In this document: positions 1-64,000 of the stretch, in pieces
How positions within the stretch are numbered: the stretch's first letter is position 1
Layout of the letters: each line of letters begins with the position of its first letter
Assembly (NCBI GenBank): GCA_051313645.2
Contig: JBNRSN020000007.1
Location: 257,548,001-257,612,000 of the forward strand
Reading direction: 5' to 3'
Length of the DNA: 64,000 bases
From: Centroscyllium fabricii
Taxonomy: Eukaryota
Position numbers and translations under genes: made by a program
The notes under the pieces: generated by a model
Database searches by the model: none
What the model was told of the DNA's origin: nothing
Seen by the model: only the letters and a program-made list of their open reading frames with translations

Positions 1-516
1 GAGCCTGTATTGGGCGCCTGGAGGAGAGCTAGGCCCCAGGCCTTGGTCCGGAGTTCGGAGCTCGGGGGAGCCGGGTTTGGGCACCTGGAGGAGAGCCAGG
101 CTAGGCCCCAGGCCTTGGTCCAGAGTTCGGAGCTCGGGGAAGTCGGAATGACGCTTGGACAAAGGTTAGGCCCCAGACCTCAGGACGCTGCACCCGGAGT
201 TCGGAGCTCTGTGGATTCGGGGGAGCCGGCATGGTGTTGGGCAGAAATGGAGTCAAGTGAAGAGAAACCATGGAAGAAACAGCGGCAGAGCAAGTTAACC
301 GAGCGGTAGAGGACAATTAACATCGAACTGAGTAGCCAGAGCAGGAACGGGACTCACAATGATGGCGCTGGAGAATGGCTGACGTCTTGTGGGCTCGTGC
401 GTGCCGGGCAGCTTAATGTCCTTGCTGCGCGGTTGTTGCGCGATGCGTTCGGGTAGCAGTAAGTTTTCACTGCCGAAATTGTATTTAGTACATGTGACAA
501 TAAACTTGAACTTGAA
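1..516 (+). mobile_element. Non-autonomous non-LTR retroposon (GC-rich, non-coding), 3' part; same family as 61417-62032
   Basis: Ends in GTGACAATAAA(CTTGAA)2 LINE-type tail; internal GAGTTCGGAGCTCGGGG and CTAGGCCCCAGG repeats; reverse-complement similarity to 61417-62032. Confidence 0.75.
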
Positions 517-565
517 GGAATAAGCCATATTCAGAAAAACCATTCTGTGAAAGAATTCTGGCCTT

Positions 566-2348
566 TGTAACATGACAAATTGGGCTTAACAATGGAAAAG
601 CTGTGAACAGCGTTCAGACTATTGAGATAAGATAAGTTGTTGACACTGAATCAGTAACCTTGTTGAAACAGAAGGTTAAAGGTTCCTGAAGTCTGCAGCT
701 TTGGAAAGAACACAATGGTACAGCCTGTTAAGGTGTCTTCAACCAACACTTTGGAAAGAAACACAGAAAATTAAACATATGCCTTCGTAAAAATGACATC
801 AAATGAAACATGGGAGACACAAGTCTGTGTTACAACCAGCCGAGGTAACTAAGAAGACAATGTTGCACCCAGTTGAGGTGTTTTTAATTTACAAGTCATA
901 AAAAGACACAAACAGAAGAGTTTGGTAAGAATTACATCAAATAGATAAACCTGCTCCACACCGTTTTTTATGATAAGCTTTGAACACCAAAGGTAGAGAC
1001 ACAATTCTTAATGCTACCAGCTGAGCTGACTGTAAGAATAGCAGGGGTCAGCAGAAAACTAACTAGTGATAATTAGCCTACATCAGCAGAAAACATCAAA
1101 GGAAATACCACTGCAAAAGGGTATAAAAATTGAACTTTCAAATGGGCTGATAGACTCGCTTGAAGGGGCAAAGCGATTCTTGGCTTCAGAGCTAGCTCTG
1201 TAAGACTTCAACTCTTTGTATCTCGGGGATCAAGGTATTGTATTTGATTTTGGTGGATATCCTGGAATAAACTAAGAACTGTAAAACTAGCAAAGTTAAG
1301 ATTTGAGAATAAGGATCTCTGATAATAGAATTGTAAGCATTTTGTATTTGGAACTGTTAATGTTGCGATTGAAACAACTTTTGTAAATACATGTTGTTCT
1401 TTAATAAATCTATATATTTTTAGAATTGTCTCACATAATACTTCTGTATCAAACTCACAAACTATGGGGGGATTTTCGCAAAGGTATGGGAAGCTGGCGG
1501 GTTTTGGTGTGTCAGTTTTCTGACATGAATATTTGAGAGCCTGGGAACCCCACGCAATTTTGGCTTAATTGACCAATTAATTGCCTGCGTGTGGGAAGCC
1601 CCTGCCAATACACAATTTCCAGTCAGAAAGTAATGGCCTGCAGGTGACAGCTGGAGGTTTGATTGGCAGTTCCAGGGACTGTGTGTTGTTAGTTTCTATG
1701 GAAACAGTCCACTGTGACATCACAATGGCGTGCAACCAATCTCAAAGCCCAAGTGGGCTGAGTGACAGGTCCAAGGACATGTTGCAAAGCTTTCACAGTG
1801 AGGGGCCATCTCTCTATGAAGCATTGCAGCACCTGTCAAGGTAAGTCTTTTCAATGTTTTCTCCACAGCTTGTCTTCACCCAAGGGAGTCACTTATACCT
1901 CCAGGGTGTTGAAGGCCTGGAAGCCATTCTGCTGTAGGTCCTTCAATGCCTTGAAGGTGAAAGTGACCAAGCCGACTAAGATCCTGCTAGCTTTCACCGG
2001 CGGGGTTTCAGGATGGCGGGGAATGGGTGGGAAGGGCTTATAAATCGCAAGGGGCCCTTTAAATAGGATTACCCATGGCAATTAAGGGCCCCTAACGATC
2101 AACCCTGCCGGTGGCGGGTGGGAAAGATTTGGGTCAGCTGGACACGCCGCCCGAAAACCGCAAAGCAGCGGGGATCCAGCGGGAGGGGTCGGGATTCCCC
2201 CCTTTTGGGATTTTAGGCTCCGCCCCATCGGAAACACACCCTCATGGCCTGAGGAAAATCCCCCCCAATATCTCTGTGAGCTCTTTGGTGAGGAGTTGCA
2301 GAATTCTGAGGGAGTTTTCTAGACCCCCATAATATTCAGAACGTTACA
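566..2348 (+). mobile_element. Possible ERV-type solo LTR interrupted by a MITE
   Basis: TGTAAC...GTTACA inverted termini, GGGTATAAAA TATA at ~1119, AATAAA at ~1266 and ~1403; no clean TSD, right end uncertain. Confidence 0.35.
1466..2266. mobile_element. PIF/Harbinger-type MITE (GGGGG-ATTTTC TIR family)
   Basis: GGGGGGATTTTC...GAAAATCCCCCCC terminal inverted repeats; internal similarity to 25105-25939 and 34706-35459. Confidence 0.8.
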
Positions 2349-2544
2349 GTCTAGCTAAACTTAATAAAAGTTCTATCTGGAGGACGGTGACATCTTCAGG
2401 TTGTTCCTTTCCTTCAGTGAGAGATAGTTCGGACCTTTAGACCCAATTAAGCGTCTTTAGGATTCGGCTACCTCAAACTTTAGTTGAAAGTGAACGTCTG
2501 AGGAAATATGCCTGATCCGGGGTAGCTCTAAAGAGGCTAGGTCT

Positions 2545-2835
2545 AGTAATTAACCCTTCAGTATATTCTATATTTCCATAAGGTCCCTTTTCATTTACCT
2601 CCTTTCATGGTTGCAGATTCTGGGTTTTTCAAATATTTTCTCATAAACTCAGTCATCTGATATCACAGACCAGCCTTATCGATTTCCTCTGCACCACTTT
2701 CGGGGCTTGTACACTTCCCTTGTTCCTTCCGCAAAGTTCAATATAAAGCTTGACCAGAGCATTATACAGCTTCAGCATGATGCCCTCAGATTGGTACACT
2801 ATTGATCTGTCAATACAGCTAAGTATTTTGTTTGC
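2545..2835 (-). mobile_element. Old, decayed CR1 LINE ORF2 fragment
   Basis: Translation KANKILSCIDRSIVYQSEGIMLKLYNALVK...VVQRKSIRLV matches the CR1 RT C-terminal region. Confidence 0.75.
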
Positions 2836-2857
2836 TTTATTTATTACTTCTCTGCAA

Positions 2858-3497
2858 GAAACATAGATACATAGAAGATAGGAGCAGGAGTCGGCTATTC
2901 GGCCCATCGAGCCTGCTCTGCCATTCAGTGAGATCATGGCTGATCATCCAAACTCAGTACCCTGTCCCTGCCTTCTCCCCGTATCCCTTGATCCCTCTAG
3001 CCTTAAGAAATACATCCAGCTCCTTCTTGAATATATTCAATGAACTGGCCTCCACCGCCCTCTGTGGTAGAGAATTCCACAGGTTCACCACTCTCTGGGT
3101 GAAGAAATTCCTCCTCATCTCTGTCCTAAATGAGTTACCCCTTATCCTTAGACTATGACCCTTGGTTCTGGACTCTCCGACCATCGGGAACATTCTTCCT
3201 GCATCAAGTTTGTCCAGACCAGTTAGAATTTTATACGTTTCGATGAGATCCCCTCTCAATCTTCTAAACTCCAGAGAGTACAAACCCAGTCTACCCAGTC
3301 TCTCCTCATACGTCAATCCTGCCATCCCAGGTATCAGCCTGGTGAATCTCCTCTGCACTCCCTCCATGGCAAGAACGTCCTTCCTTAGATAAGGAGACCA
3401 AAACTGAACACAGTACTCAAGGTGTGGTCTCACCAAGGCCCTGTACAACTGCAGCAAGATCTCCCTGCTCCTGTACTCGAACCCTTTCGCTATGAAG
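2858..3497 (-). mobile_element. CR1 LINE 3' end (5'-truncated)
   Basis: LYRALVRPHLEYCVQFWSP...RRNFFTQRVVNLWNSLP; typical 3' UTR and (CTATGT)-type tail. Confidence 0.92.
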
Positions 3498-3532
3498 GTA
3501 GGTGAAGAACGGGATATATTCAGTATTAAACA

Positions 3533-3992
3533 TACAAACATAAGAACTAAGAGCAGGAGTCGGCCATACGGCCCCTCGAGCCTGCTCCGCCATTCAATAA
3601 GATCATGGCTGATCTTCGGCCTCAACTCCACTTTCCTGCCATAGCCCCATATCCCTTGATTGCCTTAGTCCCCAAAAATCTATTGATCGCAGCCTCAACG
3701 ACGCAGCATTCACAGCCCTTTGGGGTAGAGAATTCCAAAGATTCACAACCCTCCAAGTGAAGCAATTTCTCCTCGCCTCAGTCCTAAATGGCCGACTCCT
3801 TAGACTGTGACCCCTAGTTCTAGATTCTCCAGCCAGGGGAAACAGCCCCTTAACATCTACCCTGTCAAGCCCTTTAGGAGTTTTATACATTTCAATGAGA
3901 TCGCCTCTCATTCTTCTAAACTCCAGGGAATATAGGGATATTCTACTCAATCTTTCCTCATAGGACAGCACTCTCATCCCAGGAATCAATCT
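3533..3992 (-). mobile_element. CR1 LINE 3' end (second subfamily)
   Basis: RLIPGMRVLSYEERLSRISLYSLEFRRMRGDLIE; CR1 3' UTR. Confidence 0.9.
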
Positions 3993-4279
3993 AGTTGTGT
4001 CTACTGTCACTCCCACATTTCTTTAAGCCTTTCCTCTGGTCTGGTCATTTTGACACCATCAAAAGTAGAGTATTTCTTGACAGAAATTATGCGCTCTAGT
4101 CTGGTGTTATTATGCTAGCTGTTAAGTTTCTATTAAGCCTTATTTCCATAGACTTCAATGGAAAAGAAAAGTGGGTGTTGAATGCGATCAACCCATTTTG
4201 CACTACTGGCTTTGACCAATTTCACCTCCATCGATTCTACCGAGAGAATTTAACATCTAGCTAAATCAAATGTTTGTAC

Positions 4280-4537
4280 CTGGTCTATCGGATACAATTT
4301 TGAATAGTTTGTTGTGGTCTCCCTAGCAACAGGGTTCAAGGAATCTTGCACACAATTTTCAAATGTATACAGACTTCATGATTGGTTCAGTTTGTATTTG
4401 TCTATCAGCTCCATTTTAAATTTGAGTGATACAATATTCAAAATCCAAGATGTTCGAGTAACCCTTTTCCAGGATATAAAAGAGATAATTTTGTTCCAAT
4501 AATGAGCAATTGGAGTTGCAATTGGAGTTGGGAGATT
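4280..4537 (-). pseudogene. Exon A of an unidentified host gene (one in-frame TGA at 4378-4376)
   Basis: Acceptor TTTCTTTTTCCTAG, donor CAG|GTACAA, 258 nt, phase 0-0; NLPTPIATPIAHYWNKIISF...NQS*SLYTFENCVQ...PIDQ. Confidence 0.55.
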
Positions 4538-4753
4538 CTAGGAAAAAGAAATTTAATGGAAAAACTTCGAGTAGCCAAGAAGCTGTTTAAAAACTATAGA
4601 TGTGACATATTCCTAAAGGATAAGAAAAATACTGTTTGCATTTAAAAATAATTTTAAAAGATTAGATAAGTTCTTAGAGTTCCAATCTTATTATTTTATC
4701 TACTTAAGGAGTTGGTTTAAGTATGGTTTATAGTAATTAATTATTATTTCAAT

Positions 4754-5513
4754 GGCCTAGAATTTGCAGTTGTAGTGACAACGAAACTGTTAGCACTCGC
4801 CGTCATTACTGTGTAAAATTGACAGCAACTTCTGGCATCCACACATGCGCAGTTAAATGCTGAAATCCAGAAGCTGCTGTCAGCGATACCCTGCTCCTCC
4901 ACAGGGTGAACTGTTGCGGTCGTCGCAGATATAATCAACACAGAATCTGTGATCGGATGTGAACTTCAGCTTTTTACGCACTGTACAAAACAATGAAAAT
5001 GTTAAGCCTTGTTCAATCAGGGCTAACTGAGTATTAAATGACATACTAAGTCATGATTACTGCTGAACAGCCTCCCTGGCCCTCAAAAACTAATTTTACA
5101 AGTTTGGAGTCTCATTCTCTCTGAACTTTTAAAAATTGCATGATTTTTAAAATAATAAAAGTAATTTGTTTTTAAGTTTGTTTATGAGATTTAATCTTCT
5201 CCCTTAATTTCATGTGTATGACCCAATCTTTATTTTGCTTTCTGTACAAAGATTAAAATGTGAATTATAATCCCTGCTTTTGACATCCTGCTTTGCTGTC
5301 TGTGAGTATTCTTCAATCGGACTAGCTGCTCAGCCTGCCTGCTGCCTGCCTTGTTGCTGGAAGCCACAGATCCCCAATAAATGGCAGAAAATTCAAAGTG
5401 ACATCGGAATAGAGGAAACCTGCACTTTAGAGCCCATTAAATCTTTGTGGGCAGCTTTTTTCGAGGTCAGCGGCGAGTGTTGTCCCTTCGCCACTGACCG
5501 AAAAATCCAGGCC
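4754..5513. mobile_element. Harbinger-type MITE (GGCC TIR family)
   Basis: GGCCTAGAATTT...AAAATCCAGGCC TIRs; AAT/ATT flanks. Confidence 0.65.
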
Positions 5514-5849
5514 ATTATTTCCACACTAAATTTATTTTACGTTTTAAATATGAGGTTTATTGTGATATTCTTTCACATGCGAAGATTGAAGTAGTATAAG
5601 GTGGTATAAGATAGTTGAGTACCTACTAGTGACTATCAAACATGCTTTGCTGTTCATTTCCCGGGCACATTACCGAAAGCTTAGCTGGATCACAAGGCAA
5701 AAATAGACACGCTTTTGTAAGTTTGTGTGGTAGTGACTCACCCATAAGAATGATCTGCAATGTGAACCACAATAATCTATAAGCTTTAAGAACAGCCAAA
5801 AATGTAACATTTTGCCTTAATCCATAATTAATTTAATTTGACATAGTCC

Positions 5850-7470
5850 ACAAGTATTGGGAACAGATTGTTGAGGAGATCAATGGCATGAGTTTAGCAC
5901 CCAGGACATGTCTGCAATGCTGGAAAAGTTTTACTGAGCTGATCAGTGTTGTCAAGTTAAGAATCTTAGCCCTCACATCAATTATACTCGTCTCACACCT
6001 GCAGCCACATCATTCGCAGCTCAGACTTCTGCCACCTTGGCTCTGGGGCTAGCGTTGGCAGGAAAGTCCAAAGCATCATATCACTTCTGTATTATGTTCT
6101 TGCACAGGGCTGTAGGAGTGCCGAGTCTCAGAAAAGTAGACTTGACTCCACAGGAAAGGCACCTGCTGTCCTTGCTCAGGGAGTGTTGTGCCCCTGCCAC
6201 CCGCTCCATCAGTGCCCTTGTTAGTGCCACACAGCCAGCTGGGCCAGACTGCCTCAGCCCACATGAAGATGTTACAGTCTGCAGCTTGGCCCTCAAGGCC
6301 CAGAGCTGTTTGAGGTTGCCCACCACAGCCATGTAAAGTGTCCTCTATGGAAACTCAGCAGCCTTCCACCTCCCAATATTTGTCCAGGCCAATATTTATC
6401 CCTCAATCAACGTAACAAAAACAAACAGATTATCTGGTCATTATTACATTGTTGTGTGTGGGAGCTTGCTGTGCGTAAATTGGCTGCTGCGTTTCCCACA
6501 TTACTACAGTGACTACACTTCAAATTGGCTTAACTGGCTGTAAAGCACTTTGAGATGTCCGGTGGTCTTGAAAGGCGCTATATAAATGCTAGTCTTTCTT
6601 TTCTTTCTTTCCCCAAACCATAGCCATTGTGTATATACTTCGTAGGAGCACCAGAATAGGTAAACAAGCACACAATACTGGCGCTAAGGGGTTGCACAAG
6701 AGTGATTCTTAATTATTACTGTTAACGATAATACACATATAGAATAGTTGGTTTTTGAGTAATTTGTTTCTGGATTTGGTGTTGGTGTTAATATTTGTGA
6801 GGGCAAGACCTATAAGGCTGGACTGAAGTGAGGCAGTTGGGTGGTGATAGCAAGGACAGTGGTAATAAGGATTGTGGGACTGCTGGTGTATTGGAGATGG
6901 GAGGGTTGGTTCACGTGAAATGCTCATGGATGGATTTCTCTCTGAGACATCTGATAGCTAGAGGCACTTCCTCGCCTTCATGCTGCTCTACGTCCTCTTG
7001 CTTCTCCACCTCTTGCTGTCCAGGTGGTGGTAAGGGCTGGTCCCTCATTACAACAAAGCAAGAATTCATGCATGCTTTAATTGGTATGCAGCATGCAGCA
7101 CACAACCACAGATCTGTGGGAAAAATCAGCAACTAACCTGTACATAGTGGACAAGTCCTTTAAATAGTGCTTCTGCAGGATCTTTGCTGCCTGTTAATGC
7201 CATGATTTTCTGGGAGAGTGTATCACTTGCCAAGTCAGGTGCAAGGGCAAACAAATTTCACAAATGTGTCCTACAACAAGCATAGGTTCCTTATCTAATT
7301 ATAATGAGGATATTAAATGCGTCCAGTGCATTGAGCAGCTAAAACCAATATGGCAGACAGCGCACTTCTGGCACAGAATGAGAATGTGCGCGTTCCCACC
7401 ATATTGGATCCTTAGGCACCCATTTTGTGTCTGTAAATCAGGTGCAGCACGATTGACTGTTTTTCAATGC
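5850..7470. mobile_element. Decayed Harbinger transposon remnants (Myb/SANT ORF on +, transposase C-terminus on -)
   Basis: + ~5851-5955 KYWEQIVEEINGMSLAPRTCLQCWKSFTELISVVK (Myb/SANT-like); - 6911-7060 MRDQPLPPPG-acidic run-LREKSIHEHF, like the HARBI1-family C-terminus. Confidence 0.6.
6372..6611 (+). mobile_element. Deu-domain SINE 3' part
   Basis: ...GGGAGCTTGCTGTGCGTAAATTGGCTGC...GAAAGGCGCTATATAAATGC-(TCTT)n tail. Confidence 0.8.
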
Positions 7471-7619
7471 CTCAGTGTCACATTCTATGCACCCCAAGCA
7501 TAGTTACATTTTGGGTGACAGTTTTATTTATCCTTGGTTTCAAAGAGAAAAGAGGGCAAGATATATAGAGAAATAAAATGGTTCTGGTGAATAATCCTTT
7601 TTTCCACACAATGGATTAC

Positions 7620-7762
7620 CTCCAAAATGGATTTTTCCCAGTAGCAAAATGGTAACTTTATCTTCACCGAAGACAGTGGTTCAAGTATCTCCAGTCCACA
7701 CTCCCAAGGTCCCACATTATATTCATAATATGGTTAACTAGCAGGCCTAGTGTTCCACCAAA
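7620..7762 (-). pseudogene. Exon B of the host gene (in-frame TAA at 7736-7734)
   Basis: Acceptor TTTAGTTTTAATAG, donor GAG|GTAATC, 143 nt, phase 1-0; WWNTRPAS*PYYEYNVGPWECGLEILEPL...EKSILE. Confidence 0.55.
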
Positions 7763-7850
7763 CTATTAAAACTAAATGCACAACGGGAAGTGTCTCTACC
7801 TAGTTTTTGGAATTCTCAGATAATGCTGCACAAGGAGCTCTGAGAATAAT

Positions 7851-8623
7851 GAGTCAGAACTTCGGGTCCCCACGGACAAGTACGTGCTGGGTACTCACGC
7901 GTAGGCCCAACGAAAGTGCCGGTTTCGTGCATGCACTGCGCATGCGCAGGAAACCGGAACTTCCGTTCCCTTAAAGGGGTTCACAGGTCGAACACGTGTG
8001 CCGGAGAGGTAGCGCGTACGCCTGGAGCTTCCGGTTTTTTTTGTTGTTTTTTTTTTTTATACAGGTTTCTCCGGGAGGGTAAGTCTCCAGGAGCTATGCT
8101 TATAAAAAGCAGTCGCAAGGCCTGCTTTTAACAAGGTAAGTGGTGAATTAAGTAAAATTAAAACATTTTTTCCACAAGTTTATTATTTTTAAATGCTTTA
8201 AAGAAAGTTAAGTTTATTTTTAGCCCTGTTAGAAACTGTGTAATTTTTTCAAAAATTTAAATTATTGTTAAAAAGTTATTTTATGTAATTTATAGTTATT
8301 TTAAAAATGTGATTTAAAAAAATGTATTTGAAGTTTTAGTTATGTTTTGGGGCTGAACTCTAATTCATAGATTTGACAAGTCTTCCCGTCAAATCTATGA
8401 ATACAGATTCCCAGCTACCATTGGCTCTCCATGGCCCACGTGATCCCAGGGGACGCATCAAACTAACTGCACCTTTGGGATACGCAAGCACTGCGCGCCG
8501 GCAGTTGGAGCAGGCCCAGGATTGGAATCCCACGCAGGTCCACAGCACAACGGCCGGCGCGCAAGGTAAGTGCAGGTCGGAGGCTTGCACCCGCGGGAAG
8601 CCTCCGACCTGAATTTCTGGGCC
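7851..8623. mobile_element. Harbinger-type MITE, family B (also 22708-23478, 37517-38275)
   Basis: Right TIR GAATTTCTGGGCC, degenerate left TIR; colinear with two other copies. Confidence 0.8.
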
Positions 8624-8639
8624 ATTCTCAGTTAAGTTT

Positions 8640-8790
8640 AGAAGCAGAAAAGATAGGAGCAGGAGTAGGCAATTCGGCCCCTCGAGCCTGCTCCGCCATT
8701 TAATGAGATCATGGCTGATCATCCAAATTCAGTACCCTGTCCCTGCTTTCTCCCCATATCCCATAGAAACATAGAAGGTAGGAGCAGGAA
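8640..8790 (-). mobile_element. Short CR1 3'-end fragments
   Basis: GGAGCAGGAGTAGGC...GAGATCATGGCTGATCATCC 3' UTR motif; CATAGAAACATAGAAG tail. Confidence 0.75.
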
Positions 8791-8954
8791 TATGAGTTTT
8801 TTGCATAGTACACATGAACCATATGTAAATAGCAAATAACATGGATATCTTTTTAGAAATCATTTATTTTTGTTATGTAGGATACTTCAAGCAAGAATTT
8901 ATGCATGCTTTAATTGGTAATTTGATCATTTGTTCATCCATTAGTGTCACTCAC

Positions 8955-9293
8955 CAAAGAAAGGAAATCCTGAACAGAATTTGGGTTTAACCAACTGCCA
9001 AAGGCAAGAGAATAAAGATGAATGCAGAGCCATGTGCTCTAACTCTGGGGAGACGAAAGATAAAATGATCTCCATGCCAAATTCAATTTCCTTAGAGTGT
9101 GCCAAACTAAATCTCAGCAGCACTGATTTGAGATTTACCAAAATGTCCTTTGTTGCCCTATTTAAGGCACCTTGACAGATACTGGCAGGGATTTCTTTTA
9201 ACTGATATCCAAAATCAGTGCATATTAACTGTCCGAACAGCTGTTGCTTAAAGATGATGTACCCACTTCTGCTTGTGAGATGCAAAAGTTGGC
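8955..9293 (-). pseudogene. Exon C of the host gene (open frame)
   Basis: Acceptor TTGCTGTTCAG, donor G|GTGAGT, 339 nt, phase 1-1, 112 open codons QLLHLTSRSGYIIFKQQLFG...CSGFPFF. Confidence 0.65.
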
Positions 9294-9470
9294 CTGAACA
9301 GCAATGTGATTGTGTCTTGTCCGTGTGAGAGTGGAATTACCTATCTATCCATTGAAGAAAATTTCTATAATACACATTTCACTCTGATCTCACCTCAGCT
9401 CAATTAAGAGTTAGAAAAAGAAATATATGTATGTGCTGTTACACAAATTTGCCATAGCAGAGACTCCAAT

Positions 9471-12400
9471 GGGCTGCGATTTTATTAATGGAGGCGGGTT
9501 TGATGTTTGGTGGGTTCTGGTCCTGCCTCCGCTTTCAGCTGTCCAGAAACTACAATTTTGCCCAAAGTGGCCCAATTAATGCCATTCGGCCCCTCGAGCC
9601 TGCTCCGCCATTCAATGAGATCATGGCTGATCATCCAAACTCAGTACCCTTTTCCTGCCTTCTCCCCATATCGCTTTAGCCTTAAGAAATATATCTAACC
9701 CCTTCTTGCATATATTTAATGAATTGGCCTCTATGCCCTTCTATGGTAGAGAATTCCACGGGTTCACCACTCTCTGGGTGAAGAAGTTCCTCCTCATCTC
9801 TGTCCTAAATGGCTTACCCCCTTATCCTTAGACTGCGACCCCTGGTCCTGGACTCCCCCACCATCGGGAAGATCCTTTCTGCATCTAGTCTGTCTAGCCC
9901 TTTTAGAATTTTATAAGTTTCAATGAGATCCCCTCTCATTCTTCTAAACTCCAGCAAGTATAAGCCCAAGTGACCCAATCTCTCCTCATATGTCATTCCT
10001 GCCATCCCAGGTATCAACCTGGTGAATCTTCGCTGCACTCCCTCCATGGCAAGAACATCCTTCCTCAGATAAGGTGACCAAAACTGCACACAATACTCAA
10101 GATGTGGTCTCACCAAGGCCCTGTACAACTGCAGCAAAACATCCTTGCTCCTGTACTCGAATCCTCTTGCTGCGAAGGCCAACATACCATTTGCCTTCTT
10201 AACCGCCTGCTGCACCTGTATGCTTACCTTCAGTGACTGACGCACAAGGACACGCAGATCCCGTTGCACTTCCCCTTCTCCCAATCTATTGCCATTCAGA
10301 TAATAATTTGCCTTCCTGTTTTTGACACCAAAGTGGATAACCTTGCATTTATCCACGTTATATTGCATCTGCCATGCTTCTGCCCAATCACCTAACCTGT
10401 CCAAATCATACTGGAGTTTCTCAGCATCCTCCTCACAGCACACACGCCCATCAAGTTTTGTGTCATCTGAAAACTTGGAGATATTACATCTAGTTCCCTC
10501 GTCTAGATCATTAATATATATTGTGAATAGCTGGGGTCCAAGGACCGATCCCTGCGGTACCCCACCGTCACTGCCTGCCACTCAGAAAAAGACCCGTTTA
10601 TTCCAACTCTTTGCTTTCTGTCTGCTAGCCAGTTTTCTATCCAAGTCAATACCTTGCCCCCAATCCCATATGCCTTAACTTTTCATGCTAATCTCTTATG
10701 CTGAACCTTATTGAACGCCTTTTGAAAGTCCAAAAGCACCACATCTACTAGATCTCTCTTCTCTATTTTACCAGTTATATCCTCAAAAAATTCCAGTAGA
10801 TTAGTCAAGCACGACTTACCCTTTGTAAATCTATGATGACTTTGTCCGATCCGTTCACTGTTTTCCAAGTGCTGTGCTATTACATCTTTTATAATGGACT
10901 CTAGCATTTTCCCCACTTCTGATGTCAGGCTTACCGGTCTATAATTCCTCGTTTTCTCTCTACCACCTTTTTTGAATAGTGGGGTAGCATCAGCTACCCT
11001 CCAATCCATGGGTACTGTTCCAGAGTCTATTGAATTTTAGAAGATGTCCAGCAATGCATCTACTATTTCTACGGCCACTTCCTTAAGTACCCTAGGATGT
11101 AGATTATCAGGCCCTGGGGATTTATCGGCCTCCAATCCCATCAATTTCTCGAACACCATTTCCCTTCAAATACTGATTTCATTCAGTTCCTCACTTTCAT
11201 TAGACCCTATGTTCCCCGACATCTCTGGGAGGGTATTTGTGTCCTCCTTTGTGAAGGCAGAACTGAAGTATGTATTTAATTGTTCTGCCATTTCTTTGTT
11301 CCCCATTATAAGTTCCCCTGTTTCTGACTGCAAGGGACCTATGCTTGACTTCACCAATCTTTTTCTCTTCACATATCTATAGAAGCTTTTAGTCAGTTTT
11401 TACGATCCCTGCAAGCTTATGCTCATATGTTATTTTCCCCCTCTTAATTAATCCCTTTGTCCTCCTTTGTTGAATCATAAACTGCTCCCAATCCTCAGGT
11501 TTACTGCTTTTTCTGGCCAATTTATATGTCCTCTCCTTGGATCTTATGCTATCCCTAATTTCCCTTGTTAGCCACGGTTGAGTCACCCTTTTTGTTTTCT
11601 TTTTATGCCAAACTGGGATGAACAAATTCTGCAGTTCAATTGTAATAAACAAATGTGATGGCAAAGATTCAAAGAGTTGGCTTCTGTGTGCCCAGAAATG
11701 GAAGTGTCACAGGTGTCAGGGCACCTTTCATCTGTAATGATGGTTGTGAGAGTGATAGGAACCCTCAGTTTATTGTACATTATGTACGGTGTGTTAAGGT
11801 GGCGGCAGCCACATGCGTTTGCGTCGTAAACTTAAGTGACTTTGGCATCTATTAGTGCATCCTTGCATCACGGCCAGCAATGTCCTCGTGTGCTGGTGGA
11901 ACTAGCACATCCGCCTCCGCAAGGTCTTCCTCCTCCTCTGAGGAGGCTGTGCGCTGAGCCACTTGATCCTCAGGCAGCGGTAAGCCACACTGCTGTGCGA
12001 TGATGTGCAGTGCACAGCAGACCATGATGATTCTGGAGACCCTGGCTGGTGATTACTGTAGGGATCCACCTGATCTGTCGAGGCATCTGAAATCGCATTT
12101 TGAGCAAGCCGATGGTTTGCTTGATGATGGATCTGGTGGAAATGTGGCTTGCATTGAACCTCTCCTCAGCTTTGTTTGATGGCCTCCTCAACGGCGTCAT
12201 TAGCCACGTCTTCAGGGATTAAGCTCTCGTCTCCAAGTAGCCATCTGGAAAGTTGGGTTGGCAGATTGAAGAGCTGAGATACAGTAGACTGCCGCAGGTT
12301 GAACGAGTCATGGCAACTGCCAGGGTACTTTGCGCAAACATGCATAATGTTCTTCCTGTGGTTACACACCAGCTGGATGTTAAGGGACTGGAAGCCCTTG

Positions 12401-12816
12401 CGGTTGACAAATACAGCTGGGTTGTGATGGGGTGCCCTAATGGTCACATGTGTGCAGTCTATGACGCCCTGTATCCTTGGCAAGCCTGCCATATTTGCAA
12501 AGCCAACCGCATGCATGGTTACACTTGCTTCATCCATGGAGAAGTCGATGTAATTGTGTGCCTTTGCAAAGAGGGCATCGGTAACCTGCGTGATGCAAGT
12601 GTGTGCGGCTGACTGGGAGATGCCGCTGATGATCCCTGGAAGGACCCGAAAGCAAACAAATTAAATGCGCTGGTGACTTTGACAGAGCCGGCACTTGGCA
12701 AAGTAGCATGGAGGCGGGTTGACGGTGGGATCGCAACCCACCGTCAATCAAAAAGATTTTAACCTCTGACCTGCCTCCTCCAAACCTGCCCTCTGAGCGC
12801 CTGCAAAATCCAGCCC
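9471..12816 (-). mobile_element. Harbinger DNA transposon with decayed HARBI1-like DDE transposase, interrupted by a CR1
   Basis: GGGCTGCGATTTT...AAAATCCAGCCC ends; frameshifted [16 protein letters not shown]...[14 protein letters not shown]...YPGSCHDS...WLLGD...FNASHISTRSIIKQTIGLLKMRF (11970-12750). Confidence 0.85.
9581..11640 (-). mobile_element. CR1 LINE, ~2 kb of ORF2 (RT) with stops/frameshifts
   Basis: NYRPVSLTS, LDFQKAFNKV, GVPQGSVLGP, KFSDDTKL motifs. Confidence 0.95.
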
Positions 12817-12824
12817 CAAGTATT

Positions 12825-12897
12825 CGTCTTGTTGTATTGTACTAGTACTCTGCAATGACAATAAAACTTGAATTGAATTGAATTGAATTGAATTCAA
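12825..12897 (+). mobile_element. LINE-type 3' tail fragment with (TTGAA)n
   Basis: ATGACAATAAAAC(TTGAA)4, same tail type as 1-516. Confidence 0.55.
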
Positions 12898-12932
12898 TAA
12901 ATTATTTATTTTGCAGTTTCCAAGAATCATAC

Positions 12933-13195
12933 CTCTGGAAACTTGAGGTGGTGTAGAGAAAATCTGAACTGACTTTACTGAAAAACTCATTCTCCATTTT
13001 AAATGTGGCAAGTTGGTACCTCTGGCATTTATTCTGTTCTCCACACCCTCTTGTTGCTCTCAAGTCTTTGCTAATGCTGCTTCATAAACAGTTGCTAGGT
13101 GTATGAGAATGGCTTCTTGATAAAGTATGTGAAAGCTCCAAAGTATGGTGTCCCCATACTGTGTAATTAGTCTTCCTCAAAATTCACTGAGCGAT
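12933..13195 (-). pseudogene. Exon D of the host gene (in-frame TGA at 13179-13177 and 13062-13060)
   Basis: Donor AG|GTATGA, acceptor CTATAG, 263 nt, phase 2-1; SLSEF*GRLITQYGDTILWSFHILYQEAIL...LAKT*EQQEGVENR...PPQVSR. Confidence 0.55.
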
Positions 13196-13198
13196 CTA

Positions 13199-13202
<4 letters not shown>

Positions 13203-13249
<47 letters not shown>
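13203..13249. repeat. Poly(T) tract (~47 nt)
   Basis: Direct reading. Confidence 0.95.
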
Positions 13250-13252
<3 letters not shown>

Positions 13253-13460
13253 GTGAAGGATTAGTTATCAAACCAAACTTCTGGTTGACTGAAAAAAAAA
13301 AACATTTCTGCAACACTGTACGGGCAACTTACGACAGAATTAGTTCAGCTACATCGAAATCCGCATAAAAACATTTGGCAGGAATTCTTATTTTATTTCA
13401 GTTATCTTGAACCAATTTGTATGCTCTTCTCCATGTTAGGTATTGAAACCTTTATTTGTA

Positions 13461-13809
13461 CAGGTTGAACACCATTCATTTGGCAGGGAAGGGACCAGCA
13501 TCCTACCGGATTCTTGAAAACGGCGACTGATTGAAGCCATGGCGGCGCATGCGTACAGCATTCAAAATGGCCACTGCAAAATTTTGAATGCTCTGCGCAT
13601 GTGCTCGCCGTTTGGTGGCGCATGCGCAGATCATTCAAATCTTCCGGCAGCCATTTTGAATGATCTGTGCATGCGCTCGCCATTCGGTCATTCACAGAAG
13701 CATCAATCGCGGTGGCCATTTTGTGCATGCGCAGGGCAGTCGGGGCAATTTATGCCGGACGACTGAAGCTGCCGGCTTAACGGTTTCCGGATTAATGGTC
13801 TTCAACCTG
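13461..13809. mobile_element. Tc1/mariner (pogo/Tigger-like) MITE
   Basis: CAGGTTGAACACCATTCAT / ATTAATGGTCTTCAACCTG TIRs (17/19 match), TA TSD on both sides. Confidence 0.85.
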
Positions 13810-14296
13810 TATTAACATGTGCTCATGTGTTTCCTGAGAAGATTGATTTGTCTGTGTTTGAATGTTGTTGCCTGTCCCTACACCAACATTTAAAAAAAAA
13901 AATTCTCAACACATTTATACTTATTGTGGTTTTGCATATTTTTTTTGGAGCACAAGAAACAGCAAGTGTGCTCTTCAAGTTATTTAATTAAAATGTCTGA
14001 GCTTTTAATAGTTTGCTTCCTTTTGTTTCTGTGTCACTTGCTTTGGGTACTGTGATATATTTCCCTGTGGTTGTCTTATGCCTTGTTTAACATTTATAAT
14101 TTAATCATTTTACCTGTCATTTTCTATTTTAACAGCGCTACTTGTTATTGGGCTACTGCTGTGGAAACATCATCCTATAATTATTTACCAAGCCAATCTC
14201 AATTTTAACTGTACAAGTGACCTCCATTATGATAGGGAAGTTTTGTGAGAGGTATGTTGTTTGACTCACTCTCACTTTGTTATAAGAACTTCCAGT

Positions 14297-14770
14297 GAAA
14301 CACAGAAACACAGAAGATAGGAGCAGGAGTAGGCCATTCAGCCCTTCGAGCCTGCACTGTGTGGTAACCGTTCTACTATACCACTGTACCCTTATGGCTA
14401 ACAATGGGCTGTGCAGATGTTAGGCACAGCCCTGTATACTATGACACTGTTGGGAGCCAGGTCAGCCACACCTCTAACTCCTCCCCCAGGTGAGGTCCGG
14501 TTATAGGTGAGATCTGACCGAGGCTCCTTCATTCCTGTACAGTAGTTCGTCTGGAGAGTAGCTCCGTTCTTAGTAATTAAAAGCCTTTAGTTTCGGTAAC
14601 TACGCGTCGACTCTTTTAATCGAAGATATTGACACTACGTCACACTGCCATTCAATGAGATCATGGTTGATCATCCAAACCCAGCACCCCCCTCCTACCT
14701 CCTCCCCATATCCCCCGACACCCCCCAATTCTAAGAACTATCAATTATCCCACCCTATCCCCGTATAACA
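14297..14770 (-). mobile_element. CR1-tailed SINE fragment split by a solo LTR
   Basis: CR1 3' UTR motif resumes exactly after the LTR (GAGCCTGCACTG|CCATTCAATGAG). Confidence 0.75.
14360..14642 (+). mobile_element. Solo LTR of the Mag-like Gypsy family
   Basis: TGTGGTAA...TTGACACTACGTCA; perfect 5-bp TSD CACTG; shares GGTCAGCCACACC..TAACTCCTCCCC core with the 29247 LTR. Confidence 0.9.
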
Positions 14771-14781
14771 TATGTACTGAC

Positions 14782-14928
14782 GCTGGGTTATTGATGTCAT
14801 TGTTCCAGTTTAAGGCATCTGGAACATTTTCCAGTATAGTGCAAAAACAACTTTGGATGCCAATTTTAAACAGAGTTAACTTTTCCTTTATAGCTTCCAC
14901 CAATTGAGCTGGTGGAGCATGATCTGAG
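14782..14928 (-). pseudogene. Exon E of the host gene (open frame)
   Basis: Donor GC|GTCAGT, putative acceptor CTCAAG, 147 nt, phase 2-2; SDHAPPAQLVEAIKEKLTLFKIGIQSCFCTILENVPDALNWNNDINNP. Confidence 0.5.
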
Positions 14929-14952
14929 CTTGAGGACCCACCATTTTTGAGC

Positions 14953-15378
14953 AAAGAAAGAAATTACTTACATTTATAGAGCTCTGTTCATGACCTCAGG
15001 AAGTCCCAAAGTGCTTAACAGCCAATTAAGTACTTTTGGAGTATAGGTATTATTTTAATGTCGGGAAACACAGCACGGTACCACAAACAGATCAATGGCC
15101 AGATCGTCTGTTTTTTTAGTGATGTTGGTTGAGGGATACATACTGGCCAGGGCACTGGGGAGAACTACCCTGCTCTTCTTCAAAATAGTGCCATGGAATC
15201 TATTACATCCACCGGAGAGGGAAAACAGATCCTCAGTTTAATAGCTCATCCGAAAGACAGCACAGCAGTTCTTTAGTACTCAGTGTTGCCCTAGATTATG
15301 TCCTCAGTTCTCTGGAGTGGGGCTTGAACCCATAACCTTCTGACTCAAGCAAGAGTGTAATCACTGAGCCAAGGCTGA
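14953..15378 (-). mobile_element. Deu-domain SINE, near full length
   Basis: AAAGAAAGAAA tail, Deu core, tRNA-like head (GGGCTTGAACCC...CACTGAGCCA on +). Confidence 0.8.
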
Positions 15379-15477
15379 CTGCACAGACACTTTATGCTAA
15401 TTTGTCTTTCGTTTGAGTGTGATTTCCATGGAATGTGCTCTTGTTCAGTCTTTGGACGCATTTACACTACAAGCTTA

Positions 15478-16241
15478 GGGGTCAATTTTCCTCGGGCCAT
15501 GAGGCGGGTTTTTCGGCGGGGTGGGGTGCAAAAATCGCAAAACTGTGGGGACCCGACCCCCCACCGCTGGATCCCCGGTGCTTTCCGATTTCCCGCGGCC
15601 GTGTCTGTCCGCCCCGAATCTTTCCCACCCGCGACCGGCGGGAATAGTCGTTAGGCTCCTTAAGCACCGTTAATTGGCATGTATAATGCCATTTTAAGGG
15701 GCCCTTGCTATTTTCAGGCATTCCCAACCCATAGCGCGCCAGCTTGAAATTCCGCCGGTGAAACCTGGTGGGGACACAATCAGCTTGCTGACAATCAGCT
15801 GTAAGTCAAACGATGACAAGCAATCAGTTGTACCAGAAGTCAGCCCTGGGCAGCAGCCTGCAGGAGGGCTAACTGTATCCCCAGGGTGTACAATATCAGT
15901 GAGAATATAACTTTTCATTAACTCACCTTGTAGCAGTTTCTCATGTTTGAGAGAGAGCTCTGCAGCACCTCTCATTGAAAGTGACCATCAGCTGTCAATA
16001 AAAGGGCTCTCCAGCACTTCGCATTGAAACGGGGCTCTGGTCTTTAAGCAGCCAGTGCCATTCCAGCCCCGTCGACATTCAGACTGGAAATTGTCAATTG
16101 GCAAGGGTTCCCACATGCGGGGAATCAATTGGCCAATTGAGCCAAAATTGCGTGGGGCTCCCAGGCCCTTTAGTATTCATGTGGGAAACCTGACCCACCA
16201 GAAACCCGCCAATTCCCCACACCCGAGGGAAAATTTACCCC
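15478..16241. mobile_element. Harbinger-type MITE
   Basis: GGGGTCAATTTTCC...GGAAAATTTACCCC TIRs; TSD TTA/GTA. Confidence 0.85.
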
Positions 16242-16245
16242 GTAC

Positions 16246-16394
16246 GTATTCATGCAAAGCAGTTTTGGCTTCATATTCATGCTAAACTTGTGTACGTTGC
16301 GGTTAAGGACCCAAATCAGACTATGAAGCAAAGCTAGATCAGGCTCTGACTCCAGATTCAGACTGTGTATATGTGGCATCAATGCAAAACACCA
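16246..16394 (-). pseudogene. Exon F of the host gene; donor disrupted by a MITE
   Basis: 149 nt, phase 0-2; WCFALMPHIHSLNLESEPDLALLHSLIWVLNRNVHKFSMNMKPKLLCMN; removing the MITE restores AC|GTAAGC. Confidence 0.45.
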
Positions 16395-16964
16395 CTAATT
16401 TATAAACCAAGGAACCCACCAAATAGGACGGTATTTATATCAATCTTCCAAAAATTAAATAAAAAGCTGTACCCACACCGAAATGTGAGTGAATGAAATG
16501 ACCCTTCCACATAATACCAACTATGATTATTAGAAGCTGACGGAAACTGCTATTAAGGATTTGAAGACATTATTTCTCTTCCGCTTCTATCCATTTTATT
16601 TTGTTCAGTTACATTAGCTAATGCGCATCTACCAATGTTCAATTAAAGAGCCTGCGGCAAAAACATTAATGTGTGGCGGCTTGCCACGGACTTGTGGTCG
16701 AATCGACCGGACTCTTGGACCCTGAAGGCACTGGCCCGAGGCGCGCTACTCTCGCGAGGCCAGTGCCGACGCAAAAACGCTCCGCGCATGCGCACACGCG
16801 CGGACGTGCTTACGTCATTGCCTTGTTACGCAATGATGTAGCCAGCGCTATATTTAGCTGGAAAAGAGCGCGAAAGCAACCACTCTGTAGTTGAAGTCAA
16901 TAAAGCTGTTGTGTTCATGTTAACTGCCTCAGGCATTCTTTCGCCCACCACCAAAACCCAACAT

Positions 16965-16979
16965 TGGTGACCTCGACGT
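16965..16979 (+). promoter_or_regulatory. Primer-binding site complementary to the tRNA-Trp 3' end
   Basis: TGGTGACCTCGACGT versus TGGTGACCCCGACGT expected for vertebrate tRNA-Trp. Confidence 0.85.
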
Positions 16980-17003
16980 TCGAAACGGATTTCGAACCCA
17001 ACG

Positions 17004-20000
17004 ATGGCGGACGCAAGCATAGCCGCGGTCCGGCTGCCTGAGTTCTGGACAAACCAGCCCGAAGCCTGGTTTGCTCAAGCTGAATCCCGGTTCAGGCTGC
17101 ACCGGGTCAACAAAGAGGAAGTGCGATACGACTACCTGGTAACTTCGCTGGGGAGCTCCACGGTGACGGAAGTCTGGGCAGAGCTGCAGAACCCACCTCA
17201 ACAGGGCAAGTATGTACATCTTAAGGCCGCGCTACTTAAAAGGTTCACCGATTCCCAGTACCAGCGCTGCAGTCAGCTCCTGGCCCTGCAAGGCCTCGGT
17301 GACGCTTCACCTTCGCGCCTCCTCTCCCACATGCTCTCGCTCACGGACGAGAATCCCCCGGGTTCCCTCTTCCGCACGCTTTTCATTAACCAACTCCCTT
17401 CCAGCATACGCCCCACCATCGTCGCGTCCGAAATCCGGAGCCTAGCAGACCTAGCCAGCCTGGCCGACAGGCTGATGGACGGGCAACGGGGCCACGACAC
17501 CGCGGCCGCCGCCACGGCGCATCCAGCCGCTCCCACCACGCGGTCGCAAGGACCGGCACCCAGGCCCACACGACCGCCACGTCCCCCAGACCCGCCTAAG
17601 CCAGGGTACTGCTACTACCACACCCGGTTCGGCACCAGGGCACAACGGTGCGCACAACCTTGCACCTTTAGGCCTGCCCTATCACCAGCCCCTACCATGT
17701 CTGTCGGACAGGCCGGTTGCCTCCTATATGTCACGGATGACAAAACCGGATGCCGTTTTCTCTGCGACACCGGGGCCCAGCATAGCATTGTGCCCGCCTC
17801 CGCCCTCGAAATTAAAGCAGGCACGCGGGGCCCGGCGCTCGCCGCGGCCAACGGTTCCGACATCCCGACGTACGGCAACCGCACGGTACAGCTCCAGCTC
17901 GCAGGGCGCTGTTATACGTGGGAATTTCTCACCGCAAAGATACTCTCGCCAATCATCGGCGCAGACTTCCTTTGCGCTCACGGCCTGTTGGTCGACATGC
18001 CCCGGCGCCGCCTCGTGGACATCAACTCCATGACAACCATTCCGGGCGACACGACCCCAGCCCAGCCCGCCAGCTTGACCATACAGTGCCACGCCCGTCC
18101 CACGGACGCCTACTCGACGCTCCTGGCCGCATTCCCGGCCCTCACCAACCCGACCTTCACCGCTAGGGTAGCCAAACATGGGGTAGAGCATTACATTCCC
18201 ACCACCGGCCCACCGGTGCACGCCCACGCCCGCAGGTTAGACCCGGCCAAGTTAGAGGTCGCGCGGAACGAGTTCGCCACTATGGAGCAGCTGGGTATCA
18301 TCCGCCGCTCCAACAGCCCGTGGGCCTCACCGCTCCACATTGCCCCTAAACCCGACGGGGGCTGGCGCCCCTGCGGGGATTACCGTCGCCTCAACGACGC
18401 TACCATGCCCGATCGGTACCCAGTGCCGCACATCCAGGACTTTTCGGCTAGACTGGCCAGGTGCTCAGTCTTCTCCAAAGTCGACCTGGTGCGCGGCTAC
18501 CACCAAGTCCCTGTCCACGCCGACGACATCCCCAAGACCGCGGTCATCACCCCTTTTGGGCTGTTCGAGTTCTTGCGAATGCCTTTCGGCCTTAAAAACG
18601 CCGCGCAGGCATTCCAACGGCTAATGGACTCGGTCCTACGGGATCTGAAGTTCCTGTTTGTCTATCTTGACGACATCCTAGTAGCCAGTTCCTCCAAACG
18701 GGAACACCTCGAGCACCTCAGGGCCCTGTTCACGCGCCTCAGCGAACACGGCCTCATCCTCAACCCCGCCAAGTGCCAGTTCGGTCTCGAACAGATCGAC
18801 TTCCTAGGCCACCGCATAACACAAGCCGGGACCATTCCCCTGCCCAACAAGGTGCAAGCCGTCCAGCAATTTCCCCGGCCCACCACCGTCCGGGGGCTCC
18901 AAGAGTTCCTCGGGATGGTGAACTTCTACAACCGCTTTATCCCCAAAGCGGCATCCCTCATGAGCCCCCTCTACCAAGCCCTCCGCGGGAAGAGCGGGAA
19001 GGATGTGGTCGAATGGACGGCGCAAACCTCCGCCGCCTTCGACTCCACCAAATCGGCACTTGCCGGCGCCACCATGCTCGCACACCCACGGCCCAACGCC
19101 AAGGTGGCACTCACTACTGATGCCTCCGACTACGCGGTCGGGGCTGTGTACGAGCAGTGGGTCGACGGCGCCTGGCAGCCCCTCGCCTTCTTCAGCCGCC
19201 AGCTGCGCCCCCCGGAGGTGAAGTACAGCGCCTTCGACCGCGAGCTCCTTGCCTTGTACCTAGCGGTCCGACATTTTCGCTTTCTGCTGGAGGGTCGGGT
19301 CTTCACCGCGTTTGTGGACCACAAACCCCTCACATTCGGGATGGCCAAGCCAACCGAGCCCTGGTCCGCTAGACAACAGCGCCAGCTCGCGGCCATATCC
19401 GAATTCACCACCGACATACGCCACATCACCGGACGCGACAACGTGGTGGCCGATTGTCTCTCCCGCGCAACCATCAACGCCACTCACCTGGCGGTGGACT
19501 ATGTCAAACTCGCAGCGGACCAGGTCACAGACCCGGACCTGCTCTCCGCGCCCACCACCCTACCCAGCCTGCGCTTGGCCACCGTCGCCTGCGGCCCCGC
19601 CGACACTAACGTCACGTGCGACATAACCCTGCCGCAACCCCGGCCAGTCGTCCCAGCATCGTGGCGCAAGCACATATTCGAGACGCTCCACAACCTCTCC
19701 CACCCCGGCGCCCGCGCATCAATAAAATTGGTAACCAGTCGCTTTATCTGGCGCGGCCTTAGTAAGGATGTGCGTACTTGGGCCAACTCCTGCGTAGCTT
19801 GCCAATGGGCAAAGGTGCATCAGCACACGAAAGCTCCCCTCGGTCAGATCGAAGTTCCCGCACGACGGTTTGATCACATCCATGTGGATATCGTGGGACC
19901 CCTGCCACCGTCACAAGGCAACACCCACTTGCTCACTATCGTGGACCGCACCACTCGATGGCCCGAAGCTATTCCGCTGACTTCCACCACCACTGCGGAC

Positions 20001-20798
20001 ATCGCCAGAGCCTTCATCGCCACATGGGTCGCCCGGTTTGGCGTGCCTTCTGACATCACATCCGACAGAGGGTCACAGTTCACCTCAGCATTATGGTCTG
20101 CCGTCGCGAAGAGCCTGGGGGTGAACTTGCACCACACAACGGCGTACCACCCGCAAGCCAACGGTATGTGTGAACGATTCCACAGATCAATGAAAGCTTC
20201 CCTACGGGCCAGCCTCACAGACAACGCCTGGACTGACCGCCTCCCATGGGTTTTACTTGGTCTCCGATCTGCGGTCAAAGAGGACCTTCATGCATCGGCA
20301 GCGGAGTTGGTCTTCGGACAACCACTGCGTGTACCCGGCGAATTCCTGGCCGCCGCTACGACACCCTGGTCAGCCAACCAGCAGCGCCTCGACTTCACCA
20401 CGTCGGCGCAACAGTTTACACCGGTACCCGTGACCAGGCATGGTGAAACGACTGCGCAGATTCCGCCTAGACTACATCAGGCGCAGTTCGTCTTTGTCCG
20501 CCACGACGCACACCGCGGGCCTCTGCAGCTGCCATACGACGGGCCTTACAAGGTGCTTCAAGCGGGGGACAAATTTTTCAAATTGCAGGTGGGCAGCAGG
20601 ACTGAAACTGTGTCAATTGACAGGCTCAAGCCGGCGCACACTGAGCCCGGCGAGACCACACTAGTTGCCCACCCACCGCCACGTGGTCGACCCGCCGGCC
20701 AACCAGCTCGCCCGACCACAGCTCGCCAGCTGTCTCCAAGCAGGAGCCGATCCGGCCGACTTATCAGACCGCCGCAACGTCTCGTCCATTCCTCCTAG
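17004..20798 (+). CDS. Intact Gag-Pol polyprotein (1264 aa): Gag with CHCC knuckle, protease, RT, RNase H, integrase
   Basis: VRLPEFW..PEAWFAQAE; CYYHTRFGTRAQRCAQPC; LCDTGA; VYLDDIL; TTDASD..VDHKPL..VADCLSR; LHNLSHPG..CVAC; HVDIVGP..SDRGSQF..ERFHR; YDGPY. Confidence 0.96.
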   Translation: MADASIAAVRLPEFWTNQPEAWFAQAESRFRLHRVNKEEVRYDYLVTSLGSSTVTEVWAELQNPPQQGKYVHLKAALLKRFTDSQYQRCSQLLALQGLGDASPSRLLSHMLSLTDENPPGSLFRTLFINQLPSSIRPTIVASEIRSLADLASLADRLMDGQRGHDTAAAATAHPAAPTTRSQGPAPRPTRPPRPPDPPKPGYCYYHTRFGTRAQRCAQPCTFRPALSPAPTMSVGQAGCLLYVTDDKTGCRFLCDTGAQHSIVPASALEIKAGTRGPALAAANGSDIPTYGNRTVQLQLAGRCYTWEFLTAKILSPIIGADFLCAHGLLVDMPRRRLVDINSMTTIPGDTTPAQPASLTIQCHARPTDAYSTLLAAFPALTNPTFTARVAKHGVEHYIPTTGPPVHAHARRLDPAKLEVARNEFATMEQLGIIRRSNSPWASPLHIAPKPDGGWRPCGDYRRLNDATMPDRYPVPHIQDFSARLARCSVFSKVDLVRGYHQVPVHADDIPKTAVITPFGLFEFLRMPFGLKNAAQAFQRLMDSVLRDLKFLFVYLDDILVASSSKREHLEHLRALFTRLSEHGLILNPAKCQFGLEQIDFLGHRITQAGTIPLPNKVQAVQQFPRPTTVRGLQEFLGMVNFYNRFIPKAASLMSPLYQALRGKSGKDVVEWTAQTSAAFDSTKSALAGATMLAHPRPNAKVALTTDASDYAVGAVYEQWVDGAWQPLAFFSRQLRPPEVKYSAFDRELLALYLAVRHFRFLLEGRVFTAFVDHKPLTFGMAKPTEPWSARQQRQLAAISEFTTDIRHITGRDNVVADCLSRATINATHLAVDYVKLAADQVTDPDLLSAPTTLPSLRLATVACGPADTNVTCDITLPQPRPVVPASWRKHIFETLHNLSHPGARASIKLVTSRFIWRGLSKDVRTWANSCVACQWAKVHQHTKAPLGQIEVPARRFDHIHVDIVGPLPPSQGNTHLLTIVDRTTRWPEAIPLTSTTTADIARAFIATWVARFGVPSDITSDRGSQFTSALWSAVAKSLGVNLHHTTAYHPQANGMCERFHRSMKASLRASLTDNAWTDRLPWVLLGLRSAVKEDLHASAAELVFGQPLRVPGEFLAAATTPWSANQQRLDFTTSAQQFTPVPVTRHGETTAQIPPRLHQAQFVFVRHDAHRGPLQLPYDGPYKVLQAGDKFFKLQVGSRTETVSIDRLKPAHTEPGETTLVAHPPPRGRPAGQPARPTTARQLSPSRSRSGRLIRPPQRLVHSS

Positions 20799-21144
20799 TC
20801 GGATTCTGGGGGGAGCTATGTGGCGGCTTGCCACGGACTTGTGGTCGAATCGACCGGACTCTTGGACCCTGAAGGCACTGGCCCGAGGCGCGCTACTCTC
20901 GCGAGGCCAGTGCCGACGCAAAAACGCTCCGCGCATGCGCACACGCGCGGACGTGCTTACGTCATTGCCTTGTTACGCAATGACGTAGCCAGCGCTATAT
21001 TTAGCTGGAAAAGAGCGCGAAAGCAACCACTCTGTAGTTGAAGTCAATAAAGCTGTTGTGTTCATGTTAACTGCCTCAGGCATTCTTTCGCCCGCCACCA
21101 AAACCCAACAAATGTTACATTTCAGGATTTCTGAGAACAATGCC

Positions 21145-22518
21145 ATGAAAGAAGAAGAAAGCCTTGTATTTATATAGCGCTTTTCACGACCACCGGATGT
21201 CCCAAAGTGCTTTGCAGCCAATGAAGTACTTTTTGAAGTGCAGTCACTGTTGTATGTAGACAATGTGACAGCCAATCTGCACTCAGCAAGCTCTCACAAA
21301 CAGCAATGCGATAATGACCAGATAATCTGTTTTAGTGATGTTGATTGAGGGACACATATTGACCAGGACACTGGGATAATTCCCCTACTCTTCTTCAATG
21401 TAGCAGCATGGGATCTTTACATCCACCTGAGAGGGCAGACAATGCCTTGGTTTAACGTCTCATCCAAAAGATGGCACCTCCAACAGTGCAGCACTCCCTC
21501 AGCACTGCACTGGAGTGTCAGCCTAGATTTTTGTGCTTAAGGGGTAAATTTTCCCTTGGGTGTGGGGAATTGGCGGGTTTCGGGCAGGTCAGGTTTCTGA
21601 CCCGAATGTTGAAGGGCCTGGGAGGCCCACGCAAGTTTGCCTCAATTTGGCCAATGAATTCCCCGCATGTGGGAAGCCTTGCCTCAGCACTGTTTCCAGA
21701 CAGAAAGCCAGCGGGGTTTGGCTGTTTAAGCAGCAGAGCCGTCAGCCTACTGAAACCACAGAGATTGAGTGACAGCTGCTGTCCATTTCACTGGATTATC
21801 AAAAAGATCTATGACATCACAATGGTTACTCTAAACCACAGAGATTGAGTGACAGCTGCTGTCTGTTTCAATGGATTATCAAAGAGGTCTATGACATCAC
21901 AATGGCTACTCTAAACCACAGAGATTGAGTGACAGCTGCTGTCTGTTTCACTGGCTACCTGCTCCAGCAGAGCCATTTCATTGAGAACTTAGGTGCTATC
22001 TGTCAAAACAGCCACAAGGTGAGTTTGTGACAGCTTTTCTCCCACTGATCTCGTGCACCCTAGGGATACAGTTAGTCCCAATGCAGCCTGGAGTCCAGGG
22101 ATGGCTTCTGCTGCAGCTGCTTCAATGATAGTCAGGAAGTCAATAGTGTCCCCGCCAGGTTTCACTGGCGGGATTTCCAGCTGGTGGGTTTTGCATGGGA
22201 AATGGCTGAAAATCATAAGGGGGGGGCTTAAAATGGCATTATACATGCCAATTAAGGGTCCCTAATGAGCCTAATGACCATCCACACCAGCCGCTGGCGG
22301 GAAAGATTCGGGGTGGGTAGACGCAGCGGTGGGAAATCGCAAAGTGGTGGGGATCTGGTAGGGTGGTGGTTCGGGACCCCCCGGTTTTGCAATTTTGTGG
22401 CCCGCCTCGCCAAAAAGCCCGGCGCACGGCTCAATGAAAATTGACACCTAAGTGTCTGGAGTAGGACTTGAACCCTCAACCTTTTGACTGAGAGGTGAGA
22501 GTGCTACCATCTGAGCAT
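21145..22518 (-). mobile_element. Deu-domain SINE interrupted by a MITE
   Basis: GAAAGAAGAAG tail and Deu core to 21540; tRNA-like head resumes at 22449. Confidence 0.85.
21541..22448. mobile_element. Harbinger-type MITE with an internal ~78-bp triplication
   Basis: GGGGTAAATTTTC...GAAAATTGACACC; perfect TAA TSD; AAACCACAGAGATTGAGTGACAGCTGCTGTC x3 at ~21753-21950. Confidence 0.88.
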
Positions 22519-22707
22519 TAAGTTGCTTATGTTGCACTAATTAGTTTTTTAAATTATTATTTATCCCTGGGAGATGGGTATCGCTGGCAAGGCCAGCATT
22601 TATTGGCCATCCCTAGTTAAACATAGCTCTAAAGCGGTTAAATTCACAGTACAACAGGGCTGTCACAAGATTCTGAACCAGCATCCTGGAGACCCAAGAA
22701 AGATAGT

Positions 22708-23478
22708 GGCCCAAAATTCAGGTCTCCACGGGCGAGTACGCGCTGAGTACTCACCCGTAGGCCCAACTGAAGTGCCGGTTTCGTGCATGCACTGCGCATG
22801 CGCGGGAAACTGACACTTCCGTTCCCCTGAACTAAGGGGTGAAGAAGTGAAGCGCATGCGCGGGAGCGGCAGCGGCAGCGCGTGCGCATTGAACTTTTAT
22901 TTATTTTTATATACAGGCTTTTCTGTCCAGGTAAGTCTGAAAAAGTTACACATGAAAAAAGCAGGCATAAGGCCTGAGTTTAACTAGGTAAGTGGTGAAT
23001 TCATCAAAATTAAAACATTTTTTCCACATATTTATTATTTTTAAATACTTTAAGGAAAGGTAAGTTTATTTTTAGCCCCGTTAGAAAATATAATTATTTT
23101 TTTCAAAAATGTAAATTGTTTAAAATAGTTATTTCATGTAATTTATAGTTATTTTAAAGATGTGATTTAAAAAAAAAAAATATTTGAAGTTTTAGTGATG
23201 TTTTCGGGCTTGTAGTATTCATAGTTTTGACAGCACTTCCTGTCAAACTTATGAATGAAGCATTCTCTCCTCCTATTGGCTCTCCATGGCCCACGTGATC
23301 CCAGGGGATGCATCGAATTAACTGCGCCGCTGGGATACGCAAGCACTGCGCGCCGGCAGTTAGAGGAGGCCCAGGAACGGAATTCCACGCGGGCCCACTG
23401 CTCAACGGCTGGCACGCAAGCTAAGTGCAAGTTCAAGGCTTGCACCCGCAGGAAGCCTCCGACCCGAATTTCTGGGCC
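22708..23478. mobile_element. Harbinger-type MITE, family B
   Basis: GGCCCAAAATTC...GAATTTCTGGGCC. Confidence 0.85.
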
Positions 23479-23685
23479 ATTTTGACATTTCAGTGATAGT
23501 TAACACTCATTCTTGCAACAATCATATTCCTTTGCCAAGTTAGGCTGGTGGATTATGCTCTCAGAGGAGGATGTAGTCAGTGTTCACCAAAAACTGACAC
23601 TGAAATCAGACTTTTAAAAAGACAGACAAGATTTTGGGGAGGTGGGGTGGTGGGGTAGGGAAGGGTGGGCGTGAGATAGGCTATG

Positions 23686-23936
23686 GAAACATAGAAACTA
23701 GGAGCAGGAGTAGGCCATTCGGCCCTTCGAGCCTGCTCTGCCATTCAATGAGATCATGGCTGATCATCCAAACCCAGTACCCCGCCCCTGCCCTCTCCCC
23801 ATATCCCTCGATCCCTATCGAGCCTGCACCGACACATATCCCACCCTATCCCCGTAACCCCACATATTCAATCCCCCCTAACACTAAGGGTCAATTTATC
23901 ATGGCCAATCAACCTAACCCGCACATCTTTGGACTA
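23686..23936 (-). mobile_element. 5'-truncated CR1-tailed V-SINE (HE1-like)
   Basis: CR1 tail plus GGCCAATCAACCTAACCCGCACATCTTTGGAC core; near-identical to 38880-39134. Confidence 0.8.
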
Positions 23937-24179
23937 TGAGGGCAGTCTGGTTTGTTACAGGTTAGGAATGTTGGAGGATAGTTCAAAGACCTCTTGTTTA
24001 TGTCAAGTAAGACAGCTCACTGAAGTGGGAAAACATGGCATGTCCTTTATTTGCTATCATTATGTATAGATAAGTTGTACTGATTGAACTAAGTGAATCT
24101 AATCAGAAATATTTATTTGTACATTCACCTTACTGTGAAATAATGGAACTTAATCATTCAAACCAAGCTTCACCTCACC

Positions 24180-24800
24180 TAGTATTAACTCAATCTTCCT
24201 TCAGAGAGATTGAAAATATACACGCGGAAGACAAAAACATCTGGTATAGAATAATAAGTGGATATTATTGTTACAGCCCTGGCTTAAACTATCCTACAAG
24301 CAGAGAAAAGGCAGTCTGAATCATAAAATTAATATGCTCGAGTTGTAAAAGGGAATGGCTGACATTGCTGAACTCAAGAAGGTATCTGTGGCAGAGCTGA
24401 ATTTCTAACACCTGTTCTTTTTCTTTCCAGATGTTATTGGACCAGCTGTCCATTTGCAGCACCTTCTGCTTTGACACTTGCTGAACTTACACAAGTCTTC
24501 AAAGGAAGGATTTAAAAGTTAGTGAAGGCTTTATCAGTCTGTGAAATGGAATATGCTAATAGCTTGGTATGCAAATCACATTAATATACAGGTAGTTTTA
24601 TGATAAAGGAACACCACTTGGATGCCCCTCCCCTACTTGGCCATGAGAGTCAAATAGATAACTTCAAACACACTGTAACATCCCCCAGTTCATTAAAGCA
24701 CCAAAGCTCAGGCAGATCCACACTCACCATAAGCCTGTGTATCCCCAACCGCCTCCCCAATGAACAGATAAGGCCATATTCCCCCTTTTAGATTATTGCT
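24180..24800 (-). pseudogene. Possible further decayed coding segment of the host gene
   Basis: Non-repetitive; 62-codon ORF (SKQKVLQMDSWSNNIWKEKEQVLEIQL...), donor AG|GTGAGG at ~24180; multiple stops, frame uncertain. Confidence 0.3.
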
Positions 24801-25104
24801 AACTAGGCACAAAATTGTCACAGGACATACATTTCAAAAAATAGTCTACCTTCCCTGGTTTAAAATTTGTAGGACGCCAAAAGTGATGCCAAACATGGGG
24901 ATGTACAGAATATATACATTTTTTAAAAGTGAGGAAATTCTTTATCAGAATTAGAGATGCAATTGTTTAGCCAGCAGGCTCAACCATCTATAATAATTCA
25001 GTTACATGCACCATCAAATCAGTAAGTTCTCCAGGTCAGTACCCCTATTGATGTCATCAGTATTCACTGGTTAGCAGAGATCAAATCAAAAGTGAAACTC
25101 ATAA

Positions 25105-25939
25105 GGGGGGAATTTTTCCGGAAGGGCGGGAACCTGGCGGAGATTGGTCTGGGTGGCTTCCGGTCACGCCTGCCCAAAACAGCTGGGAAGCCCATGCAAT
25201 TTTAGTTTAATGAGGTTGTTAAATCCCCGTCGGCGGGAGCGGGAGGTAATTAGGTCAATTGAGTCGGGCAGCAGCGGAGCTGCGAGCACTTTGATTGACA
25301 GTTCCAGCACTGGTTGTTGTCAGTTCCCATGGCAACACTCCATTGTGACATCACAGTGGAGTGGAGCCAATGGGAAAGGCCAAGTGCTGGTGACTGACAG
25401 GTGGGGAGGCGGGCTCCGAATCCCTCACAGCTCGCACTGGCTGTGAGGACATGGTGAGAACTGAGATTGCTCAGTTTCTGTTCACAGCTGATGCTGAAGC
25501 CAGAACAGAGTTACTATCTCCTCTAAGGTGCTGGAGGCATGCCAAGCATTTGGCAGCATGTCCTTCACACGTTAAAGGAGAAAGTAATAAATTCAAGAAG
25601 TCACACAACACCAGGTTATAGGCCAAAAGTAATAACCAGCGCTGTGCTCCCGCTGGGTTTCACTCAGCGGGGTTTAAGGTGGCGGGGTTAGGGCGGAAAA
25701 CACGGCAAAATGGCTGAGGGCCCTTAAAATGGCATTAAAGATGCCAATTAAGGGCCCTTAACGAGGTGACAACCCATCCCCGCCAGTCGGCGGCGGGAAG
25801 GTCTCGGGGCGGGGAATCTGGGCGGGGGAAAATGAAAAGCGGCGGGGATACGGCGGGGAGGGGCGGGACCCGCCGATTCCAGTATTTTGCCAGCCAGGTT
25901 GCCCAAAACCCCGCCTCACGGGGACATGAAAATCCCCCC
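25105..25939. mobile_element. Harbinger-type MITE (same family as 34706-35459)
   Basis: GGGGGGAATTTT...GAAAATCCCCCC; colinear with 34706-35459. Confidence 0.85.
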
Positions 25940-26647
25940 GAGGGTGCGACATTGGCACTCTAGCGCCGGCCCGCGGGCGCTAATCGGGTGCTACACAATT
26001 AGCGCTAGAGATTGCGTCCAGTGCTAAATTCAGCTGTGCGCTAAGTTGGGGGCTAACTGGTAGTGCCCCAATGAATTTAGCGCACAGCTGGACATCGTGA
26101 CTGATGTCAGCAGGCCGCGCAGCTGAAATTGGGCAGCGCCCGCCGTTTTATGGCTGGGCGCTGCCCGCGCCAGCTTTTTCCTGCCGTAGCAGCAGCGCTG
26201 GAGCGCTGCTTAAAGGGGAGTGCGGCGTACGGCCATTTTTATTGCTGGCCCACCACCAGCACTTTCCCCCTCGACCTCCCCCGCTGGTCCCCCGACGGGG
26301 TGAGGCCTCCAGCAACTGAGCCCGGCACTTCCCTCCAGTGCCGGGTTCCTTCTCCCGCTCCCAGTTCCATGGCGGCCCCGCGGGCCCCTCCCCTTTAATC
26401 GGGGAGGAAGGCCTGCCGTACTGTGGGCCACTGCTACGCACCCGTTCGCGCAGCGCTGCCCCCACGCCCCGATATTCGGTTGCCTCGCACCAAGAGCAAG
26501 GCCGGCCACCTGATTTAGCACCCGCCCACCCATAATTGGCAATGCTTGCCAATTTCGGCCCTATTAGCGCCAGCGATGTGCTGGCGCTAAAAATAGCGCA
26601 TCGCCCGGGTCAGCGCCCAAAAACATGCGCTGATGAATTTATCCCCC
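25940..26647. mobile_element. GC-rich Harbinger-type MITE abutting the previous one
   Basis: Ends GAATTTATCCCCC|TTA; AGCGC-rich subterminal repeats; similar to 48140-48607. Confidence 0.6.
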
Positions 26648-27209
26648 TTATTGTATGTTTTTAACTGACCAATACTTTAAAGGTATCCAGATGGTGAAAA
26701 TTTATATTAAAATTAATGCTGTTTTTGTTAACCATTTGATAATCTTACTAACAGTAGCTCTTTGATGTAATTGGAGGGACATCAGAGTACTTCAGGAAGT
26801 GATTTAACAATTGGGTTAACTATTTTAAAGAAAAATAGAGGTCCCATTCAACTCAAAGCAGAGGGATTCCATTCATTTCTGGACTGGCTGTGTATTAATT
26901 ATGCTTTGGCCACCACTTAATATTTCATTAATAAAATTTCACCCTGAGTCTACGTGCAGAGAGTAAACAGGTGAATCAAAAGTAACAGATCTACTAAAAG
27001 TATCATATGTTTCCAAGCTGGCTTACCCTCGGAACATGTATTAATATCCTCAAAATGCTACATTTTCCAATAGATGTCCAGAAAACTTTGATGCATTACA
27101 CATGTTAACAGAATAAATTGCAACTTTCAAAACCAAGGTTGTATCTCCAAAATGATTCATTCACAAAGTATCAGAGCTGCATTAGTATTCTATCTTAAAT
27201 AAATGGTCA

Positions 27210-27491
27210 CCTCTGAAACATAGTTGCAGAAATGACTTTGCTGAGTGGAACATCCATTTTGATCTTTTTAATGATAAGAGGAATGAATGACTGGTTGCTC
27301 TCCAAGGACATGATGTCGGAGGTCCGATAGAAATTACAATTTTTGAATATATTTTTCGATAAATTCCAACGAAGTGAATACTCTGTATGCTCTCCCTCGT
27401 TTTTAGAAGGATTTATCCCGCATGTATCTTGCTCCCTCTTTCTCTCTATACTGTTTCTAACTAATTTGGAGTATTTTGACAAACTTTTTCC
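27210..27491 (-). pseudogene. Exon-like open segment of the host gene
   Basis: AATAG|GGA acceptor, AG|GTGACC donor; GKSLSKYSKLVRNSIERKREQ...MDVPLSKVISATMFQR. Confidence 0.4.
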
Positions 27492-27656
27492 CTATTGACA
27501 TAGAAATAATTTAAGACTGATTTATGAAAGATGCTTTGTGCAATTTTGAATTAGAATGACTGCATGACTTCAGAGATTATAAAGTTTTTTGAAGGACACT
27601 GCCAATATGATCTTTTTCCAGCAGATTATAAGCCTATCCTAAAATATGTAAAGAAT

Positions 27657-28484
27657 GGGCCAGAATTTCGGGTGCCTCAAACCAGATGCCCACGGACGAA
27701 ATGCCCCGTGCGATGAACGCACGGGAGATGCCCACGGATCCGAGATTTCCGATGCTGAGGGAGAAGGGCCCTCAGCATCAAACGCAGGAGTGAGTTGCAC
27801 CCAAGATTTCCGGTGCAAAAGGGTCAATTTGCTGCGTGATTCTGTGGGCAATGGAGCCTTGAGATGCACTTCAGAAAAGCTGCAGTAACCCGTGCGTGAG
27901 GGAGAGAAAAACGTTCTTAAACAAGGTAAGTTACTTTTTTAACTTTAATTTTAAGTTTTAACAGTTTTTGGGAGTAATGTGGCCAGATCGGTATCATTAA
28001 ATTTCGATGTTAAACTTAAAAAAAAAAAAATTACAAATCCGATTTTGAATTGCTATACCTCATCCAAATTGCTAAATTTTAACTTCGAGTTCTGAAATTT
28101 TTTACTAATTTAGTGAAGTTAAAAAACTAAGAGGAAAAAATCGCTGACTTACCTTCGGTCAAAAGCTGGACTGGCCGCGCTGCTCACTGCCGAGTCTGTG
28201 AGTGCAGCGCCTCACGTCCCTGCTCTCTCAAAGGTCCAACTCGGGATCTGTGCGCATTTTAAAATTTAAATTGGGGATCTGTGGGCGGTTTTTAATTTAA
28301 ATTTGGGATCTGTGGGCGGGGCATACACTGCGCTCCTAGCGTGGCTGGACTGCCACGTTGCGCAGGAAGGGGGCGGAGCCGAGCCAAAATGCAGAGAGTA
28401 AAAAATGTCCGATGTTGGTGCGGTTCTTAAGGGCTCCGCATGGTCCTAGTTGCCCACCAACTGGCAAACCCGAAATTCTGGCCC
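27657..28484. mobile_element. Harbinger-type MITE
   Basis: GGGCCAGAATTTCGGG...CCCGAAATTCTGGCCC 16-bp TIR; AAT TSD on both sides. Confidence 0.9.
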
Positions 28485-28527
28485 AATATTAATCGAAATT
28501 GAATAATTTCAGTATTCATTGGATTAC

Positions 28528-28885
28528 TTGTGTTTTTACTGCAGCACACCATTGCTTTATGTGCATCACTGTCAACTTAGCTGGAAAGGTATTGCACAGG
28601 TCTGAACCATTTCTTCGGATTAATTCAGGCTTCAAATCCATATCATCCTAAACTAAGATGGGCCAACTATGCAACTTGAAAAATCTCAGGGTGGTGTAAG
28701 TAGGGTGAGCTTTCTAGACCAAGGAACCCAAATGTATTCTTCTAGTAGAATACAAAGTGAAGAAAAAGATCCCTATCCAATGGCAATACCAGAGATTTCA
28801 GAAGCACCCAATCCAGTAAATTGCCAAGGATGCCCTTCCCTTGTAGCTCATCAGGGACAACAGTTGGACAATCAAAAAAATACTC
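28528..28885 (-). pseudogene. Decayed exon-like segment of the host gene (stops and a frameshift)
   Basis: Acceptor TTTTGTTTTTGTTTAG; EYFFDCPTVVPDELQGKGILGNLLDWVLLKSLVLPLDRDLFLHFVFY*...; CAA|GTAATC donor. Confidence 0.4.
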
Positions 28886-29508
28886 CTAAACAAAAACAAA
28901 ATTACCTCCTCCCACCCACCAGTGGTCTAGTGGAGCATATGATGTTGCTTTGAGTAAATGCACTTTTTATTTTGGGGGGCTAAGATACAAATAACAAGCT
29001 ATCTTCAGTCCTCATCAACATATCTTCCACTTATGATCCTCGTTTATACATCCCCAATGATTTTAAATTATGTATAATCAACATCCACATACAATCTTAA
29101 TTACCATTACGCACAATGTTTAATCCTCATTCACCCGTATCCCATATTTTCACACCATAAAATTTTCATCCACCATAAACTTGAGTGCTGTATTATTAAT
29201 GTAGGATGCTAAGAAATCCCCATCCATCTTTTAAGTAGTTGGAGACTGTGGTAATCGTGTATTACCACTGTATATAGTTGATGTGCTCACCTTGACATTG
29301 TATGCTAGGCCAGGTCAGCCACACCCCTAACTCCTCCCCTCAGGTCGGAGCATATAGTTGAGGGCTGCCCTGCCCCCGCTCACTCTTGCCTTGAACTCGA
29401 CAAGAGACTAGCTCCATTGTAAGTGAATAAAAGCCTATAGTTTGGGTAACTACTCGTCTTTTGCGTCTGATTGACGATACGTCAATTTTATTCATTTAAT
29501 TTTAAAAC

Positions 29509-32500
29509 ATGGAGAGTAACGCAGTGAAACCGGATCGCCTCAACATAAATCCTCAGGCGCCCGATGCTGCTAACAACTTCGAACACTGGTTCGGCCTGGT
29601 CGAGGCATACATGAAGGCCGTAAAGGCTACGCCTGATGAGAACAAACTCCAGGTACTCTCATCACGGATCAGCGGCCGGGTGTATTCCTTTATCCGCGGC
29701 CTCAAGACGTACGGGGAAGTGGTTAAGAAACTAAAGGACTACTACATGCGCCCGGCCCACTCGGTCTATGCCAGGCATGTTCTGGCGACCAGACGACAAC
29801 GACTCGGTGAGTCCAACGAACAGTTCCTACTAGCGCTTCAAGCCCTCGCACGGGCCTGCGACTGCCAGGCAAGAAGAAGCGAACCTCCTAATCTGCGATG
29901 CCCATGTGGCTGGACTCAGGTCCAGCCAGGCCCGCCAGCGGCTGCTGGAGCAGGACACACTGTCGCTCGAGTCCGCAATAACTCTTCCTAATGCGGTGGA
30001 CCGAGCGCTCCGAAAGCTGGAGGCGTATGGAGACCACGGCCCACACGATACCCGACCCCTGGGCGACACGGCGACTGGCCGAGACCCCCACGATGGCAGC
30101 GGCGGCTGCGAAGACACCGGCGGGGCACAGATGCTACTTCTGCGGCCAAGGGAAGCACCCGCGGGCGCAGTGCCCCGCGAGGAACGCGACCTGCGAGCGG
30201 TGCGTGAAGAAAGGGCACTACGCGAAGGTGTGCAAGTCCAGCCCAGCCTCCACCTCCAGACCCAACAGCGCGGCCTATGAGAACAGCGATGCCACTCCAT
30301 GGCTCCGGGAACGGTGTTGCTGCGTGACCCAGCAGCGGTCAGCCGGGGGTAAATCGCGGGCGCCTCAATCCCCTTTAACTATACGGTGGAGGCTGGCCGC
30401 GTGCACGGCACAGGCGCTGCCACTCCAAACGCGACCATGCCGGCCATGTGCGACCCCCCCGGCACCGCCATCTTATCGACAGCAGCCGGCCATATGCGAC
30501 CCCCTGGCGCCGCCATCTTGTCCACCGCGGTCGGCCGCATGCGAACCACGGGCGGCGCCATCTTATCCTCAGCGGTCGGCCATGTGCGACCCCCCGGCGC
30601 TGCCATCTTGTCCACCGCGGTCGGCCGCGTGTGAACCACAGGCGCCGCCATCTTGTCCACCGCGGTCAGTCGCGTGCGAACCACGGGCGCCATCTTATCC
30701 ACAGCGGTCGGCCGCGTGCGAACCACAGGCGCTGCCATCTTGTCCACAACAGCCAGACACAAGCGCATCGCCAGCGCCGCCATCTTCGGAGTGGCCATCT
30801 TGCCAACTGCCCCGGCAGGGGCCCCAGCTAGCGGAGGGCTCCCACTCACACACATACACTTTGGCCTCAGCCACTGTCGATCAGGCTAGGCCGCACACCT
30901 TGTCCAACTCCATGATCGGGATTAAGGTGGACGGGCACGTCACTAACTGCCTGTTCGACACCGGTAGCACAGAGCGCTTTATACATTCCGACACAGTGCG
31001 GCGCTACGCACTGCAGCCCACGCACAACCAAGTCTCCCTTGCCTCAAAGTCCCACAAGGCGGACGTCACCGGCTACTGCAGCGTCACACTCACGATCAGG
31101 GACTGCATTTACCGCAACTTTAAGTTGTACGTACTCCAGCAGCTGTGCGCCCCAGTCTTACTGGGACTGGATTTCCAGTGTCACCTGAAGAGCGTGACGA
31201 TGGATTTCGGTGGAACCCTGACCCCCCTCACCGTCAGCAGTCGGGACAATCCCAACTTAACGCGAAGCTCGACTTGCGGCCTGTCCACATTAAAAGTCGA
31301 CCCACCCTCACTGTTCACCAATCTCAACCCCAAATGCAAGCCCATTGCTACCAAAAGTCGGCGTTACAGTGCAGGGGACCGGACGTTCATCAGGTCGGAG
31401 GTCGAGCGCATGCTGAAAGAAGGGATCATTGAGGCCAGCACCAGCCCCTGGCGGGCCCAGGTCGTAGTGGTTAACACGGGCGAGAAACTGCGCATGGTCA
31501 TCGACTATAGCCAGACGATTAACCGCTACACCGGGCTCGACGCCTACCCCCTCACCTGCATCTCGGATATGGTAAACCAGATTGCCCAGTATAAAGGTCT
31601 TTTCCACAATCGACCTCAAGTCGGCGTATCACCAACTCCCCATCCGGAAAGCTGACTGCCAGTACCGCGCCTTCGAGGCGAACGGCCGGCTCTACCACTT
31701 CCTCCGGGTCCCCTTCGGTGTGACCAATGGGGTGTCGGTGTTCCAGAGGGAGATGGACCGCATGTTTGACCAGAACAGGTTGCAGGCCACCTTCCCCTAC
31801 TTGGACAACATGACCATCTGCGGCCATGACCAGCAGGACCACGATGCCAAGCTCGCCAAATTCCTGCACACGGCGAAACGGCTGGACCTCACGTACAATA
31901 AAGACAAGTGTGTCTTTAGTACAGATCAGCTCGCTATCCTCGGATACGTGGTGGAAAACGGGGTCCTCGGCCCTGACCAACAGCGTATGCGCCACTTGCA
32001 AGAGCTGCCCTTACCTCACAACCCCAAAGCCCTGAGGAGATGTCTAGGGTTCTTTTCGTATTACGCGCAATGGGTCCCCCAGTACGCTGATAAGGCCAGA
32101 CCTCTCCTCGAGGCCGACGTCTTCCCCCTCTCGGAAGAAGCCCAAACAGCATTCACTTGGATCAAGGAAGAAGCCCAAATGGCGTTCGCCCTCATTAAGG
32201 AAGATATTATCAAGGCGACCATGCACGCCGTTGATGAGTCCATCCCTTTCCAGGTGGAGAGTGATGCTTCGGACTTCCCCCTTGCCACCACCCTGAACCA
32301 GGCAGGCAGGGCTGTAGCGTTTTTCTCACGGACCCTACAGGGACCCGAAACTCGCCACTCAGCAGTGGAAAAGGAGGCCCAGGCCATCGTGGAGGCAGTG
32401 CGCTACTGGCATCATTACCTGGCCGGTAAGCGTTTTACCCTGCTCACTGACCAACGGTCGGTGGTGTTTATATTTAATAATAAACAACGGGGTAAGATCA

Positions 32501-33747
32501 AGAATGATAAGATCCTGCGGTGGCGGATCGAACTCTCGACTTACGAGTATGACATTCTTTACCGTCCAGGCAAACTCAACGAACCCCCGGACGCACTGTC
32601 CAGGGGAACATGCGCCAGCGCCCAGCTTGACCGGCTGAAGGTCCTCCATGATCGCCTTTGCCACCCGGGTGTCACCAGACTCGCCCACTTCGTCAAATCC
32701 CGTAGCCTCTCCTACTCCATCACGGAGATAAAGGCTATGAACAAGGAGTGCCCTGTCTGCGCCGAGTGCAAACCCCAATTCTACAGGCCAGACATGGCGC
32801 ACGTCATCAAGGCCACCCGCCCCTTTGAACGCCTGAGCGTGGACTTCAAAGGCCCCCTCCCCTCCACTGACCGCAACTCGTATTTCCTCACGGTCATAGA
32901 CGAGTTCTCACGCTTCCCCTTTGCCTTCCCCTGCTCAGACATGACGAGCGCAACGGTGATCAAACACTTCACCATGCTGTTCGCCATTTTCGGTCTCCCC
33001 AGCTACATCCATAGCGACCGGGGGTCGTCGTTCATGAGCGACGAGCTGCGTCAGTTTCTGCTTCAGAAAGTGGTTGCCTCAAGCAGAACGACCAGTTACA
33101 ACCCCCGGGGGAACGGCCAGGTAGAAAGGGAAAACGGGACCATCTGGAAGGCGGTCAACCTGGGCCTGAAGTCCAGAGGCCTTCCAGTTTCCAGTTGGCA
33201 TGAGGTCCTCCCCGACGCACTCCATGCCATTCGCACTCTGTTGTGTACCGCTACTAACTCAACACCTCATGACCTGTTATTTTCCTTCCCCAGGAAGTCG
33301 ACTTCGGGGACAGCACTGCCGCTGTGGCTCACAGCGCAGGGGCCGGTGTTGCTTAGGAAACACGTCCGCGGCCCCAAGACCGAACCCCTGGTGGAACGGG
33401 TGCACCTGCTCCACGCCAACCCGCAGTCTGCTTACGTGACATTCCCGGACGGGCGCGAGGATACAGTCTCGATCAGGGACCTGGCGCCCGCCGGGAGCAC
33501 TAAGGCAGGACCCCCGGTCGAGCCTCAGCCCGACCAGCCACCACCCACCGAATACTGGCCCCCATACATACACACACCGGGGCCCTCAACACCACCGATC
33601 AACGACCTGGGACCGGACACCGCACCGCCGGCACCGTTGGCGGAGAGCCCGATCCCGGCCCTGCAACCGGCCCCACCGCCATTACCAGCACCCCGGCGGT
33701 CCTCCAGGCAGACGCGACCGCCGGCGAGACTAATAGCGCAATGCTGA
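29509..33747 (+). pseudogene. gag-pol of E1 with frameshifts
   Basis: Gag MESNAVKPDRL..., two CCHC knuckles CYFCGQGKHPRAQC/CERCVKKGHYAKVC, LFDTGS protease, YLDN RT, ESDASD RNase H, HHCC and DDE integrase. Confidence 0.93.
30440..30803 (+). repeat. 45-bp coding tandem repeat in the gag-protease linker (~8 units)
   Basis: GCCATCTT recurs at ~30467, 30512, 30557, 30602, 30647, 30689, 30734, 30779; encodes PPSCPPRSAACEPRA-like units. Confidence 0.9.
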
Positions 33748-34300
33748 TTGCGTATAATGGACATATTGAATTTTTTTTTCTCCTCTCTCTTCCTCTCACC
33801 AGAAGGCACGTTCACCCCGCCGGACTTGTTTTTAAATAAGGGGTGAATGTGGTAATCGTGTATTACCATTGTATATAGTGATGTGCTCACCTTGACATTG
33901 TATGATAGGCCAGGTCAGCCACACCCCTAACTCCTCCCCTCAGGTCGAAGCATATAGGTGAGGGCTGCCCTGCCCCCGCTCACTCTCGCCTTGAACTCGA
34001 CAGGAGACTAGCTCCATTGTAAGTGAATAAAAGCCTATAGTTTGGGTAACTACTCGTCTTTTGCGTTTGATTGACGATACGTCAGTGACACAACAAGATT
34101 TATCCCTAATCATCAACCTGGTATCTTATTAATGATTTTGGAAGACCTCATACCATACTGTATCAACACTCATTGGAAGGCATCGTTCTCATTTAAGATT
34201 TTTCCAGGTAGAATTATACAGCAGAAGAGAATTATACAGCAGAAGAAATTATACCGCATTACTCACTCTTAATTTAATCAAACTCCAGTTTTGAAGAGCT

Positions 34301-34669
34301 ACATAGGAACATAGGAGTAAACCACTCATTCCCTCAAGCCTGTTCCACCATTCAATGAGATCGTGGCTGATCTGTATAGTAAATCTATCCACCTGCCTTG
34401 GCTCCAGATACATTTATACCCTTGGCTCGCAAAAATCTAGCGATCTCAGATTTAAAATGATTAATTGAGCCCTGCCATCGACTGCTTTTTGTAGGAGAGA
34501 ATTCCACACGTCAAACAGCCTCTGTGTGAAGAGGTGTTTCCTATCCTCGCTCCTGAATGGCCTGGCTCTGATTTTAAGGTTATGTCCCCATGTCCTAAAA
34601 TCCCCTTCACCAGTCAAAAAAAGGTATCTCTTTATCTACCCTATCAATTTCTTTCAAAACCCTAAAAAC
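34301..34669 (-). mobile_element. CR1 3' end, 5'-truncated
   Basis: FRTWGHNLKIRARPFRSEDRKHLFTQRLFDVWNSL; ACATAGGAACATAGG tail. Confidence 0.85.
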
Positions 34670-35500
34670 ATTCTATCTTAAATAAATGGTCACCTCTGAA
34701 ACATAGGAGGCAATTTCACCGGAAGGGCAGGAACCTGGCAGGGATTGGTCTGGGCCGCCTCCGGTCCCGCCCGCCCAAACAGCTGGGAAGGCCACGCAAT
34801 TTTAGTTTAATTAGGTTGTTAAATCCCCGTCGGCAGCAGCGGGAGGTAATTAGGTCAATCAAGTCGGGGAGGTTGATCGACAGTTCCAGCACTGGTTGTT
34901 GACGGTTCCCATGGAAACACTCCACTGTGACATCACAGTGGAGTGGAGCCAATGGGAAAGGTCAAGTGCTGGTGACTGACAAGTGGGCGGGCTGTGAGGA
35001 CATGTTCAGAGCCGAGATTGCTCAGTTACTGCTCAGAGCTGCTGCTGCAGCCAGAACAGAGTTACTTACTCCTCTAAGGTGCTGGAGGCATGCCAAGCAT
35101 TTGGCAGCATGTCCTTCACACCTTGAAGGAGAAAGTAATAAATGCAAGAAGTCACACAACACCAGGTTATAGTCCAACAGTAATGACCAGCGCTGTGCAC
35201 CCGCTGGGTTTCACCCCGCAGGGTTTAGTGTGGCGGGGTTAGGGCGGGAAACAGGGTAAAATGGCTGAGGGCCCTTAAAATGGCATTAAAGATGCCAATG
35301 CACGGCCCTTCATGGGGTGACAACCCATCCCCGCCGGTCGGAGGCGGGAAGGGTTCGGGGCGGGGAATCTGGGCGGGCAAAAATGAGAAAGCGGCGGGGA
35401 AGGCAGGACCCGCCGGGCCGCCCAAAGCCCTGCCTCACGGGGACATGAAAATCCCCCCCATAGTTGCAGAAATGACTTTACTGAGTGGAACATCCATTTT
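34670..35500 (+). other. 74-nt copy of 27187-27260, split by a MITE
   Basis: 34670-34705 + 35463-35500 match 27187-27260 with one mismatch. Confidence 0.9.
34706..35459. mobile_element. Harbinger-type MITE with an empty-site-verified ATA TSD
   Basis: GGAGGCAATTTC...GAAAATCCCCCCC; pre-insertion sequence visible at ~27220. Confidence 0.9.
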
Positions 35501-35790
35501 TGGGGCATAGATAGGGTAAATAGAAGGAAACGTTTTCCCTTGGTAGAGTGGTCAATAACAAGGGGACATAGTTTCAAGGTAAGGGGCAGGAGGTTTAGAG
35601 GGGATTTGAGGAAGAACATTTTCACCCAGAGAGTGGTTGGAATCTGGAACTCACTGCCTGAAAGGGTGGTAGAGGCAGGAACCCTCACAACATTCAAGAA
35701 GCATTTGGATGAGCACTTGAAGTGCCATAACATACAAGGCTACGGACCAAATGCAGGAAAATGGGATTAGAATAGACAGGGCTTGATGCA
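35501..35790 (+). mobile_element. CR1 3' end
   Basis: TRGHSFKVRGRRFRGDLRKNIFTQRVVGIWNSLP...GYGPNAGKWD. Confidence 0.9.
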
Positions 35791-36680
35791 CAGTGTTCAG
35801 CGTCATTCACAACTCCTCAGATAATGAAGCAGTCCATGCCCACATGCAACAAGACCTGGACGACGTTCAGGCTTGGGCTGATAAGTGGCAGGTAACATTC
35901 ACACTACAGAAGTGCCAGGCCATGACTATCTCCAACAAGTGAGAGTCTAACCACAGCCCCTTGACATTCAATGGCATTACCATCACTGAATCCCCCACCA
36001 TCAACATCCTGGGGGCCACCATTAACCAGAAACTTAACTGGACCAGCCACATAAATACTGTGGCAAAAAGAGCAGTTCAGAGGCTAGGAATTCTGCGACG
36101 AGTGTCTCACCTCCTGACTCCCCAAAGCCGTTCTACCATCTACAAGGTACAAGTAAGGAGCATGATGGAATACTCTCCATTTGCCTGGATGAGTGCAGCT
36201 CCAACAATACTCAAGAAGCTCGACACTATCCAGGAAAAAGCAGCCCGCTTGACTGGCACCCCATCTACCACCTTAAACATCCCTCTCTCCACCACTGGTG
36301 CACCATGGCTGCAGTGCATACCGTCTACAAGATGCACAGCAGCAACTCGCCAAGGCTTCTTCGGCAGCACCTCCCAAACCCGCGACCTTCACCACCTAGA
36401 AGGACAAGGGCAGCAGACGCATGGGAACAGCACCACCTCCATGTTCCCCTCCAAGTCACACATCATCCTGACTTAGAAATATATCGCCGATCCTTCATCA
36501 TCGCTGGGTCAAAATCCTGGCTCTCCCTAACTAACAGCACTGTGGGAATACCTTCACCACACGGACTGCAGCGGTTCAAGAAGGCAGCTCACCACCACCA
36601 TCTCAAGGGCAACAAGGGATGGGCAATAAATGCTGGCCTTGTCAGCCATGCCCACATCGAATAAAAACAAATTAAAAAAA
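35791..36680 (+). mobile_element. CR1/L2-group LINE 3' end (different family)
   Basis: LGATINQKLNWTSHINTVAKRAVQRLGILRR..IYKVQVRSMMEYS; tail GGGCAATAAATGCTGGCCTT..CCCACATC; a tail fragment of the same family sits at ~22560-22620 (-). Confidence 0.85.
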
Positions 36681-36689
36681 ATTCCCACA

Positions 36690-37110
36690 ACAGATGTTAG
36701 ACCAACCGATCTATAATTTCCTGGTTTCTCTCTCCCCTTTCTTAAATAATGGAGTTAAATAGCAATTTTCCAATCTGAAGGGACAATTCCTGATTCGAGA
36801 CAGCTTTGGAAGATTATGGTTAAAGCATCTGCAATGTCCTCAATTACTTCCTTCAAAACCCTGGGGTGGAAACTATCAGGTCCTGGGGATTTGACATTTA
36901 ATCATGCCATTATTCTTTCTTAATACTGTTTGTTTGCTTACGTTCATTTTAGTGATTTGCAGTCCTTGATTCATTAGTAGTTTCCCTGGAATGTCAGGTA
37001 TATTATTCCCTCCTACTGGGAAGACTGACAAAGTAATTATTCAACGAGTCTGCCATTTCCTTATTTTCATTTGCAATATCACCCACATCTGTTTTTAAAG
37101 GGCCCACATT
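36690..37110 (-). mobile_element. Decayed CR1 ORF2 internal fragment
   Basis: Similar to 10900-11340 (TATCAGGTCCTGGGGATTT, TCTGCCATTTC). Confidence 0.75.
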
Positions 37111-37516
37111 ACATTTAAATGATGGTGCAGAATAATATTGATGCAATGAAGCATAAAAAGAAATGACAATAGAATAACACTCATCATATCAACCATGTTA
37201 AAGCTCATGTTGTGAACTGGAGTAGACGCCCTCTTCCTTGTGGGATCCGAAGTATATTAGATCTTGAGTTCAACAGCACAAATGTCAACTAGTAAGCAAG
37301 GATCCATTTTCTGATGAATACTGTCAAGCTCTGCAGTAGTTCACATGACAAGGAGGGATTGTTATACTCGTCTATTGTACAAACAGGGTTTTATTTTGAA
37401 ACCAAAGCCTAGACATTATTGCTAATGATATTAGCAGATGAATGTTTAATGGGTTTAATTGGCATTCCTTTGTCCATTATTTTAATGGGTAAAATAAGTG
37501 GGCTGAGAAATATAAT

Positions 37517-38275
37517 GGCCCAGAAATTCAGCGATGAACGTGAGAGTACGGACAGGGTGCTCACGCGTAGGCCATTCGAAAGTGCCGGTTTCCTGCATGC
37601 ACTGCGCATGCGCGGGAAACCGGCACTTCTGTTCCCCGAACTAAGGGGTTATGAGGTGAAGCACGTGTGCGGGAGCGGCAGCGCGTGCGTATTGCACTTA
37701 CGCTTTTTGTTTTACAGGATTTTCATTCTGGATAAGTGAGAAAAAGTTAGAAACGAAAAAAGCAGGTGTAAGGCCTGCTTTTAACAAGGCAAGTGCTGAA
37801 TTAATTAAAACATTTTTTCCACGGGTTTATTATTTTTAAATACTTTAAAGAAAGGTAAGTTTATTTTTAGCCCCATTAGGAAAAATAATTAATTTTTTCA
37901 AAAATTTAAATTGTTGTTTAAAATAGTTATTTAATGTAATTTATAGTTATTATCAAAATGTGATGTTTTTTAAAATTTATTTGAAGTTTCAGTGATGTTT
38001 TGGGGCTTGTAGTTTTCATAGTTTCGACAGCTCTTCCTGTCAAACTTATGAATGGAGCATTCTCTGCTCCAATTGGCTCTCCACGTCCCACGTGATCCCA
38101 GACGACACATCGCACTAACTGCGCCGCTGGGATACGCAAGCAAAGCGCGTCAGCAGTTGGAGGAGGCCCAGGATCGGAATTCCACGTGGGCCAGCAGCTC
38201 AACAGCTGGCGCGCAAGGTAAGTGCAGGTTGCAGGCTCACACACGCGGGAAGCCTCCGACCTGAATTTCTGGGCC
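37517..38275. mobile_element. Harbinger-type MITE, family B
   Basis: GGCCCAGAAATTCAG...CTGAATTTCTGGGCC 15-bp TIR; AAT TSD. Confidence 0.92.
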
Positions 38276-38879
38276 AATATGAATGCAATAAGCATCAGCT
38301 GCTAATATGGTCAAGGTAATTTCCAGGCTCTAAAAAGCATTGCATGAAACAACATTAAACAAGAGTTATTTCTCTCCAAGCCACTCTGGAATATCACATT
38401 TAAGCTGGGCTCAGATTCCAAATTAATCTACTTGATTTATTTCCAAAAATGAATCAACTAGATCACAGTGTACTGCAAAAGCTTATGTATAATGACAGCA
38501 GTAAAAGGTCTGACCTTTTAAAACCACACTCGGCTCTAAAGTGCAGTGAGTGTAGTGTTGCTTTGCAGACAGTCTGCAAGATTCTCTAGTACTTGCTTTT
38601 AGTGCTGTTTCATCTAGAACCACACTCATATTATAGTGGTTCAGTCTTTCTTTCCATCTCAAAGGTCAGAGACTTAAGTGTCCCAGTCGCCTTTGAACTA
38701 ACCAGAAATGCACAGTGAATTTCAGTTATCATAAGAAAAATACATATTAAAGTTTTATTAAATGACAATCTCATCTTCATAACATCTGCATGGTTCATAG
38801 GGTAACAAATAAAGTCTTCCTTGTTTCATTTTGTATTTGTGGGTTCCAAGACTACACATATATGAAGGAGAATGTTGTT

Positions 38880-39134
38880 TACATAGAAACATAGAAGATA
38901 GGAGCAGGAGTAGGCCATTCGGCCCTTCGAGCCCACTCCGCCATTCAATGAGATCATGGCTGATCATCCAAACCCAGTACCCTGTCCCTGCCTTGTCCCC
39001 ATATCCCTCGATCCCTATCGAGCGTGCACCGACACATATCCCACCCTATCCCCATAACCCTACATATTCAATCCCCCTAACACTAAGGGTCAATTTATCC
39101 TGGCCAATCAACCTAACCCGCACATCTTTGGACT
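38880..39134 (-). mobile_element. 5'-truncated CR1-tailed V-SINE (HE1-like)
   Basis: Near-identical to 23686-23936. Confidence 0.8.
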
Positions 39135-39721
39135 AAAGTATATACAAGTAACTTACAGCTTTAACATGAGGCTTTTACACAGGCTGTACATAGTCTCCAT
39201 CTTAGATATCCAACTTAAACTGAAACCAAAACTAACTTATACAGCACTGGCCTCTTGTCATATGATCTCTGCTGGCCAGGCATGGATAATCAAACAGGCA
39301 ACTGTGATCCTTCTGTTAGCAAGGCATAGATAATCATTACATTCCTGACTTAATTAACATAATAATACTGTTTAGCAGCCAAATATAATAGTCATCTCCT
39401 GGCAGCCAAATATGCCAGAGCCAAGCAGCCATCTCAGAGCTTCTCCTGTCTTGGCTTTATATTTATACAGAGCATATTATACTAATTCTATGCATACACA
39501 GTGCAAGTTGTGCCTTTATCTACCTATACACAGTGACAATGCCATAGAATTGGTCATACTGACCCAGTAATAGATTTTTACTTGTAAGGTTGGATTCTAG
39601 CTTCTAACATATCTGCAATATGTTTTTACAATTTGCAACCTGTCAATTTAATCCAGAACAGGTCTATAACTTTGTAACAGTGTAACAAAACAGTGGGACC
39701 AAATGCTGTGATTGAATACTA

Positions 39722-40050
39722 GGGGGGGGGGGGGGGGGGGGGGAGATTTTCCTCGCGCCGTGAGGGCAGGTTTCCGGTGGGGTGGGGGGTAAAAATCGCA
39801 ATTCCGGCGGGCGGGAAGCCACCCCGCCAGATCCCCGCCCATCGGCGATTTTCCTCGGGCGGGTTTTGCCACCCCGAATGTTTCCTGCCGGCCGCCGGCG
39901 GGGATGCACAATGAGCTCATTGAGGGCCCTTAATTGGATGGGTAATCCTATTTTAAGGGCCCACAGCTATTTTGACCCTCTTCCCACCCAAAACCCACCT
40001 GGTGGGAACCCTGCCGTTGAAAGGTGGCAGGCACCCAATTGGCTGGGTGA
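39722..40050. mobile_element. Left end of a Harbinger-type element with an expanded poly(G) terminus
   Basis: G(~22)AGATTTTCC; subterminal similarity to 15478; right end not identified. Confidence 0.6.
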
Positions 40051-40572
40051 CTGCCACCTTCAAGGCATGGGCACAGTAGGCACACACCACCCCACACCAA
40101 CAGCATAAAGCATCCCTACAATGTCCAAGCCATTCCTTCCACACTCATCACAATTGGGTGGGGGTGGAGTTATGTCTCAACATTCACTGGAACTCACCAA
40201 GACCATTCCAAAGGTGAGCACAGATCTTGCCAATAAGGTAAAGTGTTGAAAATATAGATTTCAATGTTTGACATTAGGCAGATGAGAAATTAGATTCTTT
40301 CTTGACGGCTTCCTGGCCCCGGTGGGAAGAAGACCACTCTTCCAGTGTTGACCCCCTGCACAAAACTGGAATGCTGTGTGTGAGACCCTGGGTGCCCCTT
40401 CCCTGGCTCGCTGAGCCATCGGTGTTCGTGCGGAAACACTTTTCCCACTTTTTTAGGTGTGGAAAGCAATCCATTTTGGATTTAAAAAAAAATGTTAACA
40501 AAAATTGTGGTGAAATTTACTGTCATAGGATCTCTATGTATATACTGTTGTCTCCTTGTATGTAAACTTCAC

Positions 40573-40668
40573 CTCTGTGTGTACTATGTCACTTGCCCCT
40601 GTGTGTATGATGTCACTTCCCCCTGTGTGTACTATGTCACTTCCCCCTGTGTGTACTATGTTACTCTC
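40573..40668. repeat. 22-bp minisatellite, ~4 copies
   Basis: CCCTGTGTGTACTATGTCACTT units. Confidence 0.85.
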
Positions 40669-40725
40669 TCCTGGGTGACTCACTTACTGTGGAGCACTCG
40701 ACCAGTTAACATGTGGCTCTGTTCT

Positions 40726-41012
40726 TGACGTATCGTCAATGAATCAAAGATGAGAAGTTACCTTAACTGGAGGCTTTTATTCACTTTACAAAGGAGCTAC
40801 TCTCCAGTCGAACATTGGGTACAGAATGGATGGGGGCAGGTCAGACCTCACCTATAAGGTGCTCACCTGAGGGGAGGAGTTAGAGGTGTGGCTGACCTGA
40901 CCTGACCTCGCGACAGTGTCGCAATACAAAACTATGTACAATGCACCCAGCCACTATACATGCTGGTTTATAGTGTGCTCAACTATTTACACTGGTAATT
41001 ACGATTACCACA
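40726..41012 (-). mobile_element. Solo LTR of the Mag-like family (E3 subtype)
   Basis: TGACGTATCGTCAA...TTACCACA on +; perfect TSD GTTCT; similar to 56012-56293. Confidence 0.93.
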
Positions 41013-41477
41013 GTTCTCTTAGACAATAAAAGCCTAACCTTGGATCTTAATCTCTAGTCTTGAAGTCATTTAAGGCACTTCAGAGGTTGAGCTGTAAGGG
41101 CTACAAATTGCCTACTTTTACATGATTTTTCTTTTTTTCATTTCAGAAAGCAGTTCCCCTTTAAGAAACCAAACTGCTTTCTAAAATGAGAGCCTTGCTT
41201 TTCGAGAAGGCTGTTATTGCTTCAATGGCGCTACGGCCACGCTACATTGGGGCCTTCTGCTGGGACAAATGCCACCAGAACAACGTTGCATGGTAAGTTT
41301 AGCACTGGGCTAATGCCACCGGCACCAATTTACCAGAACTGCCAGCGCCACCAGTTTCGGCGGCATTTAACACTGGCCCACAGTGGCACTAGCAGGTTGT
41401 TAACGATATCCAATTTCTAGGCCAAGGTGTTGGTTGCTGTTGTTGTAAAACATGGGAACTCTATTATCCTGTGAAAC

Positions 41478-43600
41478 AGGGGCCGCGATTTTGCCGACCA
41501 AGGTAGGGCTGGGGTCAATGTCACTGTCCCAGCCCGTTGCCGACTGTTGCCCACACTCTCCAAGCGATTTTTCATTGATTGGGCTTGATAAACCCGCCCT
41601 GAGAGATTCGCGGCCAATTAATCGGAAGCGGGTCTGATGACATCAGTACATGATGCATCATCAGCTGGTTTCCTTAAAGGAGCCATGTCCAAATTGATCT
41701 CGACAGTTCTGCTGACAGTATTTTACAACTGCAAATGCTGACAAGCACGGCACAAAAGTCCATGGCAGCACCCAGGCTCTCCCATTACTCCCTCCATATG
41801 GTTATGGAGGGAATCACAGCACGCAGGGAGGTTCTCTTCCCTTCCCATGGGCGGAAGAGACCTCCCCAGGACATCAATGCAGCCAGGTTGCACATTGCAC
41901 AGGAGGACACAAGCAGGGATGTCATCAGGAAAACCAGGTTGAAGTGGCACAGGCCTTTCAATGATCTCAGTTGATTATGAAACATTACTGCCAAGCCACA
42001 CTCAAACGCATCATGTTGTGCCAAGCATCACATCCCCATCATTCTGCCTTCCCTACTCTACTCCAGCACATCCTTACTCACACCAACTTACCTTGCACCT
42101 CCACCCATCCCTCTCTATCTACCTTATCACTTCCCTATCTCTCTAGCCACCCCTCACACTCACCCATATCCTAGTGTAATCATACCAACTAACAACACAC
42201 AAGGGTAGGCGCTTGGGTGTTTTAGCCAATGTTCATGTGAAGTTTCTGTTAATGTGGTGTCAAACATTGAAATCTTTATTTTCAACACTTTATATTCTTG
42301 GACAGATTTGTGTGCACCTTTTGAAGTGGCTTAGTGAGTTGCAGTGAATGGTGAGACATAATCGTACCCCTCAAAATGGTGATCAGTGTGAAAGGAATGG
42401 CTTGGGCACTGTAGGGATGCTTTATGTGTTGTTGTGGGTGGTACCACAGAAACACAGAAGATAGGAGCAAGAGTAGGCCATTCGGCCCTTTGAGCCTGCT
42501 CCGCCATTTTGATGAGATCATGGCTGATCATCCAAACCCAGCACCCCCCTCCTACCCTCTCCCCATATCCCCCAACACCCTCAACTCTAAGAACTATATC
42601 TCACACACATACTCATGGGCAATTTGTAGTATCTCCAATTCACCTAACCTGCATGTCTTTGGGTGGTGGGAGGAAACCGGAGTACCCAGAGGAAACCCAC
42701 ACAAACACGGGGAGAACATGCAAACTTCACGCAGAGGTCCCAGGCCAAGCAGGATTTGAACCCAGGAGCTCCTTATTGCGAGGCAGCAGTGCTAACCACT
42801 GCGCTATTGTGTCGTCCAACTTGGCACATCATGTGGCATCCATGGTGTACAGCGTCAAGTGAAGTAAATCTAGCCATGATGAGGCACTCCCTGGCAGCAA
42901 TATGCTTGGGTACGGATGCCCCGTCTCCTGTGCAGCATCAGTTGATTGCGGAGAAGGTTGGTGTTGTTGCTGGTCTGCCTGGTTCTGCTGGTGTTGACGG
43001 TGATCATGGTCAGATTCAGAGGACCAAGGTGAGAGAGTGTAAACTGTACCCATTCTGATGTAATAGATGGCACGTGAAGGTGAGATGACAGAAGCAAATC
43101 TGTCAATGCTGAGAGAGGTTGTTCCAATAAGGTGGCACTGGACAGAGAGTTTGCTCCAAACACTTTCAAGCTGCATAACGCTCAGTCTTCCAAATGCAGT
43201 AAGTAACAGTTTCCGAGCTTGGAAAGTGAACAGTTGTGAGATGGAAGCTTTTATACAACTTTTGCAGCTGTCAAGTAATCAGATAATTCAATGTTGAATC
43301 CACTCATGACACACTGAGCTGACATGATCCCCGAGCAGCGGGAAACCATGGGGGAACACATAAAATTGAATAGTGAGCTTAAAATACTATTTAAGTGCCT
43401 CTTAATAATCTCTCTAATGATCTAAATTGCCTCCCCCGCCACTTGGCGTCGGGTCTGTTCAGCGATGATCGACCCGACATCTGGGAGATTAGCGTGGAGG
43501 CGGCTGGACAGCAGGTTCCCTATCCGCTGTCATAAAACATTTATTTCCCACCCAACCCACTACCAAACGTGCCCACTGTCCCCCCCGAAAAATTGCCCCC
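41478..43600. mobile_element. Decayed Harbinger element: Myb/SANT-like ORF on +, transposase remnants on -
   Basis: AAPRLSHYSLHMVMEGITARREVLFPSHGRKRPP...KWHRPFNDL (41735-41974); ends GGGGCCGCGATTTT...GAAAATTGCCCCC. Confidence 0.65.
42446..42812 (-). mobile_element. Full-length V-SINE with CR1 tail
   Basis: tRNA-like head (CAGTGGTTAGCACTGCTGCCTC on -), V core GGGAGGAAACCGGAGTACCC..GGAAACCCAC on +, CR1 3' tail. Confidence 0.85.
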
Positions 43601-43602
43601 AA

Positions 43603-44455
43603 TGAATCTGCAAAGGGATATAGACAAGTTAAGTAAGTGTTAATGAAGACGGCAAATGGAGTATAATGTGGGGAAATTCATTTTGGTAGGAAGAATAGAA
43701 AAACAGAATACATTTTTAATTGTGAAAAATTATTACATGTTGGTATTGAGAGGGATTTGTGTGTCCTTTTATAGAAAACACAGAAAGTTAACATACAGGT
43801 ACAGCAAGCAACTGGGAAGGCAAATGGTATGTTGACCTTTATTGCAAGGAGGTTGGAGTGCAAAAGTAAGTAAGTCTTGCTGCAATTGTACAGGGTTTTG
43901 TTGAGACCACACCTGGAGTACTTTATACAGTTTTGGTTTCTGTACCTAAGGAATGATATACAGGTACTAGCTTTAGAGGCAGTGCAACAAAGGTTCATTA
44001 GGTTGATTTCTGAGATGAGAGGGTTGTCCTATGATGAGCGATTGTGTAGAATGGGCCTGTACTCTCTGGAGTTTAGTAGAATGAAAGGTGATCTCATTGA
44101 AGCATACAAGATTACGAGAGGGCTTGACAAGGTAGATGCGGAGAGGTTGTTTCCCCTGGCTGGAGAGTCTAGAACTAGGGGGCATACTCTCAGGTAAGGG
44201 GTCGGCCATTTTAGGACGGAGATGAGGAGATACTTCTTCACTCAGTGGGTTGTGAATCTTTGGAATTCTCTACCCCAGGGTGATATGGCTGCTTAGTCAA
44301 GGCTGAGATCAATAGATTTTTGGACTCTAAGGGAATCAAGGGATATGAGGATTGGGTGGGAGGTCGAAGATCAGCCATGATCTTATTGAATGGCAGAGCA
44401 AGCTCGAAGGGCTGTCTAGCCTACTCTTGCTCCTATTGCTTCCTTATGTTCTTAG
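43603..44455 (+). mobile_element. CR1 3' portion
   Basis: LLQLYRVLLRPHLEYFIQFW...GDLIEAYKI...ESRTRGH; 3' UTR. Confidence 0.92.
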
Positions 44456-45210
44456 ATAGCTCCAGTTAAATAGCTAGCACTGGCATAGATAAGATGGGCC
44501 AAATGGCCTCCCTCTGTGCTGTAAATTCTATAATTCTATGATCTGTGATTGATCGTATACCCATAACTTTGGTAAGTAATAGTGAAGACTTGTTTCGTAG
44601 TTAAGTCTATATTCTATTATACATGCCAACTGTCAGTATATTCGGGGCCCAGCCCATGATGACATAAATCAGCAATTGCTGACTTTATGCCCAACGCTGC
44701 TCCAACCTGGCTTTTGCTATTTTTGTTCCACTGCTATTTGAAGTGATTCTGGACACTGCAATCTCCAGGCGGGAATTCTCACAAGAATTTCAGCTGACAT
44801 TATGTAGCAGCTGGAAACATTTCCATTAGCAGCAGGACACAGATCGGAAGAATGCTCAAAATAGAGGGGAGAGGGAATGGAATATGAAAGGGATAAAGAA
44901 GGGGAAAATGAAAGCAAGAAAAAAAGGAGGCAGGAGTTAGGGTTGGAAGAGCGGAGAAGTGCTTTGCGAACAGAAAGGAAGGGGAGTGATAGATTTAAAA
45001 GGAGGCAAAGGGGGTAGGGGTGGTGGAAAGACTGCCAACATTACTGTGTCCACATTCACCATTATTAGATTGTCATCATTGACAGGTTGCAGGGATTTCA
45101 GTTGTGTCCCCATTAATACTTCTCATGTGCATCTCAGTTTTAGTTTTTTTCATGTATCTTTTAGTATGTTAGATACATGCAATGACCATTACAAAACAGA
45201 AGCTGTTCAA

Positions 45211-45283
45211 AGGCACTACTGGGATTCAAACCTGAGGTCCTCTGTTCACAAGCAAAGTGCATTCATCTACTCTGATGCATGCC
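45211..45283 (-). tRNA. Degenerate tRNA-Thr(TGT)-like pseudogene or SINE head
   Basis: 3' half CTTGTGAACAGAGGACCTCAGGTTTGAATCCCAGTAGTGCCT resembles an anticodon/T-arm/acceptor arrangement; 5' half poor. Confidence 0.3.
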
Positions 45284-45325
45284 AAATCCGTGCATGGCAG
45301 TTTTAAAAGCCAAAAATCAGATAAA

Positions 45326-45660
45326 CTTAAGAACATAAGAAATAGGAGCAGGAGTAGGCCATTCGGCCCTTCGAGCCTGCTCCGCCATTCAATGAGATCA
45401 TGGCTGATCTTCTGCCACAACTCCATTCACCGGCCCTTTCGCCATATCCCTTGATGCCCTTACTAGTCAGAAATCTATCAACATCTGTTTTGAGCCTCCA
45501 CAGCCCTCTGGGGTAGAGAATTACAAATATTCACCACCCTGTGTGTGAAGAAATGTCTTCTCATCTCAGTCCTGAATGGACTACCCTTTATCCTTGGGCT
45601 GTGGCCACTGGTTCTCGACTCCCCAGTCAAGGGAAATATTCTCCCAGCATCCACCCTATC
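45326..45660 (-). mobile_element. CR1 3' end
   Basis: ESRTSGHSPRIKGSPFRTEMRRHFFTHRVVN; AAGAACATAAGAAAT tail. Confidence 0.88.
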
Positions 45661-46240
45661 AACATAAGAAATAGGAGCAGGAGTAGGCCAATTGGCCCCT
45701 CGAGCCTGCTCCGCCATTCAACAAGATCATGGCTGATCTGATCCTAACCTCAATTTTATTTTTACTTTCCATCCCACCCAAACCCATGTGATCACCCGGG
45801 AGAGGCGAAAAACCAGCTAAAAAAACCCAGTGGACAATTTGGGAGAAAAAATCTGGGAAATTCCTCTCCGACCCATCTAGGCGATCAAAAACTGGTCCAG
45901 GAGATCACATGGCCGATCTGAACCTAGCCTCACTTCCACTTACCTGCCCGCTCACCATAACCCCTAATTCCCTTTACTTCCAGGAAACTGTCTATCTCCG
46001 TTTTAAATTTATTCAATGTAGTAAGCTTCCACAGCTCTCTGGGGCAGCAAATTCCACAGCCCCACCACCCCGAGTGAAGAAGTTTCTCCTTATCTCAGTT
46101 TTGAAATGGCAGCCCCTTATTTTAAGATTATGCCCCATAGTCCTAGTTTCACCCACCACTGGGAACATCCTCACCGCATCCACCAGATCAGGCCCTCTCA
46201 CAATCTTACATGTTTCAATAAGATCGCCTCATTCTTCTGA
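45661..46240 (-). mobile_element. CR1 3' end with a ~155-bp insert in the 3' UTR
   Basis: MFPVVGETRTMGHNLKIRGCHFKTEIRRNFF; insert 45753-45907. Confidence 0.85.
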
Positions 46241-48139
46241 ACCCTTATTTTGCCTTTTTGCCTGCTGGCTTCTTCGTGGACAGGATTCCCAGTAAAACAT
46301 AAAGTTTCATCATCCATTATCCAAGAGTACTGAACTGTGAAAATTCTGTTCAAATACCACAAGCCACCTGGGAGCATTTGGGAAACGGGTCCGTAATCAA
46401 CGCAGCAGGAAGGGAGAACAAAGAGAAAATGTTGCCAACCTCCACAGTGAAAAAAAGTGTAATGATACAATACGAATTCATTCGCAACACATTGCTTAAA
46501 GTTCAGAACTGTGAACTGAGGAGTCTGTTTGTGTGTAATTATTGATGTTTATCCATTTCTAAAAAGGGTTACGCTTTCCTTTAATTATGTTGTTCGTCAA
46601 ATAATAGGATTCTTGCTCCATGGTTCCATCTATCAATTGTTAAAAATCTGAATGTAGATTTTCCGATGGGTGGCTGGAGGCTGTGGGTATTTTGTCCAGT
46701 TGGCTTTGCACCCACCGGAGTCACCACTGCTGATCCCGCTATGCCTGCCCCAGGGTAAGGCCGAATTATCGGTATGAAATGATCTCCCAGTGCGTAATGT
46801 GCTATCGTTTGGGAGCTCATTGTTTTGGATGCAATACCTGGCACTGGCGCAGCGATTTAAAGGCCTGCTGAAGCAGTTTAAAATCAGGCAGTGCTTTTGG
46901 TTGGGGAAAAACTGCCAGAATGGAGCAGCGGAGTAGACACATCCTCCGATTTCTGGATGCCTGTTACACTTGTTGGTCTTTTGCACCCTTATTACGCCTG
47001 CCTCCATATTTCAGATCATTCTCAAGGCTGCGTCCCAACTCCCATAGCTTTGGAGAACAACCCAGAATAACAAAATGAACAACTTTTCCGTTAATTATAT
47101 GCAGCTGCAGGAATTATCTTGTGCCACCATAACACCTCTCTCCCGTCAACAATAAGTGATACAGCTCCACAACTTCAGACCTCATTTTAAGTTTAAAAGA
47201 TGATCCAAGTGAGTAACTATGTCATACATACAGCATTACTACATTAATCTCTTAACTAGCTTCTTGAAAGGAAAGCAATAAAAAAATTGCAATTTAATGC
47301 CAAGCTCGGATATAGTTATATTTACAGTGTTCCCTTTCATGGATCTCTTCCCACTGTCGGAGTGGATTTGGATTAACCTATTCCCTTGAGCAATCCAAAC
47401 CGACTCAAAAGCTTCAAACAGGTACAGCTCCGATTAACAGGATTTTCTGAATTCGAGTAACTGTCAACCACTTTCAAAAATAACTGGTTGCCATATTTAT
47501 AATTTAGCAAATCATGCACACTCTATTTGTTCCAGCACAGCTCCTCCTTCAAGCTTTGCAGGCAATTGAGCCGAACTTGAAACATTTGCAACGATTGAGC
47601 TTGGCGCACGGTTCTTGATGTAGCCGGCTTTTAAGCTCGTTGGACCAAGGTTTTCTGCTTACGTGTTCACCAGACTGCAATTTTACGTCTGATAAAGCGA
47701 AGTTGGAAAATCGCAGGCCGGTGAACACAAAAGCGGAAAGCTGCACTTCTTACAGCTATTTATTGGATTTAAAGGGACAGCCACCAAACCAAAACAACAA
47801 AAAAAAACTTTGCGGGTAATCTTAACCTTTGGGTGGGTTTCCCGTTTTACTCCCAGACCAATTTTATGCTCCGCTGGAGTCAAAATCGGGCAGGGAATTA
47901 AAATGGGAATCCAGTCCGAGCCCGCCCCATTCCAGCCGGGTGAGTTAGGGTAACATCGGGGCTTTAATTTCTCATTTAGAACTGCTACAAGAGTGACTGA
48001 GGAGGGTTGCCCATTTGGCATTCCTGGGTACTCTGCCCAGTGGAGAGCAGTCCAGTGAGAATGGGAGAAGGTAAATGATGTGTCCACCACCCAGAGGACC
48101 TTGCCACTAATCCGTGAGATTGACACCAAATCAGCCACA

Positions 48140-48607
48140 GGTGGCGCCCATTTTTGGGCGCTAACCTCGGCGGTGCGCTACTTTTAGCGCCCACCTAACG
48201 CTGACGCCGCTCCTCATGATATTCGGTTGTAGCGCCCAAAGTTGGAGGTCGGGCGCTACAGCAGGTACCCGACCTTGTTCTTTAGGCGCTACAACTGAAT
48301 ATCCGGCGCTGTGGGCTAATGCGCCACACAACACAGAGTGCCGTGCTGCGGTACTGCATGCCTTCCTCCCTTAATTAAAGGGGAGGGACCTAGCGTGGTT
48401 CTGGCCGGAGCCCCGTTGGGCCGCCGTGGGACACAATGCTGCCGAAGGAGCCCGGCACTCGAGGGAAGTGCCGGGCTGACGGAGCAGAGGCCTGACACTG
48501 CGGGGGAGCATCGGGGGAGGCCGGAGACGGCAGAAGGGGAAGGTGCTGGCAGTCGGCAAGCAAGAAAAATGTCCACCCAGCACCCTTCCTACCGAATTTC
48601 TCCCCCT
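48140..48607. mobile_element. GC-rich Harbinger-type MITE remnant
   Basis: Ends CCGAATTTCTCCCCC|TTA; reverse similarity to 26150-26640. Confidence 0.55.
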
Positions 48608-49017
48608 TAGACAAAAGAGAAACCTTTTTTTTTTTAAATGTCTTTGAGCAATGCCTTGGACTAATGTGGTCTTGATTTCCCACAAACATTTAAGTCTTTG
48701 TTTAAAAAAAATTACATTTACACGAAAATCAGGAAAAAAAAATTAAGGTTACATATTCTGTGTGAATTTCATGGGGGAAATTCAGCATCACAGAAGTATC
48801 CAGGTATTGGGCGGCACAGTGGGTAATGAGATTTTGGTTTCTAGGATGTGGAATCAAATAGGATTAAAGTATTCTCTGGCTGCTGAAAGATGTGAAATAA
48901 ATTTGGGTTGACTGTGTGGGGCATGGATCACTGACACAAATCTAATACTGATTAGCACAGAGGGCTACTGTGGGAAAAGGGAAAATGGCAGACTATGCAG
49001 GAGGGACTGTGATACAT

Positions 49018-49101
49018 TACATAGAAACATAGAAGATAGGAGCAGGAGTAGGCCATTCGGCCCTTCGAGCCTGCTCCGCCATTCGATGAGATCATGGCTG
49101 G
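49018..49101 (-). mobile_element. CR1 3' tail fragment
   Basis: ACATAGAAACATAGAAGATAGG...GAGATCATGGCTG. Confidence 0.8.
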
Positions 49102-49960
49102 TGGTGAAGTGTAATGGAAGAACATGAAAGCATCAGTCGAACACTTCAGATGCGAGTCGGTTGCATGCAGTGACAGGCATTGCTAAAGTTGAATACATAT
49201 ACTTCAGCAATAAAGGGAAAACAAATAGGCATGGAAATTCAATCTCATTGGGCCCATTGTATGGGTGCACAGCAGGTGCAACGAGGGCCAATTTCAGGGA
49301 CCAATGGTTTGTACTCCAAGGCCATCTGAAAGACATCTGGCCCAATATTGGATCGGGCCATTTTTTCAGGAATTGCTTAAAATAAGCATTAGGCCCCTTG
49401 TATATGCCAATGCGGAGTCTAATACTTATTTTAGGACCCCTCCAAAGAAATTGAGCTGCTCGGAGTGGACAGGCACTGGGCCTGCTCCACTCACATTTAA
49501 CCTACATGGATGTGGCCTAGCAAGCAGCAGCCACCAAAAAAGTAAGTAGTAAAACTACTTATTTGAATTTGCTGTGGAGCCAGAAGGAGCAGGAGTGCTT
49601 TCGCTGGCTCCACAGCACTCGAGAGCGACACTGTTGGCCGCAATCGGATCCCCTCTTGCTGTTCTTCCCCCCACCTGCCCACCCCCCTGGCACTCATATG
49701 AGGCCATTGGCGGCGAGGCACGTGGTCTGAAATTCAGTCCTGGAAGCGCATCCACATTATTTAGATATGGCTCGAGGCCCAAATTTCAGGACGGCCTTGG
49801 GCCTCCTGGGTGGGGCAGTGTTGCAGCTGCATCGCTGCCTCCGCAGCTGAAACCAGACTCGGGTCACCGACCCTCCAGGATTGCTCGAGTCTCCAAGAAT
49901 GAAATATCAATCCGCTGGGCACTGCTGCGGGCAACCCAGGAGAAACACTCATAATGGCAT

Positions 49961-50248
49961 TGACGTATCGTCAATAATCTTAATGAAACTAAAGACGAGT
50001 AGTGACCTTAACTAGAGGCTTTTATTGACTTACAACGGAGCTATACTCCGAACGAACAACAGGTACAGAATGAACGGGGTCCGGTCAGTCCCCACCTATA
50101 AGGGCCTCACCTGAGGGAGGAGTTAGAGGTGTGGCTGACCTGACCCCACGACAGTGTCGCAACACATCATGCACCCGACCGCTATACATACTGATAATAT
50201 TGGCAACAATATTACGGTGGTAATTACAGTATATATACGGTTACCACG
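49961..50248 (-). mobile_element. Solo LTR of the Mag-like family
   Basis: TGACGTATCGTCAA...TTACCACG on +; perfect TSD GGCAT. Confidence 0.92.
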
Positions 50249-51857
50249 GGCATTAAGAAAATTGTGTGGTTTTTTTCATTTTATTTGCACACTTTTGTTT
50301 ATTAGTTATAAAAATATTGGAGATGGGAAGGCTGGGGGAAGCAGTTGGAGGGGAAATGTCCAGGAATACCTCAACCAGAGATTGCAATGATAAACCAGGC
50401 ACTGACATATTCTACCCCATAAACTTGGAGACGGTTAATAAAGTTGGACGATGGAGCGATTTTGAAATGTCTGATTTTTGCGAGTGCCATTTTGTTAGCT
50501 GAATGCTAATCATAGAGGAAAATACATTTTCTCACTTTTGTATTAAAAGAGCAATTTGGCCAGTTAGGCATTGTTCCTGCAACTTTGAGAGGTTGCTGAG
50601 ATTTGAAATAACAGGTAAAATATGTTTCTCAAGGATTCTTTGGTTAATTTGGCTAGCTCAAATTCGGGGAGATCTGGAGGACCAGAGGCGGGGGGTTGAT
50701 GGTTAAGTTGTTACTTTGGGTCCCCGCCGGACACCAGCAATTAAGGGATTTTTGGCTGGAAATGATGGTAGCCATTGAATTGTTTGGCTCAAATATGGGC
50801 GAATGTATTCAAAGTGGCATTACTAATGGAGTGACATTGCACATCATATTTTCTACCCTTACTATCATAGTAACACTGGACGCAGGAGGTGTCAATATGT
50901 GTCTGGCATTCAATGTCGCTGTAGTGGGCAGTGACCTTTAGATTTTAACAGATCTCCTCCGAGTGCTGTCGATCACAGGGCACTCCCAGACCCCGTGAAA
51001 TTTTTAAATGTCAGAAAAGATTGGGCTCCTCTTCAACGGCCCTGCAAGTAGCCAACCACCCTCTTCTGTTGCATGCTCGAGTACTACAGCAACCATTTGC
51101 CTCTCCTCCCCTTTCTCTTCCCCTCCCCTACCTAACAAGGCAGGCTCTCGGTCGCAGGTGGGAATCCCGCTGCGGGTCTGCCAAGATTATTTTAAATGAG
51201 GCTGAAAATTCACCAGGATCGGTGGCAGCCAAGTTGACTATTCACAGAGCCCATCCCGCTGACTTCACATCAGGATTCTGGCAAAGCAGGAAATCCCAGC
51301 TGTCCTATTTCATAATCATTTTTCATGCTCTTCTGTGGTGTTATCTGCCTTGCCTGGCTTACTTGGGCTTTGAAATGAGGCTTTCTACAAACATAACAAT
51401 AAAAAGAACTCTAAATCAAAAAATATGCACTGGCAGTCTTAAGTGCAACAGGAATCTATAATAACAAAACTGTTGTACTTTTACTGATAGAACAGAGATA
51501 TATATACAGTACAGTTGAGTCTATTAGATTTAGAAATTTTATCTAAGAATGCAGATGCATGAGGCATACCTAAGTATACAAGTTGTGTTCAACATATTAA
51601 TGACATTTAGATAATGCCTGACTTGTGCATTGCACTTTACTCTAGCTCAATGTAAAGGCAGGATTATTAAAAGAACGAAGAAGGATGCCAGAAGATTTTC
51701 ACACCGAGAGTTATTAAAATATGAAATGCTTTATGATAACTGGCCATTGAGGTGGGTGCATAATTTGAAGGTCAATTGTTTGAAAAGAATATAAAAGTAT
51801 ACAAGGAAAGGACAGGGAGATGGGATGAAAGTAGATAGCTCCAGTCAAAATGCTAAC

Positions 51858-54800
51858 TGACGTATCGTCAATTAAGGCACAAAGACGAATAGCTACCTCA
51901 ACTAAAGGCTTTTATTAACTATAGAATGGAGCGTGTCTCAGCTGAGCTCGGGTCTGTACTGACCGGGTGATGGTAGGCAATTACCTATATACCTGGACGC
52001 AGGGGAGGAGTCAGAGGTGGGTCAGCTGAGGCAGGCTCCTGTGTACAGATATCTACATATGTACAGTGGTGCATTATGGTACCATTACAGTGGTACAATA
52101 CAGTGGTGAAATACAGGTTTACCACATTCACCCCTTCTTTAAAAATGAGTCCGGCAGGGTGAAGATGCATTAACACAGTTGGCAATTTAACATTCTGTGA
52201 TCAGTCTCTCGGGTGGCCGTGTCTGCTGAGGGACCGACGGGGTGCCGGTGATGGTGGTTCTGGTCGCGGGGTCGGGGTCATGTCGTCCGCCAATGGTGGC
52301 AGCGGTGCGATGTCCGACCTCTGTTCGTCGGCCGTTGATGTCGAGGGCCCCGGTGTGTGTGTGTGTATGGGGGCCAGTGTTCGGTGGGTGGTGGGTGGTG
52401 GAGCTGAGGCTCAACCGGGGGTTCCGTGATCGTGGTCCCGGCGGGCGCCAGGTCCCTGATTGAGACTCTGTCTTCGCGCCCATCCGGGTATGCCACGTAT
52501 GCATATTGCGGGTTGGCGTGGAGGTGTACCCGTTCCACCAGGGGGTCCGTCTTGTGGCCGCAGATGTGCTTCCTAAGCAAGACTGGCCCCGGGGTGGTCA
52601 GCCACAGCAGGAGCGCTGTCCCCGAAGTAGATTTCCTGGGGAAGGAAAACAATTGTTTGGGAGGTGTAGCATTGATAGCGGTACACAGCAGAGAGCGGAT
52701 GGAATGGAGCACATCGGGGAGGACCTGCTGCCAACGGGATACTGGAAGGCCTCTGAACTTCAGGGTCAGGGTGACCGCCCTCCAGATCGTCCCGTTCTCC
52801 CTTTCTACCTGGCCGTTCCCCCGGGGGTTGTAACTGGTCGTTCTGCTCGAGGCAATCGCCTTCTGGAGCAGAAACTGACGCAGTTCGACGCTCATGAAAG
52901 ACGACCCCCGGTCGCTGTGGATGTAGCTGGGGAGACGGAAAATGGCGAACAGCGTGGAGAAGTGTTTGAGCACTGTTGCACTCGTCATATCTGGCCAGGG
53001 GAAGACAAAGGGGAAGCGGGAGAACTCGTCGATGACCGTGAGGAAATACGAGTTGCGGTCAGTGGAGGAGAGGGGGCCTTTGAAGTCCACACTCAGGCGC
53101 TCGAAGGGGCGGATTGCCATGATGATGTGCGCCCTGTCTGGCCTGTAAAATTGGGGTTTGCATTCAGCGCAGACAGGGCACTCTTTAGTCATAGCCTTGA
53201 TCTCCGAGACGGACTAGGGGTGGCTACGGGACTTCACAAAGTGGGCGTGTCTGGTGACACCCGGGTGGCAGAGGCGATCGTGGAGGTCCTGCAGCCGGTC
53301 AAGCTGGGCACTGGCGCACGTTCCCCTGGACAATGCGTCCAGGGGCTCGTTGAGCTTACCTGGCCGGTAAAGAATGTCATACTCGTAAGTCGAGAGCTCG
53401 ATCCGCCACCGAATGATCTTATCATTCTTAATTTTACCCCACTGTTTAGTGTTAAACATAAACGCCACCGACCATTGGTCGATGAGCAGGGTAAATCTCT
53501 TACCGGCCGGGTAGTGGCGCCAGTAGCGCACTGCCTCCACAATAGCCTGGGCCTCCTTTTCAACTGCGGAGTGGCGAATTTCGGGTCCCTGTAGAGTCCA
53601 GGAAAAGAACGCTGCGGGTCTGCCCGCCTGGTTGAGGGTGGCGGTGAGGGCAAAGTCCAATGCGTCGCTTTCCACCTGGAAGGGGATGGACTCATCAACG
53701 GCGTGCATGGTCACCTTGATGATGTCTTCCTTGATCTGGGCGAATGCCGTTTGGGCTTCTGCCGAGAGTGGGAAGACGTCGGTCTTGGAGAGTTCTGGCT
53801 TCATCCACATACTGGGGAACCCATTGTGCTTAATAGGAGAAAAACCCCAGGCATCTCTTCAGGGCTTTGAGATTGTGGGGTAAGGGCAGCTCCTGCAGGG
53901 GACGCATACGTTGGGGATCGGGGCCGAGGACCCCGTTTTCCACCACGTAGCTGAGGATGGTGAGCCGGTCCATACTAAAGACGCACTTGTCCTTATTATA
54001 CGTCAGGTTCAACCGCTTGGCCGTGTGAAAGAATTTGGCGAGGTTGGCATCGTGGTCCTGCTGGTCATGGCCACAGATGGTCACGTTGTCCAGGTAGGGG
54101 AAAGTGGCCTGCAACTCGTTTTGGTCAACCATCCGGTCCATCTCCCGTTGGAAGACTGACACTCTGTTGGTCACGCCGAAGGGGACTCGGAGGAAGTGGT
54201 AGAGCCGGCCATTCGCCTCGAAGGCGGTATACCAGCGGTCGGAAGTCCGGATGGGGAGCTGCTGATACGCCGACTTGAGGTCAATCGTGGAGAAGACCTT
54301 GTACGGGGCGATCTGGTTCACCATATCCGAGATGCGGGGGAGTGGGTAGGCGTCGAGCCCGGTGTAGCGGTTAATCGTCTGGCTATATTCTATGACCATG
54401 TGCAGCTTCTCGCCTGTCTTAACCACCACGACCTGGGCCCTCCAGGGGCTGGTGCTGGCCTCAATGATCCCTTCCTCTAGCAGGCTCTCGACCTCCGACC
54501 TGATAAATGCCCAGTCCCCTGCACTGAACCGCCGACTTTTGGTTGCTCCGTCCACCGCATTAGACAGCGTGATAGCGGACTCAAGCGATAGAGTCTCTTC
54601 TTCCAGCAGCCGCTGTCGGGCCTGGCTGGACCCGAGTCCGGCTACATATGCATCGCGGACCAGGAGATTGGCCCTTTCCTCGGCCGTCATTGCCTTGATG
54701 TCGCAGGCCCGTACGAGGGTTTGGAGCGCTAACAAAAATTCTTCGTTTGACTCACCCAGCCATTGCCTTCTGGTTGCCAATATGTGTCTGGCGTAAACCG

Positions 54801-55345
54801 AGTGGACCGGGCGCATATAGCTGTCCTTCGGCTTCTTGGCAGCTTCTTTATAGGTCTTGATGCTTCTGATGAGTGAATACACCCGGCCACTGATCCTGGA
54901 TGCCAGTATTTGGAGTTTGTCCTCCTCGCTGGTCGCCTTCACAGCCTTCATGTAGGCCTCGACACAGCCAAACCAATGTTCGAAATTGTTCGCCGCATCG
55001 GGCACCTGAGGGTTGATATCGATGCGGTCCGGTTTTACTGCGCTGCTCTCCATGTTCAAAATATAGTTAATAAAATTGACGTATCGTCAATTAAGACACA
55101 AAGACGAATAGTTACCTCAACTAAAGGCTTTTATCAACTATAGAATGGAGCGTGTCTCAGCTGAGCTCCGGTCTTTACTGACCGGGGGATGGTAGGCAAT
55201 TACCTATATACCTGGATGCAGGGGAGGAGTCAGAGGTGGGTCAGCTGAGGCAGGCTCCTGTATACAGATATCTACATATGTACAGTGGTGCATTATGGTA
55301 CCATTACAGTGGTAGAATACAGTGGTGAAATACAGGTTTACCACA
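51858..55345 (-). mobile_element. Gypsy element E2 (Mag-like family), internally deleted
   Basis: 269-bp LTRs 55077-55345 (5') and 51858-52126 (3'); perfect TSD CTAAC. Confidence 0.95.
52187..55053 (-). pseudogene. gag-pol of E2: Gag fused in frame to RT (knuckles, repeat linker and protease deleted), with later stops/frameshifts
   Basis: ITLSNAVDG|ATKSRRFSAG junction; YLDN; RNase H and integrase ORF fragments. Confidence 0.9.
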
Positions 55346-55365
55346 CTAACACTCGCACAGGAGCG

Positions 55366-55580
55366 ATTATAGAATAGAATCATAGAGTTATACAGCACAG
55401 AATGAGGCCCTTTGGCCCATCGTGTCTGCGCCAGCCATCAAGCCCTTTCTATTCTAATCCCATTTTCCAGCACTTGGTCCGTAGCCTTGAATGCTATGGC
55501 ATTTCAAGTGCTCATCTAAATGCTTCTTGAGTGTTGTGAGGGTTCCTGCCTCTACCACCCTTTCAGGCAGTGAGTTGGTT
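55366..55580 (-). mobile_element. CR1 3' end (family of 35501-35790)
   Basis: Reverse complement of CACTGCCTGAAAGGGTGGTAGAGGCAGGAACCCTCACAAC. Confidence 0.85.
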
Positions 55581-56011
55581 GCCGAATGGCTTCCTTCTAT
55601 GATTTATATGATCCTTTGATCTCAAATGTTGGTTGTTGAAAAAGGAGCCTGGAAATATGATGGGGGAAATGAAGTTGCTCTCGTACCTGTTTTTTTTTTA
55701 AATAAACAGGAAAATGTAACCGTCATTCTGAAAAAATACCAAAATCAATCACCTGGGAACATAAAGTAGTTTATATTGCATACTTTCGATTTGATTTGCT
55801 TTTTCAAGCATCATGTCATTAACTGAAAGGAAAGAGAGATTATAGGCCAGAAATGACTGTTGGTAATATTAGGAGATTAAAGCTGAACAGCTTATGCAAT
55901 ATTTCTTTGTTCACTATTTTAACAAAGTGAATGCTGCCAATGAACCGGAGGCTGCTGCCAATGACGAAAAGCTGCGCAGAAGTGTTCTCCACTTAAATTT
56001 GTTTACGTATT

Positions 56012-59000
56012 TGACGTATCGTCAATGAAGCAAAGACGAGTAGTTACCTTAACGAGAGGCTTTTATTCACTTTACAATGGAGCTACTCTCCAGTCGAACA
56101 TTGAGTACAGAATGAATGGGGGCAGGTCAGACCCCACCTATAAGGCACTCACCTGAGGGGAGGAGTTAGAGGTGTGGCTGACCTGACCTCGCGACAGTGT
56201 CCTTATACAAAACTATGTACAATGCACCCAGCCACTATACATGCTGGTCTGTAGTGTGCTCAACTATTTACACTGGTACTCATGATTACCACATTCACCC
56301 CTTCTTTGAAAATTGAGTCCGGCGGGGTGAATGGACAGAACCTGTTAATGCAGGGAAGGAAGAAAAAAATATGTTTGCATATTATTGTATGAGTCAAGCT
56401 CAACAGTTCACAATAAGTCTCTCCGGCGGTCGTGTCTGCCTTGAGGACCACCGGGGTTCTGGTAGTGGTGCTGGTGCCGGTAGTGGTGGTGGGGTCGGGT
56501 CATCCGGCAGCTGTGCCTGTGGTGTGGCGTCTGGTTCTTGGTCCTCGGCTGGTAGTGTCGGGGGCCCCGGTGTGTGCGTGTGCATAGGCCAAGATCCGGT
56601 GGGTCGTAGTTGGTGTGTAGGCCAGTAGTCGGTAGGCAGTGGCTCGTCGGGCTGAGGCTCGACCAGAGGCTCTGCTGTGGTGCTCCCGGCAGGCGCTAGG
56701 TCCCTGATGGAGACTGTGTCCTCGCGCCCGTCCGGGAACTGCACGTAGGCGTACTGCGGGTTGGCGTGCAGCAGCTGCACCTTTTCCACCAGGGGGGTCG
56801 GTCTTATGGCCGCGGACATGTTTTCTAAGTAAGACATCCCCGGCATCGTGAGCCACGGTGGGAGTGCTGTCCCCGAAGTCGACTTCCTGGGGAATGAAAA
56901 GAGCAATTCGTGAGGTGTGGCATTGGTAGCCGTACACTGCAGAGAGCGGATGGAGTGGAGTGCGCCTGGGAGGACTGCCTGCCAATGGGACACTGGAAGG
57001 CCTCTGGACTTCAGAGCCAGGCTGACCGCCTTCCAGATGATCCCGTTCTCCCTTTCTACCTGGCCGTTCCCCCGGGGGTTGTAACTGGTCGTTCTGCTTG
57101 AGGCAACCCCTTTCTGAAGCAGAAACTGACGCAGTTCGTCGCTCATGAATGACGACCCCTGGTCGCTATGGATGTAGCTGGGGAGACCGAAAATTGGTGA
57201 ACAGCATGGTGAAGTGTTTGATCACCGTTGCGCTCGTCATATCTGGCCAGGGGAAGGCAAAGGGGAAGCGGGAGAACTCGTCTATGACCGTGAGGAAGTA
57301 CGAGTTGCGGTCGGCGGAGGGGAGGGGGCCTTTGAAGTCCACGCTTAGACGTTCAAAGGGGCGGGTGGCCTTGATGAGGTGTGTCGTGTCTGGCCTGTAA
57401 AATTGGGGTTTGCACTCGGCGCAAACAGGGCACTCTCGGGTCATAGCCTTGATCTCCGTGATGGAGTAGGGGAGGCTACGAGATTTAATGAAATGGGCAA
57501 GTCTGGTGATACCCGGGTGGCAGAGGCGATCGTTGAGTTCCTTCAGCCGGTCTGGCTGGGCACTGGTGCACGTTCCCCTGGACAGTGCATCCGGGGGTTC
57601 ATTGAGTTTGCCTGGTCGGTAAAGAATGTCATACTCGTAAGTCGAGAGCTCGATCCACCACCGCAGGATCTTATCATTCTTGATTTTACCCTTTTGTTTA
57701 TTGTTAAACATAAACGCGACCGACCGTTGGTCGGTGAGCAGGGTAAAATGCTTACCGGCCAGGTAATGACGCCCGTAGCGCACGGCCTCCATGATGGCCT
57801 GGGCCTCCTTTTCCACTGCAGAGTGGCGAGTTTCGGGTCCCTGTAGGGTGCGGGAGGAAAATGCTACGGGCCTGCCTGCCTGATTCAGGGTGGCGGCAAG
57901 GGCAAAGTCCGAAGCATCACTCTCCACTTGGAAAGGGATGGATTCATCAACGGCGTGCATGGTCACCTTGATAATATCTTCCTTGATCCGGGCGAATGCC
58001 GTGTGGGCTTCTACCGAGAGGGGAAAGACGGCAGCCTTGAGGAGCGGTCTGGCCTTATCCGCGAACTGGGGAACCTATTGCACGTAATAGGAGAAAAATC
58101 CCAGACATCTCTTCAGGGCTTTGGGGTTGTGAGGTAAGGGCAGTTCCTGTAAGGGGCGCATACGCTGTGGGTCGGGGCCAAGGTCCCCGTTTTCCACTAC
58201 GAATCCGAGGATGGCGACCCGATCTGTACTAAAGACGCACTTGTCTTTATTGTACGTGAGATCGAGCCATTTCGCCGTTTGGAGGAATTTGGCGAGGTTG
58301 GCATCGTGGTCCTGCTGGTCATGGCCACAGATTGTCACGTGGTCCAGGTAGGGGAAAGTGGCCTGCAACCCGTTCTGGTCAACCATACGGTCCATCTCCC
58401 TCTGGAATACCGACACTCTGTTGGTCACGCCGAAGGGGACCCGGAGGAAGTGGTAGAGCCGACCGTTCGCCTCGAAACCGGTCGGCTTTCCGGTTCGGGA
58501 GTTGGTGCGACTTAAGGTCGATTGTGGAGAACACCTTATACTGGGCGATCTGGTTAACCATTTCCGAGATGCGGGGAAGGGGATAGGCGTCGAGCCCGGT
58601 GTAGCGGTTAATGGTCTGGCTGTAGTCGATCACCATCCGCAGTTTCTCACCAGTCTTAACCACTACGACCTGGGCGCGCCAGGGGCTGGTGCTGGCTTCA
58701 ATTATCCCCTCCTGCAGCATACGCCCGACCTCCGACCTGATAAATGTCCGATCCCCTGCACTGTAACGCCGACTCTTGGCAGCAATGGGTTTGCAGTTGG
58801 GGTCGAGGTTGGCCAACAGCGAGGGGGGGTCGACTTTCAGGGTGGATAGGCCGCAAGTCGGGCTCCGCTTTAGAAAGGGATTGTCCCGGCTACTGACGGC
58901 GAGTGGGGGCAGGGTCCCGCCGAACTCCATTGTCACGCTCTTCAGGTGGCACTGGAAATCCAGTCCCAGTAAGACTGGGGCGCACAACTGGTAGAGTATG

Positions 59001-60868
59001 TACAGTTTAAAATTACGGTACACGTAGTCCCTAACTGTGTGCATGACGGAGCAGTAGCCAGTGATGTCCGCCGTGTGGGACTTTGAAGCGAGGGAGATTT
59101 GTTAGTGCATGGGCAGGGTCTGCAGTCCGTAGCGCCGCACTGTGTCAGGATGAATGAAGCTCTCTGTGCTTCCGGTGTCGAACAAGCAGTTGTTGATATG
59201 GCCGTTAACTTTAATCCCCATCATGGAATTTGATAGGGTGTGCGGCCTAGCCTGGTCGACCGTGGCTGAGGCCGAAGTGTGTGTGCGTGTGTGGGGGCCC
59301 TCCGCTAGCTGGGGCCGTGCACAAGATGGCGGCGCCCGTGACTCGCACGCAGCCGACCGCGGTGGACAAGATGGCGGCGCCGGGGGGGTCGCACATGGCT
59401 GGCCGCTGAAGACAAGATGGCGGCGCCGGGGAGCCGCACATGGCTGGCCGCTGAAGACAAGATGGCGGCGCCCGTGATACGAACGCAGCGGGCCGCTGTG
59501 GACGTGGTGGCGGTGCCCGTGGTTTGCACGCGGCGGGCGAGTTGGCGTCGCCCGTGATTCGCATGCAGCGGGCCGCGCTGGGCGAGATGCCGGCGTTGGG
59601 GGGGTTGCCCATGGCCGGCCGCGGCCGTCTTTGGTGTGGTGGCGCCCGTACCGTGTGCGCGGCTGGCCTCTGCCGTATCAGGGTGGGGGACGGGGGCGCT
59701 TGTAATCTACCCCCGGACCGCTGCTGGGTCGCGCTGCAACTGCAGCTTACCTGAGGCCATGGGATGGCGTTGGAGCTCTCGCAGGCTGCGCTGTTGTGTC
59801 TGGAGCTGGGCGCTGGGGCCGATTTGCAGGCCCTGGCGTAATGTCCCTTTTTACTGCATTTCTCGCAGGTCGCGGTCCTCGCGGGGCATTTCACTCGCGG
59901 ATGTAGTCCCTGGCCGCAGAAGTAGCATCTTTTATCCGCCGGTGTCTTCGCAGCTGCCGCTGCCGTTGTGGGGGTCTCGACCGGTTGTGGGGCCGCCCAG
60001 GAGTCGAGGGTTGCTTGTGGGCCTTGGCCGCTATACGCCTCTAGTCTGTGGCGTGCTCCATCCACCGCGTTAGAGATGGAGATCGCCTCTTCCAGCGATA
60101 AGGTCTCTTTCTCCAGCAATCGCTGGCGGGCCTGGCCGGACCTGATCCCCGTCACGTAGGTGTCCCGAACGAGAAGATTCGTCTCCTCCTGCGCTGTCCG
60201 TGCCTGGCAGTCACAGGCCCAGGCGAGGGCTTGGAGCGCCAACAGATATTGTTCATTGGACTCACCGATCCGTTGTTGTCTGGTCGGCAGCACATGTCTG
60301 GCGTAGACCGAGTGCACCGGGCGCACGTAGCATGCCTTCAGTTTCTCTACGGCCTCTTTGTATGTTTTTGCGTCGCGGATGAAGGAGTATACCCGGCTGG
60401 AGATCCTGGACGAGAGAACGTGGAGTTTGTTCCCGTCGGTCATCGCCTTGGCGGCCTCCATGTAGGCCTCGACGAGGCTGAACCAATGTTCAAACGTATT
60501 GGCGGCGTCTGGATCCTGTGGACTGACATCCAGCTTTTTGGGTTTCACAGCGCCGCTCTCCATTTTAAATTTAAAGTGAATAAAATTGACGTATCGTCAA
60601 TGAAGCAAAGACGAGTAGTTACCTTAACTAGAGGCTATTATTCAATTTACAATGGAGCTACTCTCCAGTCGAACATTGAGTACAGAATGAATGGGGGCAG
60701 GTCAGACCCCACCTATAAGGCACTCACCTGAGGGGAGGAGTTAGAGGAGTGGCTGACCTGACCTCGCGACAGTGTCGTTATACAAAACTATGTACAATGC
60801 ACCCAGCCACTATACATGCTGGTCTGTAGTGTGCTCAACTATTTACACTGGTAATCATGATTACCACA
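56012..60868 (-). mobile_element. Full-length Gypsy element E3 (Mag-like family)
   Basis: 282-bp LTRs 60587-60868 (5') and 56012-56293 (3'); perfect TSD GTATT; PPT AAAGAAGGGGTGAA. Confidence 0.96.
56400..60563 (-). pseudogene. gag-pol of E3 with several frameshifts/stops
   Basis: MESGAVKPKKL..., CYFCGQGLHPRVKC/CEKCSKKGHYARAC, LFDTGS, YLDH, ESDASD, integrase. Confidence 0.92.
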
Positions 60869-60924
60869 GTATTAATGTATAATGTTGTAGTTTTGCTATC
60901 GCTGCTGTTTCTGCTTTGTTTCCC

Positions 60925-62452
60925 CAGTGCATGTACCCATGTGTCCTGAAGACCCACTCCGTTCCCGGTTCAATATCGCCAGTGCCCGTGTGTCCTGAAG
61001 GCCCGCTCCGTTCCTGAGTCAATATCGCCTTTGTCTGTGTGTCCTGAAGGCCCGCTCCGTTCCTGAGCCTATATCGCCAGTGCCAGTGTGTCCTGAAGGC
61101 CCGCTCCGTTCCTGAGTCAATATCGCCTTTGTCTGTGTGTCCTGAAGGCCCGCTCCGTTCCTGAGCCTATATCGCCAGTGCCAGTGTGTCCCGAAGGCCC
61201 GCTCTGTTCCCAGTTCAATATCACCAGTGCCTGTGTCCCGAAGGCCCGCTCTGTTCCTTGGCCAATATCGCCAGTGCCCATGTGTCCTGAAGGCCCGCTC
61301 CGTTCCCAGTTCAATATCGCCAGTGTCTGTGTGTCCTGAAGGCCCGCTCCGTTCCTGGGTCAATGTCGCCAGTGTCCGTGTGTTCGAAAGGCCTGCTCCG
61401 TTCCTGGGTCAATATCAAGTTCAAGTTTATTGTCACTTGTACTAAATACAATCTAGACAGTGAAATGCTTACTGCTACCCGAACGCAACTCGCAACAAGG
61501 ACATTAAGCTGCCCGGCACGCACGAGCCCGCAAGACGTCAGCCATTCTCTGGTGCCATCATCGTGGGCCCCTTTCCTGCTCCGGCCTCTCAGTACGCTGT
61601 TAATTGTCCTCTACCGCTCCTTAACTTGCTCTGCTGCTGTTCCTTCCGATGCTACTCTTGACCTGACTCCTTTCAGCCCGACACCATGCCGGCTCCCCCG
61701 AATCCACGGATTTCTGAACTTCAGGAGCAGCATCCTGAGGCCTGGCTCTCGTCCAGGCGCCATCCCGGCTCCCCCGAGCTACGAACTCCGGGCCAGAGGC
61801 CTGGGGCCTAGTCCAGCACCCGCCGGCTGCCCCGAGCTCCGAACTTCGGGCCGGAGCCCTGGGGCCTAGTCCAGCATCCTCCGCTCCCTCCGAACTCCGG
61901 GCCTGTGGCCGAGCCAGTACTCTCCGACTCCCCCGAAACCTGGGGCCTAGCACTCTGCCCGGCAACATCCTGGATCTCCCCGAGTCCTCCGAGCTCCCAG
62001 CTCTCACTCCCGTCGGCCGATTGGCGCCCCGATCCTGGGTCAATATCGCCAGTGTCCCAAAGGCCTGCTCCGTTCCCGGTTCAATATCGCCAGTGTCTGT
62101 GTGTCCCGAGGACCCGCTCCGTTCCTGGGTCAATATCGCCAGTGTCCGTGTGTTCTGAAGGCCCGCTCCGTTTCCAGTTCAATATCTCCAATGTCCGTGT
62201 GTCCCGAAGACCCGCTCCGTTCCTGGGTCAATATCGCCAGTGTCTGTGTGATCCGAAGACCCGCTCCGTTCCTGGGTCAATATCGCCAGTGGCCGTGTGT
62301 TCTGAAGGCCCGTTCTGTTTCCAGTTCAATATCGCCAGTGGCCGTGTGTTCTGAAAGCCCGCTCCGTTCCCGGGTCAATATCGCCAGTGGCCGTGTGTTC
62401 TGAAAGCCCGCTCCGTTCCCGGGTCAATATCGCCAGTGGCCGTGTGTCCCTA
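60925..62452. repeat. 49-bp minisatellite array (~18-19 units) interrupted by a retroposon
   Basis: Unit GGCCCGCTCCGTTCCTGGGTCAATATCGCCAGTGTCCGTGTGTCCTGAA; local 98-bp dimer at ~61000-61195. Confidence 0.93.
61417..62032 (-). mobile_element. Non-autonomous non-LTR retroposon (616 bp) with a 15-bp TSD
   Basis: Tail GTGACAATAAACTTGAACTT on -; TCCTGGGTCAATATC duplicated at 61402-61416 and 62033-62047; homologous to 1-516. Confidence 0.85.
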
Positions 62453-62869
62453 AGCTAACAATCAAATAAACACAGACTGTGCATGCACAACTACTTAAAC
62501 TTAGTTAACAGCAGTCACTGCCTTAAGTGAAAGTAAAAAAGTTAATGTAAAATAACAGACAGGGAAATGTTATACAAACATATTTAGCTTTTGCTCACTA
62601 ATATCAATAACTGTCATTTCAAAGCTTACAAAACAGGTACAAAATTTAAGCAGAAACACTATCAATAAACAATTAGAGGATCAGAGTGTATCTGGATTTA
62701 CATGAAGGCCCATCTTTCCCCTCGTTTGAGAATGGTTTGGCTCCCGAGTGCTACCAAGCGAAAGAAAATGACTACCAAGTAGTTCCTGTTTCTCTTCAAA
62801 TTAACGTGGTCCCCAGCATAATGTGACAGTCAAAATTCTCAGCTGCCTTGGAAAATGCATTTAAATAAG

Positions 62870-63106
62870 ATTACATCGGATATACGGCACAGAAACAGGC
62901 CATTCGGCCCAACCAGTCCATGCTGGCATTTATGTTCCACTCGAGCCTCCTCCTGTCTTTCCTCATGTCACTATCAGCATAACCCTCTGCTCCCTTCTCC
63001 CTCATATGCTTATCCAGCCTCCCCTTAAATGCATCGATACTATTCGCTTCAACCACTCCCTGGGTTAGCGAGTTCCACATTCTCACCACTCCCCAGGTAA
63101 AGAAGT
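62870..63106 (-). mobile_element. CR1 3' end
   Basis: NFFTWGVVRMWNSLTQGVVEANSIDAFKGRLDKHM. Confidence 0.85.
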
Positions 63107-64000
63107 TTGATAACACAATCAACTGTTTGTGGAGTTTGGCATTACACGAAACACATTACATTATTTATTTGGAAAGCTTTTAAAATAATGACTTAAAAAA
63201 ATAAGTAGTACCCCTGTACTCTAATAGAATTGTAAATGGCTTAAAACAGTAGGTTGTCATTGCTAAATGAAATGGAATGCATATTTCCAGCAATGGAGAG
63301 AATTTCAGAAGAAGTAATAAAAGTTTATAAACTAGTAACAACTGCCTTCTTATTCACTCTTTTGTATATTCTTTACATTCATCAATCCTTATAACTTTTC
63401 AGTTTAAATATTATAGGTCAATTTATGTCAGTTCATCCAGTGATTAGATTTGACAAGTTCCTTCAAACTGCAAGTTTCAGAAACAGATATTTTATTGCCA
63501 TGCTTTTTTATAAAATAACTTCCCACTGGAAGATGAGAGGTTTACTGTGGTTGGCATTGTGAATGTGGTTATACAAATTTTTAAGTTTTCTTGCCCTGTG
63601 GATGGCTGTTTGGACTACAGCCCTGGAGCAATGGACTGTAGAAAGCCTGAAGGGAAGCGCAATATATTTTCTTGCAGAAATGTTCAGAAGTTTGGAAGAA
63701 ATTGCAATTGTGACATTTTCTCGGAGCTTACACCTGCCATCCAAACACTGGGGTCTATTTTTACTTTTGGTTGAGTATGCTGGCCGGCAGCTCCTTCTGG
63801 AGATCCCGACCCTCATTTAAAACTGCCAGATGAGCCGCAGGGGCAAAAACAGGCACCCGATGCAGCTTACCAGAATGAGGCCTCAAAATCAGGCCAGAGT
63901 GGCTTCCGACCAGTTCTGACCTAAAATTGCAATCGGGGTCCTATTTACATCATAGGACCCCAATTTCTATATTAAAAGGGGCCTATTACCTGAAACAGGT

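Follow-up and report, generated by a model that had tools for sequence, protein, structure and literature searches.

Members of a Ty3/gypsy clade in Centroscyllium fabricii carry a primer-binding site complementary to their own LTR, suggesting minus-strand self-priming

Introduction

How does an LTR retrotransposon begin minus-strand synthesis when the position that would accept a tRNA primer is complementary to the element's own LTR instead? The question is raised by three related elements, E1, E2 and E3, in a 64,000-nt stretch of Centroscyllium fabricii DNA (contig JBNRSN020000007.1, positions 257,548,001 to 257,612,000; hereafter the window, with all coordinates counted from its first base). 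The initial annotation of the window described, directly after the 5′ LTR of each, an AT-rich tract that is the reverse complement of the poly(A)-signal segment of the same element's LTR, and read it as a candidate system of self-priming or poly(A) occlusion.

Both readings have precedents. HIV-1-type retroviral leaders fold a poly(A)-occluding hairpin over AAUAAA near the 5′ end. The Tf1 element primes with the first 11 nt of its own RNA after an RNase H cut (PMC7175516, PMC4600332, PMC5341516), and the available portions of the literature describe self-priming for Tf1, Tf2 and Tj1, for sushi-type and fungal elements, and for the plant lineages Tcn1 and TAR (PMC6317226, PMC4600332, PMC5341516, PMC6934838). 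According to the literature found, the mechanism is proven for Tf1 and is predicted elsewhere, in chromovirus kin and in the two plant lineages; for Tcn1 (gypsy) and TAR (copia) the prediction rests on complementarity to the 5′ LTR over 10 bp or more, as stated in the accessible text (PMC6317226). The consulted parts of the literature, including PMC3601003, PMC13524379, PMC10680173 and PMC8556966, mention neither self-priming in the clade of E1-E3 nor an internal primer; an earlier note, e.g. in Repbase or GyDB, is possible.

Results

E1 spans 29247-34084 on the forward strand and is delimited by an LTR pair, a polypurine tract (33828-33847) and a 5-bp target-site duplication (29242-29246 / 34085-34089) that matches at 4/5 positions. 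Its 5′ LTR (29247-29484) begins with TG and ends in CA, and its 3′ LTR occupies 33848-34084. The gag-pol region (29509-33747, with the ATG at 29509) encodes a double zinc knuckle, PR, RT, RH and IN, lacks a chromodomain and is split into three overlapping frames (29506-29991, 29982-31655 and 31576-33747); the RT active-site motif at 31798-31809 reads YLDN instead of YxDD. The other two elements lie on the reverse strand: E2 (55345-51858; LTRs at 55345-55077 and 51858-52126) has an internal deletion that fuses gag to RT, and E3 (60868-56012; LTRs at 60868-60587 and 56012-56293) has a coding region in several broken frames. The LTR pairs measure 238/237, 269/269 and 282/282 nt in E1, E2 and E3, with 7, 9 and 6 mismatches, and the target-site duplications of E2 and E3 match at 5/5 positions. 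With TG...CA LTRs, target-site duplications, a polypurine tract and the domain order PR-RT-RH-IN, E1-E3 are Ty3/gypsy elements; they are genuine insertions, and all three are broken copies. Solo LTRs of the same clade, each with a 5-bp target-site duplication, lie at 14360-14642 (forward strand), 40726-41012 and 49961-50248 (both reverse strand). Two tandem repeats were seen alongside: a 45-nt repeat at 30455-30776, in frame in E1 between Gag and protease and encoding a proline-/cysteine-rich repeat, and a 49-nt repeat in two arrays at 60843-62543, adjoining the 5′ end of E3.

The window also supplies a tRNA-type control. E0 (16672-21110) is a young CsRn1-like element with a TGG site, a 4-bp target-site duplication, LTRs identical at 290/292 positions, a CHCC-type Gag motif and a single frame of 1,275 codons. 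The tRNA-Trp site and CHCC Gag motif described for the CsRn1 clade in the available text (PMC2582038) fit E0 and are absent from E1-E3.

All six leader and LTR stretches named by the initial annotation were found where it had placed them, and no TGG follows the LTR-CA in any of the three elements. In E1, a one-base spacer A and the self-complementary site occupy 29485-29498; the leader at 29486-29498 pairs with 29420-29432 through 12 Watson-Crick pairs and one G-U. This partner overlaps AATAAA and would lie in R, where it would form the 3′ part of the candidate primer with a predicted cut after 29432; a second copy is present in the 3′ LTR at 34020-34032. The sites of E2 (55075-55062) and E3 (60585-60572) match the partners in their 3′ LTRs (51923-51910 and 56074-56061, respectively) at 14/14 positions each, and the partners in their 5′ LTRs (55142-55129 and 60649-60636) carry one private change in E2 and two in E3. 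Shuffling each element's own LTR gave an equally good leader match in 0/5,000 shuffles for each of E1, E2 and E3. The G-U of E1 replaces a G-C pair that is kept in 50/51 families and, as most copies of the E1 family do not have this G-U, it is decay of a single copy.

We sampled the clade with Gag, whole-element and junction queries against the host genome and added 80 metagenome loci; an LTR pair was found for 113/386 Gag starts. Because anchoring on the motif favours pairing, the unbiased test was confined to 99 distinct two-LTR copies whose LTR ends had been fixed from the alignment and the target-site duplication. In 69 of these copies the leader's best 12-base match to the 3′ LTR was 12, and in another 17 it was 11 (at least 11 in 86/99); shuffled LTRs reached 11/12 in 3/2,970 cases and 12/12 never, figures whose significance is overstated because the families are related by descent, and 3′ flanks reached 11 in 1/99. 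The 13 low scorers, judged by eye, are mostly copies in which the script had misplaced the LTR end. No correctly placed end carries TGG, the 2/99 matches both being misplaced ends inside ATG. A motif-anchored pass yielded 254 distinct copies with at least 10/13 pairs, and removal of 13 rows that were spurious or out of register left 241 copies in 51 families, 32 from the host genome and 19 from metagenomes. When 33 misses of an earlier pass were inspected, most had indel-disrupted LTRs, mutated CA ends or a short U5.

Across the 51 families, the 663 pairs at positions 1-13 comprise 646 Watson-Crick, 2 G-U and 15 mismatched ones, compared with 460 ± 9 Watson-Crick pairs when sites are dealt among families. 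Pairing fades past position 13-14 (position 14 is paired in 38/51 families, position 15 in 21/51), and compensated changes, scored over 25 disjoint pairs of neighbouring families, account for 62/78 changes at positions 1-13 versus 1/112 at positions 17-22. The covariation that had been noticed between E2 and E3 thus extends across all 51 families. When 46 natural copies, selected to have 12/13 pairs or more, were aligned with MAFFT, the covariation score was 0.524, as opposed to 0.142 for shuffled and at most 0.078 for slid controls. Within families, 11/12 variants common to both LTRs are compensated in the site, and variants found in the site only (12/1,130 cells) are about as frequent as decay in one LTR (23 in twice as many bases). 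G-U pairs make up 2 of the 648 site pairs versus 96/645 pairs in predicted inner helices of the same RNAs. These comparisons of sequence confirm that the self-pairing site is real and conserved across the clade.

The register of the helix is as constant as its pairing. The spacer A between the LTR CA and the site is present in 48/50 families, the site begins two bases past the CA in nearly all, and between the partner's end and that of the LTR there are 20-67 nt. A occupies positions 1-3, and G occupies position 10 in 50/51 families. This G holds its place in partners with three terminal A's as well as in those with four, so the reference point of the register is the primer end, not the hexamer. 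GCCT directly follows the partner in 34/50 families, with near variants in most of the others; in E1 a GCCT-type motif at 29433-29447, adjoining the predicted cut on its 3′ side, opens a second stem on folding. The predicted pairing probability of this post-cut stem is 0.64 versus 0.38 for shuffled sequences, with 41/51 families above their shuffles. Two other structures were rejected as conserved features, namely a U5-end hairpin as in Tf1 (0.36 versus 0.36 shuffled, 51 families) and an extension of the pairing over the gag AUG (mean z about -0.5 to -1.1), which E1-type families are able to form. A search of Rfam with the leader returned no match above chance. In L125/L244, L248 and L238 a partner position has different letters in the two LTRs of the same copy; both letters are common in related families, which hints at recombination or conversion between subfamilies.

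Where the partner lies relative to the RNA 5′ end can be judged from promoter motifs. In E1, the TATA-like box CATATAG at 29351-29357 predicts a transcription start at about 29381-29382, inside an initiator-like motif (29380-29385). A TATA-like box lies 80-88 nt upstream of the partner's last base in 22/32 host families and at the Tf1-type, cap-proximal distance in 0/32; 0/19 metagenome families have a TATA at the host distance. Sushi-like chromoviruses of the same genome served as a control: in 7/9 of them an 11-nt partner begins exactly 30 nt after the first T of the TATA, and their partners sit 122-220 nt before the LTR end. By this TATA spacing, the host-family partner would be internal to R, unlike that of Tf1, in line with the earlier suggestion that it lies ~40 nt downstream of the start and not at the cap. 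The nine control elements (L434, L436, L437, L442, L443, L447, L448, L451 and L452) show textbook Tf1 geometry, with compensated changes between families. Seven metagenome elements without a TATA (L046, L049, L057, L083, L086, L096 and L110) have a pyrimidine tract ending in CAG ~30-75 nt before the partner end, which by eye resembles a splice or trans-splice acceptor located within the LTR.

We then tested the prediction that, if the primer reaches upstream past the helix and is at times copied into DNA, an LTR end should occasionally run into an inverted copy of its own LTR and not into the leader. The inverted junction motif of E1's family occurs at 32 loci in the genome, a control pattern at 0 and normal junctions at 4,264, so that inverted junctions amount to ~0.75% of normal ones in this family. 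We read 20/32 of these loci (L467-L486), and in all 20 the last A of the partner is the switch point, in exact register. Short inverted arms of 24-73 nt were read at nine loci: unrelated DNA interrupts five of them, and four jump elsewhere in the element after 30, 41, 43 and 42-51 nt, lengths that the predicted capped fragment of ~51 nt would accommodate. Nine arms reach the U3 start, and 14/20 exceed 51 nt. In L476 and L480 the arm passes the polypurine tract and ~44-61 nt of internal sequence, while the left arm lacks these and goes from TG into non-element flank; L471 is a palindrome with two U3 ends. L471 and L476 each have a 5-bp target-site duplication and are therefore integrase products. 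Chromosomal fold-back as the source of the footprint was rejected, as L470, L471, L476 and L480, which have long arms and a complete left LTR, never enter inverted flank. The arm of L472 ends at the predicted transcription start, but a 10-nt microhomology blurs its end point and we give it little weight. Left and inverted arms differ at 7/77 polymorphic sites versus 18/210 in normal LTR pairs, i.e. no difference, and the corresponding search in sushi-like elements gave 0/66 with ~0.5 expected, too small a sample to serve as a control. As read from these genomic junctions, the pairing is used during reverse transcription; as to which RNA primes, the arms fit any of three routes, a copied 5′ fragment with fold-back, a copied RNA 3′ end, or mispriming by the plus-strand tail.

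The clade itself is large. A first-look search of the 7.2 Gb genome returned more than 300,000 Gag N-terminus candidates, which is not a copy number. Among named proteins the nearest, with 67-76% identity across RT-RH, belong to sharks and rays, followed by those of corals, sea anemones, Trichuris and Trichinella; no relative was found in viral contigs, and a protein search with the Gag N-terminus scored nothing. Chromo and SH3_Tf2-1 gave no Pfam match in E1-E3 or in four full-length relatives, while the sushi-like controls match both. In quick trees the RT forms its own clade (SH-aLRT 100) on a long branch, apart from the host chromoviruses and CsRn1-like rows. Mag-lineage Gypsy elements have a short single-ORF layout and a Gag double zinc knuckle, both of which the clade of E1-E3 shares, with its RT on a branch of its own; in the quick trees this RT is also separate from the host rows that, going by a motif, we labelled Mag-like. 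A catalogue name for the clade was not found in the accessible literature, where candidates would be e.g. a MolGy clade or Cigr-1 (PMC6238403).

Discussion

We propose that the minus-strand primer of these elements is an internally cut, capped 5′ R fragment of ~51 nt derived from the element's own RNA, a reading to which we assign a probability of roughly 55%; that they self-prime in some form is highly probable. The observed starting point is a site after LTR-CA-A that lacks TGG and is, in fixed register, the reverse complement of an LTR segment. Going by the promoter motifs, transcription in host families would start ~50-55 nt before the 3′ end of this segment and place it inside R. Folding predicts a local helix between the site and the 5′ R segment, with the second stem opening directly after this segment. 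By analogy with Tf1, the element's RNase H would then cut at AAA^GCC and leave a capped fragment of ~51 nt with its 3′-OH on the site, and the 15-25 nt of R left downstream of the cut would serve strand transfer. Plus-strand synthesis would subsequently copy ~13 nt of the primer and so rewrite the site from the LTR in each cycle, which we propose as the reason why the border is sharp, G-U pairs are all but lacking and compensation is fast. The inverted-LTR insertions would come from over-copying or from the plus-strand tail folding back. We favour the 5′ R fragment as primer because the 5′ copy folds locally and because the template-switching arms stop within ~51 nt.

Published work on related elements bears on this model. 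In the available text on Ty3 RT the two active sites are ~13 bp apart and the thumb and RNase H ~10 bp apart (PMC5371799), and cuts are placed at 11-13 nt (PMC11363490). By analogy, the spacings of 13 and 10 bp match the helix length and the position-10 G-C, a match that may be coincidental. As for rewriting of the site, about half of Tf1 cDNA is described as keeping a DNA copy of the primer (PMC11042837, available in part); in the accessible text on Ty1 and Ty3 the primer-binding site is not inherited from the primer (PMC5371799), and the rewriting step is therefore not general. Strict selection could produce the compensation instead.

The primer could also be the 3′ end of the RNA, which is unlikely in our estimate: the 3′ copy of R would pair with the site, a cut after AAUAAA(A) would remove the tail, and the genome would be circularised at initiation. 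Covariation and fixed register are equally expected under such priming, and the long inverted arms speak for it, in that 11/20 lie at the U3 start or beyond and those of L476, L480 and L471 are explained in a single step; with a 5′ fragment as primer, long arms need a second step, fold-back or mispriming, and with the 3′ end none. Local folding, however, should favour the 5′ copy, which is ~50 nt away from the site; the short template-switching arms end within 51 nt; and long arms of the same kind would arise if a plus-strand tail misprimed on a co-packaged RNA at its free 3′ R. The proportions of differing sites in the arms (7/77 versus 18/210) fit both models. Were the 3′ end of a circularised genome indeed the primer, which we doubt, it would constitute a third way of minus-strand priming besides tRNAs and cap-proximal self-priming, with the palindromic and polypurine-tract-containing insertions as its by-products.

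It is quite improbable that the helix is solely regulatory, hiding the 5′ poly(A) signal or aiding packaging or translation while another primer is used. AATAAA or ATTAAA does lie inside the partner in 30/32 host and 10/19 metagenome family representatives, only the 5′ copy is able to pair in cis, and in families of the E1 type the pairing may run on over the gag AUG. The helix is nevertheless kept without a hexamer in 9/19 metagenome representatives, among them L033 with a free AATAAA downstream; its register begins exactly two bases past the LTR CA in nearly all families (spacer A in 48/50), with no alternative primer site seen; a helix with a regulatory role should tolerate G-U, which is found in 2/648 pairs; and the AUG extension is not conserved. 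Since those 9/19 partners lack a hexamer, poly(A) masking is not the general purpose of the pairing. This part of the initial annotation finds no support as a general role, given that the helix persists without the signal in a register set by the primer end; masking is secondary at most, and in our preferred model of a 5′ R fragment it would be a side benefit where the hexamer overlaps. The difference from the HIV-1 hairpin is twofold, in that the strand covering the signal here is the primer-binding position and in that the helix persists without the hexamer.

The plain Tf1 mechanism, in which a second downstream start or RNA processing such as splicing at an AG would put the partner at the RNA 5′ end, strikes us as slightly less plausible still. 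Cap-proximal self-priming does occur in the same genome, by the evidence of the sushi-like elements, and an AG at positions 11-10 is common, with pyrimidines upstream; against this, 0/32 host families have a TATA at the Tf1 distance. Splicing at the AG was rejected, as the helix still pairs and covaries at positions 12-13, upstream of the AG, and 10/51 families have T at position 11. Priming by a host tRNA, half-tRNA or small RNA, with the LTR match incidental, is scarcely credible: tRNA priming is the default for LTR elements, and our search of the host yielded 14 tRNA loci of one type, too few to screen the host set, yet correctly placed ends carry no TGG and the site changes in step with its own LTR even among young copies of one family.

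Compared with known systems, the clade resembles Tf1 and Tf2 of Schizosaccharomyces pombe, Tj1 and the Tf1/sushi chromoviruses in having no tRNA site and own-LTR complementarity of the same polarity, and, as in Tf1, RNase H is predicted to cleave an RNA-RNA helix on its LTR-proximal side. It differs from Tf1 in that the partner lies, by TATA spacing, ~40 nt inside R and not in the first 11 nt, and in that the helix is 13-14 bp long as opposed to 11, and from the sushi-like controls in that the partner ends 20-67 nt from the LTR end, on the poly(A) signal, instead of 122-220 nt. Chromo and SH3_Tf2-1 matches are absent, the RT sits on a separate long branch, and YxDN replaces YxDD. To judge by these features, priming in this clade would work like Tf1 self-priming, yet the clade is outside the Tf1/sushi group. 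The AU test does not reject chromoviruses as the sister group (p 0.13), and an independent origin of self-priming is therefore not established. Plant Tcn1 and TAR, for which the prediction uses the same criterion, belong to another superfamily or clade and to other hosts, and self-priming is hence not confined to one clade.

If our reading is correct, self-priming operates in a very large clade without a chromodomain, with relatives in sharks, rays, corals, sea anemones and parasitic nematodes, and the primer is excised from within the RNA. Host control via tRNA fragments would have no hold on such elements, and annotation that requires a tRNA site would miss them. The 13-bp register, the position-10 G-C and the AAA^GCC junction are exact predictions for Gypsy RNase H acting on RNA-RNA duplexes, and inverted-LTR insertions are aberrant cDNAs preserved in the genome that can be used as a readout of the priming mechanism.

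A second peculiarity open to test is the naturally occurring YxDN active site. According to the available text, the same change in Ty1 RT (D211N) keeps polymerase activity in vitro and abolishes transposition unless RNase H suppressors are present (PMC2148107). In the present clade YxDN stands in place of YxDD in 93/113 scored relatives, including copies with identical LTRs, and the YxDD rows are scattered within the clade in a quick tree.
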